From: Aquabacterium sp. | Lineage (GTDB): Bacteria > Pseudomonadota > Gammaproteobacteria > Burkholderiales > Burkholderiaceae_C | Direction of reading: 5' to 3' | NCBI RefSeq assembly: GCF_041909175.1 | Contig: NZ_JAYRDZ010000005.1 | Coordinates: 60,417 to 124,416 of the forward strand | DNA length: 64,000 nucleotides | Part shown: positions 1 to 64,000 of the stretch, one piece after another | How positions within the stretch are numbered: the stretch's first letter is position 1 | Layout: every line of letters begins with the position of its first letter | Translations under genes and position numbers: made by a program | Notes under the pieces: generated by a model | Databases searched by the model: none | What the model saw: the letters and a program-made list of their open reading frames with translations, nothing else | Told to the model about the DNA's origin: nothing

Positions 1-186
1 GGCAAACGTGTCGCCCTGCACTACGAAGAAAAGGTGGGGCTGCCCACCAGTTGCTTTGGCGATACACGCTACTTCGTCACCCACGTCACCGCGGTGGACG
101 ACATCTCGCTGACGCCGGGTGTGGTGGTGCGCACGACCCCAGCAGGAGGGGCCGCGTCGGCGGCCTCTGCGGCATCGGCACCTTGA
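1..186 (+). CDS. 3' end of a conserved hypothetical protein (truncated by window start)
   Basis: Frame 1 reads GKRVALHYEEKVGLPTSCFGDTRYFVTHV...ASAP with TGA at 184-186; codon usage looks coding. Confidence 0.7.
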   Translation, partial: GKRVALHYEEKVGLPTSCFGDTRYFVTHVTAVDDISLTPGVVVRTTPAGGAASAASAASAP

Positions 187-208
187 GCGCCGAGGCCAGG
201 GTAGCGCG

Positions 209-631
209 TCAGCGAACCAGCAGTACTGGCAGCTTGGTGCGGGCCAGCACCTGGTTGGTGACCGAGCCCATGATCAGGTTCAGGAAGTTGCCGTGGCCGT
301 GCGTGCCCATGATGATCATGTCGCACTTTTCCTTTTCGGCCAGCTTGGAGATCACTTCCGGGGCGTGGCCGGTCTTGCTGACATAGCGGGTGCCCAGGTC
401 ATGCTTGGCCAGGAACTTGCGGATGGGCTTGAAGATGGCGTCGGCCGTGTCGTTGTAATAGCTCTTGAGCTCGTCAGGCGGGAACATCGATGCGGCATTG
501 GGCGGCACCTGGGGCACCACGGTCAGGATGACGAATTCGTGCGGGGCCTTCAGCCATTCTTCGTTGGTGGCCAACCAGGCGAGCATGCGCTTGGTGTATG
601 GGCTGCCGTCAACGGGAAGCAAGATCTTCAT
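209..631 (-). CDS. Universal stress protein (UspA family)
   Basis: N-terminal MKILLPVDGS and C-terminal DMIIMGTHGHG...MGSVTNQVL...PVLLVR; 140 aa. Confidence 0.95.
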   Translation of the reverse strand: MKILLPVDGSPYTKRMLAWLATNEEWLKAPHEFVILTVVPQVPPNAASMFPPDELKSYYNDTADAIFKPIRKFLAKHDLGTRYVSKTGHAPEVISKLAEKEKCDMIIMGTHGHGNFLNLIMGSVTNQVLARTKLPVLLVR

Positions 632-853
632 GGTGTCCTCTTCAATCTTGTATCAGTAGGTGCGAGCACAAGGGCTGGCAACCAAGTGTAGTGCGACTCG
701 GGGCCGAGTCTGCGGGTGAGTCTGTGGGTTTGTTCGGTGCTATAACTTCACCGTTCATTCACAATGCGGCGTCGGTGTGTCACATGGCCCTTGGTCGGTG
801 TGTTCAGAAGGCGCCCCGGGAGCCCTAAGCGCATCAAGCTTTTCCAACGCGCC

Positions 854-2170
854 ATGATGGTGGCCGCGACTGCCACGCTTTTGTCCTTGCTGTCCGCTTG
901 CGGCGGTGGTGGGGGTGGCGGGGGCTCACCTGAGCCCAGCACCTGGTCGGGGTCCAAGCAGTTGGGTGCGGCGGGTGTCAGTACCGATGGTGTTGCGATC
1001 GCCACTGATGCCAGCGGCAATGTGTATGTCGCGGGCACCACGTCTGGCGGGCTGGATGGCAACACCCTGGCAGGCATTTATGATGTGTTTCTCACGAAAT
1101 ACAGTAGCAGTGGTGACAGGAAGTTCACCCGGCAGTTGGGTGTGTCCGGTGGTCAGGCCGTTGGCTACGGTGTCGCGGTCGACGGCAACAACAATGTCTA
1201 TGTCGTGGGTCAATCGAGTGGTGATCTTGATGGGCAGACGCGATTGGGCTCCTACGACGCCTTCCTCATCAAATACAACAGCAGCGGCACGAAGCAGTTC
1301 ACCAAACTGACCGGTGTGGGGGGCGCCGAGACGCGCGCCACGTCCGTTGCTGTAGACGCCAGCAACAATGTGTATGTGGTGGGGTACACCGCCGGTGGAC
1401 TGGATGGCAATACAAGCGCCGGCCATACCGATGTGTTCGTCAGCAAGTACAACAGCAGCGGTGTGAAACAGTACACCAAGCAGTTCGGGGTGTCTGGCTC
1501 CAATACCGAGGGCACGGCGGTGGCACTTGATTCGTCCGGTAACGTCTACGTGGTTGGCGACACCATGGCCGGCCTCAATGGGCAGACCCAGACGGGTGAG
1601 TATGACTTGTTCCTGATGAAGCTCGACAGCAGCGGGAATGCGCTGCTGACCCGCCAGATGGGCTCGACGTCGGGCCGCGTGATGGCCAAATCGGTGGCGA
1701 TTGATGGCAACGGGCGTGTGAATGTAGCCGGTACCACCACCGGTGATTTCGATGGGCACACGCTGGTGGGCTCTCGCGATACCTTCCTCGTGCAGTTCAA
1801 CAGCAGCGGGACGAAGCAGTTTTCGGCAGTGTTGGGCGTGACCGGTTTCGAGGCCATCAATGCGGGCGCGGCGGTTGACAGCAGTGGCAATGTGTATCTG
1901 GCCGGCTATACCTCAGGCGGTCTGGATGGCAATTCTCTGACGGGCTCTGAAGACGCGTTCCTGGCGAAGTTCGACAGCAGTGGCACGAAGCAATTCACCC
2001 TGCAGTTGGGCGTGGTGGGTGTCATCACGCGGGGCTATGCCGTGGCTGTGAACAAATCCAGCGAGGTGTTCATCACCGGCCGCACATCGGGGGGGCTGGA
2101 TGGCAACACCGTGACGGGCTCAGAGGATGCCTTCGTCACGAAGTACAGCAGCGCTGGCGTGCAACAGTGA
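854..2170 (+). CDS. Lipoprotein with seven SBBP-type beta-propeller repeats
   Basis: Lipobox LSAC then Gly tract; seven ~58-aa repeats (AVD.SGNVYV.G.T.G.LDG.T..G..D.FL.KY.SSG). Start uncertain (ORF open from 764). Confidence 0.88.
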   Translation: MMVAATATLLSLLSACGGGGGGGGSPEPSTWSGSKQLGAAGVSTDGVAIATDASGNVYVAGTTSGGLDGNTLAGIYDVFLTKYSSSGDRKFTRQLGVSGGQAVGYGVAVDGNNNVYVVGQSSGDLDGQTRLGSYDAFLIKYNSSGTKQFTKLTGVGGAETRATSVAVDASNNVYVVGYTAGGLDGNTSAGHTDVFVSKYNSSGVKQYTKQFGVSGSNTEGTAVALDSSGNVYVVGDTMAGLNGQTQTGEYDLFLMKLDSSGNALLTRQMGSTSGRVMAKSVAIDGNGRVNVAGTTTGDFDGHTLVGSRDTFLVQFNSSGTKQFSAVLGVTGFEAINAGAAVDSSGNVYLAGYTSGGLDGNSLTGSEDAFLAKFDSSGTKQFTLQLGVVGVITRGYAVAVNKSSEVFITGRTSGGLDGNTVTGSEDAFVTKYSSAGVQQ

Positions 2171-2198
2171 TCAGTGCCTTACCCGAGGCTCGGGGGCG

Positions 2199-2978
2199 TC
2201 AAAGCCTGACGCAGCGCAGGCCGTCGTAGCCGTCGGCCTCGCCCTTGAAACTGTGTCCGCGCGCATTGCTGACGACGCGGGTTTCGCCCTGGGCATGCGC
2301 CACCACATAGTCGTGCCGGCAGTGCAGGTGGCCATGAATCCACAGGGCTGCATGCGGCAAGAGCGCGTCATCGGCATTGCAGAAGCTGGCCGTGCCAGGC
2401 TGGCGTCCATAGCGGGGGTCGGCGCTGCGCAGGCTGGGGCCGAAGTGGGTGATGGCCACGGTCACGTCCCATGGCGTGGCGGCGGTGGGCGCTTCTCGCA
2501 AGGTGTCCGCCAGCCAGGCCCGGCTGGACAGGGCCTCGTCGCGCACGGCCGCAGGGTCGAAGGGCGCACCATGGCGGCTGGCCCGCATCACCCTCACGTA
2601 GTAGCTGGCAGCCCGCATGGCCTTGGCGCGGTGCTGCTCGCCAAAGAGATCAAAGTCTGACCAGCGCGTGGTGCCCACAAAGCGCACCCGTCGGCCATCC
2701 GGCGCGTTGAGGATGCAGTGGTCACGCTCCAGCATGATCAGGCCCAGCTCGGCACAGCGTGTGCGCAGGCCGGCCAGTGCTTCGTCCACATCGCGCTGGT
2801 CGAACTCGTGGTTGCCTGGCACATAGAGCACGGGCACAGGCCAGTTGGCAAACAGGCTGAGCCCTTGCCAGGTGCTGTCGACGTCACCTGCCACGACGAG
2901 CACATCGGCCCCCGGGGCGGGCTCGGGTTGGAACACCTCGGTTTCGAGGTGCAGGTCCGACAGGATCTGGATGTTCAA
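2199..2978 (-). CDS. Metallophosphoesterase (calcineurin-like)
   Basis: SDLHLE, AGD, GNHE and HGHLH motifs. Confidence 0.92.
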   Translation of the reverse strand: MNIQILSDLHLETEVFQPEPAPGADVLVVAGDVDSTWQGLSLFANWPVPVLYVPGNHEFDQRDVDEALAGLRTRCAELGLIMLERDHCILNAPDGRRVRFVGTTRWSDFDLFGEQHRAKAMRAASYYVRVMRASRHGAPFDPAAVRDEALSSRAWLADTLREAPTAATPWDVTVAITHFGPSLRSADPRYGRQPGTASFCNADDALLPHAALWIHGHLHCRHDYVVAHAQGETRVVSNARGHSFKGEADGYDGLRCVRL

Positions 2979-2985
2979 GCTGGAC

Positions 2986-3705
2986 TCAGTCCTTGCCGTG
3001 GCACTGCTTGAACTTCTTGCCGCTGCCGCAAGGGCAGGGGTCGTTGCGGCCCACCTTGGGCTGTTCGTGCTTCACGGTGGTGACCTTGTGGCGCTCGGCA
3101 ATGCCGACCTGAGCCAGGTCGACCACGTCGAACACCAGCGCCTGGATGGCTTCATCCAGATTGCGCAGCGGGTGTTCCTGGTCAAGTGCCTTGGTCATCT
3201 CACGCTGGGTTTCGTCCTGATCGGGCAGGTGGCGCCAGATCGAGTCCAGCAGATCGGGCACGCCAGCGGCGCCGAGGTCTTCCAGTTGCGGGAAGTTGGC
3301 CAGCGCCCACTCGAAGCCGGCAGACCAGTAGCCCAGGCCTTCGAGCGCATCCTTGCCGGTCAGCAGGTTGCCTTCTTCGTCTTCCAGCTGCGGCACGATC
3401 GGGTCGAACCAGCCTTCTTCCAGAATGCCACGCAGCACTTCGTCCTTGCGGCGCTGGATCAGGGCCAGCAGACGGCTGTGCTGGGCTTCGGTCCAGCCGT
3501 TTTGGCCTGGCACCGGCAAGCCGGCTTCGCCAAAGATGGGCGGCAGCCACTGCTCGGGTTCGATCTGGATCGGTTGCACGATCACGCCGGCCAGGTAGCC
3601 ATCCAGCATCACGGCGTCGACCGCTTCATGCGGTGCGGGCACGGCTTCGAGCAGCGTGTCCAGTTCGTTGATTTCGGCGTCGGAGAGCTTGGGGGTGGGC
3701 TTCAT
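2986..3705 (-). CDS. UPF0149/YecA-family protein with C-terminal SEC-C motif
   Basis: LDGYLAGV...WLPPIFG core and [21 protein letters not shown] tail. Confidence 0.92.
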
Positions 3706-3822
3706 GGATCGGTCTGGCGCGGTGGCGCCCGAAAAAGGTGTGCAAGACCGCCATTGTGCCGGCAACGGGGCAGTGTGGTGCGTCTGCCCCAGTTCGGGGC
3801 CATGTTGCCCCGCTTCAGGGAA

Positions 3823-4566
3823 TCAGAACTCGACGTCGAGTTCGTCGATGTTGTCGATCTGTTCCGCCTTGGCGGCCTTGATCCACTCTTTCATTTCGGG
3901 CTGGCCCAGCATGGTGTTGCAGTAGGCCCGGCACACCGGGTCGAGCTTGACGTCGTAGGTGGTGAAGCGGGTGCAGACCGGTGCGTACATCGCGTCCGCG
4001 ATGGTGCGTTGCGAACCAAACAGGAAGGGGCCGCCATAGGCGTCCAGGCAATCACGCCAGATGGTGCAGATGCGGTCGATATCGGCTTGGGCGCGCGACC
4101 AGATCTTGAAGCCGGGGAAGTGCCCCCGCAGGTTCATGGGCAGGGACGAGCGCAGGGCGGAGAAGCCCGAGTGCATTTCGCCGGAAATGGCGCGGCACAA
4201 GGCGCGGGCCTGCGGGTCGGCTGGCAGCAGGTGGGCGTCCGGGCAGGTTTCGTTGAGGTACTCGGCGATGGCCAGGGTGTCCCATACCTTGATGCCCTTG
4301 TGGGTGAGTGCCGGCACCAGAATGGACGAGGACAGCAGCAGGATTTCGGCCCGGGTGCTGGGGTCGTCTGGCGGCAGCACGTGCTCGGTGAAGTCGAGGC
4401 CTGCAAATCGGGCCAGCAGCCAGCCGCGCAGCGACCAAGACGAGTAGTTCTTGCTGGTGATGGTGAGGGTGGCGTCGCTCGGAACAGGGGGCTTGGCCTT
4501 GGGAGCCGGCGCCTTGGCCGTCGGGGTCTTGGCGGAACGGGGGCGCGTGGGGGCGGTGGTGGCCAT
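3823..4566 (-). CDS. Glutathione S-transferase family protein
   Basis: SKNYSSWSLRGWL, VPAL, WDTLAIAEYL, EMHSGF and TIADAMYAPV. Confidence 0.93.
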   Translation of the reverse strand: MATTAPTRPRSAKTPTAKAPAPKAKPPVPSDATLTITSKNYSSWSLRGWLLARFAGLDFTEHVLPPDDPSTRAEILLLSSSILVPALTHKGIKVWDTLAIAEYLNETCPDAHLLPADPQARALCRAISGEMHSGFSALRSSLPMNLRGHFPGFKIWSRAQADIDRICTIWRDCLDAYGGPFLFGSQRTIADAMYAPVCTRFTTYDVKLDPVCRAYCNTMLGQPEMKEWIKAAKAEQIDNIDELDVEF

Positions 4567-4680
4567 GGCGGTCGGTTCGTGCTGCGACAAAAGGTAAAAC
4601 CCGAAATGCAAGGCACGTGCCATGTCGAATGTGGCGCGTAACTTGCTGGTCCTGTCCTGAATTCCTCACAGGACCTGTGC

Positions 4681-5931
4681 ATGTTGTATTCAAGCTATCA
4701 GGCCCAGCACACGATGCTGGAACCCTGGCGTGTCATGGCCCGCGGCGTATCCGACTGGATCCATCAGATCCTGCCGGACGGCCCCAGTCAGCCGACCCCG
4801 CATGAACTGGCTGCGGGGGGCATGTTTGCCCGCAGCGTGGCCGCGGTCAACGATGTCTTTTCGCAATTGGGCATGACGCATGCCCGTCCGTCCTACCAGA
4901 TCGAGTCGGTGGTCTCACAGGGCATGACGTGTGGCATCACCGAAGAGCCGGTGTTGGTCACCCCCTTCGGGACCTTGCTGCATTTCCGCAAGGACCGCGA
5001 CCTGGAGCAGCCGCGGGTGCTGCTGGTGGCGCCCATGTCAGGGCACTTCGCCACCTTGCTGCGTGACACGGTGCGTACCCTGCTGCAGGACCACGATGTG
5101 TACATCACCGATTGGCACAACGCCCGCGATGTGCCCCTCAAGCACGGTCGCTTCGGTCTGGACGAGTACACCGAACACCTGATCCGCTTTCTGGAGCGCA
5201 TGGGCCCGGGCTCGCACATGGTGGCTATTTGCCAGCCCTGTGTGGCAGCGCTGGCCGCCACCGCGCTGATGGCGCAGGACGCCCACCCGGCCCAACCCCG
5301 CAGCCTGACCTTGATGGCCGGGCCGGTTGATTGCCGCGTGAACCCCACCGGCGTCAACGAACTGGCAACCAGCAAGTCGATCGACTGGTTCCGCGAGAAC
5401 ATGATCTACACGGTGCCGCTGGGCCAACGTGGTGCGTTCCGCAAGGTCTACCCGGGTTTCGTGCAGGTGTCGGCCTTCATGAGCATGAACATGGAGCGCC
5501 ACATCAAGGCCTTCCAGGACATGTATGTGGCCTTGTCGGAAGGGGACCATGCCAAGGCCCGTCACACACGCGATTTCTACGAAGAGTATTTCGCGGTGAG
5601 CGACCTGCCGGCCGAGTTCTATCTGGAAACGGTCGAGAAGGTGTTCCAGACTTACGACTTGCCGCGTGGCGTGCTGGCCTGGCGCGACACCGTGGTCGAC
5701 CCGAAGGCCATTCGCCGCACGGCGCTGTTCACGGTCGAAGGGGAGCGCGACGACATCTGTTCGGTCGGGCAGACGGTGGCGGCGCAGGACCTGTGCACCG
5801 CGGTGCGCCCCTACTGGCGCAACCACCATGTGCAGACGGGTGTGGGCCACTATGGGGTCTTCAGTGGCCGCCGCTGGCAAAACGAGATCTACCCGCGTGT
5901 GCGGGATGTGATCCACCAGACGGCTGTCTGA
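4681..5931 (+). CDS. phaZ: Intracellular polyhydroxyalkanoate depolymerase
   Basis: LVAPMSGHFATLLR, YITDWHNARDVP, VAICQPCV (Cys nucleophile), EGERDDI and GHYGVFSG. Confidence 0.92.
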   Translation: MLYSSYQAQHTMLEPWRVMARGVSDWIHQILPDGPSQPTPHELAAGGMFARSVAAVNDVFSQLGMTHARPSYQIESVVSQGMTCGITEEPVLVTPFGTLLHFRKDRDLEQPRVLLVAPMSGHFATLLRDTVRTLLQDHDVYITDWHNARDVPLKHGRFGLDEYTEHLIRFLERMGPGSHMVAICQPCVAALAATALMAQDAHPAQPRSLTLMAGPVDCRVNPTGVNELATSKSIDWFRENMIYTVPLGQRGAFRKVYPGFVQVSAFMSMNMERHIKAFQDMYVALSEGDHAKARHTRDFYEEYFAVSDLPAEFYLETVEKVFQTYDLPRGVLAWRDTVVDPKAIRRTALFTVEGERDDICSVGQTVAAQDLCTAVRPYWRNHHVQTGVGHYGVFSGRRWQNEIYPRVRDVIHQTAV

Positions 5932-5957
5932 GCGTTAACCGCCTGGTGGGGCAAGGT

Positions 5958-7856
5958 TCAGTTGCCTCGCTGGACGACGTCCTTGATGTGCTGCAGGGCG
6001 GTTGGGTCTTCCAGTGTGGTGAGGTCGCCCGTGTCGCGGCCTTCGCACACCGCCAGCATGGCGCGGCGCAGCAGCTTGCCCGAGCGGGTCTTGGGCAAGG
6101 CGTTGACGAAGTGCACGCGCGCCGGGCGGGCCACGGCCCCCAACTGGCTGTCGACCGTGTGCATCACGTCCTTTTCCAGGGCCTGGCGGTCGGCATCGCT
6201 GGCCACGCGGGCGGGGTCGCGCACCACCACGAAGGCATGGGCGACCTGGCCCTTGAGGCTGTCCGCCACCCCGACCACGGCCACTTCGGCCACACCGGCA
6301 TGGCTGCTGATGGCCTCTTCGATTTCACGGGTGCCCAGGCGGTGGCCGGCCACGTTGATCACGTCGTCGGTGCGCCCCAGGATGAAGTAGAAGCCGTCGG
6401 CATCGCGGATGCCCCAGTCGAAGGTGTTGTAGACCTGACGCTTGAAGGTGCTCCAGTAGGTCTTTACGAAGCGGGCATCGTCACCCCAGACGGTTTGCAG
6501 GCAACCGGGGGGCAGCGGGCCCTCGATGGTCAGCACACCCTTCTGATTGGGCTCGGTCAGGTCTTCGCCAGTGAGGTCGTTGAGCAGCTTGACGTTGTAG
6601 CCCAGCATGGGCACGCCGGGTGAGCCAAAGCGGGTGGGTTGATCCGGCTGCACACCGCGGGCCACGCTCAGGATGGGCCAGCCGGTTTCCGTCTGCCAGT
6701 AGTTGTCGATGATGGGCTTGCCGATGGCATCGGCGATCCAGCGGGCGGTGGGCTCATCGAGCGGCTCACCCGCCAGGAACAGATGCTTGAGCGAGGACAA
6801 ATCGTGGCGCTTGAGGCACTCCGGGTCCTGCTTCTTGAGCACACGGATGGCCGTGGGTGCCGAGAACATCACGCTGACCCTGTACTTCTCGACCATGGAC
6901 CACCAGATGGCGGCATCAGGACGGATCGGCAGGCCTTCGTAGACGATGGTGGCCATGCCGGAGATCAGCGGGCCATAGACGATGTAGCTGTGGCCCACCA
7001 CCCAGCCGATGTCGCTGGTGCACAGGAAGGTTTCACCTGGCTTGCCGCAGTAGATCTGCTCCATGGAGGCCGCCAGCGCCACGGCATAGCCGCCGGTGTC
7101 ACGCTGCACGCCCTTGGGCTTGCCGGTGGTGCCACTGGTGTAGAGGGTGTAGCTGGGGTGGGTCGAATCCACCCACTCGCAGGGCACCTGCGCATCCATG
7201 TGAGCGGCACGCGCTTCGGCATAGTCGACATCGCGCGGGCTGAGCATGGTGGCTTCAGCCAGGCCGCGGTTGACCATCAGCACCCGCTCTACCTTGTGGG
7301 CAGACAGTTGCAGGGCTTCGTCGAGCAAGGGCTTGTAGGGCACCACCTTGCCGCCGCGTGAGCCCGCGTCGGCAGACACCACCACCTTCGGTGTGGCGTC
7401 TTCGATGCGGCTGGCCAGCGAGTGGCTGGCAAAGCCGCCAAACACCACCGAGTGGATGGCGCCCAGCCGCACCGTGGCGAGCATGGCCACCACGGCTTCG
7501 GAAATCATGGGCATGTAGATCAGCACCCGGTCACCCTTGCGCACGCCGAGGCTTTGCAGGATGGCTGCCATGCGCTGCACTTCGACGTGCAACTGGGCGT
7601 AGGTGAGGATCTCTTCCTTGCCGGTTTCGGTTGAAACGTGGATCAGCGCGGGCTGGTCGGGGCGCGCGGCCACATGCCGGTCGACGGCGTTGTGGCACAG
7701 ATTGGTCTGCCCCCCTGCGAACCAGCGCGCAAACGGCGGTTCGCTGTAGTCGCATACCGTGTCGAAAGGGCGGTGCCAGTCGATGCGCTTGGCTTGCTCA
7801 CCCCAAAAGCCGTCGCGGTCATGGATGGAGCGACGGTACAGTTCTTCGTAGTTCAT
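5958..7856 (-). CDS. prpE: Propionyl-CoA synthetase
   Basis: LYTSGTTGKPKGVQRDTGGY, DNYWQTETG, GRTDDVINVAGHRLG and PKTRSGK; acyl-CoA synthetase family, PrpE assignment by VQRDTGGY. Confidence 0.88.
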   Translation of the reverse strand: MNYEELYRRSIHDRDGFWGEQAKRIDWHRPFDTVCDYSEPPFARWFAGGQTNLCHNAVDRHVAARPDQPALIHVSTETGKEEILTYAQLHVEVQRMAAILQSLGVRKGDRVLIYMPMISEAVVAMLATVRLGAIHSVVFGGFASHSLASRIEDATPKVVVSADAGSRGGKVVPYKPLLDEALQLSAHKVERVLMVNRGLAEATMLSPRDVDYAEARAAHMDAQVPCEWVDSTHPSYTLYTSGTTGKPKGVQRDTGGYAVALAASMEQIYCGKPGETFLCTSDIGWVVGHSYIVYGPLISGMATIVYEGLPIRPDAAIWWSMVEKYRVSVMFSAPTAIRVLKKQDPECLKRHDLSSLKHLFLAGEPLDEPTARWIADAIGKPIIDNYWQTETGWPILSVARGVQPDQPTRFGSPGVPMLGYNVKLLNDLTGEDLTEPNQKGVLTIEGPLPPGCLQTVWGDDARFVKTYWSTFKRQVYNTFDWGIRDADGFYFILGRTDDVINVAGHRLGTREIEEAISSHAGVAEVAVVGVADSLKGQVAHAFVVVRDPARVASDADRQALEKDVMHTVDSQLGAVARPARVHFVNALPKTRSGKLLRRAMLAVCEGRDTGDLTTLEDPTALQHIKDVVQRGN

Positions 7857-8034
7857 GGCGTCTCCTCGGTCGCTCTTGCGGCCGAACAGACTGCTCATGA
7901 CACCTGCCCGACTTCCTGCTTTGGCGAACCTTGCTTTGATGTCCGCATCGTAGGAGGAACAACCCTGAGTCTGTCAGGGGGTTTGCCCGGGGTTTTGTAT
8001 AGGATTTTCGGACTACTGGGGTGTCCGGACGGGG

Positions 8035-8220
8035 TCAGATGAACATGGCACCGCGTCGCAGCACCAGGGCGCCGAGCACCACCAGGATCGCCACCACCAG
8101 CCATTTCAGCAGGGCCTTGCTGGCCCGCTGCCACAGTGCGTCGCCGGTGAGTTGATGCAGCAATTTGCTCAGCAGCACACCCAAGGCGAGCAGGGCCAAT
8201 GCCCGATACAGCAAGCCCAT
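8035..8220 (-). CDS. Small two-TM membrane protein downstream of lpxC
   Basis: MGLLYRALALLALGVLL...LKWLVVAILVVLGALVLRR; starts 13 nt after the lpxC stop. Confidence 0.65.
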   Translation of the reverse strand: MGLLYRALALLALGVLLSKLLHQLTGDALWQRASKALLKWLVVAILVVLGALVLRRGAMFI

Positions 8221-8233
8221 GTGTCCGCCGGGC

Positions 8234-9169
8234 TTACCAGGCCGGGGCCAGTTCGGCCATGCCGCGAGGCGCCCGGGCTTCGTCCTCGAAGGTGACGATG
8301 TCGTAGGCCGTGCTGTCCGCCAGCAGTGCGCGCAGCAGCACGTTGTTGAGCGCATGGCCCGACTTGAAGGCGGTGTAGCTGGCCAGCAGGGCGTGGCCGG
8401 CCACGTACAGGTCGCCAATCGCATCGAGGATCTTGTGCTTCACGAATTCATCGTCGTAGCGCAGGCCATCGCTGTTGAGCACCCGGTAGTCATCCACCAC
8501 GATGGCGTTGTCCATGCTGGCGCCCAGGCCCAGGCCTCGCGCACGCATGGTTTCCACATCCTTGGTGAAACCGAAGGTGCGGGCGCGGGCAATGTCGCGC
8601 TTGTACTGGCCGGTGCTGAAGTCGAACTCGACCCGCTGGCCAGTCTGGTCGACCGCCGGATGGTCAAAATCGATCTCGAAGGTGAGCTTGTAGCCGTGAT
8701 ACGGCTCCAGGCGGGCCCATTTCAGAGCGCGGCCTTCGCCTTCGCGCACCTCCACGGGCTTGAGCACCCGGATGAAGCGCTTGGGCGCCTTCTGCAGCTC
8801 GATGCCGGCGCTCTGGAGCAGGTAGACAAAGGCAGCAGACGAGCCATCGAGGATGGGTACTTCTTCGGCCGTGATGTCGATGTAGACATTGTCGAGCCCC
8901 AGCCCGGCACAAGCCGACATCAGGTGCTCGATGGTGTTGACCTTCGGGGCGCCTGGGTCACCACCGGGCGAGATGGTTGTCGCCATGCGGGTGTCACACA
9001 CCGTCTTGGCATTGACCGGGATGTCGACCGGATTGGGCAGGTCGACACGACGGAACACGATGCCGGTGTCGGCGGGCGCGGGGCGCAGCGTCAGTTCGAC
9101 GCGCTGGCCACTGTGCAGGCCAACGCCAACGGCGCGGGTCAATGATTTGAGGGTGCGTTGTTGCAGCAT
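8234..9169 (-). CDS. lpxC: UDP-3-O-acyl-N-acetylglucosamine deacetylase
   Basis: [41 protein letters not shown] and [10 protein letters not shown]. Confidence 0.97.
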
Positions 9170-9254
9170 GGGCAGCATTATCCGGTTTTGCACCAATCTT
9201 GGGTGTTCCCAGGGGCTTTCATTGCACGGATTTGCTTGTCGGCAGCCTTTCTTT

Positions 9255-10448
9255 TCAGAGCGTATGGGTGCGGTCGCCCTCGTCGAAGCCGATGGCATCG
9301 AACCACTCACCCTTGACGAAGCCGATCACCTTGAACAGTTCGCCCATCTCGTGCTCGGTGAGCAGCATCTGCACGGCTGCGCGTGTCTTGAAGTCTGCGG
9401 CCGAGGTGCTTTCCGGCTGTCCTGCCGTGCCCATCTGGGCCAGCAGCCCGCAATTGATCAGAAAACGCGCCTGCGTGGTGTAGCCGAGCACTTCCCAGCC
9501 ACCTTCCTGTCCGGCCAGGGCAATGCCGGTGAAGTTCACATGGGTGGTGATGTCCTTTTCGCCCACGTGGGTCAGCGGGTCAGGGTCACTCTGGTGCAGG
9601 TGGTGGCACATGATCGTGCCGCCGATGCGCTGGGGCAGGTAGTACTCAGCTTCCGGGAAGCCGTAGTCGATGAAGAACGCGGCGCCGCGCGTCATCATGC
9701 TGGCCAGAGTGGAGATGAAGGCTTCGGCTTCGCCGTGGCTTTCCACCACGGTGCCGGGCACGAACTCGGCATCGGTGTGTTCGGTGCTGGGGCGTGCCCC
9801 TTCAGGCGCCGGCTGGTCCACCCAGGCAAACACAGGGGCTTCCGGGGTGTCCTCGGGGGCCAAGCCCACGCCGCGTTCCTGCCATTGTTCGCCACTCCAG
9901 CGCAGCAGGTGCACCGGCATGGCGTCGAGCACCTCGTTGCCCACGACCACGCCTTCCAGCGTCTCGGGCAGGCTGTCGGCCCAGACCACCTTGTGGACCA
10001 GCTCAGGCAGGGCTTTGCGCAACCGCTGGTGCTGGCGGTCACGCAAGGTGCCGGACACATCCAGAATCGTGTAGCGGCGGATGCGGCTGCCCAAGGTCCC
10101 CAGCAACTGCTCGGCCAGGGCCCCTGAGCCCGCGCCAAATTCCCAGACCTCGTCGGTTCCGGTGGCATCCAGCGCCTGCTCGACCTGTTTGGCCAGCGTC
10201 TGGCCGAACAAGGGGGTCAGTTCGGGGGCGGTGACGAAATCGCTGCCATCTTCCGGGGTACGGCCCAGAATGCGGCGACCACCGCTGTAGTAGCCCAGAC
10301 CGGGGGCATACAGGGCAAGCTCCATGAAGCGCTCGAAGCGCATCCACCCACGGCGCTCGATGATCTCGTCGCGGATCATGCGGGCCAGGGGGTGTGGATT
10401 GAGGGGGGCGGCCACTACACTGTGGTCCTTGGATTCTGGGCGATGCAT
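9255..10448 (-). CDS. SAM-dependent methyltransferase, MidA/NDUFAF7 family
   Basis: [37 protein letters not shown] and DITTHVNF; start uncertain. Confidence 0.92.
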
Positions 10449-10467
10449 CCCTTATTGTAGAAAGTTC

Positions 10468-11241
10468 ATGGCAGATCACATTTCCGCCCCCAAGGCCGTC
10501 CTGGTGACCGGGGCTGCCAAACGGCTTGGCCGCGAGATCGCCCTGACGCTGGCGCGACAGGGATGGCGCGTGGCCGTGCATTACCGCAGCTCCGTGGCCG
10601 AGGCTGACGCCACGGTGGCGGATATCCGTGCCCTGGGCCTGGATGCGGTGGCCTTGCAAGCCGATCTGTCTGACGAGGTGTCGTGCCGGCGCCTGATCCC
10701 GGCAGCGGTGCAGGCCCTGGGGCAACTTGATGCCGTCGTCAACAGCGCGTCGGCGTTCGAGTTTGACGACGCCAGCACCTTCACCTATTCCATGCTGGAG
10801 CGCCACCTGCGTGCCAACACGGCACCGGCGGTGGTCCTGGCGCAGACTTTGTACGAACACTTGCGTTCCCGGCCCGACGCACAGGGTGCGGTGGTGAACC
10901 TGCTGGACCAGAAGCTGTGGAATCCGAACCCTGATTTCCTCAGCTACACCCTGTCGAAAGCGGCGCTCGAATCGGCCACTACCTTGCTGGCGCTGGCACT
11001 CGCCCCGCGTGTGCGGGTGGTGGGTGTGGCACCCGGCCTGACGCTGACCAGTGACTGGCTGCAAGGCGAACGCTTTGAGCAGTTGCACAAGCTGTCACCC
11101 CTTGGGCGCTCGTCTACAGCAGAGGATGTGGCGGCCACCGTGGCGTTTGCGCTGGCCAATCGCTCGATGACGGGCAGTACCGTGTTGGTCGATGGCGGCC
11201 AGCACCTTCAGCGGTTTGACCGCGATTTTTCAAAAATGTGA
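10468..11241 (+). CDS. Short-chain dehydrogenase (pteridine reductase/FolM-like)
   Basis: VTGAAKRLG, NSAS and YTLSK; directly upstream of folB. Confidence 0.88.
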   Translation: MADHISAPKAVLVTGAAKRLGREIALTLARQGWRVAVHYRSSVAEADATVADIRALGLDAVALQADLSDEVSCRRLIPAAVQALGQLDAVVNSASAFEFDDASTFTYSMLERHLRANTAPAVVLAQTLYEHLRSRPDAQGAVVNLLDQKLWNPNPDFLSYTLSKAALESATTLLALALAPRVRVVGVAPGLTLTSDWLQGERFEQLHKLSPLGRSSTAEDVAATVAFALANRSMTGSTVLVDGGQHLQRFDRDFSKM

Positions 11242-11248
11242 GGCGCCC

Positions 11249-11620
11249 ATGTCGCTGACCAAAGGCACCCAGACCCTGAACCTGACCGGCTTGCGTTTCA
11301 ATGCCAGCCTGGGCGTGCTCGACCACGAAATCAACAACCCCCAGCCCATCCAGGTGGATGCCGAGCTGAACATGGGCACGCAGCCCTTGCTGCCGCGAGA
11401 TGACGAGATCCACCATGTGCTGGACTACCGCCGCGTGCGCGCCATCATCATCGAAGAGTGCACCGCCAGCCACGTGAACCTGCTGGAGTCCCTCATTGGC
11501 AAGCTGTGCCTGCGTTTGATGGGCCTGCCGGGCGTGCTGGGGGTGCGGGTCAAGATTGCCAAGCTGGAAATTTTCGAGGACTGCGAAGTCGCCATTCGCA
11601 TGGAAACCGGGCAGTGGTGA
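11249..11620 (+). CDS. folB: Dihydroneopterin aldolase
   Basis: LGVLDHE...QPIQVD, LDY and HVNLLESL...VKIAKL. Confidence 0.85.
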   Translation: MSLTKGTQTLNLTGLRFNASLGVLDHEINNPQPIQVDAELNMGTQPLLPRDDEIHHVLDYRRVRAIIIEECTASHVNLLESLIGKLCLRLMGLPGVLGVRVKIAKLEIFEDCEVAIRMETGQW

Positions 11621-11635
11621 TGCCCGGTCTGTCCA

Positions 11636-13246
11636 TCAGCGTCTGAAGTCGCAGGCGTACTCCACCGTGTCGCCCGTTCCAGCCGGGCCGATCTCGCGGA
11701 ACGACACGGTGTAGGCCCCAGCGTAGAAGCTGGCATCGACCCAACGGATATAGCCGTCCGAGCCGCTGAAGCCTCCGCCGGGCAGATTCAGCTTGTAGCC
11801 TTTGACATACTCCGATGTGGTGGCATCACCTGGAGAGACCAGGGCGATCTCGATGTCCGCATCAAGTGTCCGGCCGACCAGTGTCAGGGCGTGGCTGGGT
11901 GATTTGCCGTCTACCGTCAGCACCACGGCGCCATCGCTCTTGACTTCCATTGAGCAGGTCTTGTTGGAGAGGTTGCTGGCGACGCAGCCGTTGGCGGTGG
12001 CAGCGGTGGTGCAGCTGCGGTAGTAGCCGCCGCCAGTGGCGAGACCGGTGTGTGTCCCGACGAAGGCGCTGATGTTGTTCAGCGTCAGGTCCAGCCAGGT
12101 GGTCGCGTAGGTGCCGATCAAGTTGAGCGTGCCGGTGGAACGCGTGAAGCTTTCCAGCGGGATCGTGGTGGCGATCTGGCCCGATGGCGCTCGACACAGC
12201 AGCCCCTTGAGGGTGCCGCCGACATGGGTCGTGGCCGCAATTTCGTAGAGGCGAGGCGAGCCGCCACCCAAGGTTGTGAAGTCGAACTTGACGACACTGC
12301 TGCCGGCGGCGCTCGGCACACCATTGCTGGCTGCACCATCGGCAGCCTGCATGCGGACCTGTGCGCCATTGAGTGCGTTGACCCGGTCTTCCGTATCACC
12401 ACTGAATGTGGCGCTGATGGTGGTGCTGCCCGCACTGACCGTCAGGGTGCCATCGGCATAGCTGTAGCTGCAGTCGGTGCCCACGGCCTCGGCTGCGCCA
12501 TAGTTCTTGACCGTGCCCGACAGCCCTTGCAGCAAGGCCACATCGGCAGGCACCTTGTTTCGACCGAACAGGGTGCCCGTTCCGCCGCCTGAACCGGTAT
12601 CAGCCTCTACCAGGCCAGGCAGGCTGCCCGCCACGCTCTCGGCAACCAAGGCTTCCAGCGTCGTGCCATTGGCATCCAGGCGGGTGCCAATGGCATCCAG
12701 AATCTGGTCTTCGGCATCACCCACGGCAAACACGCCCGTGAGCGGATTGATCCCTGGCCGGTTCAAGCCAGCGGCCACCAGGTCGTCACCCAATGCCGTG
12801 ACGGCTTGCCCAAGGACGCTTGCGGCTTGCCGTACCAAAGCTGGATCAAAGGTGTCAAAGACCGACGTGGGCGTTTGGCCTGCTGCCCGCGCCAGAATCA
12901 ACTCCGTCAGCGGTGTGATGTTGATGCGACCCGCGTCCGTGGCCAGGCTGTGCAGCGTCACCGTGGGTGAGCCGCCGGTGACGCGCAGCACGCAGGGCAG
13001 GGTCTGGTTGCCGTCCAGCGTCAGGTCAAAGTGGCCATCGGCGGCCGTGGTTCCCGTGACATCCGGGCCGGAGGCGCAGCGTGCGGTCACGCTGGCGCCG
13101 GAGAGCGCAGCGCCGACTGCCGCTGTGCCGGTCAGTTCGGGGACTGCACTGTCGCTGCCGCCACCTCCGCCGCAACCCGTCAGAACGACTCCCAGGACGG
13201 CCGAGGTCATCCAGAACCATGCTCCCTGTGTGTATGGCTTGTTCAT
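11636..13246 (-). CDS. Extracellular lipoprotein of unknown function
   Basis: Lipobox LTGC plus Gly tract; TGTAAVGAAL..ASVTARC..G..GTTAADGHF N-terminal domain; Thr/Gly/Ser-rich beta C-terminal half. Confidence 0.78.
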   Translation of the reverse strand: MNKPYTQGAWFWMTSAVLGVVLTGCGGGGGSDSAVPELTGTAAVGAALSGASVTARCASGPDVTGTTAADGHFDLTLDGNQTLPCVLRVTGGSPTVTLHSLATDAGRINITPLTELILARAAGQTPTSVFDTFDPALVRQAASVLGQAVTALGDDLVAAGLNRPGINPLTGVFAVGDAEDQILDAIGTRLDANGTTLEALVAESVAGSLPGLVEADTGSGGGTGTLFGRNKVPADVALLQGLSGTVKNYGAAEAVGTDCSYSYADGTLTVSAGSTTISATFSGDTEDRVNALNGAQVRMQAADGAASNGVPSAAGSSVVKFDFTTLGGGSPRLYEIAATTHVGGTLKGLLCRAPSGQIATTIPLESFTRSTGTLNLIGTYATTWLDLTLNNISAFVGTHTGLATGGGYYRSCTTAATANGCVASNLSNKTCSMEVKSDGAVVLTVDGKSPSHALTLVGRTLDADIEIALVSPGDATTSEYVKGYKLNLPGGGFSGSDGYIRWVDASFYAGAYTVSFREIGPAGTGDTVEYACDFRR

Positions 13247-13307
13247 GTCAGTATTTCTGTGTGTTTCAACGACAGGTCACTTTGTTACAGGTTGGGTGCG
13301 GCTGTAG

Positions 13308-13323
13308 TCACATGAAGATGTGA
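13308..13323. promoter_or_regulatory. Inverted repeat TCACAT-GAAG-ATGTGA in divergent promoter
   Basis: Perfect 6-4-6 palindrome between the lipoprotein and response regulator genes. Confidence 0.45.
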
Positions 13324-13381
13324 TCCCGAGTCTCGGGGGGGAGTAGATCGGGCGCAGGATTCGCCCTTTAGACTGCCCGGC

Positions 13382-14071
13382 ATGAAGGAATCGCGTGCCG
13401 AAGCCATCCTCATCGTTGAAGACGATGTCGCCACCCAGAACTGGTTGGCGTCGGCCTTGCTCGCCATGCCAGATGTGCAGGTACATTGCTGCGCGACCGT
13501 GTCCGAGGCGGTGTCATGGCTGCACTCGAATAGCCCTGACATCGTGTTGACCGATCTGGGTTTGCCGGACGGTTCCGGCATCGATGTCATCGAGTGCGCC
13601 GTTCGGCTTCACCCGCGATCGGAGGTGCTCGTGATCAGCATCTTTGGTGACGAGGCGCATGTGGTCGCAGCCATCGAAGCGGGTGCCAGCGGATACCTGC
13701 TCAAGGACTCCAGCTTCGACAACCTGGGTGAGCAGTTGCAGCATCTGCGCGAAGGGGGCTCGCCCTTGAGCCCCCAGATCGCGCGAACACTGATCCGGCG
13801 CCATCGCGGTGCGGAGAGCCGTCCTCCTGTTTCGGACGCAGCGTCCTCCAACGGGGACGCACTTTTGACGGCCAGAGAGGTCGAGGTGCTGACCTTCATC
13901 GCGAAGGGATTCAGCTACCAGGAAGGGGCAGAGATGCTGGGCGTGTCGGCCAATACCGTGCGTACATACATCAAGCGCATCTATCAGAAGCTCTCCGTCA
14001 ATTCCCGCAGTGAGGCGGTCTATGAATACAACCTGTTGAGAGCGGCTCAAGGTCGCCCACCCTTGACCTGA
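13382..14071 (+). CDS. NarL/LuxR-family response regulator
   Basis: IVEDD, LTDLGLPDGSG, GASGYLLK receiver and LTAREVEVL...SANTVRTYIKRIYQKL HTH. Confidence 0.95.
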   Translation: MKESRAEAILIVEDDVATQNWLASALLAMPDVQVHCCATVSEAVSWLHSNSPDIVLTDLGLPDGSGIDVIECAVRLHPRSEVLVISIFGDEAHVVAAIEAGASGYLLKDSSFDNLGEQLQHLREGGSPLSPQIARTLIRRHRGAESRPPVSDAASSNGDALLTAREVEVLTFIAKGFSYQEGAEMLGVSANTVRTYIKRIYQKLSVNSRSEAVYEYNLLRAAQGRPPLT

Positions 14072-15954
14072 TGGCTTGGCGCGCATGCCTTCTCTTGACA
14101 CTGCTGCTGGCGCTGCTCGGTTTGAGCGGGTGCAAGTTGGCAGAGCCCTCAGGGCCGCGCGTGTTGGCGTTGGCCTTGGGCGATGCGTTGGCTACGGGAA
14201 ACCAGTTTCAGACAGATCCACCTCTGGCTTTGTCGGGCTGGCAACCGGTGACCCTGCCGGATGCCTGGGATGCGCATCGCCCTGACTACCAGGGTTATGT
14301 GTGGTACCGGCTGCGCTTTGCGACACCTGCCGCATCTGACGGCGCTTTGGCCGTCTACCTTCCGTACGTCAGCATGAATGCCCGTGTGAACGTGAACGGC
14401 CACATGTTGGGGCAACAGGGCCGCATGGTGGAGCCGGTGACGCGGCACTTCTATACGCCGCTGCTCTTCAACCTGCCCGCATCCGCCCTCAAGCCACCGG
14501 GTCAACTCAACGAACTCCATGTGCTTGTCATGGGGTACCGGCAGTATCGAAGTGGCCTGGGGGTGGTGTACGTGGGTGATGCCGCTACCCTGCAAACATA
14601 TTGGGGTGAACGCCACTTCTGGCAGAACACCGGCACGTTGGTGACCTCGGTGGTGGTGTTGAGCGTGGGGCTATACGGCATCTTGCTGTGGGCGCGTTCG
14701 CCGCGAAGCACCATGTTCGCGTGGTTCACTGTGGCTGCCCTGGTCTGGGGTGTCCGCAACCTGAATTTCGTTCTGGTCACAAGCCCGTTCTCTGCGACGT
14801 GGGACAACCGTTTGTGGAACCAGTGGTCATTGGTGGGGGCCGTCACCTTCGTGGGGCTGTTTGCGCTGTTCACCCTGGAGTACAGCCGATGGGTGCTTCG
14901 ACAAGAAGCCTTGCCCTGGTGGCAGCGGGCGATTCCGCTGGCCTACGTGCTCGGCAGCATCGTCTTGTTGCTGATTCCCAGTGACACCGGGGCTGTTCGC
15001 CAGTTGTTCAAGCCACTCGGCATGGGCGGGTTGTTGTTGACGCTGTGGAGCCAGTGGCACTTGCTGAGCACTGCCGTCAAGGTCAGGTCATGGCCTGTGA
15101 TTTCAGTGGCCTGCGCTGGGCTGGCTTATCTGGTGCTGATCATCAATGACCTGCAGGTGGCCAACGACCACGTCACGGTGGGGGGGCTGTTCCTGCGGCA
15201 ATATGCGGCGGTTCCACTGTTCCTGTCGGTCACATTGGTCTGGACGCGGCGGTACTGGGAGGCCTTGCGGGAGGCTGAACACCTGTCAAACAGCTTGCAG
15301 GCGCAGGTGGATGCGCAGCGGGTCCTGCTGCAGAAGAACTTCGAACAACTGATGGAATCGGAGCGCGCGCGCGTGGTGTCCGGTGAGCGTGAGCGCCTGG
15401 TCAGCGACCTCCATGACGGTCTGGGGCTCCATCTGCTGACTGCGCTGCGGCTGGCCCGTTCGGAGGGCGTTCAGCCACAGGTGCTGGCAGACACCATTCA
15501 GGACTGCCTGGACGATTTGCGCGTTGCCATCGATTCGATGAGCAACCTGGATGAGCGAGATCCCGTTCTGATTCTGGGCAGCCTGCGTTTTCGTCTGGCG
15601 CCGCGTTTGCAGGCGGCCGGCGTGCAATTGGACTGGCGGGTGACAGGAGAAGTCGCTCCACAGCCCTGGCTGGACGCGCCCAATGCACTGCACCTGCTGC
15701 GCATCGTGCAAGAGGCGCTGACCAACGCGGTGCGCCATGGGCGGGCGACGCGGGTCCAATTGATGGTGGAGCCCCTGGGACAGGGGGTGCAGGTCTCCTT
15801 GATCGATAACGGGACTGGCTTTGATGTCCAGGCGGCCTCTTCGGGGTGTGGGCTCAACAGCATGCATCGGCGAGCCCAGATGCTGGGGGCCACGCTGCGC
15901 ATTGAGTCACCCGCGAGCGGTGGCGTGGCGGTGATCCTGAGCAAGCCCCTCTGA
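14071..15954 (+). CDS. 7TM-DISM sensor histidine kinase (HisKA_3 type)
   Basis: [13 protein letters not shown] extracellular domain, about 7 TM segments, [15 protein letters not shown]-box, EALTNAVRH and DNGTGF; start overlaps regulator stop. Confidence 0.92.
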
Positions 15955-16033
15955 GCATCTCTTTCGTGAATCTGGCCATCTCTTTGAAGGGAATGTGTGC
16001 GAGGGTTCGCGAGATCGGCGAAAATCCGCCCCC

Positions 16034-16987
16034 ATGAGTCAAGCCACCGCCCCCCTGTCCGTTCTGCCGACCGAAGCCGACATCGCCGAAGAAGAAAAGC
16101 GTGCGAAGAAGCACGCCTTCGAGATGAACAAGCTCAGCAAGCGCCTGCACCGTGAGGTGGGCGAAGCCATCACTGACTTCAACATGATTGAAGACGGTGA
16201 CAAGGTCATGGTGTGCATGTCCGGCGGCAAGGACAGCTACGGCATGCTCGACATCCTGATGAACCTGCAAAAGCGGGCGCCCATCCGGTTCGAGATCGTG
16301 GCGGTCAACCTGGACCAGAAGCAGCCCGGTTTTCCGGAACACGTGCTGCCGGAATACCTCACCAAGGTGGGGGTGCCGTTCCGCATCGAAGAGCAGGACA
16401 CCTACAGCGTGGTCAAGCGCGTGGTGCCCGAGGGCAAGACCACCTGCTCGCTGTGCTCGCGCCTGCGCCGCGGCATCCTCTACCGCGTGGCCACCGAGCT
16501 GGGCTGTACCAAGATCGCCCTGGGCCACCACCGCGATGACATCCTGCAGACCGTGTTCATGAACATGTTCTTCGGTTCCACCCTCAAGGGCATGCCGCCC
16601 AAGCTGGTGACCGACAACGGTGAACATGTGGTGATCCGCCCGATGGCCTACTGCCGCGAAAAGGATCTGGCCAAATACGCCGAGTGGCGCGAGTTCCCTA
16701 TCATTCCGTGTAATCTGTGCGGTAGTCAGGAAGGCCTGCAGCGTCAGCAGATGCGTGAAATGATCAACGAATGGGATGCGAAATTCCCCGGCCGCGTGGA
16801 CAACATGTTCACCGCGCTGTCGAACATCATTCCCTCGCACATGATGGACCGCAAGCTTTATCCGTTCACCACCATCAAGGCGACCGGTACGCCCATGGCA
16901 GGCGGCGACATCGCCTTTGACGAGGAGGAAAACTGTGGACCCTCGGAAACGCCCGTCTCGATCATCAACATCCGATCTGGCGACTGA
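16034..16987 (+). CDS. ttcA: tRNA 2-thiocytidine(32) synthetase
   Basis: SGGKDS PP-loop, [16 protein letters not shown] and CNLCGSQ. Confidence 0.97.
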
Positions 16988-16994
16988 GCCAGCA

Positions 16995-17600
16995 GTGCTG
17001 TCGCGCCGAGCGGCCATGGGGCTGCTAGCGCTGTCTGCGGCCGGGCTCTTGTCCGGTTGCGCGGCGATGAAGTCGCTGTCCAGCGAGGTGTCGAGCTTTG
17101 GCACCTGGCCGACTACCCGGGCGCCCGGCGCTTATGCGTTCGAGCGCCTGCCCTCGCAGAAGGTCGATGTCGCCTCGCAGGACAAGATTGAAGCGGCAGC
17201 CGAGCCGGCGCTGGCGGAGGCCGGCTTCACCAAGGTGGAAGACGCTGCCAAGGCAGAATATGCGGTGCAGGTGTCGGCTCACGTGGTGAACATGCCGCCG
17301 CGTTACGTCGATCGGCCTGGTCCCTACTGGTACCCCAGCATAGGGGGGTGGTGGGGCTCCGGTGGCTGGAGTGGCGTGAGCTTGGGCATCATGGTCGAGC
17401 CGTCGACCAACCAGGTTCAGGTGGACCTGCTGGTGCGCGACCGCAAGACCAACGAGGTGCTCTATGAAACGCATGCGGTGCGTGAGCAGAACACCGGTTA
17501 TGTGGACAAGGTGCTGCCCGCCATGTTTGCGGCAGCCCTGAAAGGGTTTCCCCAGGCATCGTCCGGCCCCAAGGTGGTGACCGTGCCGTACGAGCCTTGA
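16995..17600 (+). CDS. DUF4136-like lipoprotein
   Basis: SRRAAMGLLALSAAGLLSGC lipobox, YAFERLPSQ and VLYETHA; GTG start inferred. Confidence 0.72.
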   Translation: MLSRRAAMGLLALSAAGLLSGCAAMKSLSSEVSSFGTWPTTRAPGAYAFERLPSQKVDVASQDKIEAAAEPALAEAGFTKVEDAAKAEYAVQVSAHVVNMPPRYVDRPGPYWYPSIGGWWGSGGWSGVSLGIMVEPSTNQVQVDLLVRDRKTNEVLYETHAVREQNTGYVDKVLPAMFAAALKGFPQASSGPKVVTVPYEP

Positions 17601-17627
17601 GGCTGTTTGTAGAAGTTCAGGAATCAC

Positions 17628-19022
17628 ATGTCACTGTCGATCGTCATCATGGCCGCGGGCAAGGGAACCCGCATGAAGTCTGCCTTGCCCAAGGTGTTGC
17701 ACCAGATCGCCGGGCGGCCCATGCTGGCCCATGTGATTGGCACCACCGCCAGCCTGGGGGCGGCGCGTGACATCGTGATCACTGGCCACGGTGCTGAGCG
17801 GGTCGAGGCGACCATGCGTGCCCTCTATCCGCAGGCGCCGCTCAATTTCGTGCGCCAGGAACCGCAACTGGGTACCGGTCACGCGGTCCAGCAGGCTGTG
17901 CCCTGTTTGCCGGATGAAGGCACCACGCTGATCCTCAATGGCGACACACCCCTGATCGAAGCCGCTACCGCACGGGCGCTGGTAGATGCCTGCCAGGGCG
18001 AGCGGCTGGCGCTGTTGACGATCAACCTGCCTGACCCGACCGGCTATGGGCGCATCGTGCGTGACGCATCGGGTGAGCGCGTGCTGGCCATCGTCGAGCA
18101 CAAGGATGCCTCCGAGGCGCAGCGTGCCATCCAGGAGGTCTACACCGGCATGATGGCCGCCCCGACCCGCTTGCTGAAGAAGTGGCTGGGGCAACTCACC
18201 AATCAGAATGCGCAAGGCGAGTACTACCTGACCGACGTGGTGGCCATGGCGCAAGCCGATGGGGTGACCGTGGTGTCGGCTCAGCCGCGTGACGAAGTTG
18301 AAGTGCTGGGTGTCAACAGCCCCATGCAGTTGGCTGATCTGGAGCGTCGCCATCAACGGGCTCAGGCCGCGCGCCTGATGGAGCAGGGTGTGCGGCTGGC
18401 CGATCCGGCCCGCTTTGACCTGCGCGGTGTCTTGCAGTGCGGTCAGGACGTCGAGATCGATGTCAACGTGATCGTCGAAGGCGAGGTGCAACTCGGCCAT
18501 AACGTGCGCATCGGTGCCAACTGTGTGCTGCGCAATGTGGTCATCGGCGACAACGTGGTCATCCACCCCTTCACCCACATCGATGGGGACACACAAGGGG
18601 CACAGGTCGGCGCGGGTTCCCTGATCGGGCCTTTTGCCCGTCTGCGCCCGGGGGCACAGTTGGGTGAAGAAGTGCACATCGGCAACTTTGTCGAGGTGAA
18701 GAACAGCACCCTGGCCAACGGCGCCAAGGCCAACCACCTGGCCTATCTGGGTGATGCGACCGTGGGTGAGCGAGTCAACTACGGCGCAGGCAGCATCACC
18801 GCCAATTACGATGGGGCCAACAAGCACCGCACCGTGATCGGCAACGATGTGCATGTCGGTTCCAATTGCGTGCTGATTGCGCCCATCACGCTGGGTGACG
18901 GCGCCACCATCGGTGGCGGCAGCACCATCAGCAAGGATGCCCCTGCCGGGCAGCTGACGGTGGCGCGTGCCAAGCAGATCTCCCTGGCAGGCTGGCAGCG
19001 GCCGCAGAAGGTCAAGCGCTGA
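17628..19022 (+). CDS. glmU: Bifunctional UDP-GlcNAc pyrophosphorylase/glucosamine-1-P acetyltransferase
   Basis: MAAGKGTRMKSALPKVLH, EPQLGTGHAV, GEYYLTD, hexapeptide repeats and NYDGANKH. Confidence 0.98.
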   Translation: MSLSIVIMAAGKGTRMKSALPKVLHQIAGRPMLAHVIGTTASLGAARDIVITGHGAERVEATMRALYPQAPLNFVRQEPQLGTGHAVQQAVPCLPDEGTTLILNGDTPLIEAATARALVDACQGERLALLTINLPDPTGYGRIVRDASGERVLAIVEHKDASEAQRAIQEVYTGMMAAPTRLLKKWLGQLTNQNAQGEYYLTDVVAMAQADGVTVVSAQPRDEVEVLGVNSPMQLADLERRHQRAQAARLMEQGVRLADPARFDLRGVLQCGQDVEIDVNVIVEGEVQLGHNVRIGANCVLRNVVIGDNVVIHPFTHIDGDTQGAQVGAGSLIGPFARLRPGAQLGEEVHIGNFVEVKNSTLANGAKANHLAYLGDATVGERVNYGAGSITANYDGANKHRTVIGNDVHVGSNCVLIAPITLGDGATIGGGSTISKDAPAGQLTVARAKQISLAGWQRPQKVKR

Positions 19023-19035
19023 CGTCTGGCGCGCC

Positions 19036-19713
19036 ATGAACCACTATGAACGTCTGAACATCACGCGGGATGCCCCACCAGCCGTGGTCCATGCGGCCTA
19101 CCAGGCATTGGTGGCGTCGTGTGACGATGGGCAAGCCGATGAGGGCGACGACGACCCGGTCGGGCGCGCAGATCGGCATGAGCGGAGGGTCGCGCTCCAT
19201 ACCGCCCACGATGTGTTGATGGATGCGGCGATGCGCGCCGAATACGACGCGCAATTGTCAGACTCCCCCGTTGATATCGAGGTGCCCGTGGCGGCGGACG
19301 TGCCGTTTGCGGGCTATGTGGCTGCTGCTGCACCCGGTGGGGCCACTGTTCAATCCAAGTGGGTGGCTGGAGGCCTCGGTGTGCTGGTGGTGCTGGGTTT
19401 GATCATCTGGCTGTGGCAGTCGTTTGACGCTTTCAACCAGGGGCGCAGGCTGTCTGAGAATTTCTCGGCGCGCCCTGTGGGAAGCGTTGAGGTGGGGCAT
19501 GAGCAGCCGACGGTGGATGAGTTGGCCCGCATGTCGGACGACGAACTCGTGAAAGTGCTCCCCACGCTGGATACCCATGCGCCACCTGCGGGGGCTGTGC
19601 CGCAGCGGCAGGGTGCCGCGATGACCAAGCCCCATCCGCTGGATGGGCAACCCCTGAGGTTGCAGACGGATCGCCGTCTGGTTGACCCGCTGGCGACCGA
19701 CGCTCAGCCCTGA
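19036..19713 (+). CDS. Membrane-anchored J-domain-like protein lacking the HPD motif
   Basis: NHYERLNI..DA...V..AY..L and AHDVL.D..MRAEYD; one TM segment (GLGVLVVLGLIIWLW). Confidence 0.72.
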   Translation: MNHYERLNITRDAPPAVVHAAYQALVASCDDGQADEGDDDPVGRADRHERRVALHTAHDVLMDAAMRAEYDAQLSDSPVDIEVPVAADVPFAGYVAAAAPGGATVQSKWVAGGLGVLVVLGLIIWLWQSFDAFNQGRRLSENFSARPVGSVEVGHEQPTVDELARMSDDELVKVLPTLDTHAPPAGAVPQRQGAAMTKPHPLDGQPLRLQTDRRLVDPLATDAQP

Positions 19714-20201
19714 TCCAGTCGCGTCAGCGGAATCTGCGTGCCGAACTTGGCGCGTTTCACGGCAAAGAAGGCGCGCACATTGCGCACATTGCTGTCTTCG
19801 GTGAAGAGCGTGCGGGCCAGCTCCTGGTAGGCCGGCATGTCGCGCACCTGGGCCACCAGCACAAAGTCAGGCCCGGGTGACACCCGCCAGCATTGCTGGA
19901 TGTGCGCGTGGGCGCAGGCCTTTTGCTCAAAAGCGTCCAGGGCTTCCTGTGTCTGTGTGTCGAGGCTCACCTCCACCAGTGCGCTCAGGCCCCAGCCCTG
20001 CTGTTCAGCTACCCGGCCAGGGGACAGCACCGCCACCTGCTTGTCGATCAGACCGGTGTCCCACAAGCGTTTGACCCGGCGGTGGCAAGTGGCCGGCGAG
20101 ATGTGCACGAGCTCGGCCAGCGCCAGGTTGGACAGCGTGGCATCGTGCTGAAGCAGGTCGAGCAATTGCCAGTCGATGGCATCCAGTTGGGTGGGTTGCA
20201 T
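19704..20201 (-). CDS. Lrp/AsnC family transcriptional regulator
   Basis: LDAIDWQLLDLLQHDATLSNLALAELVHISPATCHRRVKRL; divergent from glmS. Confidence 0.94.
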   Translation of the reverse strand: MQPTQLDAIDWQLLDLLQHDATLSNLALAELVHISPATCHRRVKRLWDTGLIDKQVAVLSPGRVAEQQGWGLSALVEVSLDTQTQEALDAFEQKACAHAHIQQCWRVSPGPDFVLVAQVRDMPAYQELARTLFTEDSNVRNVRAFFAVKRAKFGTQIPLTRLDQG

Positions 20202-20352
20202 GGATAGTTATTTTGAATGCATGTACAAATTGGAAAAAAATTTCTCTGCATTAACTGGTTAGAAATTTAGTTCAAAAACAGGCGGAAATCAAAAAAACAT
20301 TTCTCACGATAGCAGCTAGCATCCGCACAGTTTCTCTTTTGGAGTTCTGCTT

Positions 20353-22236
<1,884 letters not shown>

Positions 22237-22258
22237 GTTGTTGTGAGGTCCGTGTTGG

Positions 22259-22286
22259 TGTTCTTTGCCAATAAAGTCGTAGACAG
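22259..22286 (+). mobile_element. Tn7-like transposon end at attTn7
   Basis: TGT-TCTTT-GCCAATAAAGTCGTAGACAG starts 22 nt after the glmS stop. It matches the Tn7 right end as I recall it (TGT-GGGCG-GACAATAAAGTCTTAAACTG) at 16/20 in the TnsB site, with the same spacing. Putative target site GTTGG at 22254-22258. Confidence 0.72.
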
Positions 22287-22431
22287 CATCGGTAGAGGAT
22301 GCGTAAGCTCCCCTGTCAAGCAGACTGTTGATTTCTAGATTGATACCTATCTGTCATTAACGCACGTCGTAGCAGTTCGTGGATGAAGTCCAAATTTCCA
22401 AGAATCTACGGTGATTTTTGAGGTGAGCGAC

Positions 22432-23148
22432 TTAGTATCCCCAATCCTCATGCCTAACCGGCAACCTGTTGAGCCGCCTCCTCAACTGCTGCCAATGCGG
22501 CAAGTACAAGTCCATCAGGTCGATGAAGCGCTGGTTGTGTGTGGGCTCCAGCAGGTGCACCAGTTCGTGCACCACGATGTATTCCAAGCACTCCATCGGC
22601 TTCTTGGCCAGGTCCGTATTCAGCCGGATGTAGCCTGACTCAGGCGTGCAGCTGCCCCACTTGGTCTTCATGCGTTGCACGAACACCCTCTGCGCCTTCA
22701 CCTTCAGCAGGGGCTCCCATTTCTCCAGCAATGCGGGCACAGCATCTCGCACCTGCTGCCGGTACCAGCCGTCCAGTACCTCTTCGCACCTGGCCTGATC
22801 TGCACCCGGCCGCACTTGCAGCTTCAGCTTGCGAGGCGTCAGGCTCACGTTTGGCGCTGCATCAGCATGGCTGATCTCCAGCAGGTAACGCTTGCCCCAC
22901 AGGTAGTGGCTTTCCTTGTTCAGGTACTCGCGGGGCGTTTCGCGCTCCTGGTCCTGCAGCTTGCGCTGCTGTGACCGAATCCAACTCAGCTTCGAGATCA
23001 CGAACAGCCGAATCGTGTCCAGCGGCATGCCCTGCGGCGCTGCCACGCGAACCTTGCCCACGGGCGGCAGCACGCTCAGGTGAACGTGCTTGATCGCCTT
23101 ACGGGTCACTTCCGCATGCAGCTCCCCCAGGTCCAGCAAGTCGCGCAT
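22432..23148 (-). CDS. M48/YgjP-like metallopeptidase associated with type I R-M
   Basis: MKTKWGSC and YIVVHELVHLLEPTHN (HExxH); ATG overlaps hsdR TGA. Confidence 0.92.
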   Translation of the reverse strand: MRDLLDLGELHAEVTRKAIKHVHLSVLPPVGKVRVAAPQGMPLDTIRLFVISKLSWIRSQQRKLQDQERETPREYLNKESHYLWGKRYLLEISHADAAPNVSLTPRKLKLQVRPGADQARCEEVLDGWYRQQVRDAVPALLEKWEPLLKVKAQRVFVQRMKTKWGSCTPESGYIRLNTDLAKKPMECLEYIVVHELVHLLEPTHNQRFIDLMDLYLPHWQQLRRRLNRLPVRHEDWGY

Positions 23149-26100
23149 CAGTACTCCTTCTGCGCAAACACGATGGGGAACAGGCGGTTCACTTCCTTGA
23201 TGTCCTTCAGCACGTCGAACATGGCCTGTTTGACCATCTGCTCTCTGGCCACCACGCCGCGCCAACCATCGGGGCGCTTGGCCTTGATGGCAGCGTCCAG
23301 CAGCATCGCGGTGTCCAGGGCTTTGTTGGCATCGCCGTAAGGCACATCAGGTTGCTGTGCAGCGTCTGTGGCCACATGGTCCTTCAGGTTGTTGTACAGG
23401 GCCAGTTGGCCTGCAGTCTTCACTTGCTGAGGGGTGTCATCAGCCTTGCCAGCGCTCACCTTCTTGGCCACCTCGGCAATGCGCGCCAGGTAGTCCTCGT
23501 ATTCGATGGCCTTTTCTTTGCGCAGGCGGATGATCTCGTCCAGCAGGGCCGACATCTTGGCGAAGTAGGCCGGGTCGGTCAGCTGTTCCTTCAGGATCTT
23601 GCTGCGAACGTTGTTCTCGATCGTCTCGGCAATGGATTCCTGGTTGCCTTTCATGTCGCTCAAGCGCTCGGCGATCGCGTCGGCGATGCCGGTCTTCACG
23701 ATCAGGTCCAGCAGGCCGATGCCATCGAACGGCGAAATCTTCCGCGGTGCCTGCGCCTCGATGTAGGTGTCGATGAGGTGGCGCATGTCCGCCTCATAGG
23801 GCTTCAGGTCCAGCGTTTCTCCTGAAGCCTTGCGGATGATCTCTCGCAGGTTCAGGTAGTGCTTTTGCAGGCTCTTCAGGTTCTCGATCTGCTCGGGCGT
23901 GTAGCCTGCGGCTTCCAGCTCGTCGGCAATGCCAGCGAAGGCACGCACCAGAGCCACCACCGCCTTGTACAGCGCCACGCGGTGCGGCTCGCGGGCCTTC
24001 AGGTCGTCAGGGATCTCGGTGTTGCCGCAGAAGTAGTGGATGTGCTCCAGATCACACTTGGGCGGGTCCACCGGCTCACACAGCAGGGCCAGCGCTTCGA
24101 CTGCGTCGTCCAGTCGCGCGCGGCCAGCCTCAAGGCGGTCCTTGACCATGATCTCGGGGTCGGCGCCGCCTGCACTGTGGTCCAGCTCCGCCGTGTACAC
24201 CGCGATGGCCTTTTCGACCTTCTTGAACAGATCTTTGTAATCAACGATGTGGCCGAAGTCCTTGTCTTCACCGTCGAGTCGGTTGGTGCGGCAAATGGCC
24301 TGGAACAGCCCGTGGTCCTGCATCGACTTGTCGATGTACAGGTAGGTGCACGGCGGCGCATCGAAGCCGGTCAACAGCTTGTCCACCACGATCATCAGCT
24401 TCATCTGTGCAGGCGTCTTGATGAAACGCTGCTTCACGTCTTGCTCGTACGACTCGGTTTTGTTCATGCCCGGGCTGGGCGTCACGTCCTTCAGCAGCTC
24501 GGTGTAGGTGTTGTAGATGAACTGCTTGTCGCTCTCAGTGTTGGCGCCGGTCTCTTCCTTGCTGATGTCGGCGGCCTGTGGGTTGTATGAGGTGACGATG
24601 GCGCAGCGGCCTTTGAAAACCGTCTTGCCGAACAGCACGAAGTACTTGCAGGCCTCGTAGATGCTGGACGCCACGAGGATGGCGTTGCCCCTCTCGTTCG
24701 ACAGCCGAGGTTTGACGGCAAAGTCGAACACGATGTCGGCCACCACCCGGTCCATGCGGGCTCGTGAGCTGAGCACGTTCTGCATCGTGCCCCATTGCTT
24801 CTTCAGCTCGTCCTTCTGCCAGTCGTTCAGGCCCTTGGTCTTGGCTTCGAACCATTGGTCAATCTGGTCGGTGTTGCCCAGCTTCTGGTCGATGTCGCGG
24901 GCCTCGTAGACCAAGTCCAGCACCACGCCGTCTTCCACAGCCTCGGCAAACTTGTAGGTGTGGATGTAGCCGCCAAACACCTCCAGGCTGGTCTGAGCGT
25001 CTTGCTTCAGCAAGGGGGTGCCCGTGAAGCCGATGAACACGGCATTCGGCATCATGGCCTTCATCAGCCGGTGCAGCTTGCCGCCCTGGGTGCGGTGGCA
25101 TTCGTCCACGAACACGTAGATCTCGCCTTGGGTGGGGCTGGGCTGGGCGGCCAGGTCACGCAGGAAGGCTTCGAAGTCATCCACATCGCGGCGGCCGAAC
25201 TTGTGCACCAGCGAGCACAACAGGCGCGGGTTGGGCTGCGCCAATTGGGCCATCAGGTCGTGGCCGCTTTGGCTGCGGTGGATGGTTTCGCCCGCATCTT
25301 TGAACACGCGCTCGATCTGGCGGTCCAGCTCGTCACGGTCGGTGATGATGGCCACGCGGGCGGCGGGTTTGTTCTCCAGAATCCAGCGGGCCAGCATCAC
25401 CATCAGGATGCTCTTTCCTGCGCCTTGCGTGTGCCAGATGATGCCGCCGCGCCGCTGCTCCACATGCTTCTGCGCAGCCTTGATGCCGAAGTACTGGTGC
25501 ACGCGGGGCAGCTTCTTCACGCCGCCATCGAACAGCACGAAGTCGTGGATCAGCTCCAGCAGGCGGTGCTTGCTGCACAGCTTGGTCAGGTACTTGTCGA
25601 GCTTGTAGCCGTTGTTGTCGGCCTCGTCTTCCTTCCAGGTCAGGAAGTACTTTTCTTGCGTCTCGATGGTGCCGTAGCGCAGGCCTTCCGAATCATTGCC
25701 CGCCAGCACCAGTTGCACTGTGCTGAAGAACCAGTCGTTGAACTCAGGCTGCTGGTTCGACAGGCACTGGCGAATGCCTTCACCCAGGCCCACGCGGCTG
25801 CTTTTCAGCTCCAGCACACCCACGGCGATGCCGTTGACGTACAGCACGATGTCTGGCCGGCGCTCGTGGCCGCCTTTGAGGGTGACCTCTTCAGCGATGG
25901 CGAAGTCGTTCTTGCTAGGCTCAGCCCAGTTCACCAGGTGCACGGTTTCGGTGGCTTGCCCAGCCTCAACCCGTACGGACACGCCGTAGCGCAGCAGCTC
26001 GTACACCGCCTGGTTGGCGGCATACAGGGTGCGGCCATGCAGTGAGGCCTCAGACCGCAGCTTGTGCAGCGCCGCGCTGATGTGGGCGGGGCTGTAACCA

Positions 26101-26255
26101 CTGCGGGCCAAATAAGCCGACAGCAGGCCCTCTTCGATGCAGTGGTTGCCAGCACGCTCCGACCAATCGCCCAGATATTGGTATTTCAGTGTGTCGGTGA
26201 ACAGCTTGATCACCCGGTCTTGGGTGGCGCGTTCGGGTTTGTTGATGCTGCTCAT
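23148..26255 (-). CDS. hsdR: Type I restriction endonuclease subunit R
   Basis: RPDIVLYVNGIAVGVLELK nuclease motif, WHTQGAGKS, FVDECHR, GFTGTP, KLLTGFDAP and QAICRTNR. Confidence 0.97.
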   Translation of the reverse strand: MSSINKPERATQDRVIKLFTDTLKYQYLGDWSERAGNHCIEEGLLSAYLARSGYSPAHISAALHKLRSEASLHGRTLYAANQAVYELLRYGVSVRVEAGQATETVHLVNWAEPSKNDFAIAEEVTLKGGHERRPDIVLYVNGIAVGVLELKSSRVGLGEGIRQCLSNQQPEFNDWFFSTVQLVLAGNDSEGLRYGTIETQEKYFLTWKEDEADNNGYKLDKYLTKLCSKHRLLELIHDFVLFDGGVKKLPRVHQYFGIKAAQKHVEQRRGGIIWHTQGAGKSILMVMLARWILENKPAARVAIITDRDELDRQIERVFKDAGETIHRSQSGHDLMAQLAQPNPRLLCSLVHKFGRRDVDDFEAFLRDLAAQPSPTQGEIYVFVDECHRTQGGKLHRLMKAMMPNAVFIGFTGTPLLKQDAQTSLEVFGGYIHTYKFAEAVEDGVVLDLVYEARDIDQKLGNTDQIDQWFEAKTKGLNDWQKDELKKQWGTMQNVLSSRARMDRVVADIVFDFAVKPRLSNERGNAILVASSIYEACKYFVLFGKTVFKGRCAIVTSYNPQAADISKEETGANTESDKQFIYNTYTELLKDVTPSPGMNKTESYEQDVKQRFIKTPAQMKLMIVVDKLLTGFDAPPCTYLYIDKSMQDHGLFQAICRTNRLDGEDKDFGHIVDYKDLFKKVEKAIAVYTAELDHSAGGADPEIMVKDRLEAGRARLDDAVEALALLCEPVDPPKCDLEHIHYFCGNTEIPDDLKAREPHRVALYKAVVALVRAFAGIADELEAAGYTPEQIENLKSLQKHYLNLREIIRKASGETLDLKPYEADMRHLIDTYIEAQAPRKISPFDGIGLLDLIVKTGIADAIAERLSDMKGNQESIAETIENNVRSKILKEQLTDPAYFAKMSALLDEIIRLRKEKAIEYEDYLARIAEVAKKVSAGKADDTPQQVKTAGQLALYNNLKDHVATDAAQQPDVPYGDANKALDTAMLLDAAIKAKRPDGWRGVVAREQMVKQAMFDVLKDIKEVNRLFPIVFAQKEY

Positions 26256-26276
26256 TCGGCCCTCCCTGGGCGCGGC

Positions 26277-27461
26277 TCAGTCGTCTTCCAGAGGCAGCAG
26301 CCCCTGGGGCGGTGCCGGGGGCCATTGCTTGGCCTGGCTGCGCTTTTCATACCAGCGGTGCATCGCAGCATCTTCCAGCGCGTACTCACCACGGGCGGAT
26401 TTCCACACCAGGGCAGGCATGCGCTGACGCAAGGCCTCCAAGGCTCGCTGCGCCTGGGCAGCGTTCACGGGGTGGCCCACCTTGTCACGGTAAAAGCGCA
26501 GCGCTTCGGCGTCGTAAGGGCGAAAGCGTGGGCCTTGTTCCAGCATGCGCCACAGCACAGCTTGCTCGGTGGGTTTGAGGCCCAAGTAATCTGACTCCAT
26601 CTGCGCTTCATCTTGCGCCTGCTGTTGCTCAGCGGCTTGCAGCAGGGCAGGCTCGAAGCGCCCGTTCAAGGCTGCCAGCGGGCTGAGCACCTGGCCCAAA
26701 GCGGCCATGAAAAACTGAGGGCGGTGGCCGAAGACCTCGAAGGCCTGTTGCAACAGGGCCTGGTTCACTGGCTTGAGGTCGGGCCGCTGGGCCTCGATGA
26801 GCGCAGCCACATGGGCAATGAAGTCCAGTCCCAGAGGGGGCATGCGCTGGATTTGCGAGCCGTAAAACGGCGCGCCAGCCGTGTTGACCAGGCGCAGCAG
26901 TTTGTCGCGGTCTGAGCCCGACATGACCAGCATCAAGTTGACCTGACCGGGCTGGTTGAGCTGGTCACGGGCAGACTTCAATGCCGTCATCGCGGCCTCG
27001 CCAGCCTCGCTGGTGAGGGCGTGCTGAGCTTCGTCAATGATGAGCGCCACAGGTTGGCCCGCATGCTCGTGCAGCAATCTCAGGGCGTCGGTCAGTGTCA
27101 ATCCATCGATCTTGCCGATCTTGCTGGTATCCACTTCCAGCCCGCCGAGCTTGACTTTGTCGAGTCCGGCCTTGCGTGCGGTGCGCGCCACCAGGCCAAG
27201 CTGGGGCTCCAGGGCCCGTGCGATCGCTTCGGCAATCAATGCGCCTGGGTCACGCCGGGCATCGGCCCACAAATCCACATACACCACCACCACACCGGCC
27301 GCCTGCAAGGCGGGGCGCAAATCGCCCTGCAAGAAGGTGGACTTGCCGGTGCGGCGCGGCGCGGCCAGGAACAGTCCGTTGTGGGCGTCGCCCAGCAGGG
27401 CCTTGCCTTGCAGGGCGGCCACCAGTTCCTGAGCCAGGGCGGTGCGGGGAAAGGCGATCAT
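26277..27461 (-). CDS. P-loop ATPase with C-terminal winged-helix-like region
   Basis: Walker A APRRTGKS, Walker B LIIDEAQ and VMSGS. Confidence 0.85.
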   Translation of the reverse strand: MIAFPRTALAQELVAALQGKALLGDAHNGLFLAAPRRTGKSTFLQGDLRPALQAAGVVVVYVDLWADARRDPGALIAEAIARALEPQLGLVARTARKAGLDKVKLGGLEVDTSKIGKIDGLTLTDALRLLHEHAGQPVALIIDEAQHALTSEAGEAAMTALKSARDQLNQPGQVNLMLVMSGSDRDKLLRLVNTAGAPFYGSQIQRMPPLGLDFIAHVAALIEAQRPDLKPVNQALLQQAFEVFGHRPQFFMAALGQVLSPLAALNGRFEPALLQAAEQQQAQDEAQMESDYLGLKPTEQAVLWRMLEQGPRFRPYDAEALRFYRDKVGHPVNAAQAQRALEALRQRMPALVWKSARGEYALEDAAMHRWYEKRSQAKQWPPAPPQGLLPLEDD

Positions 27462-27464
27462 GCT

Positions 27465-27525
27465 GATTATTGTCGATTACTGTTGAAACGATAATTTATC
27501 CAAATGTGGATAAAAGTCAATAATC
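27465..27525. promoter_or_regulatory. AT-rich nested inverted repeats upstream of the ATPase, including a DnaA-box-like 9-mer
   Basis: GATTATTGTC (27465) with GTCAATAATC (27516-27525); inner TTATCCA-AATG-TGGATAA (27496-27513); TGTGGATAA is the reverse complement of TTATCCACA. Confidence 0.45.
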
Positions 27526-27569
27526 GGGCGGATGCTTCGGCCTGAGGCCGCCGCATGGCCAGTTGCAAC

Positions 27570-28517
27570 TCAGTGCCGGATCAGCTTGAAACTAACCTGG
27601 TAGCGATAGAAGCTGATGTTCGGCACCGCCAGCAGGGCCCAGCGCAGCTTCTGGTCATCGTCCAGCGCGATGATGGCGCCCTCGACCGTCTGGTGGGGCT
27701 CGGCGATCTGCTCCTTCACGTAGCCCATGTAGCGCAGGATCTGGCCGACCACCACGTCAGAGGCGCGACCACGCTTGAGTTCGACCACCAGCAGGCGCTG
27801 CCCGTCTTTGCTCACGGCCAGGATGTCGATGGGGCCGGCGTCGGTGGCGTATTGCTGGCCCACCAGCTCGCCGTCTTCCTCAACGATCTTGAAGTGCTGC
27901 GCCAGTTCGGTTTGCGCCCAGTTCTTCACCAGGAAGTCTTCCAGGTGCTTTTCCATGGCGAAGGCCACGGGGTCTTCCACCACCGGGTCGGTGGCCACGA
28001 TGCTGGGCGCGGCCTGGCCGGGCAGGGTCGAGAGGAACTGCTCGATTTCCTGGTGGTGGTCGGTGATGTTGCTCACCGTGCCGATGGAGCCGGTGGAGTT
28101 GCGCAGCGCCTCACTCATGGCGGCGCGGGCGATGGTGATGGGCAGCCAGTTCACGCTGCGGCGGTGGGGCAGCACCTGGCCTGGCGCATAGGTGTAGCCT
28201 CCTTGCACTTCACCCACGAGATAGTTGCCCGAGCCATCGGGGCACAGCACGATGTCGCCCGCTTCGATGCCTTTGGCCACCGTCCACAGCGCACCGCAGG
28301 CCAGGCCAGCGGCGATCTTGCTTTTGTCGGGGTGGCCAGCCAGGAACACGGGGATGAAGGCAGCGTTGAACTGCCTCCACTCATCGGGCAGTTGGCCGGT
28401 GAGGTCAACGTGGATGCCGAAATCGGCACCGATGAAGCCGGCTGTGTGGCATTCTGCTGCGTGCACGCTCTGGCGGCCCAGCATGACGCGGTAGTAGCGC
28501 TTGGCAGGTTTGCTCAT
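27570..28517 (-). CDS. NucS/DUF91-like PD-(D/E)xK nuclease with N-terminal EVE/PUA-like domain
   Basis: EKHLEDFL..NW and IDILA...LVVELKRG; N-terminal GDIVLCP...VGEV..Y.Y...HRRSVNW; ATG overlaps hsdS TGA. Confidence 0.85.
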   Translation of the reverse strand: MSKPAKRYYRVMLGRQSVHAAECHTAGFIGADFGIHVDLTGQLPDEWRQFNAAFIPVFLAGHPDKSKIAAGLACGALWTVAKGIEAGDIVLCPDGSGNYLVGEVQGGYTYAPGQVLPHRRSVNWLPITIARAAMSEALRNSTGSIGTVSNITDHHQEIEQFLSTLPGQAAPSIVATDPVVEDPVAFAMEKHLEDFLVKNWAQTELAQHFKIVEEDGELVGQQYATDAGPIDILAVSKDGQRLLVVELKRGRASDVVVGQILRYMGYVKEQIAEPHQTVEGAIIALDDDQKLRWALLAVPNISFYRYQVSFKLIRH

Positions 28518-29731
28518 GTGGTTGGCTCCACGAGGCGGATGCGGCCGGTCAGCAGGGCTTGGGCCATGGCTTGTTTGAGGGCGCGGGCTTTTGTGAGGCG
28601 CTCCTCGAGAGCTGCGATATTCACTTCAAGGTCGGAAAGTACCTCGACGATAGCTGTTTGCTCAGCTACGGTAGGCGGAAGGCGAACCTCGAAGGTCATG
28701 AACGTCGGCAGACGCAATGAGTCAACAGTTGCTTTGACTGAGTTCTCCATTGCGTGGGGGCCGAAGAAGACGCGCATGAAGAAATACACGAAACGACCTA
28801 GGACACTTTCACTAAAGTCAGTGATGCCATAGACGCGCTGATGCAGGGCAAAGCGGCCATGGAAGTAGTGAAAGATGCTGCCGATTCCACCTTCTCCCGG
28901 AATCAGAATTGCCTCACAGTCATGCGTGTAGGTATCAATCCGCTCAACACTTTGCGATCGAACAAAGAACGGGAATTCGCCATCCTCAACCTTGTCTTGG
29001 TTGTTCATCGAACCTGTTTTGATTCTTGCTATCTCTCCCAATGGGGCACAAGTCCAATCGCCGGCGAACCCCGGCAACCGCCGCTTGCCGGTGAGCAGTT
29101 CCTGCATGGTGCCTTGCTTGATCTGGCGCTTCTTGGTCAGCAGTTGCTCCAGCGAGTCGATCAGGGAGTCGGCGTCGGTGAGGGCGGCAGCAATGGCTCG
29201 CTGCTCAGTCGGCGTACTCGGCATCCCGATGTGTATCTTCTTGACGATCTCACCGCTGAGGTTCTCCTGACTTCCGCCATTGCTGAGGCTGCGGATGTAC
29301 TCGTAGCGATGGGTTAGGTTGTGTCGTACAAAGTCACCGTCCACGCCCTCTTCGAGCTTGATGCCAGCACATGCCTGGTTGGTTGTTGCTGCGATGCGCA
29401 GAACAGCACATTTGCCACGAGTCTTGCCTTGGCCATAGAGCGCGATGAGTAGCGTGCCCGCGGGTAGCCACTTCGCCGCTGAGTTCTGGAGTCCGGCTAA
29501 GGTGATGTGCTGGGCGGCGCTAGTTACTTGGCCACATTCAAGTTCTGCGGTTGTAACCCAGGGAATGTCGCCATCCCAATATGCGGTCACCTTGCGACTG
29601 GGTGTGCCACCAGAAGTCACTTCCGCCATGTCGCCAACCGTTTTGTCGAGCCAATCGATTGGAATGTCACCGGCCTCGGTTCGTTTGAACTGAGCTGTCA
29701 AGTACTTGACGTTGGGCTCCTTCACTTCCAT
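28514..29731 (-). CDS. hsdS: Type I R-M specificity subunit
   Basis: Two TRDs, each followed by P..EQ.AI...L.D.D..I..LE..L.K...KQ..MQ.LLTG..RL conserved helices. Confidence 0.95.
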   Translation of the reverse strand: MEVKEPNVKYLTAQFKRTEAGDIPIDWLDKTVGDMAEVTSGGTPSRKVTAYWDGDIPWVTTAELECGQVTSAAQHITLAGLQNSAAKWLPAGTLLIALYGQGKTRGKCAVLRIAATTNQACAGIKLEEGVDGDFVRHNLTHRYEYIRSLSNGGSQENLSGEIVKKIHIGMPSTPTEQRAIAAALTDADSLIDSLEQLLTKKRQIKQGTMQELLTGKRRLPGFAGDWTCAPLGEIARIKTGSMNNQDKVEDGEFPFFVRSQSVERIDTYTHDCEAILIPGEGGIGSIFHYFHGRFALHQRVYGITDFSESVLGRFVYFFMRVFFGPHAMENSVKATVDSLRLPTFMTFEVRLPPTVAEQTAIVEVLSDLEVNIAALEERLTKARALKQAMAQALLTGRIRLVEPTT

Positions 29732-32151
29732 GTAAACCCCATCATCGCCAGATGACCAGCCACCCGCGCCTCCAGGTAATCCACCTGCTGCGCCATCTCC
29801 GGCATCGTCTGGCCATACCGCTCGGCCAATTCTTTCACCCGCCCCGTCAACGCCTGGCTCACACGGTCCAGCTCGCCATGCACTGCGGCATCCAGCGCAG
29901 TCATCCACTTGTGGTCTATCACCAGCGTCTTTACCTCATCGGTAGTCAGTGTGGCGTAACGCGCCAGTGCCATCGCGTCCAGCTCGGCATCCAGTGTCTT
30001 GATGCGCTTCTTCAGGCTGCTCACCTGCTCTGAAAAGACCGCCCAACGCTTGAGCACGGCCAGTTCTTCGGCGGCATCCGGATCTGGCCCGATCTCCTTG
30101 ATGCGCGACTTCACTTCCTTGTCGTTGATCTTGTCGAAGCCGTTGAACACGGCATCGTCGCCGCTGTGCTCTTCTTCCAGTTCGGTTTGCGCAGCCTGGG
30201 CGCTGTCCAGCTCGGCCGTCAGCTTGTCCAGTTCGGCTTGCTCGGCCGCGAAGTGGTGCTGCACCAGCAAGGCCTTGGGTACGAGGTCGCAGGCCCAGCC
30301 TTTGTCCACGGTCTTGCCGGGCGTGCCATCCTTGTTTTTCTTGGTCTCCAGCACGCGGTAGGGCTCGGCCTTCCAGCCGTCTTCGGCAATCAGGTAGGCG
30401 TCGTCTTGCATCGTGTTGGCCCAGTAGTCCGTCAGGTGCTGGTACACGGCATAGGGGTCGATCAGGGCCCGGGCTGTGGGCTGGTGCTCGTAGTGCGCCA
30501 GCAGACCTTCGGCCAGCTCATGGATCAGCTCTTTAGGGTGGAAGCCGGGTGCCAGCGTTTTCAGCCGTTGGGTCGCGGGTGTTCGCCACGCATCGAAGTG
30601 CCCGTTCATGGCCTGGGTGAAGGCCTGGAACTCGGCGTGATGGTGGATGGTGGCTTTGATGGCCGCAGGCGCCACCGTCAAGTCCACATAGCCGGGGCGA
30701 CGGGGTTTGAACAGGGCAGCCTGCATCTGCGGGCAAACGGCCCAGTAGCGGCCCAGCGCTTGCACATCGGCCTCGGGAATGCCGCCGTTCAGGTGGGCAT
30801 CAATGTCCTGCTGGTCTTCGGGCGTGCTGCTGTCGATATAGCGCGGCAGGTTGAGGTTGAAGTCGTTCTTCTCGATCTCGTCCAGCCCCACCATGCGGGC
30901 GTAGCGCGGGTCGCTGTCGTCCAGCTGGGTGAAGGTGTCCACGATGCGGTGGATGTCGCGCTCGCGCAGGCGGTTCTTGGGGCCGTCTTTCATGAAGCCT
31001 TGCGAGGCGTCGATCATGAAGATGCCTTTGCGCGCCGCTGCACCGCCCTTGTCGATGACGATGATGCAGGCCGGGATGCCGGTGCCGTAGAACAGGTTGG
31101 CGGGCAGGCCGATGATGGCCTGGATCAGGCCGCGCCGCACCAGGCTCTTGCGGATCTCGGCTTCGGCATTGCCCCGGAACAGCACGCCGTGCGGCAAGAT
31201 GCACGCGCCCCGGCCGGTGCTCTTGAGCGAGCGGATGATGTGCAGCAGGTAGGCGTAGTCGCCTTGTTTGTCGGGCGGGATGCCGTGGCCGTCGAAGCGG
31301 CCAAAGGCGTCGGCTTGCGGGGTGAGGCCGGTGCTCCAGCGCTTGTCAGAAAACGGCGGGTTGGCCACCACGTAGTCGAAAGTCTTGAGCTGGTCGCCGT
31401 CCAGGAACTTGGGGTCGGCCAGGGTGTTGCCTTGCTCGATCACGGCACCGGGGTTGTGGTGCAGGATCATGTTCATGCGGGCCAGGCCGCTGGTGACTTC
31501 TTCCTTTTCCTGGCCGTACACGCTCACCTCGGTGGGTGCTGCCTCAGTCACTTTCAGCAGCAGGGAACCTGAACCGCAGGTCGGGTCATACACGGTGGTG
31601 TCGGGGCTGGTCTTGGCTTTGGCAATGCCCAGCACCTGGGCCATCACGCGGCTGACTTCGGCCGGGGTGTAGAACTGCCCCTTGCTCTTGCCACTTTCGG
31701 TGGCGAAGTGGCGCATCAGGTATTCGTAGGCATCGCCCAGGATGTCGTCGCCATCGGCGCGGTGGCGCGTGAAATCCAGGTCGCGCGATTCGAAGATGCC
31801 GATCAGATTGGTGAGCTTGTCAACCTTCTCTTTGCCTGAGCCCAGCAGGGCATCGTCGTTGAAGTCGGCCTTGATGCGCAGGCGGTTGGCTTCTTCCAGT
31901 GGGCGAACGATTTTCTTGTTGATCTGGTCGCCAATGTCGCTGCGGCCCTTGAGGGCCACCATGTCGGCAAAGCTCGCGCCTTCGGGGATCTGGATGGGGG
32001 CAAACGGTTGGCCAGCGTACTTGTCGCTGATGTACTTGATGAACAGCAGGACCAGCACGTAGTCCTTGTACTGGCTGGCGTCCATGCCGCCACGCAGCTC
32101 GTCGCATGAGGCCCAGAGTTTGGAATAGAGGTCTGACTTCTTGATGGGCAT
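29722..32151 (-). CDS. hsdM: Type I R-M N6-adenine methyltransferase
   Basis: LWASCDELRGGMD, GQFYTP, YDPTCGSGSLL, VANPPF and PHGVLFRG; start at MPIKKSDLY. Confidence 0.97.
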   Translation of the reverse strand: MPIKKSDLYSKLWASCDELRGGMDASQYKDYVLVLLFIKYISDKYAGQPFAPIQIPEGASFADMVALKGRSDIGDQINKKIVRPLEEANRLRIKADFNDDALLGSGKEKVDKLTNLIGIFESRDLDFTRHRADGDDILGDAYEYLMRHFATESGKSKGQFYTPAEVSRVMAQVLGIAKAKTSPDTTVYDPTCGSGSLLLKVTEAAPTEVSVYGQEKEEVTSGLARMNMILHHNPGAVIEQGNTLADPKFLDGDQLKTFDYVVANPPFSDKRWSTGLTPQADAFGRFDGHGIPPDKQGDYAYLLHIIRSLKSTGRGACILPHGVLFRGNAEAEIRKSLVRRGLIQAIIGLPANLFYGTGIPACIIVIDKGGAAARKGIFMIDASQGFMKDGPKNRLRERDIHRIVDTFTQLDDSDPRYARMVGLDEIEKNDFNLNLPRYIDSSTPEDQQDIDAHLNGGIPEADVQALGRYWAVCPQMQAALFKPRRPGYVDLTVAPAAIKATIHHHAEFQAFTQAMNGHFDAWRTPATQRLKTLAPGFHPKELIHELAEGLLAHYEHQPTARALIDPYAVYQHLTDYWANTMQDDAYLIAEDGWKAEPYRVLETKKNKDGTPGKTVDKGWACDLVPKALLVQHHFAAEQAELDKLTAELDSAQAAQTELEEEHSGDDAVFNGFDKINDKEVKSRIKEIGPDPDAAEELAVLKRWAVFSEQVSSLKKRIKTLDAELDAMALARYATLTTDEVKTLVIDHKWMTALDAAVHGELDRVSQALTGRVKELAERYGQTMPEMAQQVDYLEARVAGHLAMMGFTWK

Positions 32152-32326
32152 GAGAGAACTGAATCCAGGGATACATTTATGCGAATAGCGATATTTTCGA
32201 CGACAGCGAGCGCTGTTGGTTCCATGTGCGCTGCTGAGAGGTTGAGCATGATTTGGGTTTGCAGGGCACGGGCCTACCCCCTTCAGATGATTGCCAATTT
32301 TTGTGGCAGAGCCAAGGCGAGCGGAT

Positions 32327-32452
32327 TGTCTGCATTTTGCTGCTGACAGGCCTTGTCCCGCATCTATGGGACAAGACCTCCTGCCTGCCTGTGTCACGAT
32401 GGGCTGACTGACGGCGGGTGAAGAAAGGGTGTCCCGCATGAAGGGGACACCC
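32327..32452. repeat. Array of TGTC-Nx-GACA inverted repeats (res-site-like)
   Basis: TGTC-N14-GACA (from 32327), CTTGTCCC-GCATCTAT-GGGACAAG (32352-32375), TGTC-N10-GACT (from about 32392) and GGGTGTCCC-GCATGAAG-GGGACACCC (32427-32452). Confidence 0.6.
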
Positions 32453-32653
32453 GTGCACGTTACTGAGGCTCCCGCGTTGGATGAGCAGGCCGCCAGATGT
32501 CTGACCACCGGCCGCAAGGAGCTTCAGATATGGACCACGTCCATCGGCAGTGCACGGCACGCCATGTCGATCAGGCTGTGACCGTGAACCGCTGTCGCTT
32601 CTTGTCCAGGCAAGCGGGCATGGTGTCGCATGTGCAATTGCCACGTCCCTAGT

Positions 32654-33443
32654 CATGTCGATCACACACACGCCAGAGGGTGCCATGCCGAATGCCCACT
32701 TTCCGAACCGCCGTGACTGCATGCAGCGCTTGCTGCTGGCTGGGCTCGCTGCCGGTGGCCCGTCGCTTGCGCGGGCTGCGCTGGAGCGACCATCCGTGCT
32801 GCGCCTGCCAGAGGGCCTGTCGCGAGACTTGAATGCCGCATTGCAAAGCAAGCAAGGCAACAGTGACTTGTCTGACGCATGGACCGTGCGGCGGTCGACA
32901 TACTTCTGGCAAACCCATGCACGGCCGCAAGGCATGACCTTGCCATCTGAGGCGGGCAAGCTGTTGCTGATGCCGGCGCTCAACTGTTTCAGTGCCTATT
33001 TTCTCAATGGTGACCATTCCATTCGCAGTCTGGGCGTGTGGCCGGACACCGGCACTGGCACCGGGCCACGGCTGTTTTTCAGTGACAACAATGGTGGCGA
33101 CGCCCTTCGAGGCCAGGCCAAGCAGGAAGAAGTCATGTTTGCCGTGCGGATTCAATGGCTGCCAGTCAGTCTGTTCGACCGCTTGCGCGCGACCGTGGGC
33201 GGCACGGACCGCGAAGGGGCACCCTTTGTCAGTCAGGTCATGCGCCGACGCACGGTATTGACGGGGTTTGACCTGCGGTTCACCAACGGTGGGCACAAAC
33301 TTCAGAGCATCGGGCTCAACAACCAGGACAGTGTTGGCTCGGACAACTGGCTGCGCTGGAGTGACAGCAATACCGATGACCCCATCCGGTGGGAGGCCAG
33401 CTACCGCTTGTTGGCAGATGGGTTGCTTCCGGATTCGGACTGA
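32654..33443 (+). CDS. Exported hypothetical protein with two internal beta-rich repeats
   Basis: Tat-like [21 protein letters not shown] signal; repeated F..F.NG.H...S.G....SD.N..D..R motif; start 32654 or 32684. Confidence 0.65.
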
Positions 33444-33475
33444 CGCGGCGGGTGGCGGCTTGCATAATCGCCCGC

Positions 33476-33706
33476 ATGGATCACCAACCGGACAACCCCT
33501 TGCACGGGGCCACCCTGCAGCACATCGTTGAGTGCCTGGCCGATCACTACGGCTGGGCGGAATTGGGGCACATGATCCCCATCCGCTGCTTCACGCATGA
33601 CCCGAGCGTGGCGTCGAGCCTCAAGTTCCTGCGTCGCACGCCGTGGGCGCGCGCGAAGGTGGAGGCGCTTTATGTTGACACCTGGCGGCGAGCCAGGGGC
33701 CTGTGA
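33476..33706 (+). CDS. VF530/DUF2132-family small protein
   Basis: [48 protein letters not shown]. Confidence 0.88.
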
Positions 33707-33730
33707 ACCCCTGGCTGCGCCGATGTGTCG

Positions 33731-35068
33731 TCAGGCCTTGTGTTCGGCGTCGATGTAGGACTGCTTCTTGGTGTCGCGCATCAGGACGTTGACCAGCAAG
33801 GTGCAGAAAATCACGGCCGAGGCGTACCAGTAGAAGCCACCTTCGTTGCCGGCTTGCTTGAACCACAGGGCGATGTACTCGGCGGTGCCGCCAAACACGG
33901 ACACGGCCAGTGCGTAAGGCACGCCCACACCCGTGGTGCGGATGGCAGCCGGGAAGAGTTCGGCCTTGACCACGGCATTGATGGATGTGTAGCCCGAGAC
34001 GATCAACCAAGCGCAGGCAATCAGGCCGAAGGCTTCCCAGGGGCCCTGGGCATGCTGGATGGCAGTGAGCAGGGGCACGGTCAACAGGGTACCCAGCAGC
34101 GCGAAGCCCACCAGCAGCGGACGGCGACCGATGCGGTCAGACAGGGCACCGTACAAGGGCTGCAACAGCATCGCGAAGATCAGCGAGGCCGCAGAAACAG
34201 CGGTGGTCTGGTTGTCCGTCAGGCCCACCGACAGCTTCAGGAACTTCTGCATGTAGGTCGTGTACACGTAGAAGGCCAGGGTGCCGCCCATGGTCAGGCC
34301 GATCACGATCAGGCATTCACGCGGGTATTGCAGCAGGGTGCGCAAGCCACCTTGCTTGGCGCCCTTCTTGCGGGCGGCTTCGAACTGGCTGGTCTCCGGC
34401 AGATCCTGACGCATCCACACCGCGATCAGCGCCAGGGCGGCACCAATGAGAAACGGAATGCGCCATCCCCAGGCACGCAGCTCTTCGGGGGTGAGCACCA
34501 GCTTTTGCAGCACCAGCAGCACCAGCAGGGCCACCAGCTGGCCGCCAATCAGCGACACATACTGGAAGCTGGCATAGAAGCCGCGGTGCTTCGAGCTGGC
34601 CATCTCTGACAGGTAGGTGGCGCTGGAGCCATATTCGCCGCCCAGGCTCAGACCTTGCAGCAAGCGGGCGAGCAGCAGCAGCACGGGGGCCAGCGTGCCG
34701 ACCGTGGCGTAGGTGGGGGCGCAGGCGATCAGCAGCGAGCCGCAGCACATCAGCAGCACCGAGGTCATCAGCGCCGTGCGCCGCCCCAGGTGGTCACCGA
34801 TATAGCCAAACAGCAGGCCGCCGATCGGGCGAATGAAAAAGCCCAGGGCAAAGATGCCGGCCGTGGCGAGCAGCTGGGCTGTCGGGTCCTGCTTGGGGAA
34901 GAACGAACCTGCGAAGTACAGCGCGAAAGCCGAGTAGCAGTAGAAGTCGTACCACTCGACCAGGTTGCCCAGCGAACCAATGAAGATGGCCTTCAGGCGC
35001 TGGGCAGAAATGGCTTCGGATGCGGGGCTGGATGCGGCCGCGTCGAGCGCAGCTTGAGGGGTGCTCAT
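33731..35068 (-). CDS. MFS metabolite:H+ symporter (alpha-ketoglutarate permease KgtP-like)
   Basis: GNLVEWYDF, IRPIGG..FG..GD..GRR, QGLSLGGEYGSSATYLSE and KAELFPA.IR. Confidence 0.92.
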   Translation of the reverse strand: MSTPQAALDAAASSPASEAISAQRLKAIFIGSLGNLVEWYDFYCYSAFALYFAGSFFPKQDPTAQLLATAGIFALGFFIRPIGGLLFGYIGDHLGRRTALMTSVLLMCCGSLLIACAPTYATVGTLAPVLLLLARLLQGLSLGGEYGSSATYLSEMASSKHRGFYASFQYVSLIGGQLVALLVLLVLQKLVLTPEELRAWGWRIPFLIGAALALIAVWMRQDLPETSQFEAARKKGAKQGGLRTLLQYPRECLIVIGLTMGGTLAFYVYTTYMQKFLKLSVGLTDNQTTAVSAASLIFAMLLQPLYGALSDRIGRRPLLVGFALLGTLLTVPLLTAIQHAQGPWEAFGLIACAWLIVSGYTSINAVVKAELFPAAIRTTGVGVPYALAVSVFGGTAEYIALWFKQAGNEGGFYWYASAVIFCTLLVNVLMRDTKKQSYIDAEHKA

Positions 35069-35249
35069 CGAGTCTCCTGTTCAAGAGGTGCCAGGCTGTC
35101 TACCCGGTCATATGGCGAATGTGAAAGTGTCTCGATTTGCAGTGCGTGGCGCATCCGCAGGGCCCCAAGGATGGTTCTGCGTAGATCTACGTAGAGCGGT
35201 GCGGGTGACGCCAGACGAATTTCGTGCAACATCGCGCCACGGACAAGCT

Positions 35250-37448
35250 ATGCGCACACTTTTTTCCTTTTCACGACCCTGGCAGCGCTGGCTGGCCGGC
35301 CTGCTGGCGCTGGCGCTGGCTGCGCTGGTGGTGCTGGTTGCCGGCAACTGGGCCGAACAGCGCGAGACGGCGCAGCGCCGTCATGCCTTGCGCTCGGCGC
35401 TGGACATGCATGCCCAATGGCTGCGCGACATCACGCGGCAGTACGCGTTCCTGCCCGTGCTGGCTGGCGGGCAAGCCGATGTGTTGAACCTGCTGGTGAC
35501 CCCGCAGGACGGCGTGCGGCAAGCCGAGGTCAACCGCTACCTGGAAGCCATCAACGCCCGAGCCGGTGCCATGGCCTTGTTCGTGATGGATGTGCATGGT
35601 CGAACCCTGGCTGCCAGCAACTGGCAAACCGCCGACAGCTTTGTCGGGCATGACTACTCGCGCCGGCCGTATGTGATCCAGGCCCTCGCCGGGCGAACCG
35701 GCATGTTCTATGGCGTGGGCATGACGACCGGCAAACCGGGGCTGTTCATTGCCGAGCCCTTGCGGGTCAAGGGGCGCATTGCCGGTGTGCTGGCGGTGAA
35801 GGTGGCGCTGGACACCTTGAATGTCAGCTGGACGCATTCTCCCGAGCCCGTCTTGTTGCGTGATGCGCATGGGGTGAGCTTCATGGCCAGCCGCGCGGAT
35901 TGGCGCTACCACCGTACCCGGCCGTTGACGCCGGCGGAACAGACCGAGCTGAAATCCAGCCAGGCTTATGGCCCTGGTGGCGGCGACATGCCGGCGCTGG
36001 TGTGGCGGACCAAAGCTGCAGGCGGCGCGGGCTCATATGTGTTGCGCACCGAGGTGGATGGGCGCCCGCGCCAATACCTGGCTGAAGACCTCGCCTTGCC
36101 GGAGTTCAACTGGACGCTGACTGTGCTGTCGGACCGTGCCGCGATCTTGCAGACCCGCAATGAGGCGTCGGCCATGACGGCCCTGGCGCTGGCTTTGCTC
36201 GCCATGGCCAGCCTTTACTGGCGGCTGCGTGAGCGTCGCTTTGCCGAACAGAAGCAGGCCCGCATCGACCTGGAGCAGCGGGTGCTCGAGCGCACGCGGG
36301 AATTGCGTGATGCCCATGCCTTCCGTGATGCCATGGGGGACTCCCTGCTGGTGGGCATGCGGGCGCGCGACATGGACGGCACCATCATCTATGTCAACCG
36401 GGCGCTGTGCCAGATGGTGGGCTACAGCACACAGGAGCTGATGAGGCAGAAGCCGCCTTATCCCTACTGGCACCCGGACGACATGGAAAAGCACTGGATC
36501 GACAGCGATGCGGCGCTCCACGGGTTGGCCGAGCCGACAGGCTTCGAGTCGCGCATACGGCACAAGGACGGCCATGATGTGATCACCATGGTCTACACCG
36601 CGCCGCTGATCGATGCCGATAACGTGCAGCGTGGCTGGATGAGTTCGGTGGTCGACATCACGGCGCAGAAGCAGGCCGAAGCGCGCGAGCGCCTGCAGCA
36701 AACCCAGTTGCAGCGTAGTGCACGTCTGGCCAGTCTGGGTGAGATGGCCTCATCGGTGGCCCACGAGTTGAACCAGCCGCTGATGGCCTTGTCCAACTTT
36801 GCAGCGGCGGCCAAGGCCCTTGCACGTAGCGGGGCGCAAGATCTGCTGCAGGCCAGCCTGGACGACATCCAGGGCCAGGCGCGCCGCGCGTCCGAGATCG
36901 TGCGCCGCATCCGCAGCATGGTTCGACAGGACCGTGGCGTGGCCGAAGAGTTCCTGGTCGACGACTGGGTAAAGACCGTGCTGGGCTGGCTCAAGCGCGA
37001 CATCCAGTCGCGGCAGGTGCGCGTGCAGTGGGGCATTCCGCCCAACCTGCCACCGCTGACGGCGGACCGCGTGCTCGCCGAGCAGCTGTTGATGAACCTG
37101 CTGCAAAACGCCTTGCAGGCACTGGACGGTCAGCCGATGGAGCGCCGCGTGATCGAACTCGCGGCCGAGGTGCGGGCAGGGCATGTGTGGCTGAAAGTGG
37201 CGGATCACGGCCCTGGTGTCAGACCCGAAGACGCCCCGCATCTCTTTGACCCATTCTTCACGACCAAGGCCGACGGCCTGGGATTGGGCCTCAACATCTG
37301 TCGCTCCATCGTCGAGTCGCAGGGGGGCAGCCTGCATTGGCAACCCCGGCCGGGCGGTGGCGCACAATTCGAATTCAGCCTGCCTTTACATCCTTCGTCG
37401 GCAGCAGATGGAACTGCCCGCCCGCCAAGCGGCCCCTCCGTGTCATGA
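35250..37448 (+). CDS. DctB/DctS-like sensor kinase (Cache, PAS, HisKA)
   Basis: DYSRRPY, GVGMTTGKPG, PAS (YVNRALC..GY), GEMASSVAHELNQPL and DPFFTTK..GLGLGL. Confidence 0.92.
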   Translation: MRTLFSFSRPWQRWLAGLLALALAALVVLVAGNWAEQRETAQRRHALRSALDMHAQWLRDITRQYAFLPVLAGGQADVLNLLVTPQDGVRQAEVNRYLEAINARAGAMALFVMDVHGRTLAASNWQTADSFVGHDYSRRPYVIQALAGRTGMFYGVGMTTGKPGLFIAEPLRVKGRIAGVLAVKVALDTLNVSWTHSPEPVLLRDAHGVSFMASRADWRYHRTRPLTPAEQTELKSSQAYGPGGGDMPALVWRTKAAGGAGSYVLRTEVDGRPRQYLAEDLALPEFNWTLTVLSDRAAILQTRNEASAMTALALALLAMASLYWRLRERRFAEQKQARIDLEQRVLERTRELRDAHAFRDAMGDSLLVGMRARDMDGTIIYVNRALCQMVGYSTQELMRQKPPYPYWHPDDMEKHWIDSDAALHGLAEPTGFESRIRHKDGHDVITMVYTAPLIDADNVQRGWMSSVVDITAQKQAEARERLQQTQLQRSARLASLGEMASSVAHELNQPLMALSNFAAAAKALARSGAQDLLQASLDDIQGQARRASEIVRRIRSMVRQDRGVAEEFLVDDWVKTVLGWLKRDIQSRQVRVQWGIPPNLPPLTADRVLAEQLLMNLLQNALQALDGQPMERRVIELAAEVRAGHVWLKVADHGPGVRPEDAPHLFDPFFTTKADGLGLGLNICRSIVESQGGSLHWQPRPGGGAQFEFSLPLHPSSAADGTARPPSGPSVS

Positions 37449-38068
37449 CCTTGTCTCCCCCTCGCCCTCAGATAGCCGTCTCGGTTGTCGATGATGATGA
37501 AGCTGTTCGCCGGTCGTTGCTGATGCTGCTGTTCCCGCAAGGGCTGGCGGTACAGGGCTTTGCTTCGGGTGAGGACTTTCTGGCCGCGGTAGACCCACAG
37601 CAACCGGGCTGCGTGATCCTGGATTTGCGTCTGGGTGGCATGAGCGGCTTGCAGGTGTTCGAGCGGCTGCGAGAAGCCCGCAGCCCTCAGGTGGTGCTGT
37701 TCCTGTCAGGCCATGGTGACATCCCGACTGCATTGGAAGCGGTCAAGCGCGGGGCGTTCGACTGGGTGGTCAAGCCCGATACCGAACAATTGCTCGACAA
37801 ACTGCCGCTGGCGCTCACTGAGGCCGCCGATCGCATCGAGGCCCTGACACAATGGCGTAGTCTGACGCCGCGTGAACGCGAAGTGGCGCGGTGGGTGGCC
37901 TTGGGCCTGTCGAACAAGGCCATCGCGCGCACCCTGGTGCCCGAGTGCAGTTCGCGCTCGGTTGAAACCCACCGTGCACATGTCTTTGCCAAGCTGGGCC
38001 CCGCCAATGACAATGAGCTGGGGCGCTGGATGGCACGTTTCTCGTCGATGCTGGACGGTCCGCTCTGA
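37445..38068 (+). CDS. FixJ/DctR-type response regulator
   Basis: VVDDDEAVR, ILDLRLGGMSG, LSGHGD and LTPREREV...VETHRAHV. Confidence 0.93.
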   Translation: MTLSPPRPQIAVSVVDDDEAVRRSLLMLLFPQGLAVQGFASGEDFLAAVDPQQPGCVILDLRLGGMSGLQVFERLREARSPQVVLFLSGHGDIPTALEAVKRGAFDWVVKPDTEQLLDKLPLALTEAADRIEALTQWRSLTPREREVARWVALGLSNKAIARTLVPECSSRSVETHRAHVFAKLGPANDNELGRWMARFSSMLDGPL

Positions 38069-38091
38069 TCCCTTGTCGTTTCCTGTAGTCC

Positions 38092-38997
38092 ATGTCGGCA
38101 TCCTCGTCCCGTTACGCTTCGCTTTTGCCTTTGCTCGCCATATTGGGCTCGGTCACCTTTCTGGGACTGGGCACGTCATGGGCCAAACAGGCCTTGTTCC
38201 CCACGGTGGGCGCGCAAGGCACGACGGCCATCCGTGTGGGCTTGTCGGCGGTGTTCCTGTGGGTGCTGTGGCGACCATGGCAGCGTCCGGTCACACGCAG
38301 CGATCTGTGGCGCGTGCTGTGCTACGGCGTGGCGCTGGGTGGCATGAACCTCTTCTTCTACATGTCCCTGCGCACCATTCCATTCGGGGTGGCGGTGGCC
38401 ATCGAGTTCGCAGGCCCGCTGTCTGTGGCGTTGGCTGCATCGCGTCGTCCGGCTGACTTCATCTGGGTGGCTTGCGCGGTGGCAGGGCTTGGCCTGCTGC
38501 TGCCACTGGGACATCACGTCAGCGCGCTGGACCCGGGTGGTGTGGCCTGTGCCCTGGCTGCCGCCCTGTTCTGGGCTTTGTACATCTTGCTGGGCAAGCG
38601 CGTTGGCCACCTGCATGCCGGGCATGCCGTGTCCCTGGGCATGGCTTGTGCCGCCCTGGTGGTGGTGCCGGTTGGTGTGCTGCATGCCGGCCGCGCCTTG
38701 CTGTCGCCCGCCATCTTGCTGGCTGGTCTGGGTGTGGCCGTGTTGTCCAGTGCTATTCCCATTTCGCTGGAGATGCTGGCACTCAAGCGCCTGTCTCCCA
38801 AGGCGTTCGGCATCATGATCAGCATGGAGCCTGCGGTGGCCGCCTGCATTGCGGCCGTTTTGCTGGCCGAGCAGTTGAGCGGGGTACAGTGGTTGGCCAT
38901 CGGTCTGATCATGGCAGCGTCGATTGGCAGTGCCGCCACGGCGAACGTTGAATCCCAACAGCCCGAACGCACACGACGTGGGTGTGCCTCAGCATGA
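38092..38997 (+). CDS. EamA/RhtA-like DMT exporter
   Basis: YGVALGGMNLFFYMSLRTIPFG.AVAIEFAGPL and SLEMLALKRL...FG...SMEPAVA. Confidence 0.92.
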   Translation: MSASSSRYASLLPLLAILGSVTFLGLGTSWAKQALFPTVGAQGTTAIRVGLSAVFLWVLWRPWQRPVTRSDLWRVLCYGVALGGMNLFFYMSLRTIPFGVAVAIEFAGPLSVALAASRRPADFIWVACAVAGLGLLLPLGHHVSALDPGGVACALAAALFWALYILLGKRVGHLHAGHAVSLGMACAALVVVPVGVLHAGRALLSPAILLAGLGVAVLSSAIPISLEMLALKRLSPKAFGIMISMEPAVAACIAAVLLAEQLSGVQWLAIGLIMAASIGSAATANVESQQPERTRRGCASA

Positions 38998-39860
38998 TTC
39001 GCATCGAGCATCAGGTTTCTCTCCAATATCAGATTGGCGCAGCTGGTGCCGACCTGATCCTCAACATCCACGCTGCGCAGACGGCGTGCCAGTCGGTTGG
39101 TCAAGAGCGTGTGCACATCAGCCAGCCGGTCGTATACGAGATGTTTGTCGACCCAGTCACGCGGTCTCGGTTCATGCGACTGCGTGCATTGCCTGGCTGG
39201 TTGCAGGTACAGCACAGCGCGTCAGTGGATGTTCGCCACCATCAACGCGACCCTGATGCCGTAGGTGAAGTGGCCGTCAGCAGCTTGCCATTCGAGACCT
39301 TGACCTACCTGAATCCCAGTCGGTATTGCCAGTCTGATCAGTTCAGCCAACTGGCCATGCAGCAGTTCGGCGCATGGCCCAAAGGCTATCGGCGCGTTCA
39401 GGCGATACAACGTTGGGTTCAGCAGCGCGTGCGTTTCACCCCGAATGTGTCTGACACCAACACGTCTGCGATAGAGACCTTGCGCAGCGGGCAGGGCGTC
39501 TGCCGCGATTTCGCCCATCTGATGATCGCGCTGTGTCGTGCCTTGTGCATTCCTGCTCGCTTCAGCACGGGGACCGACTGGGGTGCCGACCCAGCCCTGG
39601 GGCCGCCCGACTTCCATGCCTATGTGGAGGTCTATCTGGAGGGGGGCTGGTACATCTTTGATGCGTCAGGAACGGCCATTCCGATGGGCTTCATCCGTAT
39701 CGGGACTGGACGGGATGCGGCCGATGTGCCTTTTGCCAGCATGTATGGCGGCGTCATGGCGCAGGCCCCGGTGATCCATAGTCGAGCCATTGAAGATACA
39801 CGGCGCGGGTTCCCTCAACCGGCCCACACGGACTGCGCGCTGTCGACCGATGCGGGGTAA
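38994..39860 (+). CDS. Transglutaminase-like family protein
   Basis: YLNPSRYCQSD, GVCRDFAHL.IALCRAL.IPAR, DFHAYVEVY and FDA. Confidence 0.92.
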   Translation: MIRIEHQVSLQYQIGAAGADLILNIHAAQTACQSVGQERVHISQPVVYEMFVDPVTRSRFMRLRALPGWLQVQHSASVDVRHHQRDPDAVGEVAVSSLPFETLTYLNPSRYCQSDQFSQLAMQQFGAWPKGYRRVQAIQRWVQQRVRFTPNVSDTNTSAIETLRSGQGVCRDFAHLMIALCRALCIPARFSTGTDWGADPALGPPDFHAYVEVYLEGGWYIFDASGTAIPMGFIRIGTGRDAADVPFASMYGGVMAQAPVIHSRAIEDTRRGFPQPAHTDCALSTDAG

Positions 39861-40188
39861 GGCCCACGCATGCTCAGGGGTGAGTTGGAAAAAAAGTTGG
39901 CGCGATCGCGCATGAACTGCTACAGTGCGAGGGCTTAGCTGCAGTTTCGCTTTCCTCCGCAGCATTCTGACGATTCGCGCGTTTTGCGCGCGCACCTTCA
40001 GCAGCACATGCATCTGGCCATGCTCGCTGCGCATCCAGGCAAGCATCGTCTGGTTCTGTTTCCCCGCTTGGCTCACTGACCAAGTCACTTTCCGCGGGGC
40101 TTGAATCCTCTCTCATCACGGGTATCTGCGGTTGTTTCAGCCCTGACCCTCGCATTTTTGGCTGCGCGATATAGCGGCCCCCCATTTT

Positions 40189-40425
40189 TTGATCCATTCC
40201 TCTCCCCAAGCCCTGTCGGTTGGCCGCTTCGAGCTGTCATCAATGACCCGCCAAACAGACTGCGGCCAATATGCCGTTTCGCTGTCCATTCGCAGCGGAC
40301 GCGGCTCCAATACCCACGATCGGGTGTTTCGTTTCACGCCCTTGTTCCGAACTGCGCGAGCCGCTGAGCGCTTTGCCTTCGATCAGGGTCTCCACTACCT
40401 CAGTCAACCCACCTTGCGGGCTTGA
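40189..40425 (+). CDS. Small conserved hypothetical protein upstream of infA
   Basis: GQYAVSLSIRSGRGSNTHDRVFRF.P.F...AA.RFA; TTG start uncertain. Confidence 0.55.
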   Translation: MIHSSPQALSVGRFELSSMTRQTDCGQYAVSLSIRSGRGSNTHDRVFRFTPLFRTARAAERFAFDQGLHYLSQPTLRA

Positions 40426-40464
40426 GGTCCTTCTGTCTCGCAAATCAATTGGATAACCCTCCTC

Positions 40465-40728
40465 ATGGCTAAAGAAGAACTCATTGAAATGCGCGGTCAG
40501 GTCGACGAAGTCCTGCCCGACTCCCGCTTTCGCGTCACCCTGGAAAACGGACACAGCCTGGTCGCCTACACCGGCGGCAAGATGCGCAAGCACCACATCC
40601 GTATCCTGGCGGGCGACAAGGTGTCGCTGGAGTTGTCGCCCTATGACCTGACCAAGGGCCGCATCACCTTCCGTCATCTCGAGCCTCGTTCTGGCTCGGC
40701 ACCGTCGGCGCCTCGTCGACGTTTCTGA
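40465..40728 (+). CDS. infA: Translation initiation factor IF-1 (stand-alone copy with C-terminal extension)
   Basis: [24 protein letters not shown]...[30 protein letters not shown]. Confidence 0.97.
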
Positions 40729-40790
40729 TTTCCGGCCTGACGCTGCGGCAGGCCTTCGACTCACCGCGGCAAGTTCTGAAAGGGTCCAAC

Positions 40791-41105
40791 ATGGACAACA
40801 AGCTGTACGTCGGCAATCTGCCTTATTCGATGCGCGACGACGACCTCCAACAACATTTCTCTGCCTTTGGCGCTGTGCAATCGGCCAAGGTCATGATGGA
40901 CCGTGACACCAACCGCTCCAAGGGCTTTGGCTTTGTGGAGATGGGCTCTGGTGCTGAAGCCCAGGCTGCCATCCGTGGCATGAACGGTCAATCGTTTGAA
41001 GGCCGTGCCCTGGTGGTCAACGAAGCCCGTCCCCGCGAAGAGCGCCCCTCCGGTTTCGGTGGTGGCAACCGCGGTGGCTTCGGCGGCGGTCGTCGCAGCT
41101 ACTGA
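40791..41105 (+). CDS. RRM RNA-binding protein with Gly-rich tail
   Basis: RNP2 LYVGNL, RNP1 KGFGFVEM and GGFGGGRRSY tail. Confidence 0.96.
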   Translation: MDNKLYVGNLPYSMRDDDLQQHFSAFGAVQSAKVMMDRDTNRSKGFGFVEMGSGAEAQAAIRGMNGQSFEGRALVVNEARPREERPSGFGGGNRGGFGGGRRSY

Positions 41106-41183
41106 TCACGGTCGGCTCAGACCATGCGGGAGCATGGGTCTGAGCAGCTGATGACCCATGCCAGCCGTGGCTGTATGGTTTTC

Positions 41184-41209
41184 AAAGCCCTCGCATGCGA
41201 GGGCTTTTT
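41184..41209 (+). terminator. Intrinsic terminator (possibly bidirectional)
   Basis: AAAGCCCTCGCATGCGAGGGCTTTTT; preceded by a second hairpin at 41115-41145. Confidence 0.8.
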
Positions 41210-41382
41210 CGTATTCGGTATCGCGACAAATTTCCGAAAAAAGTGAGATCTGATCATCGGTGGTCTCAGGTTTCTTGGTGTGGTCGCCGATAGAGCCCTG
41301 GTATTCACGCTGTGGCTGCTCATCCACCACGGCCGCTTCATGGACCCTGCGCAAACAGGACGCGCGACAACCAGGTAACCGA

Positions 41383-43287
41383 ATGACGCCCCAGAGTGAC
41401 ATCGAGCACGGCTCCCTTGCTGCGTGGGGCCTGTCCTTGCGCCCCTTGTTGGCAGGCTTGCTGGTTGCCTTCTGCCTGCTGATCTGGCAGGCCTTTGCAT
41501 TTGCATTGAGTGATGCACAGGAAGAGGCCGAGGTCGAAGCGAGCGCCATCTTGCATATGGTGTGGCGGGCTCACTCTGCCGGTGGCTTGGCAAGCTCACC
41601 GCAGGTCCTGGAGGGGGCATTGCAGCAGGCGGCCGAGGGCTTTCCTGACGTGCAGGCAGCCTCGCTGTGTACAGAGTCCGGGTGCAACGCACGGTACGCG
41701 CGAGGCCGTTCGTGCACGCCTGGTGGCGGCTGGGTGGGGCAGTGCGTCTCAGCCGAGTCCAAACTGGACGGCCGGTGGAGTGTGATTGTTCTCCATTCCT
41801 TGGGCCCGGCTTACCTGGAGGTGGCCAGAGACGTGGCCATTTTCCTGGTGGCACTTTTGCTGGGTGGAGGGGTCTGGTACCTGTCCGCCAGGAAGATGCG
41901 TCACCGCATGGCCCATGATGCCAGCCGTTTGCGCGAGGCCACTGAAAAGGACCAACTGACGGGACTCTTCAACCGTGCGGCCTTTCAGCATGCGCTGTCA
42001 GAGGCACTGCAACGGGTGGCCAGTACATCGGAGCAATTTGCCTGTCTGTTCATCAATGTGGACAGCTTCCGTGATCTGAACGACCTGAACGGCTACAAGA
42101 CGGGGGACAGCGTGCTGGCCGAGTTGGCCGAACGGCTGGGCAAGGTGTTTGCGGTGCCCGGCAGCATGCTGGCGCGCGTGGGGGGGGATGAGTTTGCTGT
42201 GTTGCTGCCCTTGCGCAAGAACGTCTTGCCGGATGCCCTGGTGGGCGACCGCATGGCTTCGGCGGTGGCGCGGCCCTTCGAATACGCCAACCGCTCGGTT
42301 CAGATCACCGTGTCAGCCGCCATCGTGCCGTTGGACAGTGCCCAGTTGACCCAGGGTGAGGTGTTCCGCCGTGGTGACATTGCGCTGGCCGAAGCCCACC
42401 GGCGAGGCCGTGGCCGCTGTGTACGCTATGACGCCGATCTGGGTGCCAGGGCGGGCCGGCGTCAGCTCATTCAGCGTGATCTGCGGCAGGCCCTCACCGG
42501 ACCACAGGTCTACCTCGAATACCAGCCGCAAGTGGACATGCGTGGTCAGTTACGTGGTGTGGAGGCACTGATCCGCTGGAAGCATCCGTCAGAAGGGATG
42601 ATTCGCCCGGACGAGTTCATTCCGGTGGCCGAGGAAACCGGCTTGATCCTGCACGTGGGAACGAGGGTGGTGGAGCTGGCCTGCCAGGATCTGGTGGCCT
42701 TGCGCAAGGACGGCGTCATGCTGCCCTACATCAGCGTCAACGTCTCGCCCAAGCAGCTGGCTGACCCGACATGGCCTGACCACCTGCTCCAGACGCTCAA
42801 GAAGAACGAACTGAGCACCAGTGACCTGGAGCTGGAGGTCACCGAAGGCACCGTCATGGAAGATGGCGGTACCGAAACCTCAGCGCTCGATCGCTTGTCC
42901 AAGAAAGGCTTTCGGCTGGCTGTGGACGACTTCGGTACAGGGTACTCGTCTCTCGCTCGGTTGCAGAGCATGAAGGCAGACAAGCTGAAGATCGACCGCT
43001 CCTTCATTCGTCAGCTGGGTGACCCATCCTATGACCCGGTGCTGGTGCAGATGATGCTGGCCCTGGCAAGCCGCCTCGGCATCAAGAGCGTGGCGGAAGG
43101 GGTCGAGGAGCAGCGCCAACTGGACTGGCTGGCGGCTGCTGGTTGCCAGATGGTGCAGGGCTATTTCTACGCGAAGCCGATGACCGTGGACCGCTTGAAG
43201 CTGTGGATCATTGGCAACCTGGCGGACCACCAGCACCATGGGCACGAGTTGACGTGGGAGCCGACCAAGCCGGATGTGCTGATGTGA
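41383..43287 (+). CDS. Membrane-bound GGDEF-EAL c-di-GMP enzyme
   Basis: DQLTGLFNR, RVGGDEF, EALIRW, ELEVTE, DDFGTGYSSL and AEGVE. Confidence 0.94.
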   Translation: MTPQSDIEHGSLAAWGLSLRPLLAGLLVAFCLLIWQAFAFALSDAQEEAEVEASAILHMVWRAHSAGGLASSPQVLEGALQQAAEGFPDVQAASLCTESGCNARYARGRSCTPGGGWVGQCVSAESKLDGRWSVIVLHSLGPAYLEVARDVAIFLVALLLGGGVWYLSARKMRHRMAHDASRLREATEKDQLTGLFNRAAFQHALSEALQRVASTSEQFACLFINVDSFRDLNDLNGYKTGDSVLAELAERLGKVFAVPGSMLARVGGDEFAVLLPLRKNVLPDALVGDRMASAVARPFEYANRSVQITVSAAIVPLDSAQLTQGEVFRRGDIALAEAHRRGRGRCVRYDADLGARAGRRQLIQRDLRQALTGPQVYLEYQPQVDMRGQLRGVEALIRWKHPSEGMIRPDEFIPVAEETGLILHVGTRVVELACQDLVALRKDGVMLPYISVNVSPKQLADPTWPDHLLQTLKKNELSTSDLELEVTEGTVMEDGGTETSALDRLSKKGFRLAVDDFGTGYSSLARLQSMKADKLKIDRSFIRQLGDPSYDPVLVQMMLALASRLGIKSVAEGVEEQRQLDWLAAAGCQMVQGYFYAKPMTVDRLKLWIIGNLADHQHHGHELTWEPTKPDVLM

Positions 43288-43295
43288 GCGCCCCG

Positions 43296-43700
43296 TCAGC
43301 CCAGGGTGGTGAGCACAAGGCCTAAGGTGGCGGGCAGACCTTGAACGAACAGGATCTTGCGACTGGCTGTCGCTGCACCAAAGATCCCGGCTACCAGTAC
43401 ACACACCAGGAAGAAGATCCGGATATGCAGGCCGGTGTCACCCAGTACCACGCCCCACAGCAAACCTGCGGCTAGAAAGCCGTTGTAGAGCCCCTGATTT
43501 GCTGCCATCACCTTGGTGGATTCGGCTTGCTCTGCGGATAAGCCGAAGGCCTTGCGACCTGCGGGTTTGGTCCACAGGAACATTTCCAAGGCTAAAAAGT
43601 AGATGTGGAGAAAGGCGACCAGAGTGGTCACGATGAGGCCAGCAACATGCACGGAGGGGCTCCTGATTTGGATGGTGTGGAATTTACCGGCATCGGTCAT
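43296..43700 (-). CDS. DUF1304 family membrane protein
   Basis: HIYFLALEMFLW and ANQGLYNGFLAAGL; start uncertain. Confidence 0.85.
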   Translation of the reverse strand: MTDAGKFHTIQIRSPSVHVAGLIVTTLVAFLHIYFLALEMFLWTKPAGRKAFGLSAEQAESTKVMAANQGLYNGFLAAGLLWGVVLGDTGLHIRIFFLVCVLVAGIFGAATASRKILFVQGLPATLGLVLTTLG

Positions 43701-43717
43701 TTGTTGTCCATAATAGG

Positions 43718-43734
43718 ATACCCGCCCTAGGTAT
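43718..43734. promoter_or_regulatory. CsoR/RcnR/FrmR-family operator
   Basis: ATAC-CCGCCCTAG-GTAT: inverted half-sites around a C-tract, 14 nt upstream of the repressor gene. Confidence 0.7.
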
Positions 43735-43748
43735 ATATCTGAACAGTC

Positions 43749-44027
43749 ATGGCGCACACGATTCAATCCAAAGAGAAATTGATGGGCCGTGTCAAGCGCA
43801 TCCGCGGTCAAGTCGAAGCACTGGAGCGCGCCTTGGCTGCCGAAAAAGGTTGCGCCGATGTGCTGCACCAGATTGCAGCCATTCGTGGCGCAATGAACGG
43901 CCTGATGAACGAGGTCCTGGAAGGCCATGTACGTGAGCATGTGGCCTCGGCCGACATCACTGACCCGGCTGAGCGCGAGCAGGGTGCACAAGAGCTGATT
44001 GATGTCCTGCGAGCCTATCTGAAGTGA
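43749..44027 (+). CDS. Metal/formaldehyde-sensing repressor (RcnR/FrmR family, DmeR-like)
   Basis: RVKRIRGQVEALER, C..VL.QIAA.RGA.NGL and LEGH..EH. Confidence 0.92.
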   Translation: MAHTIQSKEKLMGRVKRIRGQVEALERALAAEKGCADVLHQIAAIRGAMNGLMNEVLEGHVREHVASADITDPAEREQGAQELIDVLRAYLK

Positions 44028-44998
44028 GTTTGACCATGCATACCGATGACCTGTCCCGACTGACCCACGACCACGTGTTTGACGAGAGCAATGCTGCGGC
44101 AGAACGTGGCACGCGCCTGGTCATGTGGATCACCCTGGCCATGATGGTGGTGGAAATCGCCGCCGGCTGGTGGTTCAACTCCATGGCCTTGCTGGCCGAT
44201 GGCTGGCACATGAGCTCGCATGCCGTGGCCATCGGCCTGTCGGCACTGGCCTACGGCGCCGCGCGGCGTTATGCCACTGACCCCCGGTTTGCTTTCGGAA
44301 CCTGGAAGATCGAGGTGCTGGGAGGCTTTGCCAGTGCCATTTTCTTGCTGGGTGTGGCTGCCTTGATGCTGTTTGGTTCAGTCGAACGCATCGTGTCGCC
44401 GCAGCCCATTCAGTATCGGCAGGCGATCGAGATTGCCGTGCTCGGTCTGGTAGTCAACATCGTTTGTGCGTTGATTCTTGGCAAGGCACACCACCATGAT
44501 CACGGGCATGCACACGGGCACGACCATGGTCATGGGCATCATCATCACGATGACCATCATCATGATCTGAACCTGAAGTCAGCCTATGTGCATGTCATTG
44601 CAGACGCCGCGACCTCGGTACTGGCCATCGTGGCCTTGTTTGGTGGCTGGCTCTACGGCTGGTCCTGGCTGGACCCGGTCATGGGCATCGTCGGCGCCAT
44701 CCTGGTGGCGGTGTGGGCCAAGGGGTTGATCGTTGACACCGGCAAGGTGCTGCTCGACCGGGAAATGGATCACCCTGTGGTCGACGAAATCCGCGAGGTG
44801 GTCGAAGCTGACAGCGAGGCCGGGCAGACGCACATTGCCGACCTGCACGTCTGGCGGGTGGGCAAGCAGGTTTACTCCTGCGCGCTCACCGTGCTCACCA
44901 CCGACCCGAGCCTCACGCCAGACATGGTGCGCGAGCGCTTGTCCGTGCATGAGGAAATCGTGCACTCCACCATCGAAGTGCACCACCGTTCAGCTTAG
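44024..44998 (+). CDS. dmeF: CDF Co(II)/Ni(II) efflux transporter
   Basis: SMALLADGWHMSSH, His-rich loop, NLKSAYVHVIADA and DLHVWRVG. Confidence 0.9.
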   Translation: MSLTMHTDDLSRLTHDHVFDESNAAAERGTRLVMWITLAMMVVEIAAGWWFNSMALLADGWHMSSHAVAIGLSALAYGAARRYATDPRFAFGTWKIEVLGGFASAIFLLGVAALMLFGSVERIVSPQPIQYRQAIEIAVLGLVVNIVCALILGKAHHHDHGHAHGHDHGHGHHHHDDHHHDLNLKSAYVHVIADAATSVLAIVALFGGWLYGWSWLDPVMGIVGAILVAVWAKGLIVDTGKVLLDREMDHPVVDEIREVVEADSEAGQTHIADLHVWRVGKQVYSCALTVLTTDPSLTPDMVRERLSVHEEIVHSTIEVHHRSA

Positions 44999-45936
44999 CT
45001 TTGCGCCTCGATCCGGTTGCGGCCATTCCGTTTGGCGGCATAGAGGTTCTCGTCCACGGCATGCACAAAATCAGCCATGCGGTCGCCAGCCTTGGGAATG
45101 ATGGTGCCGACCCCGATGCTCAAGGTCACGCGCGGTCCGATGGGTGACTGCTCGTGGGCAATCCCGCCCTTGAGTTCCATCAGACGCTGGCAGCGCTCGG
45201 CCACCTTCAGGGCGCCGGCTGCATCGGTCTCGGGCAGCACCAGCACAAATTCCTCACCGCCGTAACGGGCCACCAGATCGCGCGGACCGACCACCGCCAG
45301 CTTCAAGGCCTGTGCAATGTCGGTCAGGCACTGGTCGCCTTGCAGGTGACCATACAGGTCGTTGTACTGCTTGAAGAAGTCCACATCGATCAGCGCCACC
45401 GACAGCGGCAAACCTGTTTTCTGCGCATTGCCCCACTCGCGTTCCAGTGTGGTGTCAAACAGGCGGCGGTTGGCAATACCCGTGAGCCCGTCCTTGAAGG
45501 ACAGTGCTTCCAGTTCCTTTTGAAGGGCGAGCAGTTTTTCTTCGGTTTTCTTGCGTTCGCTGATGTCGAACATGAAGCCGATCAGGGCTTCGGCCTCGCC
45601 CTTGCTGTTACGCACGACGTGCACCACATCGCGGATCCAGACGTAGCCGTTGTCCTTGGTCAGGGCGCGATAGTCCGCCTCATGGTCGACGCCAGCTTGG
45701 GACTGAGAGATACAGAAGTTGACAACGTAGTCCCGGTCCTCTGGGTGAATGCGAGAAGCCCAGTCATCAGCCGACACCCAACTGTCCTGGCTCCAGCCAA
45801 GCAGCGGTTCGATCTGCGGCCCGATGTAGGCAAAGGTCATGGTCGACCAGTCAATCTTCCAGGGGATGGCCTTGGTGGATTCGAGCAGCGTTTTGTAGAC
45901 GGCGCTGTCGCTGCGCAAGTCGTGGTCATCAGACAT
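44995..45936 (-). CDS. PAS-GGDEF diguanylate cyclase
   Basis: RIHPEDR PAS, DGLTGIANRR, DFFKQYND.YGH and ARYGGEEF. Confidence 0.95.
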   Translation of the reverse strand: MSDDHDLRSDSAVYKTLLESTKAIPWKIDWSTMTFAYIGPQIEPLLGWSQDSWVSADDWASRIHPEDRDYVVNFCISQSQAGVDHEADYRALTKDNGYVWIRDVVHVVRNSKGEAEALIGFMFDISERKKTEEKLLALQKELEALSFKDGLTGIANRRLFDTTLEREWGNAQKTGLPLSVALIDVDFFKQYNDLYGHLQGDQCLTDIAQALKLAVVGPRDLVARYGGEEFVLVLPETDAAGALKVAERCQRLMELKGGIAHEQSPIGPRVTLSIGVGTIIPKAGDRMADFVHAVDENLYAAKRNGRNRIEAQS

Positions 45937-45974
45937 GTCTTACTTCCTTGATGGTCTGTCGGGGTGATGCGTAA

Positions 45975-46781
45975 TCAGACGATGGCGGGTGGTTGCCCAT
46001 GGAGGGTATCCATGGCGTTCCAGTACCAGTAGAAATAGCCGTGGTTCTTTTGAAGCAGCGTGTGGGTAACGATGCTGTTCTGGTGGATGTCACCCCAGCA
46101 GGCCCGTGCCGAGTTGCGGTTGTTGTGCAGGTCGATGCATTCGGCATCTGGCAGGGCTGGCTTGGGTGGGATGTAGAGTGCGCACCCTTGCGGCACCCAC
46201 AGGTCAGCCAGTCGGATCTTGCCCAGCTTGGGCCAGTAGCGGCCAACCGAGATCACCAAGGGCTTGGTCGGGTCGGTGGATGCGAAAACGTGCGGGAAGT
46301 CGTGGTGCTCCAGATCGGTGCACACCACGCTCAGCAGGTTGTTGCCCGTGCCCTGATACGGCGACCAATGCCCAGCAAAGACGCCGTATTCGTATTCGAT
46401 CTGCTGCAACTCGGTCACGGGGCTGCTGATCTTCACGGCCTGACCGGGCTTGACCAGCGTGATGCCAAACGCGGCGGCAATGGCCGGCGTGGCCCACAAC
46501 GGTTCAAACTGCACCTCTTTGGCGGCGAACCCCAGTTGGGTTTCCGTGCCATAGGGGGGCGTGGGCTTGATACCCAGTACCTCGGCCACGATGTGCTCAT
46601 GCCCCATGGCCATGGCAGGGTCGGTGGCCGCAGGCGTCAGCACGGTGGCTTTGGGCGGTGCGTTCTTGCGGTAAACCGGCTCGCCCCCTTTGTTGAAGAG
46701 CCAGGGCGTGGCGGCCGTGTCGACCGTGATCTGTTGGACTTCCTTGATGAACAAGGGGGCTGCAAGTTTGTTGTTGGACAT
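45975..46781 (-). CDS. Hypothetical protein, possibly cupin/ureidoglycolate-lyase-like
   Basis: ORF with coding-like bias; LEHHDFPHVF and LWVPQGCALYIP resemble cupin strands. Confidence 0.55.
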   Translation of the reverse strand: MSNNKLAAPLFIKEVQQITVDTAATPWLFNKGGEPVYRKNAPPKATVLTPAATDPAMAMGHEHIVAEVLGIKPTPPYGTETQLGFAAKEVQFEPLWATPAIAAAFGITLVKPGQAVKISSPVTELQQIEYEYGVFAGHWSPYQGTGNNLLSVVCTDLEHHDFPHVFASTDPTKPLVISVGRYWPKLGKIRLADLWVPQGCALYIPPKPALPDAECIDLHNNRNSARACWGDIHQNSIVTHTLLQKNHGYFYWYWNAMDTLHGQPPAIV

Positions 46782-46947
46782 GGCGTACTTGTACGAATGG
46801 ATGGCGCCATGGAAAACGCCTGCGATACAGATCGAAACAGTTTGCCTGAAAGCGAGAAGCAGGCCAGTTTTTGGGTGCTTGATGTCCGCATTACCCGTGT
46901 CCAACAAAGAACAGACTCTGGTATTCGGCTGGGAATTCGGAGAAAAG

Positions 46948-48033
46948 ATGTACGCCAAACTCACCATCAAGCAGCGGCTTGCGATCTACCTGGGCCTCAG
47001 CGTGGCCCTGCAGTGCTGGGTCATCGTGTCTACCTTGAAAGGGTGGGCGAGCGGCACCATCATCACGGGTTCACTGTTGCTGGGTGGGCTCATCACATTT
47101 CTTTACCTGGATGGGGCTCGCGCCACAGCCCGTTTTTTGATGGACCTGGTCGGCGGCGCAGATCGCATGAGCCAGGGCGACTTGCGTGTTGACATGCCGG
47201 CCGGCTTGAACGCCACGGCGCAACAAGGCATGCAGGTGATGCAGCGTTTGCAGACCCGCCTGCGCGAGGTGCTGAGCACCCTGCGCGACGGCGCCGAGCA
47301 AGTGAACACCGCAGCCAGCGAAATCGCCGCAGGCAACCTGGACTTGAGCCAGCGCACCGAGCAGGGCAGTGCTGAGCTTCAAGCCGCAGCCAACTCCATG
47401 CGCAACATGACCGATGCCGCGCGCCAGAGCAGTGCGGCTATGAGCGAGGCCAGTTCCCTGGCAGAGAGCACCAGCTCTGATGCGCGCGCCAGTGGCGAAG
47501 TGATGCGCCGTACCGTGGCTGCGATGTCGGGTGTCAGCGACAGCAGCCGCAAGATTGGCGACATCATTGGCGTGATCGATGGCATCGCTTTCCAGACCAA
47601 CATCCTGGCGCTGAATGCTGCGGTGGAAGCCGCGCGTGCCGGTGAGCAGGGCCGAGGCTTTGCCGTGGTGGCGTCCGAGGTGCGCAATCTGGCGCAACGC
47701 TCAGCCGAGGCTGCCCGAGAAATCAAGACCCTCATCACGGCATCGGTTGAGCAAGTGGATGCGGGGGCGAGTCTGGTGGCTGATGCCGGCACACGGCTCA
47801 ATGACGTCGTGCAAAGCGTGGAGCGGGTGGCAGCACTGATTGGCAACGCGACCCACATGGCTCGCGCCCAAACCGAAGGCATGCAGGTGATCGCCGACTC
47901 GGTAGACCGCCTGGACCAGTCCATGCAGCAAAACGCGGCGCTGGTGGAGCAGGGCGCTGCCGCCGCAGAAAGCCTCAAGACGCAGGCCCACACCCTCAAT
48001 CAGATCGCTGCAGGTTTCAAGCTTCAGGGCTGA
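46948..48033 (+). CDS. Methyl-accepting chemotaxis protein
   Basis: IAFQTNILALNAAVEAARAGEQGRGFAVVASEVR hairpin; two N-terminal TM segments. Confidence 0.95.
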   Translation: MYAKLTIKQRLAIYLGLSVALQCWVIVSTLKGWASGTIITGSLLLGGLITFLYLDGARATARFLMDLVGGADRMSQGDLRVDMPAGLNATAQQGMQVMQRLQTRLREVLSTLRDGAEQVNTAASEIAAGNLDLSQRTEQGSAELQAAANSMRNMTDAARQSSAAMSEASSLAESTSSDARASGEVMRRTVAAMSGVSDSSRKIGDIIGVIDGIAFQTNILALNAAVEAARAGEQGRGFAVVASEVRNLAQRSAEAAREIKTLITASVEQVDAGASLVADAGTRLNDVVQSVERVAALIGNATHMARAQTEGMQVIADSVDRLDQSMQQNAALVEQGAAAAESLKTQAHTLNQIAAGFKLQG

Positions 48034-48227
48034 TCAGCCTCGGGGTGCCGGGCTCGCCATGCCCGCAGGGCCTGACGGTACTCGTCCATGGCCATGTCGT
48101 GGCGGTCGAAAATGCACGGATCGCAGCCGTTGCCGCAGCAGTCGTTGATGTCTGGGGCCTCGGGCGGCTGGGGCATCGGGTCCAGCGGGTCTTGTTCTGG
48201 GGGCACGGTCCGGGTGGTCATGGGCAT
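48024..48227 (-). CDS. Small oxidoreductase-like-domain protein
   Basis: P.PP..P..DCCGNGCDPCIFD motif. Confidence 0.8.
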   Translation of the reverse strand: MPMTTRTVPPEQDPLDPMPQPPEAPDINDCCGNGCDPCIFDRHDMAMDEYRQALRAWRARHPEADQP

Positions 48228-48352
48228 GATTTTCTCGCACCTGTCATGACCTGATCTGCCATGGGGTATCCGAAGTGCATCAGTCGCCCATCGCACCGTG
48301 GTGCGGCGGGCTCTGTCAGACTGACGGCCAGCATGGACATGGGGCCGGTGAC

Positions 48353-48907
48353 ATGACATTGGTGCGGACAAGCCAGACACACCCTCTGCAGATTGCCGAG
48401 GTGCAGGCCAGCCCTGCGCACGGGCGCATCGGCATCACGTTTTGCCCCGGCAAGCACGACCACGGGGCGGTTACTGGTGCCTGGGCACGTGACCTGGCTG
48501 TGGACCTGGATGCCATTGCGGCGTGGGGCGCGAAGCTCGTGCTCACGCTGGTTGAATCGCACGAACTGCAGATGCTGAAGGTGCCGCAACTGGGCCGTGC
48601 CGTGCAGGATCGTGGCATGAGCTGGGTGCACCTGCCCATTGCCGATTACTCGGTGCCGACCGAACTGTTTGAGCAGGACTGGCTCACGCATGGCCGAGAG
48701 ATCCGCGCGCTGCTGCGCCATGGGCACGATGTGCTGGTGCACTGCAAGGGCGGGCTGGGGCGCGCCGGCATGATGGCTGCACGCTTGCTGGTCGAGCTGG
48801 GGGTGGCGCCGGACGAGGCCATTCGCACGGTGCGCAAGGCACGCAAGGGCGCCATTGAAACCCCTTCGCAGCTGGCGGTGGTGCGGCAGGCGCAGCCTCT
48901 GCCTTGA
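48353..48907 (+). CDS. Cys-based protein tyrosine/dual-specificity phosphatase (CDKN3-like)
   Basis: GITFCPGK, RDLAVDL, HLPIAD and the CX5R motif HCKGGLGRAG. Confidence 0.92.
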   Translation: MTLVRTSQTHPLQIAEVQASPAHGRIGITFCPGKHDHGAVTGAWARDLAVDLDAIAAWGAKLVLTLVESHELQMLKVPQLGRAVQDRGMSWVHLPIADYSVPTELFEQDWLTHGREIRALLRHGHDVLVHCKGGLGRAGMMAARLLVELGVAPDEAIRTVRKARKGAIETPSQLAVVRQAQPLP

Positions 48908-48916
48908 GCGCGTGTC

Positions 48917-49624
48917 ATGTCGTCTTCCAGCCAGGTGATCGACACGGCGACGCTGTGCCGCGTGAGCGGGCAGTTGGGCAGCAACCCCGGTGGCCTCTAT
49001 GAAGATGCGCAGGGCGCGCGGTATTACGTCAAGCAGCTTGAATCGGTGGCGCATGCGCGCAATGAACGGCTGGCTGCCGCCCTGTACCAATTGGCCGGTG
49101 CACCGACGCTGCACTATGTGGACACGGTGGCGCCTGATCAGGTGGCGACCGCGTGGCAGCCTTTGGACAAACGGCTGGTGGCGCAACTCGACGAGGCTGA
49201 ACGCCGACAGGCCCAGCACTGGCTGGCGGTGCATGCGTGGACGGCCAACTGGGATGCCGCCGGCTTCGGTGGTGACAACCAGGGCGTCGCCGCGGGGCAG
49301 GTGCTGACGCTCGACGTGGGTGGCGCGCTGGCGTTTCGTGCACATGGTGACCCCAAAGGCGCGGCGTTTGGCAATGTGGTGAACGAAATCGACACCCTGC
49401 GGCACGACCGCGATAACCCCCATGCGGTCAGACTGTTTGGCGACATGAGCGACGCCGAGGTACGGCAGGCCGTGGAGGTGCTGGCCGGCATTCCGGATGA
49501 GGCCATTCGCCAGACGGTGCAGCGCCACGGGGGTAGCGCGGCCTTGGCGGAGAAGATGGTGGCGCGCAAGGCGGATCTGGTGAGGCGGTTTGTACCGGAA
49601 CTGGCTGCAGGAGGTAGTTCCTGA
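48917..49624 (+). CDS. Atypical kinase, HipA/PI3K-like fold
   Basis: GQLGSNPGG loop, YYVK, NE helix, NWD..(6)..DN catalytic segment and LDVGGAL. Confidence 0.68.
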   Translation: MSSSSQVIDTATLCRVSGQLGSNPGGLYEDAQGARYYVKQLESVAHARNERLAAALYQLAGAPTLHYVDTVAPDQVATAWQPLDKRLVAQLDEAERRQAQHWLAVHAWTANWDAAGFGGDNQGVAAGQVLTLDVGGALAFRAHGDPKGAAFGNVVNEIDTLRHDRDNPHAVRLFGDMSDAEVRQAVEVLAGIPDEAIRQTVQRHGGSAALAEKMVARKADLVRRFVPELAAGGSS

Positions 49625-50041
49625 GTACATGGACCCCATGCTGGTGATGCGATCGATGGCTGGTTCAGGCTGATCTGAGACATTCAAGTGCGGTGTCTGG
49701 ACGGCGGTGGCCGCCAACAGCGGTCATCGAGATACGCCGGCCTCAACCGACCGCGTTTTGCACCTGGCACCAGTCGCTTGACGGCACCCCAACCAGCGAG
49801 CCGGGTTGAACGGCTGCTCCCGCGTAGAGAGACTGACTCAAAGCGACCCATTGCTGCCTGGCGGCGCACCCTGGAACGCAAGGACCTTGGGGCGTTGTTG
49901 GCCAACTGGTCGGTGGGGGGCGCGGCCAAACACCTTGATGCTACGTGCCTTGTCTGAGCGCTTTATGGCGTGTGACACTTCCAAGAATCTTGCTCTTCCG
50001 ACCCGAGCACAACGATCGCTTATTCCTACAGAACCAACCGG

Positions 50042-51223
50042 ATGTCACACCACCATCGCCAAGAACTCCACCCCGATGTGCTCAAGCTCGGTGTGGTGAG
50101 CTTCCTGACCGATGTCAGTTCCGAGATGATCTTCGCGGTGTTCGCCGTCTTCTTCACAACGGTGGCCGGTGCGTCCAGTGCGTTGCTGGGGTTGATCGAG
50201 GGACTGGCGGACTTCTCTGCCTCATCGCTGAACTACCTCGCCGGCTGGCTGTCGGATCGCAGCGGTCGGCGCAAGTGGTTCGCTGTCGCAGGCTACGCCT
50301 TCTCCACGCTGGCAAAGCTCATCCTGCTGGTGTCGTCGTCTATCGTTGCACTCAGCATCTTTCGTGTCATTGAGCGTTTGGGCAAGGGCTTTCGCGGTCC
50401 GCCCCGCGATGCATGGCTGGCATCCCTTTCAGACAAAGAGTCACGGGGCTTTGCATTCGGCGTGCACAAGGCTCTCGACAAGACAGGCGCAGTGATCGGA
50501 CCGCTCGTGGCTTATGCGCTGTTGTCCTGCCTGGGGGAGTCGGCCAGCACATACGCTACGCTGTTCCTGGTTGCCTTCGTGCCTGCGTGCATCAGCGTTC
50601 TGGTGCTCACGCGCATCCCTGACCAGCCGGGCGTCGTCCACGAGCGCGAGAGCGTGCGGCGGAATTGGCAGCAACTCACACCGGCCTTCAAGCGCTTCCT
50701 GCTGCCGAGTGCAGTCTTCGCGCTCGCGTACTTCAGCCTTGGCTTCATTCTGCTCAAAGCTCACCTCGTAGGATTTGGCATTACCGAGACAGTGCTGTTG
50801 TATGCGCTGTTCAACACCACCTGCGTCATTGCAGCTCCATGGGTCGGCTGGCTGGGTGACCGTATCGGGCGCACCCGCATCATCTTGCTCGGCTACTCAG
50901 TGTATGCAAGCCTCAACCTATGGCTGGTGTTCGCCAGCAGCCGCTGGGAGGTCGCCGTCATTTTTGCCGTGTACGGCATTTTCTACGCCATCGACGAATC
51001 GCAGAGCAAGGCCTTCATCGCCGACCTCGAGCCAGAGCGCCGCGCCACGGCGGTGGGCGTTTACAACTTTGTCGTTGGCGTGATGTACCTGCCCGCATCC
51101 CTGATCGCAGGGGCCTTGTGGTCCGTCTCACCGAGCGCTGTTTTTGCTGCATCAACGGTACTGTCGGTCGCCGCGATAGGCGCGTTCCTACTGATGCGGC
51201 CTGGGCATGCGCAATCGGCGTGA
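50042..51223 (+). CDS. MFS transporter
   Basis: SFLTDVSSEMI, GWLSDRSGRRK, GKGFRGPPRDA and GWLGDRIGR. Confidence 0.93.
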   Translation: MSHHHRQELHPDVLKLGVVSFLTDVSSEMIFAVFAVFFTTVAGASSALLGLIEGLADFSASSLNYLAGWLSDRSGRRKWFAVAGYAFSTLAKLILLVSSSIVALSIFRVIERLGKGFRGPPRDAWLASLSDKESRGFAFGVHKALDKTGAVIGPLVAYALLSCLGESASTYATLFLVAFVPACISVLVLTRIPDQPGVVHERESVRRNWQQLTPAFKRFLLPSAVFALAYFSLGFILLKAHLVGFGITETVLLYALFNTTCVIAAPWVGWLGDRIGRTRIILLGYSVYASLNLWLVFASSRWEVAVIFAVYGIFYAIDESQSKAFIADLEPERRATAVGVYNFVVGVMYLPASLIAGALWSVSPSAVFAASTVLSVAAIGAFLLMRPGHAQSA

Positions 51224-51404
51224 TGCCCGCGCGGGCGCGACCAATGAAGGCTCACTTACATCAAGTGTCTTTTACGGTAACGGAGCGATGTGGTCGCTCA
51301 ACGACTGCTCTAAGAAACTTGTGTCTGCGACTGCTCTCGGGCGGCGAGGTTGGCTGAGGGGCACCCACACCCGGCCAATTGCGGGCACAGAGCTTAGCAA
51401 CAGA

Positions 51405-52316
51405 CTAGCCGCCCACCTGCGCCTCCGCAATCACACCTGCCAGCCAATCCATCACCACCCGCGCCCGCTGCGACAGATTGCGGCGGTTGGCGTAGAGCAG
51501 GTTCAGCGGCATCGGCGGCGCCAGGAATTGCGGTAGCACCTGCACCAGTGCCCCGCTGCGCAAATGGGCCGATTCAACGACCTGCGGCACCTGGATGATG
51601 CCCAGGCCGGCCAGGCAGGCGGCGGTATAGGCCTCCGAGTTGTTGACCGTCACGGCACCGGCCATCGCAATGCTGCGCACCGTGCCGGCGTCGTCCATGT
51701 ATTCGAACCCGGCCGACTTGTCGCCCAGCGTGCCTACGAAGTGGATCAGGCGATGGCGGGCCAGGTCGGCCAAGGTCTGCGGCATGCCGAAAGCCTGGAT
51801 GTAGGCCGGGCTGGCGCAGTTTAACTGGCGCAGCGTACCGAGCGGCCGGGCGATGAGACTGGTGTCCACCACGCTGCCGGTCCGAAGCACGCAATCAAAT
51901 CCTTCCCGCACCAGATCTACCCGGCGCTCGGTGCTGCTCAACTCCACCTCCAGCAGCGGGTGCACGGCCAGCAATTCGGGCAGGCGGGGGATGACGATAT
52001 CTCGCGCCAGCCCTGTACTCATGTCTATGCGGATGCGTCCGCACAGACCGGCGGCCTCTTGCTGCAGGAACATCGCCTGCAGTTCATCCATATCGGCCAG
52101 CACATCCTTGCTGCGTTCGTAGAACGTCTGGCCGTCTTGCGTCAGCTGCACACGCCGCGTCGTACGGTGCAGCAGGCGGGTGCCGAGCTGGGCTTCGAGC
52201 TGCTGAACGGCAGTCGAGGCGCTGGCCTTGGGCAGGTTCAGGCTCAAAGCGGCTTGGCTGAAGCTAGCCAGTTCGGCCACGCGGTGGAAGATTTGCAAGC
52301 GCTCAAGCTGATCCAT
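51405..52316 (-). CDS. LysR family transcriptional regulator
   Basis: SFSQAA..L..PKASAS..V..LE..LG.RLLHRTTRRVQLT. Confidence 0.96.
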   Translation of the reverse strand: MDQLERLQIFHRVAELASFSQAALSLNLPKASASTAVQQLEAQLGTRLLHRTTRRVQLTQDGQTFYERSKDVLADMDELQAMFLQQEAAGLCGRIRIDMSTGLARDIVIPRLPELLAVHPLLEVELSSTERRVDLVREGFDCVLRTGSVVDTSLIARPLGTLRQLNCASPAYIQAFGMPQTLADLARHRLIHFVGTLGDKSAGFEYMDDAGTVRSIAMAGAVTVNNSEAYTAACLAGLGIIQVPQVVESAHLRSGALVQVLPQFLAPPMPLNLLYANRRNLSQRARVVMDWLAGVIAEAQVGG

Positions 52317-52326
52317 TGGTCGAATG

Positions 52327-52346
52327 TTGAATAACAGTTAATTCAA
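52327..52346. promoter_or_regulatory. Inverted repeat in LysR/SDR divergent promoter
   Basis: TTGAAT-AACAGTTA-ATTCAA in an AT-rich intergenic region. Confidence 0.55.
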
Positions 52347-52415
52347 ATTTAGCAACTTTATGTTCATTAAATCAATTAATAAACTTCGATCACTCCAACC
52401 TAAGAGCCATTTCAC

Positions 52416-53183
52416 ATGACTGCAAGCAACACACCCATCGCCCTCATCACCGGTGGCAGCCGCGGCCTTGGCAAGAACACCGCCCTGCACCTGGCCGCCC
52501 AGGGCGGCGACATCATCCTGACCTACCGCAGCGCCAAGGCGGAGGCAGAAGCCACGGTCGCCGCCATACAGGCGAAGGGCCGCCGTGCGGTGGCTTTGCA
52601 GCTAGACACCAGCATCAGCGCCAGCTTCTCGGCGTTCGCCACCAGCGTGCAGCAGGCCTTGCCCGAAACCTTCCAGCGAGACCGTTTTGACCATCTGGTC
52701 AACAACGCTGGGGAAGGTCGTCACGCCAGCATCATGGAGACAACCGAAGCGCAGTTCGACGACCTTGTGAACATGCACCTGAAGGGCGTGTTCTTCCTGA
52801 CCCAGAAGTTGGTGCCCTTGATGAACGACGGCGGCCGCATCGTCAACATCTCCAGCGGCCTGACCCGTTTCGCCCTGCCCGGCTACGGCGCCTATGCCGC
52901 GATGAAGGGGGCGGTGGAAGTACTGAGCCGCTACATGGCCAAGGAGCTGGGCGAACGAGGCATCGCGGTCAACACCATAGCCCCCGGCGCCATCGAGACC
53001 GATTTTGGCGGCGGCGCAGTACGGGACAACGCGCAACTGAACGCCTTTGTCGCCGCACAAACTGCGCTCGGCCGGGTCGGTCTGCCCGACGATATCGGCG
53101 GCGCGATTGCGGCGCTGCTGGCTCCTGGTAGCGGCTGGATCAATGCACAGCGGATAGAGGTGTCAGGCGGGATGTTTGTCTGA
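52416..53183 (+). CDS. Short-chain dehydrogenase/reductase
   Basis: ITGGSRGLG, VNNAG, YAAMK and IEVSGG. Confidence 0.95.
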   Translation: MTASNTPIALITGGSRGLGKNTALHLAAQGGDIILTYRSAKAEAEATVAAIQAKGRRAVALQLDTSISASFSAFATSVQQALPETFQRDRFDHLVNNAGEGRHASIMETTEAQFDDLVNMHLKGVFFLTQKLVPLMNDGGRIVNISSGLTRFALPGYGAYAAMKGAVEVLSRYMAKELGERGIAVNTIAPGAIETDFGGGAVRDNAQLNAFVAAQTALGRVGLPDDIGGAIAALLAPGSGWINAQRIEVSGGMFV

Positions 53184-53189
53184 CCTGAT

Positions 53190-53278
53190 CGTCACGCCCC
53201 CAGCGAAAGCTGAAATCCAGCCATGCCCAACGGCCGCCGAGGTTTGCCCTGGGATACCAGCCTGCGCTGGCATGACAG
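53190..53278. repeat. REP-like inverted doublet
   Basis: CGTCAC..CCCAGC-GAAA-GCTGAAATCCAG ... CTGGGATACCAGC-CTGC-GCTGGCATGACAG; resembles the GTCATTCCCGCGAAAGCGGGAATCCA repeat family. Confidence 0.6.
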
Positions 53279-53400
53279 GGCAAGGAGGGGCCAGGCGCAT
53301 ATGCCTTAGGCCGCTGACGCTGCAGAGCCGACGATCTACACTCAGGCTGGTGTGGATGAGGGTCGTCCACTCAAAACGGGCCTCAACTCAGGTGACTGCT

Positions 53401-53817
53401 TCACGCTTTCTTCGGCAACTCAAACACCAGGCAGGTTGTGGTGGCGTGGGCATAGAGGGTGCCGTCTGCACCAAACAGGCGTGCCTCAGCCGTGGCCAGT
53501 TGCCTGCCACAGTGCAACACCTTGCCTTCTGCTCGCACCGGGCCGGCTTTCGGGGTCAAGGCCTTGACGATGTTCACGCTCAACTCGGCAGTGGTGTAGC
53601 CACGCCCGGCAGGCAGCATGCTGTGCACGGCACAGCCCAGGGCCGAGTCCAGCACCGTGGCAAACCAGCCGCCATGGACGGTACCCATCGGGTTCAGGTG
53701 CTCAGGGCCGGGCTGGCCCTGGAACAGGGCGCGGCCGCGTTCGATTTCCAGCGGCATGAAGTTCAACGTGGCACCGATCGTGGCATGGGGCACTTCGCCT
53801 TTCTGCATGGCCTGCAT
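53401..53817 (-). CDS. PaaI family thioesterase
   Basis: HLNPMGTVHGGWFATVLDSALGCAV and YTTAELSVN; true start unclear. Confidence 0.88.
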   Translation of the reverse strand: MQAMQKGEVPHATIGATLNFMPLEIERGRALFQGQPGPEHLNPMGTVHGGWFATVLDSALGCAVHSMLPAGRGYTTAELSVNIVKALTPKAGPVRAEGKVLHCGRQLATAEARLFGADGTLYAHATTTCLVFELPKKA

Positions 53818-53916
53818 CACTTCCAGCCCTGACTTGCCGCTCAGATGCTCGGCGTGAATGACGCCAGGGCCTGGTCCACGTGTCAGCCTGTCGCGTGCAG
53901 ACTGTCCCTCAGCCAG

Positions 53917-54384
53917 ATGAAAGCCCCTGCTCAGCCTGTGACCGGCAACTGTACAACCAGGGCGCCGCGTGGATGTACCCACTTCCAGTTGCGTCAGCTC
54001 ATGCGGCAAGTGGGCCTCATCTATGACGCTGAGCTGGCCGCGGTGGGTCTGAAGACCAGCCAGTATTCGCTCTTGTCATGCGTGTTGCATCTGGGGCCTA
54101 TCCGGCCCGGTGACCTGGCCGTGGCGATGAAGATGGACCCCTCAACCCTTACCCGCAACCTCAAGCCGATGATGGCGGGTGGTTGGCTGCAGCAGGCGCC
54201 TGGAGAGGACAAGCGCAGCCGGCTGATCTCCATCACCGATGAGGGCCGTGCCTTGCGCAACCAGGCGCAACGGCATTGGCGCAAGGCACAAGATCAGGTC
54301 AACGACAAGCTGGGGGTGCAGCGCGTGGTGGCCTTGCATGACTTGGTGCAGGAGTCATTGAGCTTGCTTGCTGATGCGGGATGA
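53917..54384 (+). CDS. MarR family regulator
   Basis: CT.F.LRQL.R, LKTSQYSLL, MDPSTLTRNLKP and DKRSRLI.IT.EG. Confidence 0.92.
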   Translation: MKAPAQPVTGNCTTRAPRGCTHFQLRQLMRQVGLIYDAELAAVGLKTSQYSLLSCVLHLGPIRPGDLAVAMKMDPSTLTRNLKPMMAGGWLQQAPGEDKRSRLISITDEGRALRNQAQRHWRKAQDQVNDKLGVQRVVALHDLVQESLSLLADAG

Positions 54385-54404
54385 CAGGCCATGCTGCCTG
54401 TGGG

Positions 54405-55823
54405 TCAGGCGGTCAATTGGCTTATCAGCCTGCCCAGCACCTTCACGGCCTCTAACACCCGAGGGTCTTGCGGGTGGCCCCCATTGAGTCGCAAGGCCGA
54501 CTGAAAGCGCTGGTCTGCTGAAAACAGGGCGCCAGGCGCCACGCTGATGCCCTGTGCCAGGGCCAGTTGATGCAGGCGCAGCGTATCGATGCCATCGGGC
54601 AGTTGCACCCACAGGAAGTAACCCCCGGCTGGCCTGGATACCCGCGTGCCTTTGGGGAAGTGCTGCAGCACCCATTGGCGCAGTTGGGCCAGGCTGGTGG
54701 CAAGTGTCTTGCGCAGTTGACGCAGGTGGCGGTCGTAGCCGCCTTCTTCCAGGTATTCGGCCAAGGCCAGCTGCGATGGTACGGAGGTGGCCAGCGAGCT
54801 CATCATCTTGAGCTTTTGCACCATGTGGCTGTAGCGTCCGCCCAGGGCCCAGCCCACGCGGTAGCCAGGTGCAAGGCACTTTGAAAACGAGCTGCAGTAC
54901 AGCACCTGCCCTTCGGTGTCGAACGCCTTGAGCGGCAGGGGGCGTGCGCTGCCATGGTGCAGTTCGCCATAGACGTCGTCTTCCACCACGGGAATGCCGG
55001 CCTGATTCAGTACCCGCATGACCGCCTGCTTGCGGGCATGAGGCATCAGCGCGCCCAGTGGGTTCTGAAAGTTGGGCATCAGCCAGCAGGCGGCCACGCG
55101 GTGGCGCTGGATGACCTCAGCCAGGCCATCAGGGTCTACGCCTGACTGCGGATCGGTGGGCAGTTCGACCACGCGCAGGTGCAGGCGTTCGAGGGCCTGC
55201 AGCGCTGCGTAGAAGGTGGGGGCCTCCACGGCGACCACGTCCCCGGGCTGGGTGACCGCCTGCAGGCACAGGTTGAGGGCCTCCATGGCACCATTGGTGA
55301 TGATGGGGTCTTGATGGCCCACGCGCAGCCCGTGGCGCACGCTGCGGGCGCGCAGGGCCTCGCGCAAGCGCGCGTTGCCCGATGTCAGTTCGGTGGTCAG
55401 GGCCTGGGGGGCGAGTTGCCGCATGGCTCGGGCACCGTCTCGGGCCAGGCGCTCCAGCGGGAACAGCGTGGGAGACGGGAAGGCTGACCCGAGGGGCACC
55501 ACGTCGCGATCCCGGGTGCTGTTCAGCACGTCGAACACCAGTTCGCTGACGGCTACCGGGGTGCTGTCGGCCCGCGGCGTCACGGCCAGTGCCGGCGCAG
55601 CAGCACGGCGCAACGGCTTGCGCACATAGAAGCCCGACCGTGGCCGGGACTCGATCATCCCCCGACTTTCGAGCAGATCGTAGGCTTGGAATACCGTGGC
55701 GGGACTGACCTGTGCCTGGGTGCAGGTTTGCCGCACCGAAGGCAGGCGCTCGCCCGGCTGCAACTGGCCGTCAAGGATGCGTTGGGCCACGGCATCGGCC
55801 AGCTGTTCATACAGGGTAGACAT
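54405..55823 (-). CDS. MocR/GntR-family PLP-dependent regulator
   Basis: GERLPSVR HTH, PNFQNPLG, EDDVY and SFSKCLAPGYRVGW. Confidence 0.95.
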   Translation of the reverse strand: MSTLYEQLADAVAQRILDGQLQPGERLPSVRQTCTQAQVSPATVFQAYDLLESRGMIESRPRSGFYVRKPLRRAAAPALAVTPRADSTPVAVSELVFDVLNSTRDRDVVPLGSAFPSPTLFPLERLARDGARAMRQLAPQALTTELTSGNARLREALRARSVRHGLRVGHQDPIITNGAMEALNLCLQAVTQPGDVVAVEAPTFYAALQALERLHLRVVELPTDPQSGVDPDGLAEVIQRHRVAACWLMPNFQNPLGALMPHARKQAVMRVLNQAGIPVVEDDVYGELHHGSARPLPLKAFDTEGQVLYCSSFSKCLAPGYRVGWALGGRYSHMVQKLKMMSSLATSVPSQLALAEYLEEGGYDRHLRQLRKTLATSLAQLRQWVLQHFPKGTRVSRPAGGYFLWVQLPDGIDTLRLHQLALAQGISVAPGALFSADQRFQSALRLNGGHPQDPRVLEAVKVLGRLISQLTA

Positions 55824-55905
55824 GGTGTTGGCGTCAAACTGATATGGTTATTTTCATAGAAATCTGAATCTGGCGTATCAGATGGCTTGGGTGGAGCATG
55901 TGCGC

Positions 55906-56646
55906 ATGAACACAAGCACTGTCTTTCCGGCGTCCACCGCAGAAGCTGACCCAGAGGGCTTGCTGGCCGACGTGATCACGTCGGGTTGGCCGCGCCTGAT
56001 CGTGCCCCGCGACATGGGGGGCGAGGGGGCCTCGCCAGAGCAGTTGGCTGAAGCGTTGCGAGGTCTTGCCCGCCACCACCCGGCCGCAGCCTGGATGGCG
56101 TGGTCTCATGGCCTGGTGATCGAGGCCCTGGTCCGCTCGCCAAATGTGGCGGTGCGCGAAACCGTGTTGCCTGATTTGCTCGATGGCACGCGCGCCGGTG
56201 CCGTGTCATGGGTGACCGAGTTGGGTTTGGTCCCTGCACCCAAGCCGGTTCACGCCACGCCACTGGAGAGAGGTTGGCACCTCGATGGCCGCCTGGACCA
56301 GGTGCTGAACCTGCAGTGGGGAGGTTATGTGGTGTTGTGCCCGGTGTGGTTCGCCGCGACCGATGCACCGACCTATCGCTTGGGATGGACCCTGCTGCGC
56401 GGTGAAGAAGATGGGCTGCAACACGAGATGGATCGCAGCCGTTCACTGGCCCGTCAGGCGGCCTGCGGCACGGTGACCCTGAAGGCCGTGTACTTCCGAG
56501 AAGACGAGCTGCTGGCGGACCATGCGGAAGCTCTGAGCACACCTCTGCGTGTATTGGATCAGGCCTTGCGTGCGGCGTTTTGGTCCGGCGTGTCTGCTGC
56601 CCCATCCAGCCCCAATGAATTTGAACATCTAGGAGCACGTCGATGA
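55906..56646 (+). CDS. Short acyl-CoA-dehydrogenase-like protein (C-terminal domain apparently absent)
   Basis: VP..MGGEG, LAR..PAAAW..W.H and GWHLDG..; TGA overlaps ccoG ATG. Confidence 0.55.
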   Translation: MNTSTVFPASTAEADPEGLLADVITSGWPRLIVPRDMGGEGASPEQLAEALRGLARHHPAAAWMAWSHGLVIEALVRSPNVAVRETVLPDLLDGTRAGAVSWVTELGLVPAPKPVHATPLERGWHLDGRLDQVLNLQWGGYVVLCPVWFAATDAPTYRLGWTLLRGEEDGLQHEMDRSRSLARQAACGTVTLKAVYFREDELLADHAEALSTPLRVLDQALRAAFWSGVSAAPSSPNEFEHLGARR

Positions 56647-58055
56647 GCGAGTCCCGACGCATTGTCCCCATCCTTCCGTCACTTGATCTTCCAGGTGTGG
56701 AGGCCGCCCACAAGGTTCAGGCCCGCAGCACTCAGGGGCGCTTCTCGCGTTGGCGCAGGGCCAGTTTGCTGGCCACACAGCTGTTTTTTTTCGGCTTGCC
56801 CTGGCTGAACTGGCATGGTCGCCAGATGGTGCGCTTTGACCTGGAGGCCAAGCGCTTTTATCTGTGCAACCTGATCCTGCTGCCCCAGGACCTCATTTTT
56901 TTGGCAGGCCTGCTGGTGTTCTGTGCCATGGGGCTGTTCATGGTCACCACCTTGTGGGGCCGCCTGTGGTGTGGCTTCAGTTGCCCTCAGACGGTCTACA
57001 CCGAGTTGTTCATGTGGGTCGAACGGCGACTGGAGGGGGATCGCTACCAGCGCCTGAAGCTTGACCAGTCGGGCTGGAATGCCAATAAGGTGTGGCGGCG
57101 TGGTGGCAAGCAACTGGCATGGGGCGCCATCTCGGTGTGGACGGGGTTGACCTTCGTCGGCTGGTTTTCGCCGATGCGGGAGCTGGTACCCAGCCTGGTC
57201 ATGGGCACGCTGAGCTTCTGGGATGGCTTCTGGGCCTTGTTCTATGGCGGGTTCTGCTACATGAACGCTGGCTTGCTGCGCGAGAAGGTGTGCCTGCACA
57301 TGTGCCCCTATGGTCGCTTCCAGGGGGCGCTGATGGATGGTGACACCCGCATCGTGGCATATGACACCCAGCGTGGCGAGCCTCGTGGCGCCCATCGCGG
57401 CAGACTCCATTCGGCCGCGGGTGCCTGCATCGACTGCACGATGTGTGTGCAGGTCTGTCCGACCGGGATCGACATCCGCGAGGGTCTGCAGGCCGCCTGC
57501 ATCGGGTGCGGCTTGTGCATCGACGCGTGCGATCAGATCATGGACAAGACCGGGCAGCCGCGAGGGCTGGTGCGTGTGGCCACGCAGCGTGAACTGGGGC
57601 AAGGTGGCCAGGTCGGTCAGGCATCGTCCTGGTCTAGGCTGCGCGTGCGTGTGTATGCCGGGGTGATGTGCGTTTTACTGTTTGCCCTGGTTGGCGCCTT
57701 GATGAGTCGCCCCGATATCCGAGTGGACGTGATCCGTGACCGTGGCGTGATGGCCCGCACGGTGGATGACGGTGCCATCGAGAACGTCTACCGCGTTCAG
57801 CTGATGAACCAGACCGACCTGCCTCAAGGCATCCAGATTGGCGTGCGTGGTTTGCCTGGTGCTGCAACGACGTCGCCCCCGGTTGTGCTGGGGCCGGTCG
57901 AGGACCGCATGGTGCAGGTTTCCGTGCGGGTGCCGCCGGCACAGGCAGTGCAGTTGACTGGTCGCGTGGTACCGATTCATTTCGAGGTGGCCAGCCGCAC
58001 CGCCCGTGATAGCAGCCTGGTCAGTGAGGCGAGTACGTTCATCGTGCCGCGCTGA
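56643..58055 (+). CDS. ccoG: Cytochrome c oxidase accessory protein CcoG/FixG
   Basis: GRLWCGFSCPQTV, CLHMCPYGRFQ and CIDCTMCVQVCPTGIDIR..ACIGCGLCIDAC. Confidence 0.93.
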   Translation: MSESRRIVPILPSLDLPGVEAAHKVQARSTQGRFSRWRRASLLATQLFFFGLPWLNWHGRQMVRFDLEAKRFYLCNLILLPQDLIFLAGLLVFCAMGLFMVTTLWGRLWCGFSCPQTVYTELFMWVERRLEGDRYQRLKLDQSGWNANKVWRRGGKQLAWGAISVWTGLTFVGWFSPMRELVPSLVMGTLSFWDGFWALFYGGFCYMNAGLLREKVCLHMCPYGRFQGALMDGDTRIVAYDTQRGEPRGAHRGRLHSAAGACIDCTMCVQVCPTGIDIREGLQAACIGCGLCIDACDQIMDKTGQPRGLVRVATQRELGQGGQVGQASSWSRLRVRVYAGVMCVLLFALVGALMSRPDIRVDVIRDRGVMARTVDDGAIENVYRVQLMNQTDLPQGIQIGVRGLPGAATTSPPVVLGPVEDRMVQVSVRVPPAQAVQLTGRVVPIHFEVASRTARDSSLVSEASTFIVPR

Positions 58056-58119
58056 CAAGGGGCGCGAGCAACGCTTGATAGAGTTGGATTCAAGCCTGCC
58101 TGAGTGGATACTGGTCACC

Positions 58120-59175
58120 ATGCTGAAAACACCCCTGCTGTTCCTCTCCATCGTGCTCTTGCAACTCGGCCTGGTTCTGGCCTTGTTCCTGCAGCGTCGT
58201 GCCCTGAAGGCGCATCAGAATCGCATCGTGGCCGCTTTGCCTCCGGGTGTGCGCTTTTGGCGGGTGGCGCTGGCCCGCAGTGCGCACCTTAACCGGCTGT
58301 GGCGGCTGGGGCCTGTGCAGGCCCTGGGGGTGTTGGTCGATGAGGGGGCTCAGGTGCGGCTGCGCTGCCGCTGGCATGGTGCCAACGAAGATGCCGATGT
58401 GGTGTTGTCCAAGCAGGCGCCGCAGCAACCCCAGTGGCGAGGCCCTTTCAACTTGCGGGCCGGACAAATGGCCTGGGCGAGTTTTCCATGCCCTGATGGC
58501 GATGTGATGGTGGCCATTGATACCGGGCTGCAGACGCTGGGTTCGCGTGAGGCGCTGGCCGACATGCTGCGCTCGGTGTACCCCGGCATGCTGCTGCCAG
58601 ACAGTGCCGACCATGAGTTCGCGCTGGAAAAGCACAAGGGCACGCTGTTCACCATGGTGCTGATGCTGGGCTTGTTCCTGTTTGCCGTGGTGGACACCTT
58701 TGTGGTGGGCCGCTTCGAGTTGATTGACGCCCAGATTGCGCAGTTCTTGCGCACGCCCACCGTGCTGGCAGGCTATGGCTTGTGGCTGCTGTTGGTTGGG
58801 GTGCTGGTGTTCACGTCATTGCGTCGGGCCACGGTGCCGCCACGTGAAGCCTATGGGCTGGCCATTCTGGTTGCGGTGGTGGCCGCGCTCGTGACCCCAC
58901 CGGTGCTCAAGCGGGTGGACCAGCTGACGGCGGGCCCCTCGGTCAACTACGCTTACCGGGTGTCTGCCAGTGTGGGCACCTTGTACCCGGTGGATACGCA
59001 GCATGGCATGCCGGTGCTGCGTTTCAAAAGGGCACCCGAGTACTGGGCCCAGTTCGAGCCTGACACGGTGGTGCAGATCCCGATGGTGCACGGCAAGCTG
59101 GGTTTGTGGCAGTTGGATCACGAGCGGTTTGATCCGCCCGTGATCGCCTTCTACCGAGGTGGGCAGCGCCAGTGA
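58120..59175 (+). CDS. Hypothetical multi-TM membrane protein
   Basis: Long ORF with an N-terminal TM segment, a soluble domain and three further TM segments. Confidence 0.65.
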   Translation: MLKTPLLFLSIVLLQLGLVLALFLQRRALKAHQNRIVAALPPGVRFWRVALARSAHLNRLWRLGPVQALGVLVDEGAQVRLRCRWHGANEDADVVLSKQAPQQPQWRGPFNLRAGQMAWASFPCPDGDVMVAIDTGLQTLGSREALADMLRSVYPGMLLPDSADHEFALEKHKGTLFTMVLMLGLFLFAVVDTFVVGRFELIDAQIAQFLRTPTVLAGYGLWLLLVGVLVFTSLRRATVPPREAYGLAILVAVVAALVTPPVLKRVDQLTAGPSVNYAYRVSASVGTLYPVDTQHGMPVLRFKRAPEYWAQFEPDTVVQIPMVHGKLGLWQLDHERFDPPVIAFYRGGQRQ

Positions 59176-59184
59176 GCAGAGGGC

Positions 59185-60501
59185 TCAGCGCAGCTTTTCG
59201 AGCAGGGTGTAGTACCACATGCCCAGGGCCAGCAGGGGGTTGCCGAGGGCCCGGCCAAAAGGCACCTTGATGTGTTTGCATGCAGCAAAGGTGTCAAAGC
59301 GCGTGAGGGTGCCGGTGATGGCTTCAGCCATGATTTCACCCATGATGTGGCTGGTGGCCACGCCATGCCCGGAGTAGCCCTGGCAGTACCAGACGTTGTC
59401 TGACAGCTTGCCCAACTGGGGGATGCGGTTGATGACGATGCCCATGGCGCAGGTCCATTCGAAATCGATGCGCACGCCTTTCAGCTGCGGGAAGGTCTGC
59501 TCGATGAAGGGGCGCAACTCGCCAGCCACATCACGCGAATCGCGTCCGGAGTAGTTGGCGCCGCCCCCGAACAGCAGACGCTGGTCGGCCGTGAAGCGGA
59601 AGTAATCGAGCACGAAACGGCAGTCGTATACGGCGAGGTTGTCGGGGTTGAGCTGGCGGGCCAGGTCGCCCAGCGGTTCGGTGGCGACAATGCCGCCCAT
59701 GGCCGGGAAGATCTTGCCGCCGAGCTTCTTCTTTTCGAGGTGGTGGTAAACGTCGCCTGCCAGCATCACCTGACGGGCCTCGACGCGGCCTTGGGCTGTG
59801 ACCACCGCGGGCTTGGCGCCATGCACGATGTCGAGCACCTCGGTGTGCTCGAAGATTTGCACCCCCAGTTGTTCGGCGGCACGGGCTTCACCGATGCACA
59901 GATTGAGCGGGTGCAGGTGCATGTTGCGCATGTTGCGGATGGCGCCGATGTAGCGTTCGCTGCACAGCGCTTCGCGTACGCCGGTCTGGTCCAGCAAGGT
60001 GACCTGGTCCGCCATGCCGTGCTGCAGGGCTTCTTCGTACGAGGCACGCAACTCGGTCAGGTGGGCGGGGGTCATGGCGGCATGCAGGTGGCCGTGCTGC
60101 AGATCGCACTGGATGCCGTATGTCGCTACGCGCTGCTGGATGATCTCGTGGCCGCGCCAGCGCAGGTGCCAGATGAAATCATCGACCTCCTGACCCAGAG
60201 TGGCACGCATCTGCTTGCGCATGGCACCATCGCCCGAAAGGCTGCCTGTGACCTGACCGCCATTGCGGCCACTGGCGCCCCAACCGACTTTGTGGGTTTC
60301 CAGCAGCGCCACCTTGAGGCCGCGTTCGGCCAGTTCCACGGCGGTGGCCACGCCCGTGAAGCCGCCACCGATGATGGCGACGTCGACCGCCACGGTGCCT
60401 TGCAGGGTGGGGTAGGCGGTTTCATCGCGCAGCGAGGCGCTGTAGTAAGAGCGGGTGCGCTCGGGTGCAGCGGCCACGGCGTTGTGTGTCGGGGTGTTCA
60501 T
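59185..60501 (-). CDS. FAD-dependent oxidoreductase, gamma-glutamylputrescine oxidase (PuuB)-like
   Basis: SYY.AS, IGGGFTG, GASGRNGGQ and GYSGHGV. Confidence 0.88.
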   Translation of the reverse strand: MNTPTHNAVAAAPERTRSYYSASLRDETAYPTLQGTVAVDVAIIGGGFTGVATAVELAERGLKVALLETHKVGWGASGRNGGQVTGSLSGDGAMRKQMRATLGQEVDDFIWHLRWRGHEIIQQRVATYGIQCDLQHGHLHAAMTPAHLTELRASYEEALQHGMADQVTLLDQTGVREALCSERYIGAIRNMRNMHLHPLNLCIGEARAAEQLGVQIFEHTEVLDIVHGAKPAVVTAQGRVEARQVMLAGDVYHHLEKKKLGGKIFPAMGGIVATEPLGDLARQLNPDNLAVYDCRFVLDYFRFTADQRLLFGGGANYSGRDSRDVAGELRPFIEQTFPQLKGVRIDFEWTCAMGIVINRIPQLGKLSDNVWYCQGYSGHGVATSHIMGEIMAEAITGTLTRFDTFAACKHIKVPFGRALGNPLLALGMWYYTLLEKLR

Positions 60502-60526
60502 GTGATGTGTATCTCGTGTTCGTTGC

Positions 60527-61891
60527 TCAGGCCTGGTTCAGGTACCAGCGCCAGTCCTGTTCACCCACTTCGCCCATGTACTGGCGGTACTCCTGGCGTT
60601 TGACGGCGAGGAAGACCTTGAGGAATTCGGGGCCGAAGGCACCGCGGGCCCAGTCGGATGCCGCCATGGCATCGAGTGCGCTCAGCCAGTCGGTGGGCAG
60701 CAGGCTGTCGGCTTGCGCATAGCCATTGCCTTCAATGGGGGCACCCGGGTCGATCTGTTCGCGGATGCCGGTGTGCGATGCCGCGATGATGGCCGCTGCG
60801 GCCAGGTAAGGGTTGGCATCGGCCCCGCAGACGCGGTGCTCCACATGGCGGCTGTAGGCTGGTCCGCCTGGTACGCGCAGGCTCACGGTACGGTTGTTGA
60901 CACCCCATGTCGGGGTCAGCGGGGCATAGCTGTTGGCCTGAAAGCGCCGATAGGAATTGGCGTTGGGGCAGAACATCAGCAGCGCATCAAGCAGATGGCG
61001 CTTCATGCCGCCCACTGCCTGACGCAGCAGGGGCGTGCCGGCCGGGTCGTCCGAAGCAAACAGGTTGTGGCCTGCCTGGTCTGCCACCGAGATGTGCATG
61101 TGCATGCCCGATCCGGCAATGTGCGCGAAGGGTTTGGCCATGAAGCAGGCCCGCATGCCATGCGCATGGGCCACGCCTTTGACGATGCGCTTGTAGCGCA
61201 CAGCGTGGTCCATGGCCGTGAGTGCCGGGCCATGTTCCAGGGTGATCTCGACCTGACCGGGGGCGTATTCCGAAATGGCCGTGCGGGCCGGGATGCCCTG
61301 TGCCTCACAGGCGGCGTAGAGGTCAGCCAGGAAGGGTTCGATCTGTTCCAGTTCGCGCAGGCCATAGACCTGGGTCTGACCGGGGCGGCCGCCGTCGACA
61401 TCGAGGGCGGGCTGTGGGCGGCCTTGGGTGTCGTTGTGTGCGTCGAGCAGGTAGAACTCCAACTCGCAGGCCATGATGGGGTGCAGTCCATCGGCTTCCA
61501 TGTGGCCGATGACCTGTTGCAGCAGGTGGCGCGGGTCGGCCACCACCGCGGGCAGGCCTTCGTGCGGGTGCATCTGGACCTGTACCGCCCCGGTGGGCAT
61601 CTGTCGCCAGGGCAGGCGAACCAGGCTGCCTGGCAGCGGGTAGGCACGGCAGTCGATGTCGCCCACGTCCCAGACCAGACCGCTGCCATCGGTGTCTTCG
61701 CCCAGCACGGTGAGGTTCATCATGGCGCTGGGCAGGGGGCGCCCGTCACGGAAGACGGTCAGCAACTCTTCCCGGTGCAGCAGCTTGCCGCGCGGGACGC
61801 CGGCAGCGTCGATGATGAAGAGTTCGAACAGGGTGATGTCGGGGTGGCGCGCCAGGAAATCCAGCGCTTCTTGTTCAGGAGCAAAAGTCAT
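60527..61891 (-). CDS. Glutamine-synthetase-family protein, gamma-glutamylpolyamine synthetase (PuuA)-like
   Basis: ELEFYL, SEYAPGQVE, FMAKP...GSGMHMH, NSYRRF and HRVCGADANPYL; next to a PuuB-like gene. Confidence 0.88.
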   Translation of the reverse strand: MTFAPEQEALDFLARHPDITLFELFIIDAAGVPRGKLLHREELLTVFRDGRPLPSAMMNLTVLGEDTDGSGLVWDVGDIDCRAYPLPGSLVRLPWRQMPTGAVQVQMHPHEGLPAVVADPRHLLQQVIGHMEADGLHPIMACELEFYLLDAHNDTQGRPQPALDVDGGRPGQTQVYGLRELEQIEPFLADLYAACEAQGIPARTAISEYAPGQVEITLEHGPALTAMDHAVRYKRIVKGVAHAHGMRACFMAKPFAHIAGSGMHMHISVADQAGHNLFASDDPAGTPLLRQAVGGMKRHLLDALLMFCPNANSYRRFQANSYAPLTPTWGVNNRTVSLRVPGGPAYSRHVEHRVCGADANPYLAAAAIIAASHTGIREQIDPGAPIEGNGYAQADSLLPTDWLSALDAMAASDWARGAFGPEFLKVFLAVKRQEYRQYMGEVGEQDWRWYLNQA

Positions 61892-62013
61892 GTCGTACCT
61901 CGGCAAGGCATGCAGCCGCGCACGGACGCACCCACGCACACAGGCGCCAGGGCGGTCATGCCATCAGAAAAGGAAAAGGGATGAGGGCGCCAAAGGGCGC
62001 GCTGGGCTGAGAC

Positions 62014-62178
62014 TCAGCGCTGCGGTGGCCGAGCGTGACGACAGTGGTAGAGGGCCCAGAAGTCGAGGTTCACGCGGAGTACGCACACGCGCGCCAAAGC
62101 CTGATCGCGGGGGCGATCCAGCCTTGCTTCGGTGTGAAGCGGCTCGGGCAGTGCCGTGAACGGTGGGATGCAGGCCAT
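62014..62178 (-). CDS. Putative leader peptide (uORF) of the polyamine catabolism operon, 54 aa from ATG; shorter GTG/TTG starts possible
   Basis: MACIPP...ARVCVLRVNLDFWALYHCRHARPPQR*; 11 consecutive G/C-ending codons in the core; absent from the supplied ORF track, which lists nothing under 60 aa. Confidence 0.5.
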   Translation of the reverse strand: MACIPPFTALPEPLHTEARLDRPRDQALARVCVLRVNLDFWALYHCRHARPPQR

Positions 62179-62277
62179 GAGGTAGCGCGCAGAAACTTCG
62201 GGTGTGGAGACAGTCTACGAGAACACCCAAGCAATTTCAATGCGCAGTGCGAAGCCTCATGGTGGGGCAACTGGTCT

Positions 62278-63024
62278 TCAAAGCAGGCAGTAGCGAACCA
62301 GCCACTGGTAGGCCGGGCTGCGTCCTTCGTCATCGTGCCATTGCAGGGTCAGTGCACCGTCTTTCTGTCGCAGCGCGAAGTGGGTGGGCGTGATTGGCGT
62401 CTGGCCGGGATCCGGCCGGATGGCCAGGCCCTGTATGAGCGCCGTCTGCTGGCCGGCTACCGGAATGCGGGGGCCGGGTCCGGCGGTGGCCTCTGTCGAT
62501 GCAGGCCATCGGCCCGTGACGACCACACAGCGCGACAGCCTGAGCATGGGGATGGACACCGCGGTGGCCGACAGAGGGGTCAACCCGGCCGTGTCGACAT
62601 CAGGCAGCCAGCCCAGAGCGACGCCGTCGGTCGGCTGTGGGGTTGTGGGCCAGGCGAAGTCACTCAGCACCATGGTCCAGCCGGCCGCCACAGGGCCGGG
62701 GCGGCTGGCCTCTGAATAGCCTGCACCCAGCAGCCATTGCACGCTGGTGTGCCATGTCGCCTCGGCGGTCCCACCGGCGGGGCTGATTTGCCACCCGGTC
62801 AGCAGGGGCCAATGCGGTGGTTGCCCTGCTGTGCGCGGGGGCAGCGCTGTCACGCGGACGAGCGCGGCCGACGCGTCGACCTCATCGACGTGCAAGCGCT
62901 TGTCGATGGTCCAGCTGTATTGCGGGGCGAGCATCCGCACTCCTGTTTGAGCCAGGGCGAGGCTGGACAGGCCCATGAAGCCCATCCAGCCTGTGAAGCC
63001 CCATTGCATGAGGCGTGAGGGCAT
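62278..63024 (-). CDS. Exported hypothetical protein
   Basis: Signal-like GFMGLSSLALA; ATG overlaps the upstream TGA; C-terminus LQWHDD...WLVRYCLL. Confidence 0.6.
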   Translation of the reverse strand: MPSRLMQWGFTGWMGFMGLSSLALAQTGVRMLAPQYSWTIDKRLHVDEVDASAALVRVTALPPRTAGQPPHWPLLTGWQISPAGGTAEATWHTSVQWLLGAGYSEASRPGPVAAGWTMVLSDFAWPTTPQPTDGVALGWLPDVDTAGLTPLSATAVSIPMLRLSRCVVVTGRWPASTEATAGPGPRIPVAGQQTALIQGLAIRPDPGQTPITPTHFALRQKDGALTLQWHDDEGRSPAYQWLVRYCLL

Positions 63025-63530
63025 CAGTGCATGGCCGAGTTGGCGCGCTGAGCCTGCTGGGCCGCCGTGGCGCCGCGGGCAGATTCCAGGTTCTTCGCCG
63101 AGTTGAGTTCATTCATGCCGGCTGTGGTGGCGTTGTTCTGGACCAGGCCTTTCTTGGGGCCCTTGTCTCCCCCTTTGTCCCCACCCTTATCTCCTCCCTT
63201 GTCGCCGCCCTTGCCACCACCGTCGTCGCTCTTGCCCAGGGCGGACATGCCGGCTGTGGTCTTGCTTTGCGCACCGAGGGCCAGGCCCTTGGGCGGTTTG
63301 CCATCACCGCCCTTGTCGCCACCCTTGCCACCGCCTTTGTCACCCCCTTCCGACTTGCCAACGGCGGCGGTGCCACTCAGACCTTGCGCGGTCTGGACCT
63401 TGGCTGCGGTGACTTTGTGCACGGGTGCTTTCTTGATCGGGGGTTCTGCCTGTTCTGCGGCCGAAGCGGCTTGAGCCAGGCCTGCGGCCAGCAAGGCAGC
63501 CAGGAGCGTGAGGCGATAGGTGGTCTTCAT
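63024..63530 (-). CDS. Secreted low-complexity protein with GGDK repeats
   Basis: Signal peptide MKTTYRLTLLAALLAAGLAQA; two (GGDK/GGGK)n tracts. Confidence 0.75.
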   Translation of the reverse strand: MKTTYRLTLLAALLAAGLAQAASAAEQAEPPIKKAPVHKVTAAKVQTAQGLSGTAAVGKSEGGDKGGGKGGDKGGDGKPPKGLALGAQSKTTAGMSALGKSDDGGGKGGDKGGDKGGDKGGDKGPKKGLVQNNATTAGMNELNSAKNLESARGATAAQQAQRANSAMH

Positions 63531-63585
63531 GATGGATTCCTCCAGAGTTGAGTTGCACTGCGGTGAGAATGCCGAGCTGTCGGGC

Positions 63586-64000
63586 TCAGCGGCGTCGGGC
63601 CGCCATCGCGGCGGGATCGATGACCTGTCCGTTGGGCATCACCATCTGACCGGGGCGAACGCCTGCGGGGCAGGCTCCTTCCCACCGGTAGGCGGCCCGC
63701 ATGACCATGTCGGGCTCGCTGGTGCGCGGTGATTCCTGATGCATGGTGATTTCTGCATTGAAGGCCCGGTTGAAGTCGCCCGTGTAGACCATCTTGGTGA
63801 GGGTGGTCGTGCCGTGCGAGCGGCAGCGGGCTGACACCATCACGCGCGTGCTGCTGTCACGCTGCCAGTTCGGGCTGTCGCACTGGACACTGTTGTTGCC
63901 ACCAGTCGGGCGTGCCTGGGCGAGGTCGTCACCACTGGTGCCGACACATTGGCGCATGGCCATCGGCATGTCTTGTGCGGTCATGGACCACAGGCCAGCT
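63586..64000 (-). CDS. DUF3617-like protein (5' end outside window)
   Basis: QC, C.S..W.R, YTGDF...F and A.WEGACPAG..PG.MVMPNG. Confidence 0.7.
   Translation of the reverse strand, partial: AGLWSMTAQDMPMAMRQCVGTSGDDLAQARPTGGNNSVQCDSPNWQRDSSTRVMVSARCRSHGTTTLTKMVYTGDFNRAFNAEITMHQESPRTSEPDMVMRAAYRWEGACPAGVRPGQMVMPNGQVIDPAAMAARRR

What the first reader, a model, noticed from the sequence alone, without database searches (positions are those of the whole stretch)
22237..32500. Tn7-like end at attTn7 leading into a defence island with no transposase genes
Seen: 22 nt after the glmS stop is TGT + 5 nt + GCCAATAAAGTCGTAGACAG, with a partial echo GTCGTAGCAG at 22366-22375 in an AT-rich 200-bp block. 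The 3' end of the R-M operon follows directly. Established: Tn7 targets the glmS 3' end via TnsD, makes 5-bp duplications, and carries tnsA next to the glmS-proximal end; Tn7-like elements often carry defence cargo. Inference: this is a decayed or non-autonomous Tn7-like element whose tns module was lost. I found no ACA+GTTGG partner end in the window.
Basis: partly seen in the sequence, partly recalled or inferred. Interest (0 to 1): 0.66.

Follow-up and report, generated by a model that had tools for sequence, protein, structure and literature searches.

The report
Fossil Tn7-like end with stranded restriction cargo
Behind the glmS gene of this Aquabacterium genome lies the last 29 bases of a Tn7-family transposon end followed by a restriction-modification defence operon that such transposons carry in related bacteria; the transposon has lost its own genes, its inner binding sites and its other end, so this is an ordinary, immobile relic of a well-known kind of mobile element.

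Summary
Window 22259-22287 starts 22 nt after the glmS stop. It is 29/29 identical to Tn7-like ends in Rhodoferax sp. OV413 and a Limnohabitans MAG (both right ends beside glmS) and a Hydrogenophaga MAG. It is the best of 7.06 million positions in the host genome for a TnsB-site matrix built from relatives only.

Intact relatives have three contiguous 20-bp sites, tnsABC plus tniQ/tnsD, an inverted copy of the same terminus, and a 5-bp duplication. This locus has one site and no tns genes. No second end exists in the 3.53-Mb draft. The "echo" at 22366-22375 is at chance level.

The inserted block runs from 22259 to about 33470, since a VF530 gene at 33476 abuts glmS in empty-site congeners. 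The type I R-M operon (22432-32151) has 88-95% identical copies in other Aquabacterium, where it lies beside tnsABCD of a more distant Tn7-like element. The same operon follows the identical end in Hydrogenophaga.

Verdict: a decayed, immobile right-end relic with stranded defence cargo. An unrelated Tn7-like element with Wadjet cargo sits on another contig. This is a known phenomenon, so interest is low to moderate.

The parts
20353..22236 (+). glmS. By analogy with Tn7 TnsD, its 3' end is the attachment-site determinant (attTn7).
   Evidence: 627-aa ORF. It is conserved at 83-87% nt identity in 24 congeners, and homology stops at the stop codon in nearly all of them. In E. coli the Tn7 right end starts 25 nt after the glmS stop.
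22237..22258 (+). 22-nt spacer between the glmS stop and the transposon terminus. Its last 5 nt (GTTGG, 22254-22258) would be one copy of the target-site duplication.
   Evidence: The spacer is about 21-25 nt at most relatives' glmS-proximal ends, and 14-17 nt in the G012-type relic. Its sequence differs in each genome. No second GTTGG copy lies next to an ...ACA end.
22259..22287 (+). Relic of the Tn7-like right end: the 8-nt terminus TGTTCTTT plus one 20-bp TnsB-type site GCCAATAAAGTCGTAGACAG (+C).
   Evidence: 29/29 identical to ends in Rhodoferax sp. OV413 (L048), a Limnohabitans MAG (L043) and a Hydrogenophaga MAG (L058); homology stops after nt 29. It is the top matrix score in the genome and unique in the genome even with 5 mismatches.
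22288..22431 (.). 144-nt AT-rich filler (about 45.5% GC) of unknown origin. It contains the unsupported 'echo' at 22366-22375.
   Evidence: No match in 76 genus genomes or in any fetched locus. No promoter, terminator or Rfam hit. The echo is at chance level. The stretch is identical in two same-species metagenome contigs.
22432..23148 (-). YgjP-like zinc metallopeptidase gene, the last gene of the R-M operon.
   Evidence: PF01863, E 1.7e-62. Called as a 238-aa gene in the metagenome contigs.
23148..26255 (-). hsdR, the type I restriction subunit.
   Evidence: HSDR_N, SWI2_SNF2 and T1R_D3 domains. PADLOC REase_I at 1420 bits, full length.
26277..27461 (-). AAA_22-type ATPase gene embedded in the operon.
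   Evidence: PF13401, E 3.2e-6. No PADLOC match. Homologues at 74-76% aa identity lie near the right ends in a Rhodoferax MAG (L038) and an Ideonella MAG (L046).
27570..28517 (-). PD-(D/E)XK / NucS_C-type nuclease gene (PADLOC candidate PDC-S02).
   Evidence: PF01939, E 1.7e-9. PDC-S02, E 3e-153, full length.
28514..29908 (-). hsdS specificity subunit. The true start is probably near 29730, because the listed ORF overlaps the end of hsdM.
   Evidence: Methylase_S x2. PADLOC Specificity_I, E 5.8e-162, aligned from residue 60.
29722..32151 (-). hsdM, the type I methyltransferase (809 aa).
   Evidence: N6_Mtase and HsdM_N. PADLOC MTase_I at 1198 bits, full length. Homology to congener copies ends within 5 nt of the start codon.
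32152..32684 (.). Unique non-coding stretch upstream of hsdM, with two related hairpins (TGTCCCGCAT-N4-GGGACA) at 32354-32373 and 32430-32449.
   Evidence: No match in 76 genus genomes. The hairpin pair is unique in the genome.
32685..33443 (+). Orphan ORF (252 aa) with a twin-arginine-like N-terminus. It is part of the inserted block.
   Evidence: No Pfam or PADLOC hit. Only 3 relatives among 5.8 billion proteins. GC3 is 0.70, against 0.82-0.84 for neighbouring genes. It is absent from congeners.
33476..33706 (+). VF530-family small gene, the ancestral neighbour of glmS. It marks the right limit of the inserted block (about 33470).
   Evidence: PF09905, E 3.4e-32. It abuts glmS in G001 and G024, and lies 0.65-49 kb from glmS in other congeners.

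Best explanation
The locus is the fossil of a glmS-targeting Tn7-like transposon of a Burkholderiales clade whose TnsB sites read CAATAAAGTCGTAGACA.

Inferred history:
- The element entered attTn7 in the usual way. A TnsD-type selector reads the 3' end of glmS, the insertion lands about 22-25 nt after the stop codon, and the right end faces glmS.
- It carried a type I R-M operon as cargo in the bay between the right end and tnsA. The operon order is YgjP peptidase, hsdR, AAA_22 ATPase, PDC-S02 nuclease, hsdS, hsdM.
- Later deletions or replacements removed right-end sites 2 and 3, any other front cargo, the tnsABC and selector genes, the rear cargo and the whole left end.

Shown: what remains is 29 nt of terminus plus the operon, inside an 11.2-kb block between glmS and its ancestral neighbour.

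The relic cannot transpose. It has one end, one TnsB site and no cognate transposase in the genome.

By domain content the R-M operon is complete, and it presumably still works as a defence system. That activity is inferred, not tested.
For: Identity of the end:
- 29/29 identity to ends in three other genera, two of them right ends beside glmS.
- Best matrix score in the genome.
- Same position and orientation as 15 or more glmS-adjacent right ends, and as Tn7 in E. coli.

The family is a genuine Tn7-like family:
- G010 has tnsA, tnsB, tnsC, tniQ and tnsD. Its TnsA is 34% and its TnsB 26% identical to E. coli Tn7 proteins.
- G021 is a 26.5-kb element with both termini and a GCTTT duplication.
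- Thiomonas sp. FB-6 has a GTCGTAGAC-type right end at glmS followed by tnsABC and tniQ.

Decay at this locus:
- One site, against three in intact right ends.
- No second end.
- No cognate tnsABC.

Insertion:
- Empty sites in G001 and G024 join glmS directly to the VF530 gene.

The R-M operon as Tn7-like cargo:
- In Hydrogenophaga the identical end is followed by HerA-SIR2 and then the same operon in the same orientation (YgjP 91%, HsdR 93% aa identity).
- In Rhodoferax sp. OV413 the identical right end at glmS is followed by a fragment of the same HsdR (85% aa identity).
- In Aquabacterium G018 a related right end at glmS is followed by a YgjP-HsdR type I operon.
- In G022 and G045 copies 88-94% identical in nucleotides lie beside tnsA, tnsB, tnsC and tnsD of a more distant Tn7-like element.
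- All four tns-bearing relatives examined have 5-7 kb of cargo between the right end and tnsA.
- R-M is the commonest defence cargo of Tn7-like transposons (PMC8649781).
Against: - Nothing links the 29-mer physically to the operon. The 144 nt between them, and the 1.3 kb beyond hsdM, match nothing.
- Homology to congener copies of the operon stops exactly at the YgjP stop codon and the hsdM start codon. The operon therefore behaves as a cassette that could have arrived separately.
- In Aquabacterium congeners the closest copies are not at glmS and belong to a different Tn7-like lineage (TnsC and TnsD about 26% identical to G010's).
- No intermediate form of this species was found. Two metagenome contigs show the same junction.
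- The genome is a 19-contig draft.
Confidence: 0.8

Rival explanations
1. Two unrelated events. An old right-end relic was left at attTn7, and the R-M operon was placed next to it later by another route, for example recombination within a defence-island hotspot or a different mobile element. On this reading the operon was never cargo of the element that left the 29-mer.
For: - The operon has sharp cassette-like limits at its first and last codons in at least three different contexts.
- The flanks 22288-22431 and 32152-33475 are unique.
- The nearest Aquabacterium copies sit beside a different Tn7-like lineage, away from glmS.
- The glmS-VF530 interval is a general hotspot that also holds non-Tn7 material such as a Fic gene (G012) or a ParD-like antitoxin gene read from the DNA (G011).
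Against: - The same operon follows the identical end in Hydrogenophaga in the same orientation.
- A fragment of the same hsdR follows the identical right end at glmS in Rhodoferax sp. OV413.
- G018 repeats the glmS, right end, YgjP-HsdR layout.
Confidence: 0.16
2. A non-autonomous but still mobilisable mini Tn7-like element that could move if a cognate transposase were supplied in trans.
For: Two-ended, tns-less elements of this family exist and carry perfect 5-bp duplications. One is 6.65 kb in Rhodoferax sp. OV413 (CTAGA). One is 3.36 kb in Variovorax paradoxus MEDvA23 (ACCCC).
Against: - Only one terminus exists in the 3.53-Mb assembly, even allowing 5 mismatches.
- Only one of the three right-end sites is left.
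- The only Tn7-like TnsB in the genome is about 23% identical to the cognate type.
- From my own knowledge, Tn7 needs both ends and several TnsB sites.
Confidence: 0.03
3. A chance resemblance, or a conserved glmS 3' regulatory or terminator element unrelated to transposons.
For: The match is short (29 nt) and lies in an AT-rich intergenic stretch.
Against: - It is absent from empty-site congeners.
- It is identical to termini that bound elements with tns genes and 5-bp duplications.
- It is the top matrix score of 7 million positions.
- There is no terminator or Rfam match.
Confidence: 0.01

Closest known systems
Tn7 of E. coli at attTn7 (TnsABC+TnsD pathway)
   Same: - The terminus begins with TGT a fixed short distance after the glmS stop: 22 nt here, 25 nt in E. 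coli NZ_CP033762.1.
- The right end faces glmS.
- The TnsB-type site matches the first Tn7 right-end site at 16/20 positions.
- Relatives of the relic encode TnsA, TnsB, TnsC and TnsD homologues.
   Different: - This locus has no tns genes, one site instead of four, and no left end.
- In the intact relatives tnsA lies 5-7 kb from the right end, with cargo in between. In Tn7 it starts 135 nt from the terminus.
Genomic islands built at attachment sites by Tn7-like elements through rounds of insertion and deletion (Parks & Peters 2007 and Peters et al. 2014, known to me only as cited in PMC11014353 and PMC8649781; A. baumannii islands in PMC11014353)
   Same: - An attachment site holds remnants of an ancestral insertion whose ends are hard to recognise.
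[quoted passage not shown]
- R-M is the commonest defence cargo of these transposons.
   Different: The instance and the clade are different: a Burkholderiales GTCGTAGAC-site subfamily. Here the decay has gone as far as a single 29-nt terminus.
Tns-bearing members of the same subfamily: Thiomonas sp. FB-6 NZ_KB898522.1, and Limnohabitans sp. NZ_JAYPVP010000023.1 (tnsB split into two frames)
   Same: - The right end lies at glmS with CAATAAAGTCGTAGACA sites.
- The terminal 28 nt are 26/28 identical to the window.
   Different: - They keep three contiguous sites and tnsA, tnsB and tnsC. Thiomonas also has tniQ.
- Thiomonas carries different front cargo: RelA/SpoT-like, ParA-like and STAND NTPase genes.
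Hydrogenophaga sp. MAG NZ_JAYSFD010000010.1 island (L058/L089)
   Same: - It has the identical 29-nt terminus.
- It carries the same R-M operon in the same orientation (YgjP 91%, HsdR 93% aa identity).
   Different: - It is not next to glmS.
- It keeps a second TnsB site.
- A HerA-SIR2 pair lies between the end and the operon.
- No cognate TnsB was found in that genome either.

Membership tests
Tn7-like transposon (functional element) | Terminal 5'-TGT ... ACA-3' inverted ends | tested here: not met
   The TGT terminus is present at 22259. No inverted partner exists in the window or in the 3.53-Mb draft, even with up to 5 mismatches. Intact relatives carry the same 27-mer at both ends.
Tn7-like transposon (functional element) | Arrays of several ~20-bp TnsB-binding sites at each end | tested here: not met
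   There is one site (22267-22286). Intact right ends of the family have three contiguous sites at a 20-bp period. No further site scores above background in 22287-22431 or 32140-33480.
Tn7-like transposon (functional element) | tnsA, tnsB, tnsC and a TniQ/TnsD target selector inside the element | tested here: not met
   None lies between glmS and the VF530 gene. No cognate homologue is found anywhere in the genome. The tns genes on contig C1 belong to an unrelated Tn7-like element.
Tn7-like transposon (functional element) | 5-bp target-site duplication | tested here: inconclusive
   Only one flank can be read (GTTGG). Relatives show perfect duplications: G021 GCTTT, OV413 CTAGA, MEDvA23 ACCCC. 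A 16-nt match GGCAAAGAACA+GTTGG on contig C7 lies inside a conserved thioredoxin/TPR gene and is judged to be chance.
Relic of a glmS-targeting Tn7-like element | A terminus homologous to proven family ends, at the canonical distance from the glmS stop and in the canonical orientation, and absent from empty sites | tested here: met
   29/29 identity to ends in three genera. The terminus starts 22 nt after the stop. It has the same orientation as all glmS-adjacent right ends seen. It is absent in G001 and G024.
Type I restriction-modification system | HsdR, HsdM and HsdS encoded together | tested here: met
   Full-length Pfam and PADLOC matches for all three subunits. Enzymatic activity was not tested.

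The most novel reading that the evidence does not exclude
Members of this Burkholderiales Tn7-like clade carry defence genes in a 'front bay' between the right end and tnsA. That bay lies against glmS, so it may be the part that survives when the element decays. On this reading, attTn7 relics like this one would be a regular route by which transposon-borne defence systems become fixed chromosomal islands. In addition, the surviving terminal TnsB site next to an intact TnsD target might still impose target immunity, and so keep cognate elements out of the site.
Probability: 0.2. Interest if true: 0.45.

Novelty: new member of a known kind. Interest (0 to 1): 0.27.

Why it matters
For annotation, the locus is settled. 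The 11.2-kb block behind glmS is foreign DNA left by a Tn7-like transposon. It is not a live mobile element, and its type I R-M operon, with two embedded accessory genes, is best read as stranded transposon cargo.

More broadly, the locus is a clean example of how far decay at attTn7 can go: 29 nt of terminus remain. It also shows that surveys which look for transposons through their genes will miss such islands.

The comparison set gathered here could serve a proper study of this clade. It contains intact, two-ended tns-less and one-ended forms from Aquabacterium, Rhodoferax, Limnohabitans, Hydrogenophaga, Thiomonas and Variovorax. The phenomenon itself is already described, so a specialist would not be surprised.

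Tried and rejected
(1) Second-end search. The reverse complement of the 28-mer was sought with up to 5 mismatches in the whole genome, along with shorter cores and AAAGAACA+GTTGG. No end was found. The one 16-nt hit, on C7, lies inside a core thioredoxin/TPR gene with GC3 of 0.80 and is treated as chance.

(2) The echo at 22366. It was tested with an ungapped matrix and with gapped local alignment against genomic and shuffled controls. It is not significant.

(3) Weak inverted-orientation matrix hits at 32984 and 33076 (9.1 and 6.7 bits). Both lie inside the orphan ORF, no terminus follows them, and 0.06-0.19 such hits are expected by chance. They were not accepted as left-end sites.

(4) ACA-GT-GTTGG at 33325. 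The duplication is 2 nt out of register and the preceding 28 nt match the end at only 10/28 positions. Rejected on reading the sequence.

(5) Deriving the 22-nt spacer or the GTTGG from the empty-site sequence of G001 or G024. The distances do not fit, so this stays unresolved.

(6) The TnsB-site-like repeats (AACAAAGTCTCAAAA) upstream of the lone TniQ gene that flanks the operon in G022, G023, G045 and G048. I could not define a TGT terminus there, so the limits of that second element family remain open.

(7) Promoter, terminator and Rfam scans of 22100-22550 found nothing.

(8) The papers of Parks & Peters (2007, 2009) could not be read, as they are not held.


Full report
**Observation.**
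- glmS occupies window 20353-22236 on the + strand.
- Twenty-two nt after its TGA stop comes TGTTCTTT GCCAATAAAGTCGTAGACAG, at 22259-22286.
- GTCGTAGCAG is at 22366-22375.
- The stop codon of a minus-strand YgjP-like gene is at 22432.
- The 195 nt between glmS and that stop are 45.6% GC, against 62.9% for the window.

**Is the motif more than chance?** Homology between this genome and 24 congeners stops at the glmS stop codon in nearly all of them. Two of them (G021, G018) continue into the motif.

Alignment showed that several congeners carry, at the same place, a TGT terminus followed by repeated 20-bp units of the type CA(A/T)TA(A/G)AGTCTGAGACA. I built a weight matrix from 11 such units, leaving out the window's own. 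It ranks 22267-22286 first of 7,061,368 positions in the whole 3.53-Mb genome, at 20.9 bits, with 2.9e-5 hits expected in the region.

A scan of one genome per species for TGTTCTTTGCCAWTAAWGTCNNAGACA gave 26 stretches, all in Burkholderiales. The genera were Aquabacterium, Rhodoferax, Variovorax, Limnohabitans, Hydrogenophaga, Ideonella, Sphaerotilus, Roseateles and others.

The window's first 29 nt (22259-22287) are 100% identical to three ends:
- the right end next to glmS in Rhodoferax sp. OV413;
- the right end next to glmS in a Limnohabitans MAG;
- an end in a Hydrogenophaga MAG.

Identity ends after nt 29.

I also checked canonical Tn7. A 120-nt right-end sequence that I recalled is present at 100% identity in 114 E. 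coli genomes. In NZ_CP033762.1 it starts 25 nt after the glmS stop, with tnsA 135 nt from the terminus. The window's 28-mer matches it at 19/28 positions, and at 16/20 within the TnsB site.

The 'echo' fails both tests. It has no matrix score. A gapped alignment score as good is reached by 18% of random genomic 145-mers and by 38% of shuffles.

**The family is a true Tn7-like family.**
- Aquabacterium G010 has a three-site right end 23 nt after glmS. It then carries 4.9 kb of defence-like cargo, then tnsA, tnsB, tnsC, tniQ and tnsD, then a type I R-M. Its TnsA is 34% and its TnsB 26% identical to the E. coli Tn7 proteins.
- Aquabacterium G021 has tnsABC at 43-49% identity to G010. The same 27-mer sits inverted at both ends, at 7350 and 33853 of its contig, which gives a 26.5-kb element with a perfect GCTTT duplication.
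- The window's own site variant (GTCGTAGAC) is found with tns genes in two genomes. Thiomonas sp. FB-6 has a right end at glmS, four cargo genes, then tnsA, tnsB, tnsC and tniQ. A Limnohabitans genome has the same layout with tnsB split into two frames.
- Two-ended elements without tns genes also exist, with perfect duplications: 6.65 kb in Rhodoferax sp. OV413 (CTAGA) and 3.36 kb in Variovorax paradoxus MEDvA23 (ACCCC).

**What is left in the window.**
- There is one site instead of three.
- There is no second terminus in the window or the whole draft, even with five mismatches.
- tblastn with the proteins of G010, G021 and Thiomonas finds no cognate tnsA, tnsB or tnsC.
- The junction is not an assembly artefact. 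Two metagenome contigs that encode the identical GlmS have the identical 231 nt across it.

**Limits of the inserted block.** A 76-aa VF530-family gene at 33476-33706 lies within a few bases of the glmS stop in G001 and G024. It lies 0.65 to 49 kb away in other congeners. The foreign block is therefore about 22259-33470, not 22237-32500.

The block holds the following:
- the 29-nt relic;
- 144 nt that match nothing;
- the operon YgjP-hsdR-AAA_22-PDC-S02 nuclease-hsdS-hsdM at 22432-32151, all on the minus strand;
- 533 nt of unique non-coding DNA;
- an orphan ORF at 32685-33443.

**Was the R-M operon cargo of the same element?** Evidence for:
- In the Hydrogenophaga MAG the identical terminus is followed by HerA-SIR2 and then the same operon in the same orientation (YgjP 91%, HsdR 93% aa identity).
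- In Rhodoferax sp. OV413 the identical right end at glmS is followed by a fragment of the same HsdR (85% aa identity over residues 780-1013).
- Aquabacterium G018 has a related right end at glmS followed by a YgjP-HsdR type I operon.
- Copies of the operon 88-95% identical in nucleotides occur in five congeners. In G022 and G045 they lie next to a tns module. Its TnsA matches PDB 1t0f at E 1.6e-10, its TnsB matches PDB 7pik at E 3.7e-20, and it also has a TniB-like TnsC and a TniQ/TnsD-type selector.
- All four tns-bearing relatives examined have 5-7 kb of cargo between the right end and tnsA. That is the position the operon occupies here.
- R-M modules are the commonest defence cargo of Tn7-like transposons (PMC8649781).

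Evidence against:
- Homology to the congener copies ends exactly at the YgjP stop codon and the hsdM start codon, in at least three different contexts.
- The sequences on either side in the window are unique.
- The G022/G045 element is a different lineage and is not at glmS.

I put 0.8 on a single decayed element and 0.16 on two separate events.

**How it works now.** It does not transpose. From my own knowledge of Tn7, transposition needs two ends with several TnsB sites and the TnsABC plus TnsD proteins. None of these requirements is met here.

The only Tn7-like machinery in the genome is an unrelated element on contig C1. It has tnsA, tnsB, a TniB-like tnsC and two tniQ genes beside Wadjet jetA, jetC and jetD genes. 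Its TnsB is about 23% identical to the cognate type.

The functional content of the island is the type I R-M system with its two embedded accessory genes. Activity is inferred from complete domain content only.

**Novelty.** Islands built at attachment sites by repeated insertion and deletion of Tn7-like elements are described. So are remnants of ancestral insertions (PMC11014353) and R-M cargo (PMC8649781). This is a new instance in a little-studied clade, not a new kind of thing.

Noticed in passing
Own genome contig C1, about 104,000-118,700 (locus L027 4034-18690): An apparently intact but unrelated Tn7-like element. It has tnsA, tnsB, a TniB-like tnsC and two tniQ genes on the minus strand, next to Wadjet genes (JetA, JetC-like SMC ATPase and JetD hits). 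A third TniQ gene lies at C1:569237-569701. Its ends were not defined.
   Followed up: partly
L055 + L048 (Rhodoferax sp. OV413, NZ_FNJA01000005.1, 95205-101854); L061 2218-5572 (Variovorax paradoxus MEDvA23): Natural two-ended Tn7-like elements without any tns gene, each with a perfect 5-bp duplication. One is 6.65 kb at glmS, with an ATPase gene and an hsdR fragment. The other is 3.36 kb at a non-glmS site, with LysR and two oxidoreductase genes. They look like non-autonomous elements moved in trans.
   Followed up: partly
L024 (G010), L021 (G021), L087 (Thiomonas sp. FB-6), L088 (Limnohabitans): All four tns-bearing relatives examined have 5-7 kb of cargo between the right end and tnsA. The genes I checked there look like defence or conflict genes: AAA_15 + Cap4 nuclease (G010), AAA+ ATPase + subtilase (G021), and RelA/SpoT-like + ParA-like + STAND NTPase (Thiomonas). 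The Limnohabitans bay was not annotated. In E. coli Tn7, tnsA starts 135 nt from the terminus.
   Followed up: partly
L029 11350-12273 (G022), L026 8848-9777 (G023), L033 7867-8757 (G045), L034 440-1351 (G048): In four congeners a lone TniQ-domain gene of about 300 aa converges on the YgjP end of the same R-M operon. TnsB-site-like repeats (AACAAAGTCTCAAAA, some as inverted pairs) precede it, but tnsABC does not lie upstream. In G022 and G045 a tnsA-tnsB-tnsC-tnsD module lies on the other side of the operon. The limits of this element were not resolved.
   Followed up: partly
window 32354-32373 and 32430-32449: Two related hairpins (TGTCCCGCAT-N4-GGGACA), 76 nt apart, lie upstream of hsdM. The pair is unique in the genome.
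   Followed up: partly
L023 1-2700 (G012), L040 (G005), L054 (Aquabacterium olei): Three Aquabacterium species share a two-site right-end relic at glmS with nearly identical DNA behind it. In G012 only a Fic-like gene (my reading of the ORF, not tested) separates it from the VF530 gene. Relic ends at attTn7 therefore persist or spread between species.
   Followed up: partly
Own genome contig ends (C7 end, C12 end, C5 start, C4 end, C10 start, C13 start): The N-terminal 414 residues of the 914-aa TnsB-like ORF of G022 match a sequence repeated at six contig ends of the host genome (36-73% aa identity). This is probably a multicopy insertion sequence that breaks the assembly.
   Followed up: no
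window 32685-33443: An orphan 252-aa ORF with a twin-arginine-like N-terminus. It has only three relatives among 5.8 billion proteins and lower GC3 than its neighbours.
   Followed up: partly

What the first reader, a model, noticed from the sequence alone, without database searches (positions are those of the whole stretch)
48353..49624. Stand-alone phosphatase plus HipA/PI3K-like kinase pair: candidate writer/eraser or enzymatic toxin-antitoxin module
Seen: a CX5R phosphatase (HCKGGLGR) is followed 9 nt later by a 235-aa protein with atypical-kinase landmarks: Gly loop GQLGSNPGG, beta-3 Lys (YYVK), helix-C Glu (NE), NWD-x6-DN catalytic segment and LDVGG in the DFG position. No HTH antitoxin or regulator is adjacent. 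Established: HipA-family kinases are toxins normally neutralised by HipB-type binding proteins. Inference: the upstream phosphatase could reverse the phosphorylation, giving an enzymatic antitoxin, a defence switch or a small-molecule/lipid kinase cycle. The substrate is unknown.
Basis: partly seen in the sequence, partly recalled or inferred. Interest (0 to 1): 0.7.

Follow-up and report, generated by a model that had tools for sequence, protein, structure and literature searches.

The report
Phosphatase–atypical kinase pair tied to DraT
Two adjacent genes encode a cysteine phosphatase and a small, unnamed kinase-fold enzyme that always travel together (often fused) and were found almost only in bacteria carrying DraT, the ADP-ribosylation off-switch for nitrogenase, so they look like an unstudied part of that control system and not a toxin-antitoxin pair.

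Summary
Window 48353-48907 encodes a 184-aa CX5R phosphatase (Pfam PTP-SAK, Tc-R-P and CDKN3, all above cut-off). Nine nt later, 48917-49624 encodes a 235-aa protein with no Pfam, NCBIfam, PHROG, PADLOC or PDB sequence match. Its AlphaFold model (pLDDT 85.7) has a kinase fold; the best solved match is CtkA (TM 0.59), then RioK1 and aminoglycoside phosphotransferase (APH).

The predicted catalytic residues are invariant. In 86 of 86 related loci the phosphatase lies directly upstream on the same strand, and in 28 of them the two are fused.

The HipA/toxin-antitoxin reading is not supported. DraT is present in 76 of 80 genomes that carry the pair. In evenly drawn samples the pair occurs in 5 of 27 DraT-positive genomes and 0 of 674 DraT-negative ones. 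In seven alphaproteobacterial loci the fused gene abuts draG-draT. The window's own genome has draT-draG beside nifHDK on another contig.

The kinase domain also sits inside phage portal proteins, typically as NUDIX–kinase–Arg-ADP-ribosyltransferase.

Best reading: one writer/eraser unit acting in ADP-ribosylation control of nitrogenase. The substrate is unknown. No publication on it was found.

The parts
48353..48907 (+). Cys-based phosphatase, 184 aa (PTP-SAK / Tc-R-P / CDKN3-like dual-specificity-type fold)
   Evidence: Pfam PF22784 1.9e-12, PF22785 7.9e-12 and PF05706 1.8e-8, all above cut-off. Nearest solved sequences are archaeal PTPs, PRL and KAP. It is 68-80% identical in 86 loci.
48644..48646 (+). 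Asp98, candidate general acid (PIADYSVP loop), 33 residues before the catalytic Cys
   Evidence: The equivalent Asp is invariant in the 25-member fused alignment (D97 of A2). Its role is inferred from the spacing typical of DSPs.
48740..48766 (+). P-loop HCKGGLGR-A: catalytic Cys131, Arg137, followed by Ala138 where PTPs usually have Ser/Thr
   Evidence: HC[KR]GG[LM]GRA is present in all 82 phosphatases read.
48908..48916 (+). 9-nt spacer between the two genes
   Evidence: Sequence. In other loci the gap ranges from -11 to 172 nt or the genes are fused.
48917..49624 (+). Minimal atypical kinase-fold protein, 235 aa, from an unnamed family
   Evidence: No Pfam/NCBIfam/PADLOC/PHROG hit. AF2 pLDDT 85.7, pTM 0.85. 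Foldseek PDB: CtkA TMq 0.59, E 1.5e-4, then RioK1, APH and ePKs. Foldseek BFVD: phage portal/ART proteins, TMq up to 0.82.
48968..48994 (+). Gly-rich loop GQLGSNPGG (res 18-26), between the first two modelled strands
   Evidence: G21 and G26 invariant. Strands at 14-17 and 25-29 in the model.
49031..49033 (+). Lys39 (YYVK), third-strand lysine
   Evidence: Invariant. Lies in strand 35-40.
49061..49066 (+). Asn49-Glu50 in the C-helix
   Evidence: Invariant. Helix 44-60.
49232..49279 (+). Catalytic segment HAWTANWDAAGFGGDN (His106, Asn111, Asp113, Asp120, Asn121)
   Evidence: H106, N111, D113 and N121 are invariant and D120 nearly so, in both the bacterial clade and the phage-type relatives.
49313..49324 (+). 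DVGG (Asp133) in the DFG position
   Evidence: D133, G135 and G136 invariant. Follows strand 128-131.
49337..49360 (+). RAHGDPKG loop (Arg141, Lys147) in the activation-segment position
   Evidence: R141, A142, G144, K147 and G148 are invariant across the whole superfamily. The loop is low-confidence in the model (143-149). A role in binding a constant, possibly phosphate-bearing, substrate is inference.

Best explanation
The two genes encode one functional unit: an ATP-dependent phosphotransferase with a stripped-down protein-kinase-like fold, and a CX5R cysteine phosphatase that removes the same phosphate. Together they set the phosphorylation level of a single target. This resembles bifunctional kinase/phosphatase regulators and not a poison/antidote pair. 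The unit works in the ADP-ribosylation control of nitrogenase (the DraT/DraG switch on NifH). The kinase most likely phosphorylates either a protein of that switch (NifH, DraT, DraG or a PII partner) or the ADP-ribosyl group itself, changing how readily the mark is written or removed; the phosphatase resets it. Shown here: both genes are real; the fold and the conserved catalytic residues; obligate pairing and fusion; near-exclusive occurrence in DraT-positive genomes; adjacency to draGT in some genomes; fusion of the same kinase domain to Arg-type ADP-ribosyltransferase and NUDIX domains in phage proteins. Inferred: actual kinase and phosphatase activity, the target, and the direction of the effect on nitrogenase.
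For: Fold and active site. The AF2 model has pLDDT 85.7. Foldseek hits are kinases only: CtkA, RioK1, APH and ePKs. The Gly-loop, third-strand Lys, C-helix Glu, catalytic Asp/Asn and DxGG residues are invariant in 32 close and 40 distant relatives. The phosphatase passes three Pfam cut-offs and has CX5R plus a conserved upstream Asp.

Pairing. In 86/86 loci the phosphatase is directly upstream on the same strand, and 28/86 are fused with almost no linker. The phosphatase-linked kinases form one clade (support 0.99) among phage-type domains.

DraT link. DraT is present in 48/50 plus 28/30 pair-bearing species genomes; the four exceptions are MAGs. The background rate is 23/400 Gammaproteobacteria and 4/301 Alphaproteobacteria. 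The pair occurs only in DraT-positive genomes of those samples: 3/23 vs 0/377 and 2/4 vs 0/297. With the two seed genomes removed this is 3/25 vs 0/674, Fisher P = 4e-5.

Within the window's genus DraT is in 7/25 species, and the pair is in 2 of those 7 and none of the others. Only 23/40 nifD-positive genomes have DraT, so 76/80 is far above a plain nif association (binomial 3e-14; not corrected for phylogeny).

draG-draT lies immediately downstream, convergent, in 7 alphaproteobacterial loci from several families. The window's own genome has draT-draG next to nifHDK.

Phage relatives. Of 40 scanned, 20 carry ADPrib_exo_Tox, 13 NUDIX and 14 a portal domain. The recurrent order is NUDIX-kinase-ART. 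The BFVD matches are phage 'ADP-ribosyltransferase' and portal proteins.
Against: No biochemical data exist for any member, and the substrate is unknown. In this window the pair is not near draTG or nif (a different contig), and physical linkage is seen in only 7/86 loci. Only about 10-30% of DraT-positive genomes carry the pair, so it is dispensable for the switch. To my knowledge DraT has been studied mainly in Rhodospirillum rubrum, Azospirillum brasilense and Rhodobacter capsulatus; none of these genera appears among the 80 best loci (of 151 matches), but I did not search them directly. No sigma-54 promoter enrichment was found upstream of the pair. The co-occurrence statistics treat species as independent, and the first-look filter of the genome search did not score every candidate. 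Domains of phage polyvalent proteins need not cooperate, so the ART and NUDIX fusions are suggestive only. The interdomain geometry of the fused protein was not predicted with confidence (pTM 0.60).
Confidence: 0.55

Rival explanations
1. Enzymatic toxin-antitoxin or anti-phage module. The kinase is a growth-arresting toxin held in check by the phosphatase, and release of the kinase on phage attack or stress stops growth, as in the KKP module of Pf prophages.
For: The kinase domain's relatives are phage effector domains. The flanks of the pair differ between genomes. Within the window's genus only 2 of 25 species have it. KKP shows that kinase/phosphatase TA-defence modules exist (PMC11341870). 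One locus sits beside an LRR-Roc-COR-TIR gene.
Against: Neither protein hits PADLOC. No integrase, transposase or prophage genes flank it in the window. Both proteins are 62-80% identical across Alpha-, Beta- and Gammaproteobacteria, which is unlike fast-evolving conflict genes. A third of loci fuse both activities in one chain. The restriction to DraT-positive diazotrophs has no explanation under this model.
Confidence: 0.12
2. Small-molecule cycle. The kinase-fold enzyme phosphorylates an NAD+/ADP-ribose-derived nucleotide (for example NAD+ to an NADP-like product, or free or protein-bound ADP-ribose) and the phosphatase reverses it, tuning the donor or product of ADP-ribosylation and not a protein side chain. 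This overlaps with the best explanation and differs only in the class of substrate.
For: The partner phosphatase matches the Pfam model 'DSP-PTPase phosphatase fused to NAD+ Kinase' (PF22741, 4.4e-5, 23.4 bits, below its 27-bit cut-off) in addition to PTP-SAK and Tc-R-P; to my recollection the last two were defined in nucleotide-centred conflict systems, which I did not verify here. The kinase domain is flanked by NUDIX and ART domains in phage proteins. The activation-segment loop R-A-x-G-x-P-K-G is invariant from bacteria to actinophage relatives, as expected for one constant substrate. APH-type small-molecule kinases are among the fold matches.
Against: The closest solved relatives of both enzymes act on proteins: CtkA and Rio kinases, and archaeal PTPs, PRL and KAP. 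No nucleotide-binding accessory domain is present. Nothing was tested biochemically.
Confidence: 0.22
3. A general Ser/Thr/Tyr signalling pair unrelated to ADP-ribosylation. Its co-occurrence with DraT only reflects shared ecology or co-transfer among anoxygenic phototrophs, methanotrophs and sulfur/iron oxidisers.
For: In most genomes, including this one, the pair is unlinked to draTG. No nitrogen-type promoter was found. The hosts share lifestyles.
Against: The pair is absent from 674 DraT-negative genomes in the class samples and from 34 further DraT-negative relatives, and the class samples include 17 nifD-positive DraT-negative genomes. The association holds within one genus. The pair is adjacent to draGT in seven loci. 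The same domain is independently linked to Arg-ARTs in phages.
Confidence: 0.1

Closest known systems
CtkA of Helicobacter pylori and the HipA kinases, which to my knowledge share its fold (structures 3akj/3akk/3akl)
   Same: Best solved structural match to the 235-aa protein (Foldseek TMq 0.59, E 1.5e-4). Both are small atypical Ser/Thr-kinase-like folds with a Lys/Asp/Asn/Asp active site.
   Different: There is no detectable sequence similarity. The catalytic segment is H-x4-N-x-D-x6-D-N and not a HipA-type loop (the HipA loop is recalled from memory). It has no HipB-type HTH partner; the partner here is a phosphatase, often fused.
Kinase domains of phage/conjugative-element polyvalent proteins (Iyer et al. 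2017, PMC5512222)
   Same: These are kinase-superfamily domains embedded in phage polyvalent proteins next to ARTs. That paper describes an insert between the catalytic His and Asp and a reduced C-lobe. The family studied here has His106 and Asp113 separated by six residues and sits in portal/ART proteins.
   Different: None of the 57 proteins scanned matched any Pfam kinase family at the thresholds used. The described group is mainly from Verrucomicrobia-Chlamydia and Bacteroidetes phages. That paper never uses the word phosphatase (0 occurrences).
KKP (PfkA/PfkB kinases plus PfpC phosphatase) of Pseudomonas Pf prophages (PMC11341870)
   Same: A kinase gene (or genes) and a phosphatase gene in one module, whose balance sets the phosphorylation of host targets.
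   Different: KKP is prophage-borne, tripartite, and acts as a toxin-antitoxin/defence system. The pair here is chromosomal, is not in a prophage, is often fused, and tracks DraT.
CDKN3/KAP, PRL and archaeal protein tyrosine phosphatases
   Same: The phosphatase shares their fold and CX5R loop. Like PRL (from my own knowledge), it has Ala after the P-loop Arg.
   Different: It is a bacterial protein obligately coupled to a kinase-fold enzyme, and its substrate is unknown.
DraT/DraG nitrogenase switch
   Same: The pair occurs in the same genomes and is sometimes the immediate neighbour. The switch is a writer/eraser pair acting on NifH.
   Different: No kinase or Cys-phosphatase component of that system is known to me, and the literature searches here found none. 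The pair is present in only a minority of DraT-positive genomes.

Membership tests
Protein-kinase-like fold superfamily | Bilobal fold with Gly-rich loop, third-strand Lys, C-helix Glu, catalytic Asp/Asn loop and a metal-binding Asp after a strand | tested here: met
   The AF2 secondary-structure order places invariant residues at each of these positions. All significant Foldseek PDB matches are kinases. This rests on a predicted structure only.
HipA family (HipA_C, PF07804) | Sequence match to the HipA catalytic domain | tested here: not met
   No Pfam family matched at E<=1. No PDB chain matched at E<=10 with either the sequence or the profile.
HipBA toxin-antitoxin module | Adjacent HipB-type HTH antitoxin | tested here: not met
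   The neighbours are an Oxidored-like ORF, an MCP gene and an MFS gene. In 86/86 loci the partner is a phosphatase.
HipBA or any toxin-antitoxin module | Kinase toxic when expressed alone, rescued by the partner | not testable with these tools
   This needs expression experiments.
PI3K/PI4K (PF00454) | Sequence match and DRHxxN / DFG motifs | tested here: not met
   No Pfam hit. The motifs here are HAWTANWD...DN and DVGG.
Polyvalent-protein kinase group of Iyer et al. 2017 (a Pfam model is recalled as Kinase-PolyVal, PF18762) | Match to a Pfam kinase model | tested here: not met
   No Pfam kinase-family hit in the window protein (E<=1) or in 56 phage-type relatives (E<=0.001). The qualitative description in PMC5512222 (insert between His and Asp) does fit.
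Cys-based PTP/DSP phosphatases | HCX5R P-loop and Pfam match above cut-off | tested here: met
   HCKGGLGR is present. PF22784, PF22785 and PF05706 all score above their cut-offs. The motif is kept in 82/82 homologues.
Cys-based PTP/DSP phosphatases | Ser/Thr after the P-loop Arg, which speeds hydrolysis of the phospho-Cys intermediate | tested here: not met
   Ala is found in all 82 sequences. By analogy with PRL this may mean slow turnover (own knowledge).
Known anti-phage defence systems (PADLOC-DB 2.0) | Match to any defence-protein model | tested here: not met
   No hit at E<=1 for either protein. The database dates from 2023.
KKP module | Prophage location; two kinases plus a phosphatase | tested here: not met
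   No prophage genes were seen in the ORFs of window 44-54 kb, six of which were scanned against Pfam. The unit has one kinase plus a CX5R phosphatase. Sequence similarity to PfkA/PfkB/PfpC was not tested.
Accessory component of the DraT/DraG system (proposed here) | Phyletic co-occurrence with draT | tested here: met
   76/80 pair-bearing genomes have DraT. None of 674 DraT-negative genomes in the class samples has the pair. The same holds within the genus.
Accessory component of the DraT/DraG system (proposed here) | Physical linkage to draTG | tested here: inconclusive
   Adjacent in 7/86 loci, all alphaproteobacterial. Unlinked in the window's genome.
Accessory component of the DraT/DraG system (proposed here) | Effect on NifH modification or nitrogenase switch-off | not testable with these tools
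   This needs genetics and biochemistry.

The most novel reading that the evidence does not exclude
The kinase-fold enzyme phosphorylates the ADP-ribosyl group itself (on Arg-ADP-ribosylated NifH in diazotrophs, and on host proteins marked by the neighbouring ART domain in phage proteins). This creates a 'locked' phospho-ADP-ribose mark that ADP-ribosylhydrolases such as DraG cannot remove until the paired cysteine phosphatase strips the phosphate. That would be a second, previously unknown layer on protein ADP-ribosylation, shared by phage effectors and nitrogenase control.
Probability: 0.12. Interest if true: 0.92.

Novelty: new variant of a known kind. Interest (0 to 1): 0.72.

Why it matters
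Post-translational switch-off of nitrogenase by DraT/DraG is a textbook regulatory system, understood (to my knowledge) to be controlled by PII proteins and AmtB. A strongly conserved kinase/phosphatase unit found essentially only in DraT-positive genomes would add an unknown input or modifier to that switch. It occurs in environmentally important diazotrophs: methanotrophs, purple bacteria, sulfur and iron oxidisers, and wastewater Burkholderiales. The same kinase domain forms a recurrent NUDIX–kinase–ART block in proteins fused to phage portals. Knowing its substrate would therefore also explain a widespread but uncharacterised phage effector activity. It would also give a name and a function to a domain family with more than 4000 representatives at 50% identity and no Pfam model.

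Tried and rejected
1. Family scans of the kinase-like protein (Pfam, NCBIfam, PADLOC, PHROGs) gave nothing usable. The RecX match at E 0.024 is noise.
2. Sequence and profile searches of the PDB gave no kinase match; only cysteine desulfurase at E 0.3, which is chance.
3. A scan for a sigma-54 (-24/-12) promoter in the 300 nt upstream of the phosphatase gene in 84 loci found no enrichment over the reverse-complement control. Regulation by NifA/RpoN is therefore not supported.
4. The sigma-70 promoter and terminator scan of 47.9-50.2 kb found nothing informative.
5. Clustering the neighbours of 87 loci found no recurrent neighbour apart from draG/draT in 7 loci. GGDEF proteins near 11 loci were judged a common-domain artefact.
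6. An AF2 model of a natural fusion was meant to show how the two active sites face each other. With pTM 0.60 the interdomain geometry is not reliable.
7. Metatranscriptome contigs span the gene junction, but coverage is flat over intergenic DNA, so DNA carry-over cannot be excluded. I do not count this as evidence of co-transcription.
8. Literature searches for the phosphatase family with nitrogenase, and for DraT co-occurrence studies, found nothing relevant.
9. HipA/PI3K membership and the TA/defence reading were considered and rejected; see the membership table and the rival explanations.
Full report
**Observation.** The ORF list and sequence show a 184-aa ORF at 48353-48907 (+) and a 235-aa ORF at 48917-49624 (+), separated by 9 nt (translations). 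The first carries HCKGGLGR at 48740-48763. Homologue N-termini support both ATG starts. The neighbours are ordinary chromosomal genes:
- a PAS-GGDEF protein, an MCP, and a small Oxidored-like ORF on the opposite strand that overlaps the phosphatase start;
- an MFS transporter downstream;
- a LysR regulator 1.8 kb away on the other strand.

There is no HTH antitoxin and no integrase or transposase nearby.

**What the proteins are.** The first protein passes the curated cut-offs of Pfam PTP-SAK (PF22784), Tc-R-P (PF22785) and CDKN3. Its nearest solved sequences are archaeal PTPs, PRL phosphatases and KAP. In the 82 homologues whose sequence covered the motif it reads HC[KR]GG[LM]GRA. Ala therefore always replaces the usual Ser/Thr after the Arg, as in PRL phosphatases (my own knowledge). 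The candidate general-acid Asp is invariant.

The second protein matches nothing in Pfam, NCBIfam, PADLOC or PHROGs. It also matches no PDB sequence, even as a profile. An AlphaFold2 model built on 32 homologues is confident (pLDDT 85.7, pTM 0.85). Foldseek against the PDB returns kinases only: CtkA of H. pylori first (TMq 0.59, E 1.5e-4), then RioK1, aminoglycoside and macrolide phosphotransferases, and eukaryotic-type kinases.

The order of modelled elements places each invariant residue where a kinase needs it:
- the Gly-loop (18-26) between the first two strands;
- Lys39 in the third strand;
- Asn49-Glu50 in the C-helix;
- His106/Asn111/Asp113/Asp120-Asn121 in the catalytic segment;
- Asp133-x-Gly-Gly after a strand.

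The same residues, plus an R-A-x-G-x-P-K-G loop, are invariant in 40 distant relatives. The kinase-fold claim is thus supported, on a predicted structure. Membership of HipA or PI3K/PI4K is not.

**The pair is one unit.** The word-indexed search found 798 homologues at 62-83% identity in Alpha-, Beta- and Gammaproteobacteria and one Desulfovibrionales MAG, including roughly 410-aa phosphatase-kinase fusions. In 86 of 86 loci examined (80 species genomes plus six loci from metagenomes and genomes) the phosphatase lies directly upstream on the same strand. In 28 loci the two are a single ORF with almost no linker. The flanks are otherwise unrelated. In a tree of the kinase domains, the phosphatase-linked sequences form one clade (support 0.99) among phage-type domains.

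**Phage relatives.** The exhaustive profile search found 4270 representatives. Nearly all are domains inside proteins of 500-7000 aa. Of 40 scanned, 20 carry an Arg-type ADP-ribosyltransferase domain, 14 a phage portal domain, 13 a NUDIX domain and 8 DUF2213. Where coordinates are available, the order along the chain is NUDIX, kinase, ART. Foldseek against BFVD gives Gordonia and Mycobacterium phage proteins annotated as portal or ADP-ribosyltransferase, with TMq up to 0.82.

Iyer et al. 2017 (PMC5512222) describe kinase domains with an insert between the catalytic His and Asp in polyvalent proteins. That description fits. However, no Pfam kinase model matched any of the 57 proteins scanned at the thresholds used, and that paper never uses the word phosphatase (0 occurrences).

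**The DraT link.** The list of hosts reads like a list of diazotrophs: purple bacteria, Methylomonas and Methylobacter, Thiodiazotropha, Gallionella, Derxia and Rubrivivax. In the Blastochloris locus the fused gene is followed by draG and draT. I then tested this link in five ways.

1. *Physical linkage.* draG-draT lies immediately downstream, convergent, in 7 of 86 loci. All seven are alphaproteobacterial and come from several families.

2. *Forward association.* DraT (PF07357) is present in 48/50 and 28/30 pair-bearing species genomes. The four exceptions are MAGs. DraT is absent from all 14 control genomes.

3. *Reverse association.* The evenly drawn samples gave:

| Sample | Genomes | DraT-positive | Pair in DraT-positive | Pair in DraT-negative |
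|---|---|---|---|---|
| Gammaproteobacteria | 400 | 23 | 3/23 | 0/377 |
| Alphaproteobacteria | 301 | 4 | 2/4 | 0/297 |

With the two seed genomes removed this is 3/25 versus 0/674 (Fisher P = 4e-5).

4. *Within the window's genus* (Aquabacterium, judged from the record title of the matching relative). DraT is in 7 of 25 species. The pair is in 2 of those 7 and in none of the other 18.

5. *DraT versus nitrogen fixation in general.* All DraT-positive genomes are nifD-positive, but only 23 of 40 nifD-positive genomes have DraT. A rate of 76/80 is therefore far above what a plain nif association would give (binomial 3e-14). That figure treats species as independent.

The window's own genome has draT-draG next to nifHDK on contig 3, whereas the pair is on contig 5.

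**Interpretation.** A kinase-fold enzyme and a phosphatase that are always adjacent or fused are best read as a set-point writer/eraser on one target. The association with DraT is seen as phyletic co-occurrence and, in some genomes, as physical adjacency. The same domain is independently fused to Arg-ARTs and NUDIX domains in phage proteins. Together these place the target in ADP-ribosylation biology, and in these bacteria that means the nitrogenase switch.

Whether the substrate is a protein side chain or the ADP-ribosyl/NAD-derived moiety cannot be decided here:
- The closest solved relatives of both enzymes act on proteins.
- The invariant basic loop in the activation-segment position, the NUDIX/ART neighbours and the sub-threshold match to Pfam's 'DSP-PTPase fused to NAD+ kinase' model (PF22741) favour a constant nucleotide-like substrate.

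**Against the toxin-antitoxin/defence reading.**
- There is no PADLOC hit.
- There is no mobile context.
- Sequence conservation across classes is high.
- The two activities are often fused.
- The restriction to DraT-positive genomes has no explanation under this model.

KKP (PMC11341870) remains the nearest characterised kinase/phosphatase module in layout, but it is prophage-borne and tripartite.

**Caveats.**
- Nothing is known biochemically for any member.
- The pair is unlinked to draTG in most genomes and is present in only a minority of DraT-positive genomes.
- No sigma-54 promoter signal was found upstream.
- The genome-search pre-filter did not score every candidate, so a few false negatives are possible.
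- The association statistics are not phylogeny-corrected.
- The fused-protein model did not resolve the interdomain geometry.
- The metatranscriptome contigs could include DNA.

**Earlier notes of this scan.** The pair was reported in other genomes. One follow-up had noted the draTG neighbour and the ART fusions for a fused alphaproteobacterial copy. I reached the DraT link independently (precede). I extended it with genome-wide cross-tabulations and showed that it holds for an unfused, unlinked copy such as this one.

**Verdict.** The kinase fold and the writer/eraser logic are supported. The HipA/TA reading is not. The most likely role is an accessory phospho-switch in ADP-ribosylation control of nitrogenase. 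The family is uncharacterised and, as far as the searches here show, unpublished.

Noticed in passing
window 48024-48380 (-): A small ORF with an Oxidored-like N-terminal domain (PF09791, 8e-9) overlaps the first 28 nt of the phosphatase gene on the opposite strand. Its real start is probably the internal Met (MPMTT...).
   Followed up: partly
window 45975-46970 (-) and 46690-48033 (+): A 331-aa ORF without any Pfam match overlaps the 5' part of the MCP ORF. Either the MCP starts further downstream or one of the two ORFs is spurious.
   Followed up: no
window 43749-44998 (+): A 92-aa ORF is followed, with overlap, by a 324-aa membrane protein with a His-rich loop. By eye they resemble a metal-sensing repressor and a CDF-type cation efflux protein, which would make a metal-resistance pair. 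Neither was scanned.
   Followed up: no
L001 7096-11038 (Methylomonas albis): Directly downstream of the pair lie an 1111-aa LRR-Roc-COR-TIR protein and a faint Zeta-toxin-like gene, a defence-island-like neighbourhood. This genome also holds two copies of the kinase-like gene (P0049, P0056).
   Followed up: no
L005/L006 6905-7441: A 178-aa protein with a weak J-domain match lies 200 nt downstream of the pair. An earlier first-reader note in this scan reported the same neighbour in another genome.
   Followed up: no
phage-type relatives P0129-P0266: There is a recurrent domain order NUDIX - kinase-like - Arg-type ART, often after a portal domain. Several proteins carry two copies of the kinase-like domain (16 of the listed representatives).
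   Followed up: partly
G000 contig 3, about 225.2-231.3 kb (L087, L088): The window's own genome has draT-draG immediately beside nifHDK. Within the genus only 7 of 25 species have DraT.
   Followed up: partly
loci L004, L028, L057, L064, L077, L084, L085: The DraT proteins next to the fused gene are 79-87% identical across several alphaproteobacterial families. This suggests that the block (fusion gene plus draGT) moved horizontally as a unit.
   Followed up: no

What the first reader, a model, noticed from the sequence alone, without database searches (positions are those of the whole stretch)
61892..62277. Hidden leader peptide and alternative hairpins upstream of a PuuA/PuuB-like polyamine catabolism operon
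Seen: the 386-nt gap 5' of the PuuA-like gene holds a same-strand ORF at 62178..62014 (MACIPPFTALPEPLHTEARLDRPRDQALARVCVLRVNLDFWALYHCRHARPPQR), bounded upstream by an in-frame TAG. Its core CGC GTG AAC CTC GAC TTC TGG GCC CTC TAC CAC has 11 G/C-ending codons in a row, which looks like coding selection. A 6-bp stem (61999-62004 with 62015-62020) covers the stop codon. It overlaps a second stem GCGCC-N4-GGCGC (61987-62000), which is followed by a pyrimidine tract TCCCTTTTCCTTTTCT (61981-61966). The stop lies 122 nt before the PuuA-like start. Established: metabolite-sensing arrest peptides exist (SpeFL for ornithine upstream of speF; TnaC for Trp), and PuuA/PuuB-type enzymes degrade putrescine. 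Inference: this is a polyamine-responsive ribosome-stalling leader that controls attenuation or Rho termination. I see no clear identity to SpeFL. The start codon is uncertain, the SD is weak and the U-tract is not directly on the stem.
Basis: partly seen in the sequence, partly recalled or inferred. Interest (0 to 1): 0.82.

Follow-up and report, generated by a model that had tools for sequence, protein, structure and literature searches.

The report
Conserved Arg-Pro-Pro leader peptide before amine-catabolism genes
It sits in front of gamma-glutamyl-amine catabolic genes in well over a hundred Pseudomonas and betaproteobacterial species genomes, and it looks like a new ribosome-arrest type regulator.

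Summary
Observation confirmed. The 54-codon ORF (62178..62014, minus strand), both stems, the pyrimidine tract and the 122-nt spacer are all as described. On its own the ORF is not significant, because two other ORFs of 87-88 aa overlap the same gap.

Comparison with relatives decides it. 76 of 80 orthologous loci (76-83% identical GS-like protein; Pseudomonas, Paraburkholderia, Vogesella and others) carry a same-strand ORF ending 76-179 nt before the gene. All share the core L-A-F-W-A-L-W-H-C-R-H-A-R-P-P. That core is written in 74 different DNA versions, and almost all variation falls at third codon positions (entropy 1.5 / 0.55 / 12.96 for positions 1 / 2 / 3). Three more loci carry a variant leader ending RHSSRPPD.

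A genome-wide DNA-pattern scan found the motif only in this context: upstream of the GS-like gene in 106 of 116 evaluable loci, and directly upstream of a PuuB-type oxidase in the other 10.

The N-terminal part and the 2-10-codon tail are unconstrained, which is the usual signature of an arrest peptide. There is no Rfam, Pfam or NCBIfam model and no literature hit.

The likely mechanism is a nascent-chain-dependent pause at Pro-Pro that controls downstream expression, probably through Rho. This is inferred, not shown. There is no intrinsic terminator, and neither the effector nor the direction of control is known. I class it as a new member of the regulatory leader/arrest-peptide kind.

The parts
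62212..62240 (-). Sigma-70-like promoter: TTGAAA, 17 nt, TAGACT (-35 at 62240-62235, -10 at 62217-62212).
   Evidence: 1 site found against 0.1 expected in shuffles. Its sequence and layout resemble the conserved GCGCATTTAAT..GAGTCT element upstream of the leader in P. aeruginosa-type loci. The -10 hexamer lies 33 nt before the leader ATG.
62014..62178 (-). Leader ORF, 54 codons plus TGA. There is no Shine-Dalgarno sequence.
   Evidence: Homologous ORFs occur in 76 of 80 orthologous loci. The frame is open in 123 of 128 loci, against 29 and 79 in the other two frames.
62023..62067 (-). Conserved core L-D-F-W-A-L-Y-H-C-R-H-A-R-P-P (family consensus LAFWALWHCRHARPP).
   Evidence: Invariant residues are L, F, W, A, H, C, R, H, A, R, P, P. 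There are 74 distinct DNA versions. Entropy at codon positions 1/2/3 is 1.5/0.55/12.96.
62023..62028 (-). Pro-Pro codons (CCA CCG), the proposed arrest site. Two codons (Gln, Arg) and the stop follow.
   Evidence: Pro-Pro is invariant in every family member. It is the only block shared with the variant leader ..RHSSRPPD. The tail after it is 2-10 codons long and unconstrained. Arrest itself is inferred.
61999..62020 (-). Stem-loop GCGCTG-N10-CAGCGC overlapping the stop codon.
   Evidence: dG -10.2. It corresponds in position to the post-stop hairpin seen in 78% of relatives against 18% of shuffles.
61987..62000 (-). Stem-loop GCGCC-CTTT-GGCGC. It shares 2 nt with the previous stem, so the two are alternatives.
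   Evidence: The same GCGCC-N3-7-GGCGC hairpin type recurs in the spacers of relatives, usually just before the GS-like gene's ribosome-binding region.
61966..61981 (-). Pyrimidine tract TCCCTTTTCCTTTTCT.
   Evidence: It is not a terminator by the consensus scan. It is part of a C-rich, G-poor leader and spacer.
61892..62013 (-). 122-nt untranslated spacer, with GAGG (61901-61898) as the ribosome-binding site of the GS-like gene.
   Evidence: Spacer lengths in relatives are 48-190 nt.
60527..61891 (-). GS-like gamma-glutamyl-amine synthetase (PauA/PuuA-type), 454 aa.
   Evidence: Pfam Gln-synt_C, E = 1e-106. It scores 222 bits against the 650-bit cutoff of the NCBIfam gamma-glutamylputrescine synthetase equivalog. 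Orthologues are 76-83% identical.
59185..60501 (-). DAO-family FAD oxidoreductase (PuuB/PauB-like), 438 aa, 25 nt after the GS-like gene.
   Evidence: Pfam DAO, E = 3e-67. The same gene pair follows the leader in relatives.

Best explanation
The gap holds a translated cis-regulatory leader peptide of about 50-60 residues. It belongs to a widespread family for which I found no description.

Shown:
- The peptide sequence, not the RNA or DNA, is under very strong purifying selection over its last roughly 15 residues (..L-A/D-F-W-A-L-W/Y/F-H-C-R-H-A-R-P-P).
- The N-terminal 30-40 residues and the 2-10 residues after Pro-Pro are merely kept in frame.
- The element travels with gamma-glutamyl-amine catabolic genes, either a GS-like ligase plus a PuuB-type oxidase or the oxidase alone.
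- In this genome it arrived with them by horizontal transfer.

Inferred: while still in the ribosome exit tunnel, the conserved segment slows or arrests peptide-bond formation at the Arg-Pro-Pro site. This may depend on a small-molecule effector (the amine substrate or a polyamine) and/or on EF-P. Where the lead ribosome sits, either held at Pro-Pro or released at the stop codon that abuts a conserved hairpin, then decides whether transcription and translation continue into the catabolic genes.

The most likely coupling device is Rho-dependent premature termination on the C-rich, G-poor leader and spacer, as in tnaC and speFL, because no intrinsic terminator is present. Neither the direction of control (arrest = ON or OFF) nor the effector is known.
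For: Conservation of the peptide:
- 76 of 80 orthologous loci have the ORF in the same place.
- There are 74 distinct nucleotide versions of one peptide core.
- Entropy by codon position in the core is 1.5/0.55/12.96. In the 34-codon class the N-terminal part is 1.17/1.12/1.26, the core 0.07/0.00/0.65 and the tail 1.13/1.01/1.29.
- The frame is open in 123 of 128 loci, against 29 and 79 in the other frames.

Specificity of the context:
106 of 116 evaluable loci have the GS-like gene 127-250 nt downstream of the motif start. The other 10 have a PuuB-type oxidase 48-149 nt after the leader stop.
- There are 1-2 copies per genome and no hits to the reversed control pattern. The window's own genome has a single copy.
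- Three loci carry a second leader variant that shares only RH.RPPD.SL, which points to Arg-Pro-Pro as the functional site.
- A profile search of 1.84 billion proteins found only small ORFs of this family (51 clusters). Natural variants include LDFWSLYHCRHARPP and VDFWSLFDCRHARPP, again located before GS-like genes.

Structure and composition:
- A simple hairpin of -8 kcal/mol or stronger lies within 45 nt after the stop in 78% of 116 unique loci, against 18% of shuffles. It starts a median of 7 nt after the stop and has 66 different stem arms.
- The C/G ratio is 1.36-1.65 in the leader and spacer, against 0.95-1.07 in the flanks.

Acquisition: the module is absent from 60 relatives and from Aquabacterium-like syntenic loci, so leader and genes arrived together.

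Expression data (the mapping of these published genes to this family rests on memory of gene order and was not verified):
- P. putida PP_4547 is induced on 6-aminohexanoate (PMC11879879).
- P. aeruginosa pauA3 is about 42-fold lower in ntrB and ntrC mutants (PMC7214821).

Precedents from the literature: RAPP-type arrest peptides (PMC10951233, PMC12992588) and the effect of EF-P and polyproline on transcription-translation coupling (PMC5021804, listed).
Against: - There is no direct evidence of translation, stalling or regulation.
- No Shine-Dalgarno sequence precedes the leader ATG, either in the window or in relatives.
- The core ends in A-R-P-P, not in a characterised R-A-P-P, R-G-P-P or R-A-G-P motif.
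- Masking the mRNA under a ribosome held at Pro-Pro barely changes the predicted accessibility of the downstream ribosome-binding site (0.40 to 0.47). A SecM/ErmCL-type translational switch is therefore not supported.
- There is no U-tract after the hairpin, so a classical intrinsic attenuator is not supported either.
- Rho involvement rests only on base composition.
- The window's own copy has two unusual residues (Asp for Ala, Tyr for Trp). Both are seen elsewhere in the family.
Confidence: 0.6

Rival explanations
1. The ORF encodes a free-standing small protein that acts in trans, for example as a subunit, chaperone or inhibitor of the GS-like ligase or the oxidase, rather than as a nascent-chain regulator.
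For: The peptide is under strong purifying selection. It is always next to these enzymes. Gene callers occasionally annotate it as a hypothetical protein.
Against: - Only about 15 of about 55 residues are constrained. The N-terminal two thirds and the C-terminal tail drift freely in sequence and length, which is unusual for a folded partner.
- It has no domain and no hydrophobic segment long enough to span a membrane.
- A 48-190-nt untranslated spacer with conserved hairpins separates it from the enzymes.
- It precedes either of two different first genes.
- The second variant keeps only the RPPD block.
Confidence: 0.1
2. The ORF is a passive leader. It is translated only to keep ribosomes coupled to RNA polymerase, or it is a classical codon-starvation attenuator, with no sequence-specific arrest.
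For: It is a leader ORF with a downstream hairpin close to the stop codon. The RNA is C-rich.
Against: A passive ORF would not keep 13 residues invariant across gamma- and betaproteobacteria while its synonymous sites vary freely. There is no run of one regulatory codon, and no terminator/antiterminator with a U-tract.
Confidence: 0.07
3. The peptide is a precursor or scaffold (RiPP-like or cofactor-like) that is modified by the adjacent ATP-dependent ligase and FAD oxidase.
For: It is a small conserved peptide encoded directly 5' of a ligase and an oxidase. Precedents exist for peptide scaffolds in Pseudomonas (10.1101/338681, listed).
Against: - The ligase is a PauA/PuuA-type glutamine-synthetase homologue paired with a PuuB-type oxidase.
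- Ten loci have the leader with the oxidase only.
- The C-terminal tail is variable.
- No protease, transporter or recognition-domain genes travel with it.
Confidence: 0.04
4. The conserved element is an RNA structure (riboswitch-like) or a DNA operator, and the ORF is incidental.
For: The core-coding RNA folds into a hairpin. Its mean free energy is -15.9 kcal/mol, against -13.8 after synonymous recoding and -15.5 after codon-column shuffles. This hints at some extra selection on the RNA.
Against: Variation has a strict period of three and is synonymous only. There is no Rfam match. The hairpin is largely a by-product of the amino-acid sequence.
Confidence: 0.03

Closest known systems
TnaC (E. 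coli tna operon leader; free-tryptophan-sensing arrest peptide with Rho-dependent attenuation)
   Same: It is a small leader ORF before a catabolic operon, with conserved Trp and Pro residues near the C-terminus and a long untranslated spacer without an intrinsic terminator. The expected logic is that the substrate induces the operon through a stalled ribosome that blocks Rho.
   Different: There is no sequence similarity. TnaC stalls at its stop codon with Pro24 in the P site. Here the invariant Pro-Pro lies 2-10 codons before the stop, which implies an elongation arrest. The effector and the role of Rho are untested.
SpeFL (ornithine-sensing arrest peptide upstream of speF)
   Same: It is a leader peptide tied to polyamine metabolism. 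It has a His- and aromatic-rich conserved C-terminal half and a Rho-dependent read-out.
   Different: There is no sequence similarity. SpeFL controls a biosynthetic or acid-stress decarboxylase in Enterobacteria and blocks release-factor action at the stop codon. This family precedes catabolic gamma-glutamylation genes in Pseudomonas and betaproteobacteria.
RAPP-like arrest peptides (SecM RAGP, ApcA RAPG, ApdA/ApdP RAPP, RGPP variants, CruR)
   Same: An Arg/Ala/Pro/Pro cluster sits near the C-terminus of a small upstream ORF. An adjacent, family-specific N-terminal segment is also required. The arrest is at a Pro codon during elongation (PMC10951233, PMC12992588).
   Different: The order is A-R-P-P, not R-A-P-P. 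There is no signal peptide or membrane anchor, and the downstream genes are not Sec/YidC components. This is a resemblance in working principle, not membership.
MgtL/MgtP proline-codon leaders of Salmonella mgtA and mgtCBR (from established knowledge)
   Same: Translation of Pro codons in a leader ORF, which is sensitive to cations and EF-P, sets an RNA fold that controls Rho-dependent termination.
   Different: Those leaders are short and their peptide sequence is not strongly conserved beyond the Pro codons. Here 13 residues are invariant.
Eukaryotic polyamine-sensing upstream ORFs (AMD1 MAGDIS uORF; AZIN1 upstream conserved coding region with Pro-Pro-Trp; from established knowledge)
   Same: A conserved upstream peptide containing Pro-Pro lies before a polyamine-metabolism gene, and stalling is tuned by polyamines through the EF-P homologue eIF5A.
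   Different: They belong to a different domain of life, have a different read-out (start-site selection) and share no homology.

Membership tests
SpeFL | Sequence similarity to SpeFL (HIRRxxH sensor plus RxxxFDFHFFNAR effector) | tested here: not met
   The local alignment score is no better than shuffles (the SpeFL sequence was recalled from memory). No NCBIfam hit at E <= 1.
SpeFL | Located upstream of speF (ornithine decarboxylase) | tested here: not met
   The downstream genes are a Gln-synt_C ligase and a DAO oxidoreductase.
TnaC | W12-x3-D16-x7-P24 followed directly by the stop codon | tested here: not met
   No similarity. The conserved Pro-Pro is followed by 2-10 sense codons.
RAPP-like arrest peptides (SecM, ApcA, ApdA, ApdP, CruR) | C-terminal R-A-P-P, R-G-P-P, R-A-G-P or R-A-P-G motif | tested here: not met
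   The invariant motif is H-A-R-P-P. The motif classes are taken from PMC12992588.
RAPP-like arrest peptides (SecM, ApcA, ApdA, ApdP, CruR) | N-terminal export or membrane signal, and a downstream Sec/YidC gene | tested here: not met
   The N-terminal parts are variable, Pro/Ser/Arg-rich and not hydrophobic. The downstream genes are catabolic enzymes.
Classical amino-acid attenuators (trpL, hisL, etc.) | A run of regulatory codons plus a terminator/antiterminator with a U-tract | tested here: not met
   There is no codon run. No terminator-like site was found. The 12 nt after the conserved hairpin hold 3.1 T.
Regulatory leader/arrest peptide (generic kind) | Small same-strand ORF directly upstream of the regulated gene, conserved with it | tested here: met
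   79 of 80 orthologous loci, counting the variant leader. 116 of 116 evaluable motif loci.
Regulatory leader/arrest peptide (generic kind) | Purifying selection confined to the C-terminal 15-25 residues, with a free N-terminus | tested here: met
Regulatory leader/arrest peptide (generic kind) | Demonstrated ribosome arrest and an effect on downstream expression | not testable with these tools
   This needs toeprinting, Ribo-seq or reporters.
PuuA/PauA gamma-glutamylpolyamine synthetase (downstream gene) | Glutamine-synthetase catalytic domain, paired with a PuuB-type FAD oxidase | tested here: met
   Pfam Gln-synt_C, E = 1e-106, and DAO, E = 3e-67, 25 nt apart.
PuuA/PauA gamma-glutamylpolyamine synthetase (downstream gene) | Reaches the NCBIfam equivalog cutoff for gamma-glutamylputrescine synthetase | tested here: not met
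   222 bits against a 650-bit cutoff. It is a paralogous subfamily and its substrate is unknown.

The most novel reading that the evidence does not exclude
This may be a third natural metabolite-sensing arrest peptide in bacteria, after TnaC and SpeFL, and the first for amine or polyamine catabolism. In this reading the invariant F-W-x-L-W-H-C-R-H segment forms, with the exit tunnel, a pocket for the amine substrate (or makes the Arg-Pro-Pro step sensitive to polyamine or EF-P status). The ribosome itself would then measure the compound and switch on the gamma-glutamylation genes. That would make it a bacterial counterpart of the eukaryotic polyamine-sensing upstream ORFs, present in model Pseudomonas species.
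Probability: 0.35. Interest if true: 0.85.

Novelty: new member of a known kind. Interest (0 to 1): 0.72.

Why it matters
Only a handful of nascent peptides are known to let the ribosome sense a cellular metabolite. Each one has taught something new about the exit tunnel and the peptidyl-transferase centre.

This family is short, extremely conserved and ends in an uncharacterised A-R-P-P arrangement. It is present in easily manipulated laboratory species (the P. putida group, P. aeruginosa-type genomes, Paraburkholderia). It would add a missing regulatory layer to the redundant gamma-glutamylation pathways for amines and nylon monomers.

It is also a recurrent annotation gap. Most genomes do not call the ORF, and some fuse it to the upstream gene.

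Tried and rejected
- Rfam at permissive thresholds, on the window and on three related loci: nothing relevant.
- Pfam and NCBIfam on the peptide: nothing.
- Nucleotide search of the gap in 60 relatives: only chance-level short hits. My protein search of the relatives used a strict cutoff (E <= 1e-100) and found no orthologue.
- SecM/ErmCL-type unmasking of the downstream ribosome-binding site: the predicted change is small (0.40 to 0.47) and about the same with the ribosome at the stop codon. Rejected as the main device.
- Intrinsic terminator: none by the consensus scan, and no U enrichment after the conserved hairpin.
I replaced it with a per-sequence hairpin test against shuffles.
- A sigma-54 reading of the conserved upstream element: the GG/GC spacing does not fit (by eye).
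- Search for the motif text in the paper library: 0 papers.
- The key P. aeruginosa papers (PMC3147493, PMC3754595) are not held. The assignment of the P. aeruginosa copy to pauA3-pauB2, its link to 1,3-diaminopropane, and the assignment of the P. putida copy to PP_4547-PP_4548 therefore rest on memory.
- Earlier notes of this scan held nothing on this element.
Full report
**1. What is in the window**

On the minus strand, a GS-like gene (61891..60527; Pfam Gln-synt_C, E = 1e-106) is followed 25 nt later by a DAO-family FAD oxidoreductase (60501..59185; E = 3e-67). This is a PuuA/PuuB-like pair.

The ligase is not the E. coli-type gamma-glutamylputrescine synthetase. It scores 222 bits against a 650-bit equivalog cutoff. 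It is only about 35% identical to the five other GS-like genes in the same genome.

- the 54-codon ORF at 62178..62014;
- two overlapping stems, 62020-62015 with 62004-61999 and GCGCC-N4-GGCGC at 62000-61987;
- the pyrimidine tract at 61981-61966;
- a 122-nt distance from the stop codon to the GS-like ATG.

A sigma-70-like promoter (TTGAAA, 17 nt, TAGACT) ends 33 nt before the ORF's ATG.

By itself the ORF is not remarkable. Two other ORFs of 87-88 aa overlap the same gap, there is no Shine-Dalgarno sequence, and the genome is 62% G+C.

**2. The comparative test**

The gap and the operon are absent from 60 related genomes.

The CcoG gene next door is 74-79% identical to Aquabacterium MAGs. Those loci carry none of the ORFs downstream of ccoG. 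The module was therefore acquired horizontally.

Its closest relatives (76-83% protein identity) are in Vogesella, Paraburkholderia, Burkholderia and a very large number of Pseudomonas species.

tBLASTn of the 54-aa peptide against the 700 nt upstream of these 80 orthologues hit 76 of them. Every hit was on the same strand and ended 76-179 nt before the GS-like start.

All 76 share the core L-A-F-W-A-(L/I/Q)-(W/F/Y)-H-C-R-H-A-R-P-P. The window has L-D-F-W-A-L-Y-H-C-R-H-A-R-P-P.

The 77 sequences give 74 different nucleotide versions of this peptide.

| Region | Entropy at codon positions 1 / 2 / 3 |
|---|---|
| 15 core codons, summed, all 77 sequences | 1.5 / 0.55 / 12.96 |
| N-terminal part, mean, 34-codon class | 1.17 / 1.12 / 1.26 |
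| Core, mean, 34-codon class | 0.07 / 0.00 / 0.65 |
| Tail after Pro-Pro, mean, 34-codon class | 1.13 / 1.01 / 1.29 |

In the largest length class, then, the N-terminal part shows no amino-acid constraint, the core is extremely constrained, and the tail is free.

The reading frame is open over 47 codons in 123 of 128 loci, against 29 and 79 for the other two frames.

This is direct evidence that the sequence is translated and that selection acts on the peptide, not on an RNA or a DNA site.

**3. Specificity**

A degenerate DNA pattern for F-W-A-x-x-H-C-R-H-A-R-P-P was scanned over one genome per prokaryotic species.

Of the 116 loci with enough downstream sequence:
- 106 have the GS-like gene beginning 127-250 nt after the motif start;
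- the other 10 have the same leader directly in front of a PuuB-type DAO oxidoreductase, 48-149 nt after the leader stop.

Genomes carry one or two copies, and the reversed control pattern gave no hits. The window's own genome has exactly one copy.

Of the four orthologous loci without the motif, three carry a different short leader, MKLLVNLPMALCRSRLRHSSRPPD... It shares only the block R-H-x(1-2)-R-P-P-D-x-S-L with the main family. In the fourth, the GS-like gene follows another gene by about 30 nt.

A profile search of 1.84 billion protein-cluster representatives found 51 clusters. All are small ORFs of this family, or fusions made by gene callers. They include natural variants close to the window's version: LDFWSLYHCRHARPP and VDFWSLFDCRHARPP. 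These again lie upstream of GS-like genes.

**4. Is it known?**

I found no description of it:
- no Rfam family;
- no Pfam or NCBIfam model;
- where it is called at all, it is named 'hypothetical protein';
- no paper in the held library contains the motif;
- searches on leader peptides and polyamine catabolism brought up nothing about it.

The library lacks most subscription journals, so an earlier description cannot be excluded.

**5. Anatomy around the leader**

*Promoter and start.* In most Pseudomonas loci, a conserved GATTTAAT, about 18 nt, GAGTAT element ends only 6 nt before the leader ATG. This suggests a leaderless mRNA, which would explain the missing Shine-Dalgarno sequence. In the window and in P. 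aeruginosa-type loci, a very similar element (GCGCATTGAAAT..TAGACT against GCGCATTTAAT..GAGTCT) lies 28-33 nt before the ATG, again without a Shine-Dalgarno sequence.

*Hairpin after the stop.* A simple hairpin of -8 kcal/mol or stronger occurs within 45 nt after the stop in 78% of 116 unique loci, against 18% of shuffles. It starts a median of 7 nt after the stop codon and has 66 different stem arms. Structure is conserved while sequence varies. The window's two overlapping stems sit in this position.

*No terminator.* The hairpin is not followed by a U-tract (3.1 T in 12 nt). No terminator-like site is found in the window.

*Second hairpin.* A hairpin of the GCGCC-N3-7-GGCGC type usually lies just before a conserved GAGCGAG ribosome-binding region of the GS-like gene.

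*Base composition.* The C/G ratio is 1.36-1.65 in the leader and spacer, against 0.95-1.07 in the flanking sequence. This is the composition expected of a Rho loading region.

*Hairpin within the core.* The core-coding RNA itself folds into a hairpin. Its mean free energy is -15.9 kcal/mol, against -13.8 after synonymous recoding. It is therefore mostly a by-product of the peptide sequence, perhaps slightly reinforced by codon choice.

**6. Mechanism**

*Shown:* a translated peptide whose last roughly 15 residues are under extreme constraint, strictly linked in cis to these catabolic genes.

*Inferred:* the conserved segment acts from inside the exit tunnel. It is 13-15 residues from the Pro-Pro site, the same scale as SecM, TnaC and the RAPP peptides. 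It would hinder peptide-bond formation at Arg-Pro-Pro.

Pro-Pro is intrinsically slow and depends on EF-P. The genome encodes the EarP rhamnosyltransferase that modifies EF-P in this lineage.

The stall cannot be a termination arrest of the TnaC/SpeFL type, because 2-10 free codons follow Pro-Pro.

*Geometry of the switch:* a ribosome at the stop codon would overlap or abut the 5' arm of the post-stop hairpin. A ribosome held at Pro-Pro, 19-41 nt upstream of the hairpin, would leave it free (and spot checks). The position of the lead ribosome could therefore set the downstream RNA fold, or the access of Rho.

*Which device:*
- A translational switch on the downstream ribosome-binding site is poorly supported (0.40 to 0.47).
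- An intrinsic attenuator is not supported.
- That leaves Rho-dependent attenuation as the most likely device. I give it about one chance in three in absolute terms.

I cannot say whether arrest turns the operon on (as in tnaC and speFL) or off (uncoupling, as described for polyproline and EF-P in PMC5021804).

*Expression data:* these fit an inducible, nitrogen-controlled catabolic operon. PP_4547 is up on 6-aminohexanoate (PMC11879879). pauA3 (PA1566) is about 42-fold down in ntrB and ntrC mutants (PMC7214821). My identification of these named genes with this family rests on remembered gene order:
- hrpA / leader-GS-DAO / fadD x2, seen, for P. putida;
- the only adjacent pauA-pauB pair for P. 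aeruginosa. GS-DAO adjacency was seen in a P. paraeruginosa locus.

**7. Comparison with known systems**

In working principle it resembles TnaC and SpeFL (metabolite-linked leader peptides read out by Rho) and the RAPP-type elongation-arrest peptides.

It is not a member of any of them:
- there is no sequence similarity;
- the motif order is A-R-P-P rather than R-A-P-P, R-G-P-P or R-A-G-P;
- there is no export signal;
- the downstream genes are different.

I therefore class it as a new member of the known kind 'regulatory leader/arrest peptide'.

**8. Verdict**

| Claim | My probability |
|---|---|
| Translated and under purifying selection on the peptide | about 0.97 |
| Cis-regulatory leader | about 0.85 |
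| Arrest at Pro-Pro | about 0.6 |
| Effector is an amine or polyamine | about 0.35 |
| Read-out through Rho | about 0.35 |

Noticed in passing
L058, L069, L087 (about 220-130 nt upstream of the GS-like start at locus position 3001): A second, shorter leader variant, MKLLVNLPMALCRSRLRHSSRPPD(x)SLLA, replaces the main family in three Pseudomonas genomes. It shares only RH..RPPD.SL with the main family.
   Followed up: partly
L105, L113, L122, L141, L145, L148, L150, L182, L215, L216, L233: The same leader also stands directly in front of a PuuB-type DAO oxidoreductase without a GS-like gene. The spacer can be as short as 48 nt. Some genomes carry both arrangements (2 copies in G062 and G065).
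   Followed up: partly
Pseudomonas loci, 60-100 nt upstream of the leader ATG (e.g. L100 8900-9000): A strongly conserved block, ATTGTTTAGCC..CTGAAGGT..GATTTAAT..GAGTAT, lies upstream of the leader. The last two elements look like a -35/-10 pair ending 6 nt before the ATG, which would make the mRNA leaderless. The first part may be a regulator-binding site.
   Followed up: no
relatives, 13-25 nt upstream of the GS-like ATG; window 61987-62000 has the same hairpin type but in a different place: A GCGCC-N3-7-GGCGC hairpin recurs, with compensatory variants (GTGCC..GGCAC, GCATCC..GGATGC). It is followed by a conserved GAGCGAG ribosome-binding region. Its function is unknown.
   Followed up: partly
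window 58006-59175 (+), 62278-63024 (-), 63024-63530 (-): ORFs of 389, 248 and 168 aa flank the module. They have no Pfam or NCBIfam hit and no counterpart in five Aquabacterium-like syntenic loci. The whole stretch downstream of ccoG (from about 58 kb) looks acquired.
   Followed up: partly
P0097, P0106 (P. aeruginosa-type records): Gene callers have fused the leader ORF to the 3' end of the upstream gene, giving 195-221-aa products. This is an annotation artefact that hides the leader.
   Followed up: no
L235 1-10207: In one genome with a window-like leader (LDFWSLYHCRHARPP), the leader-GS-DAO unit sits among genes with Aminotran_3, LysR, DAO, cupin and two aldehyde-dehydrogenase domains. 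This looks like a complete amine-to-acid catabolic cluster.
   Followed up: no
G000 C15:13237-14352 (L319): The window's genome encodes EarP (411 bits), the rhamnosyltransferase that modifies EF-P. The Pro-Pro rescue system of this organism is therefore the Pseudomonas/betaproteobacterial type.
   Followed up: no
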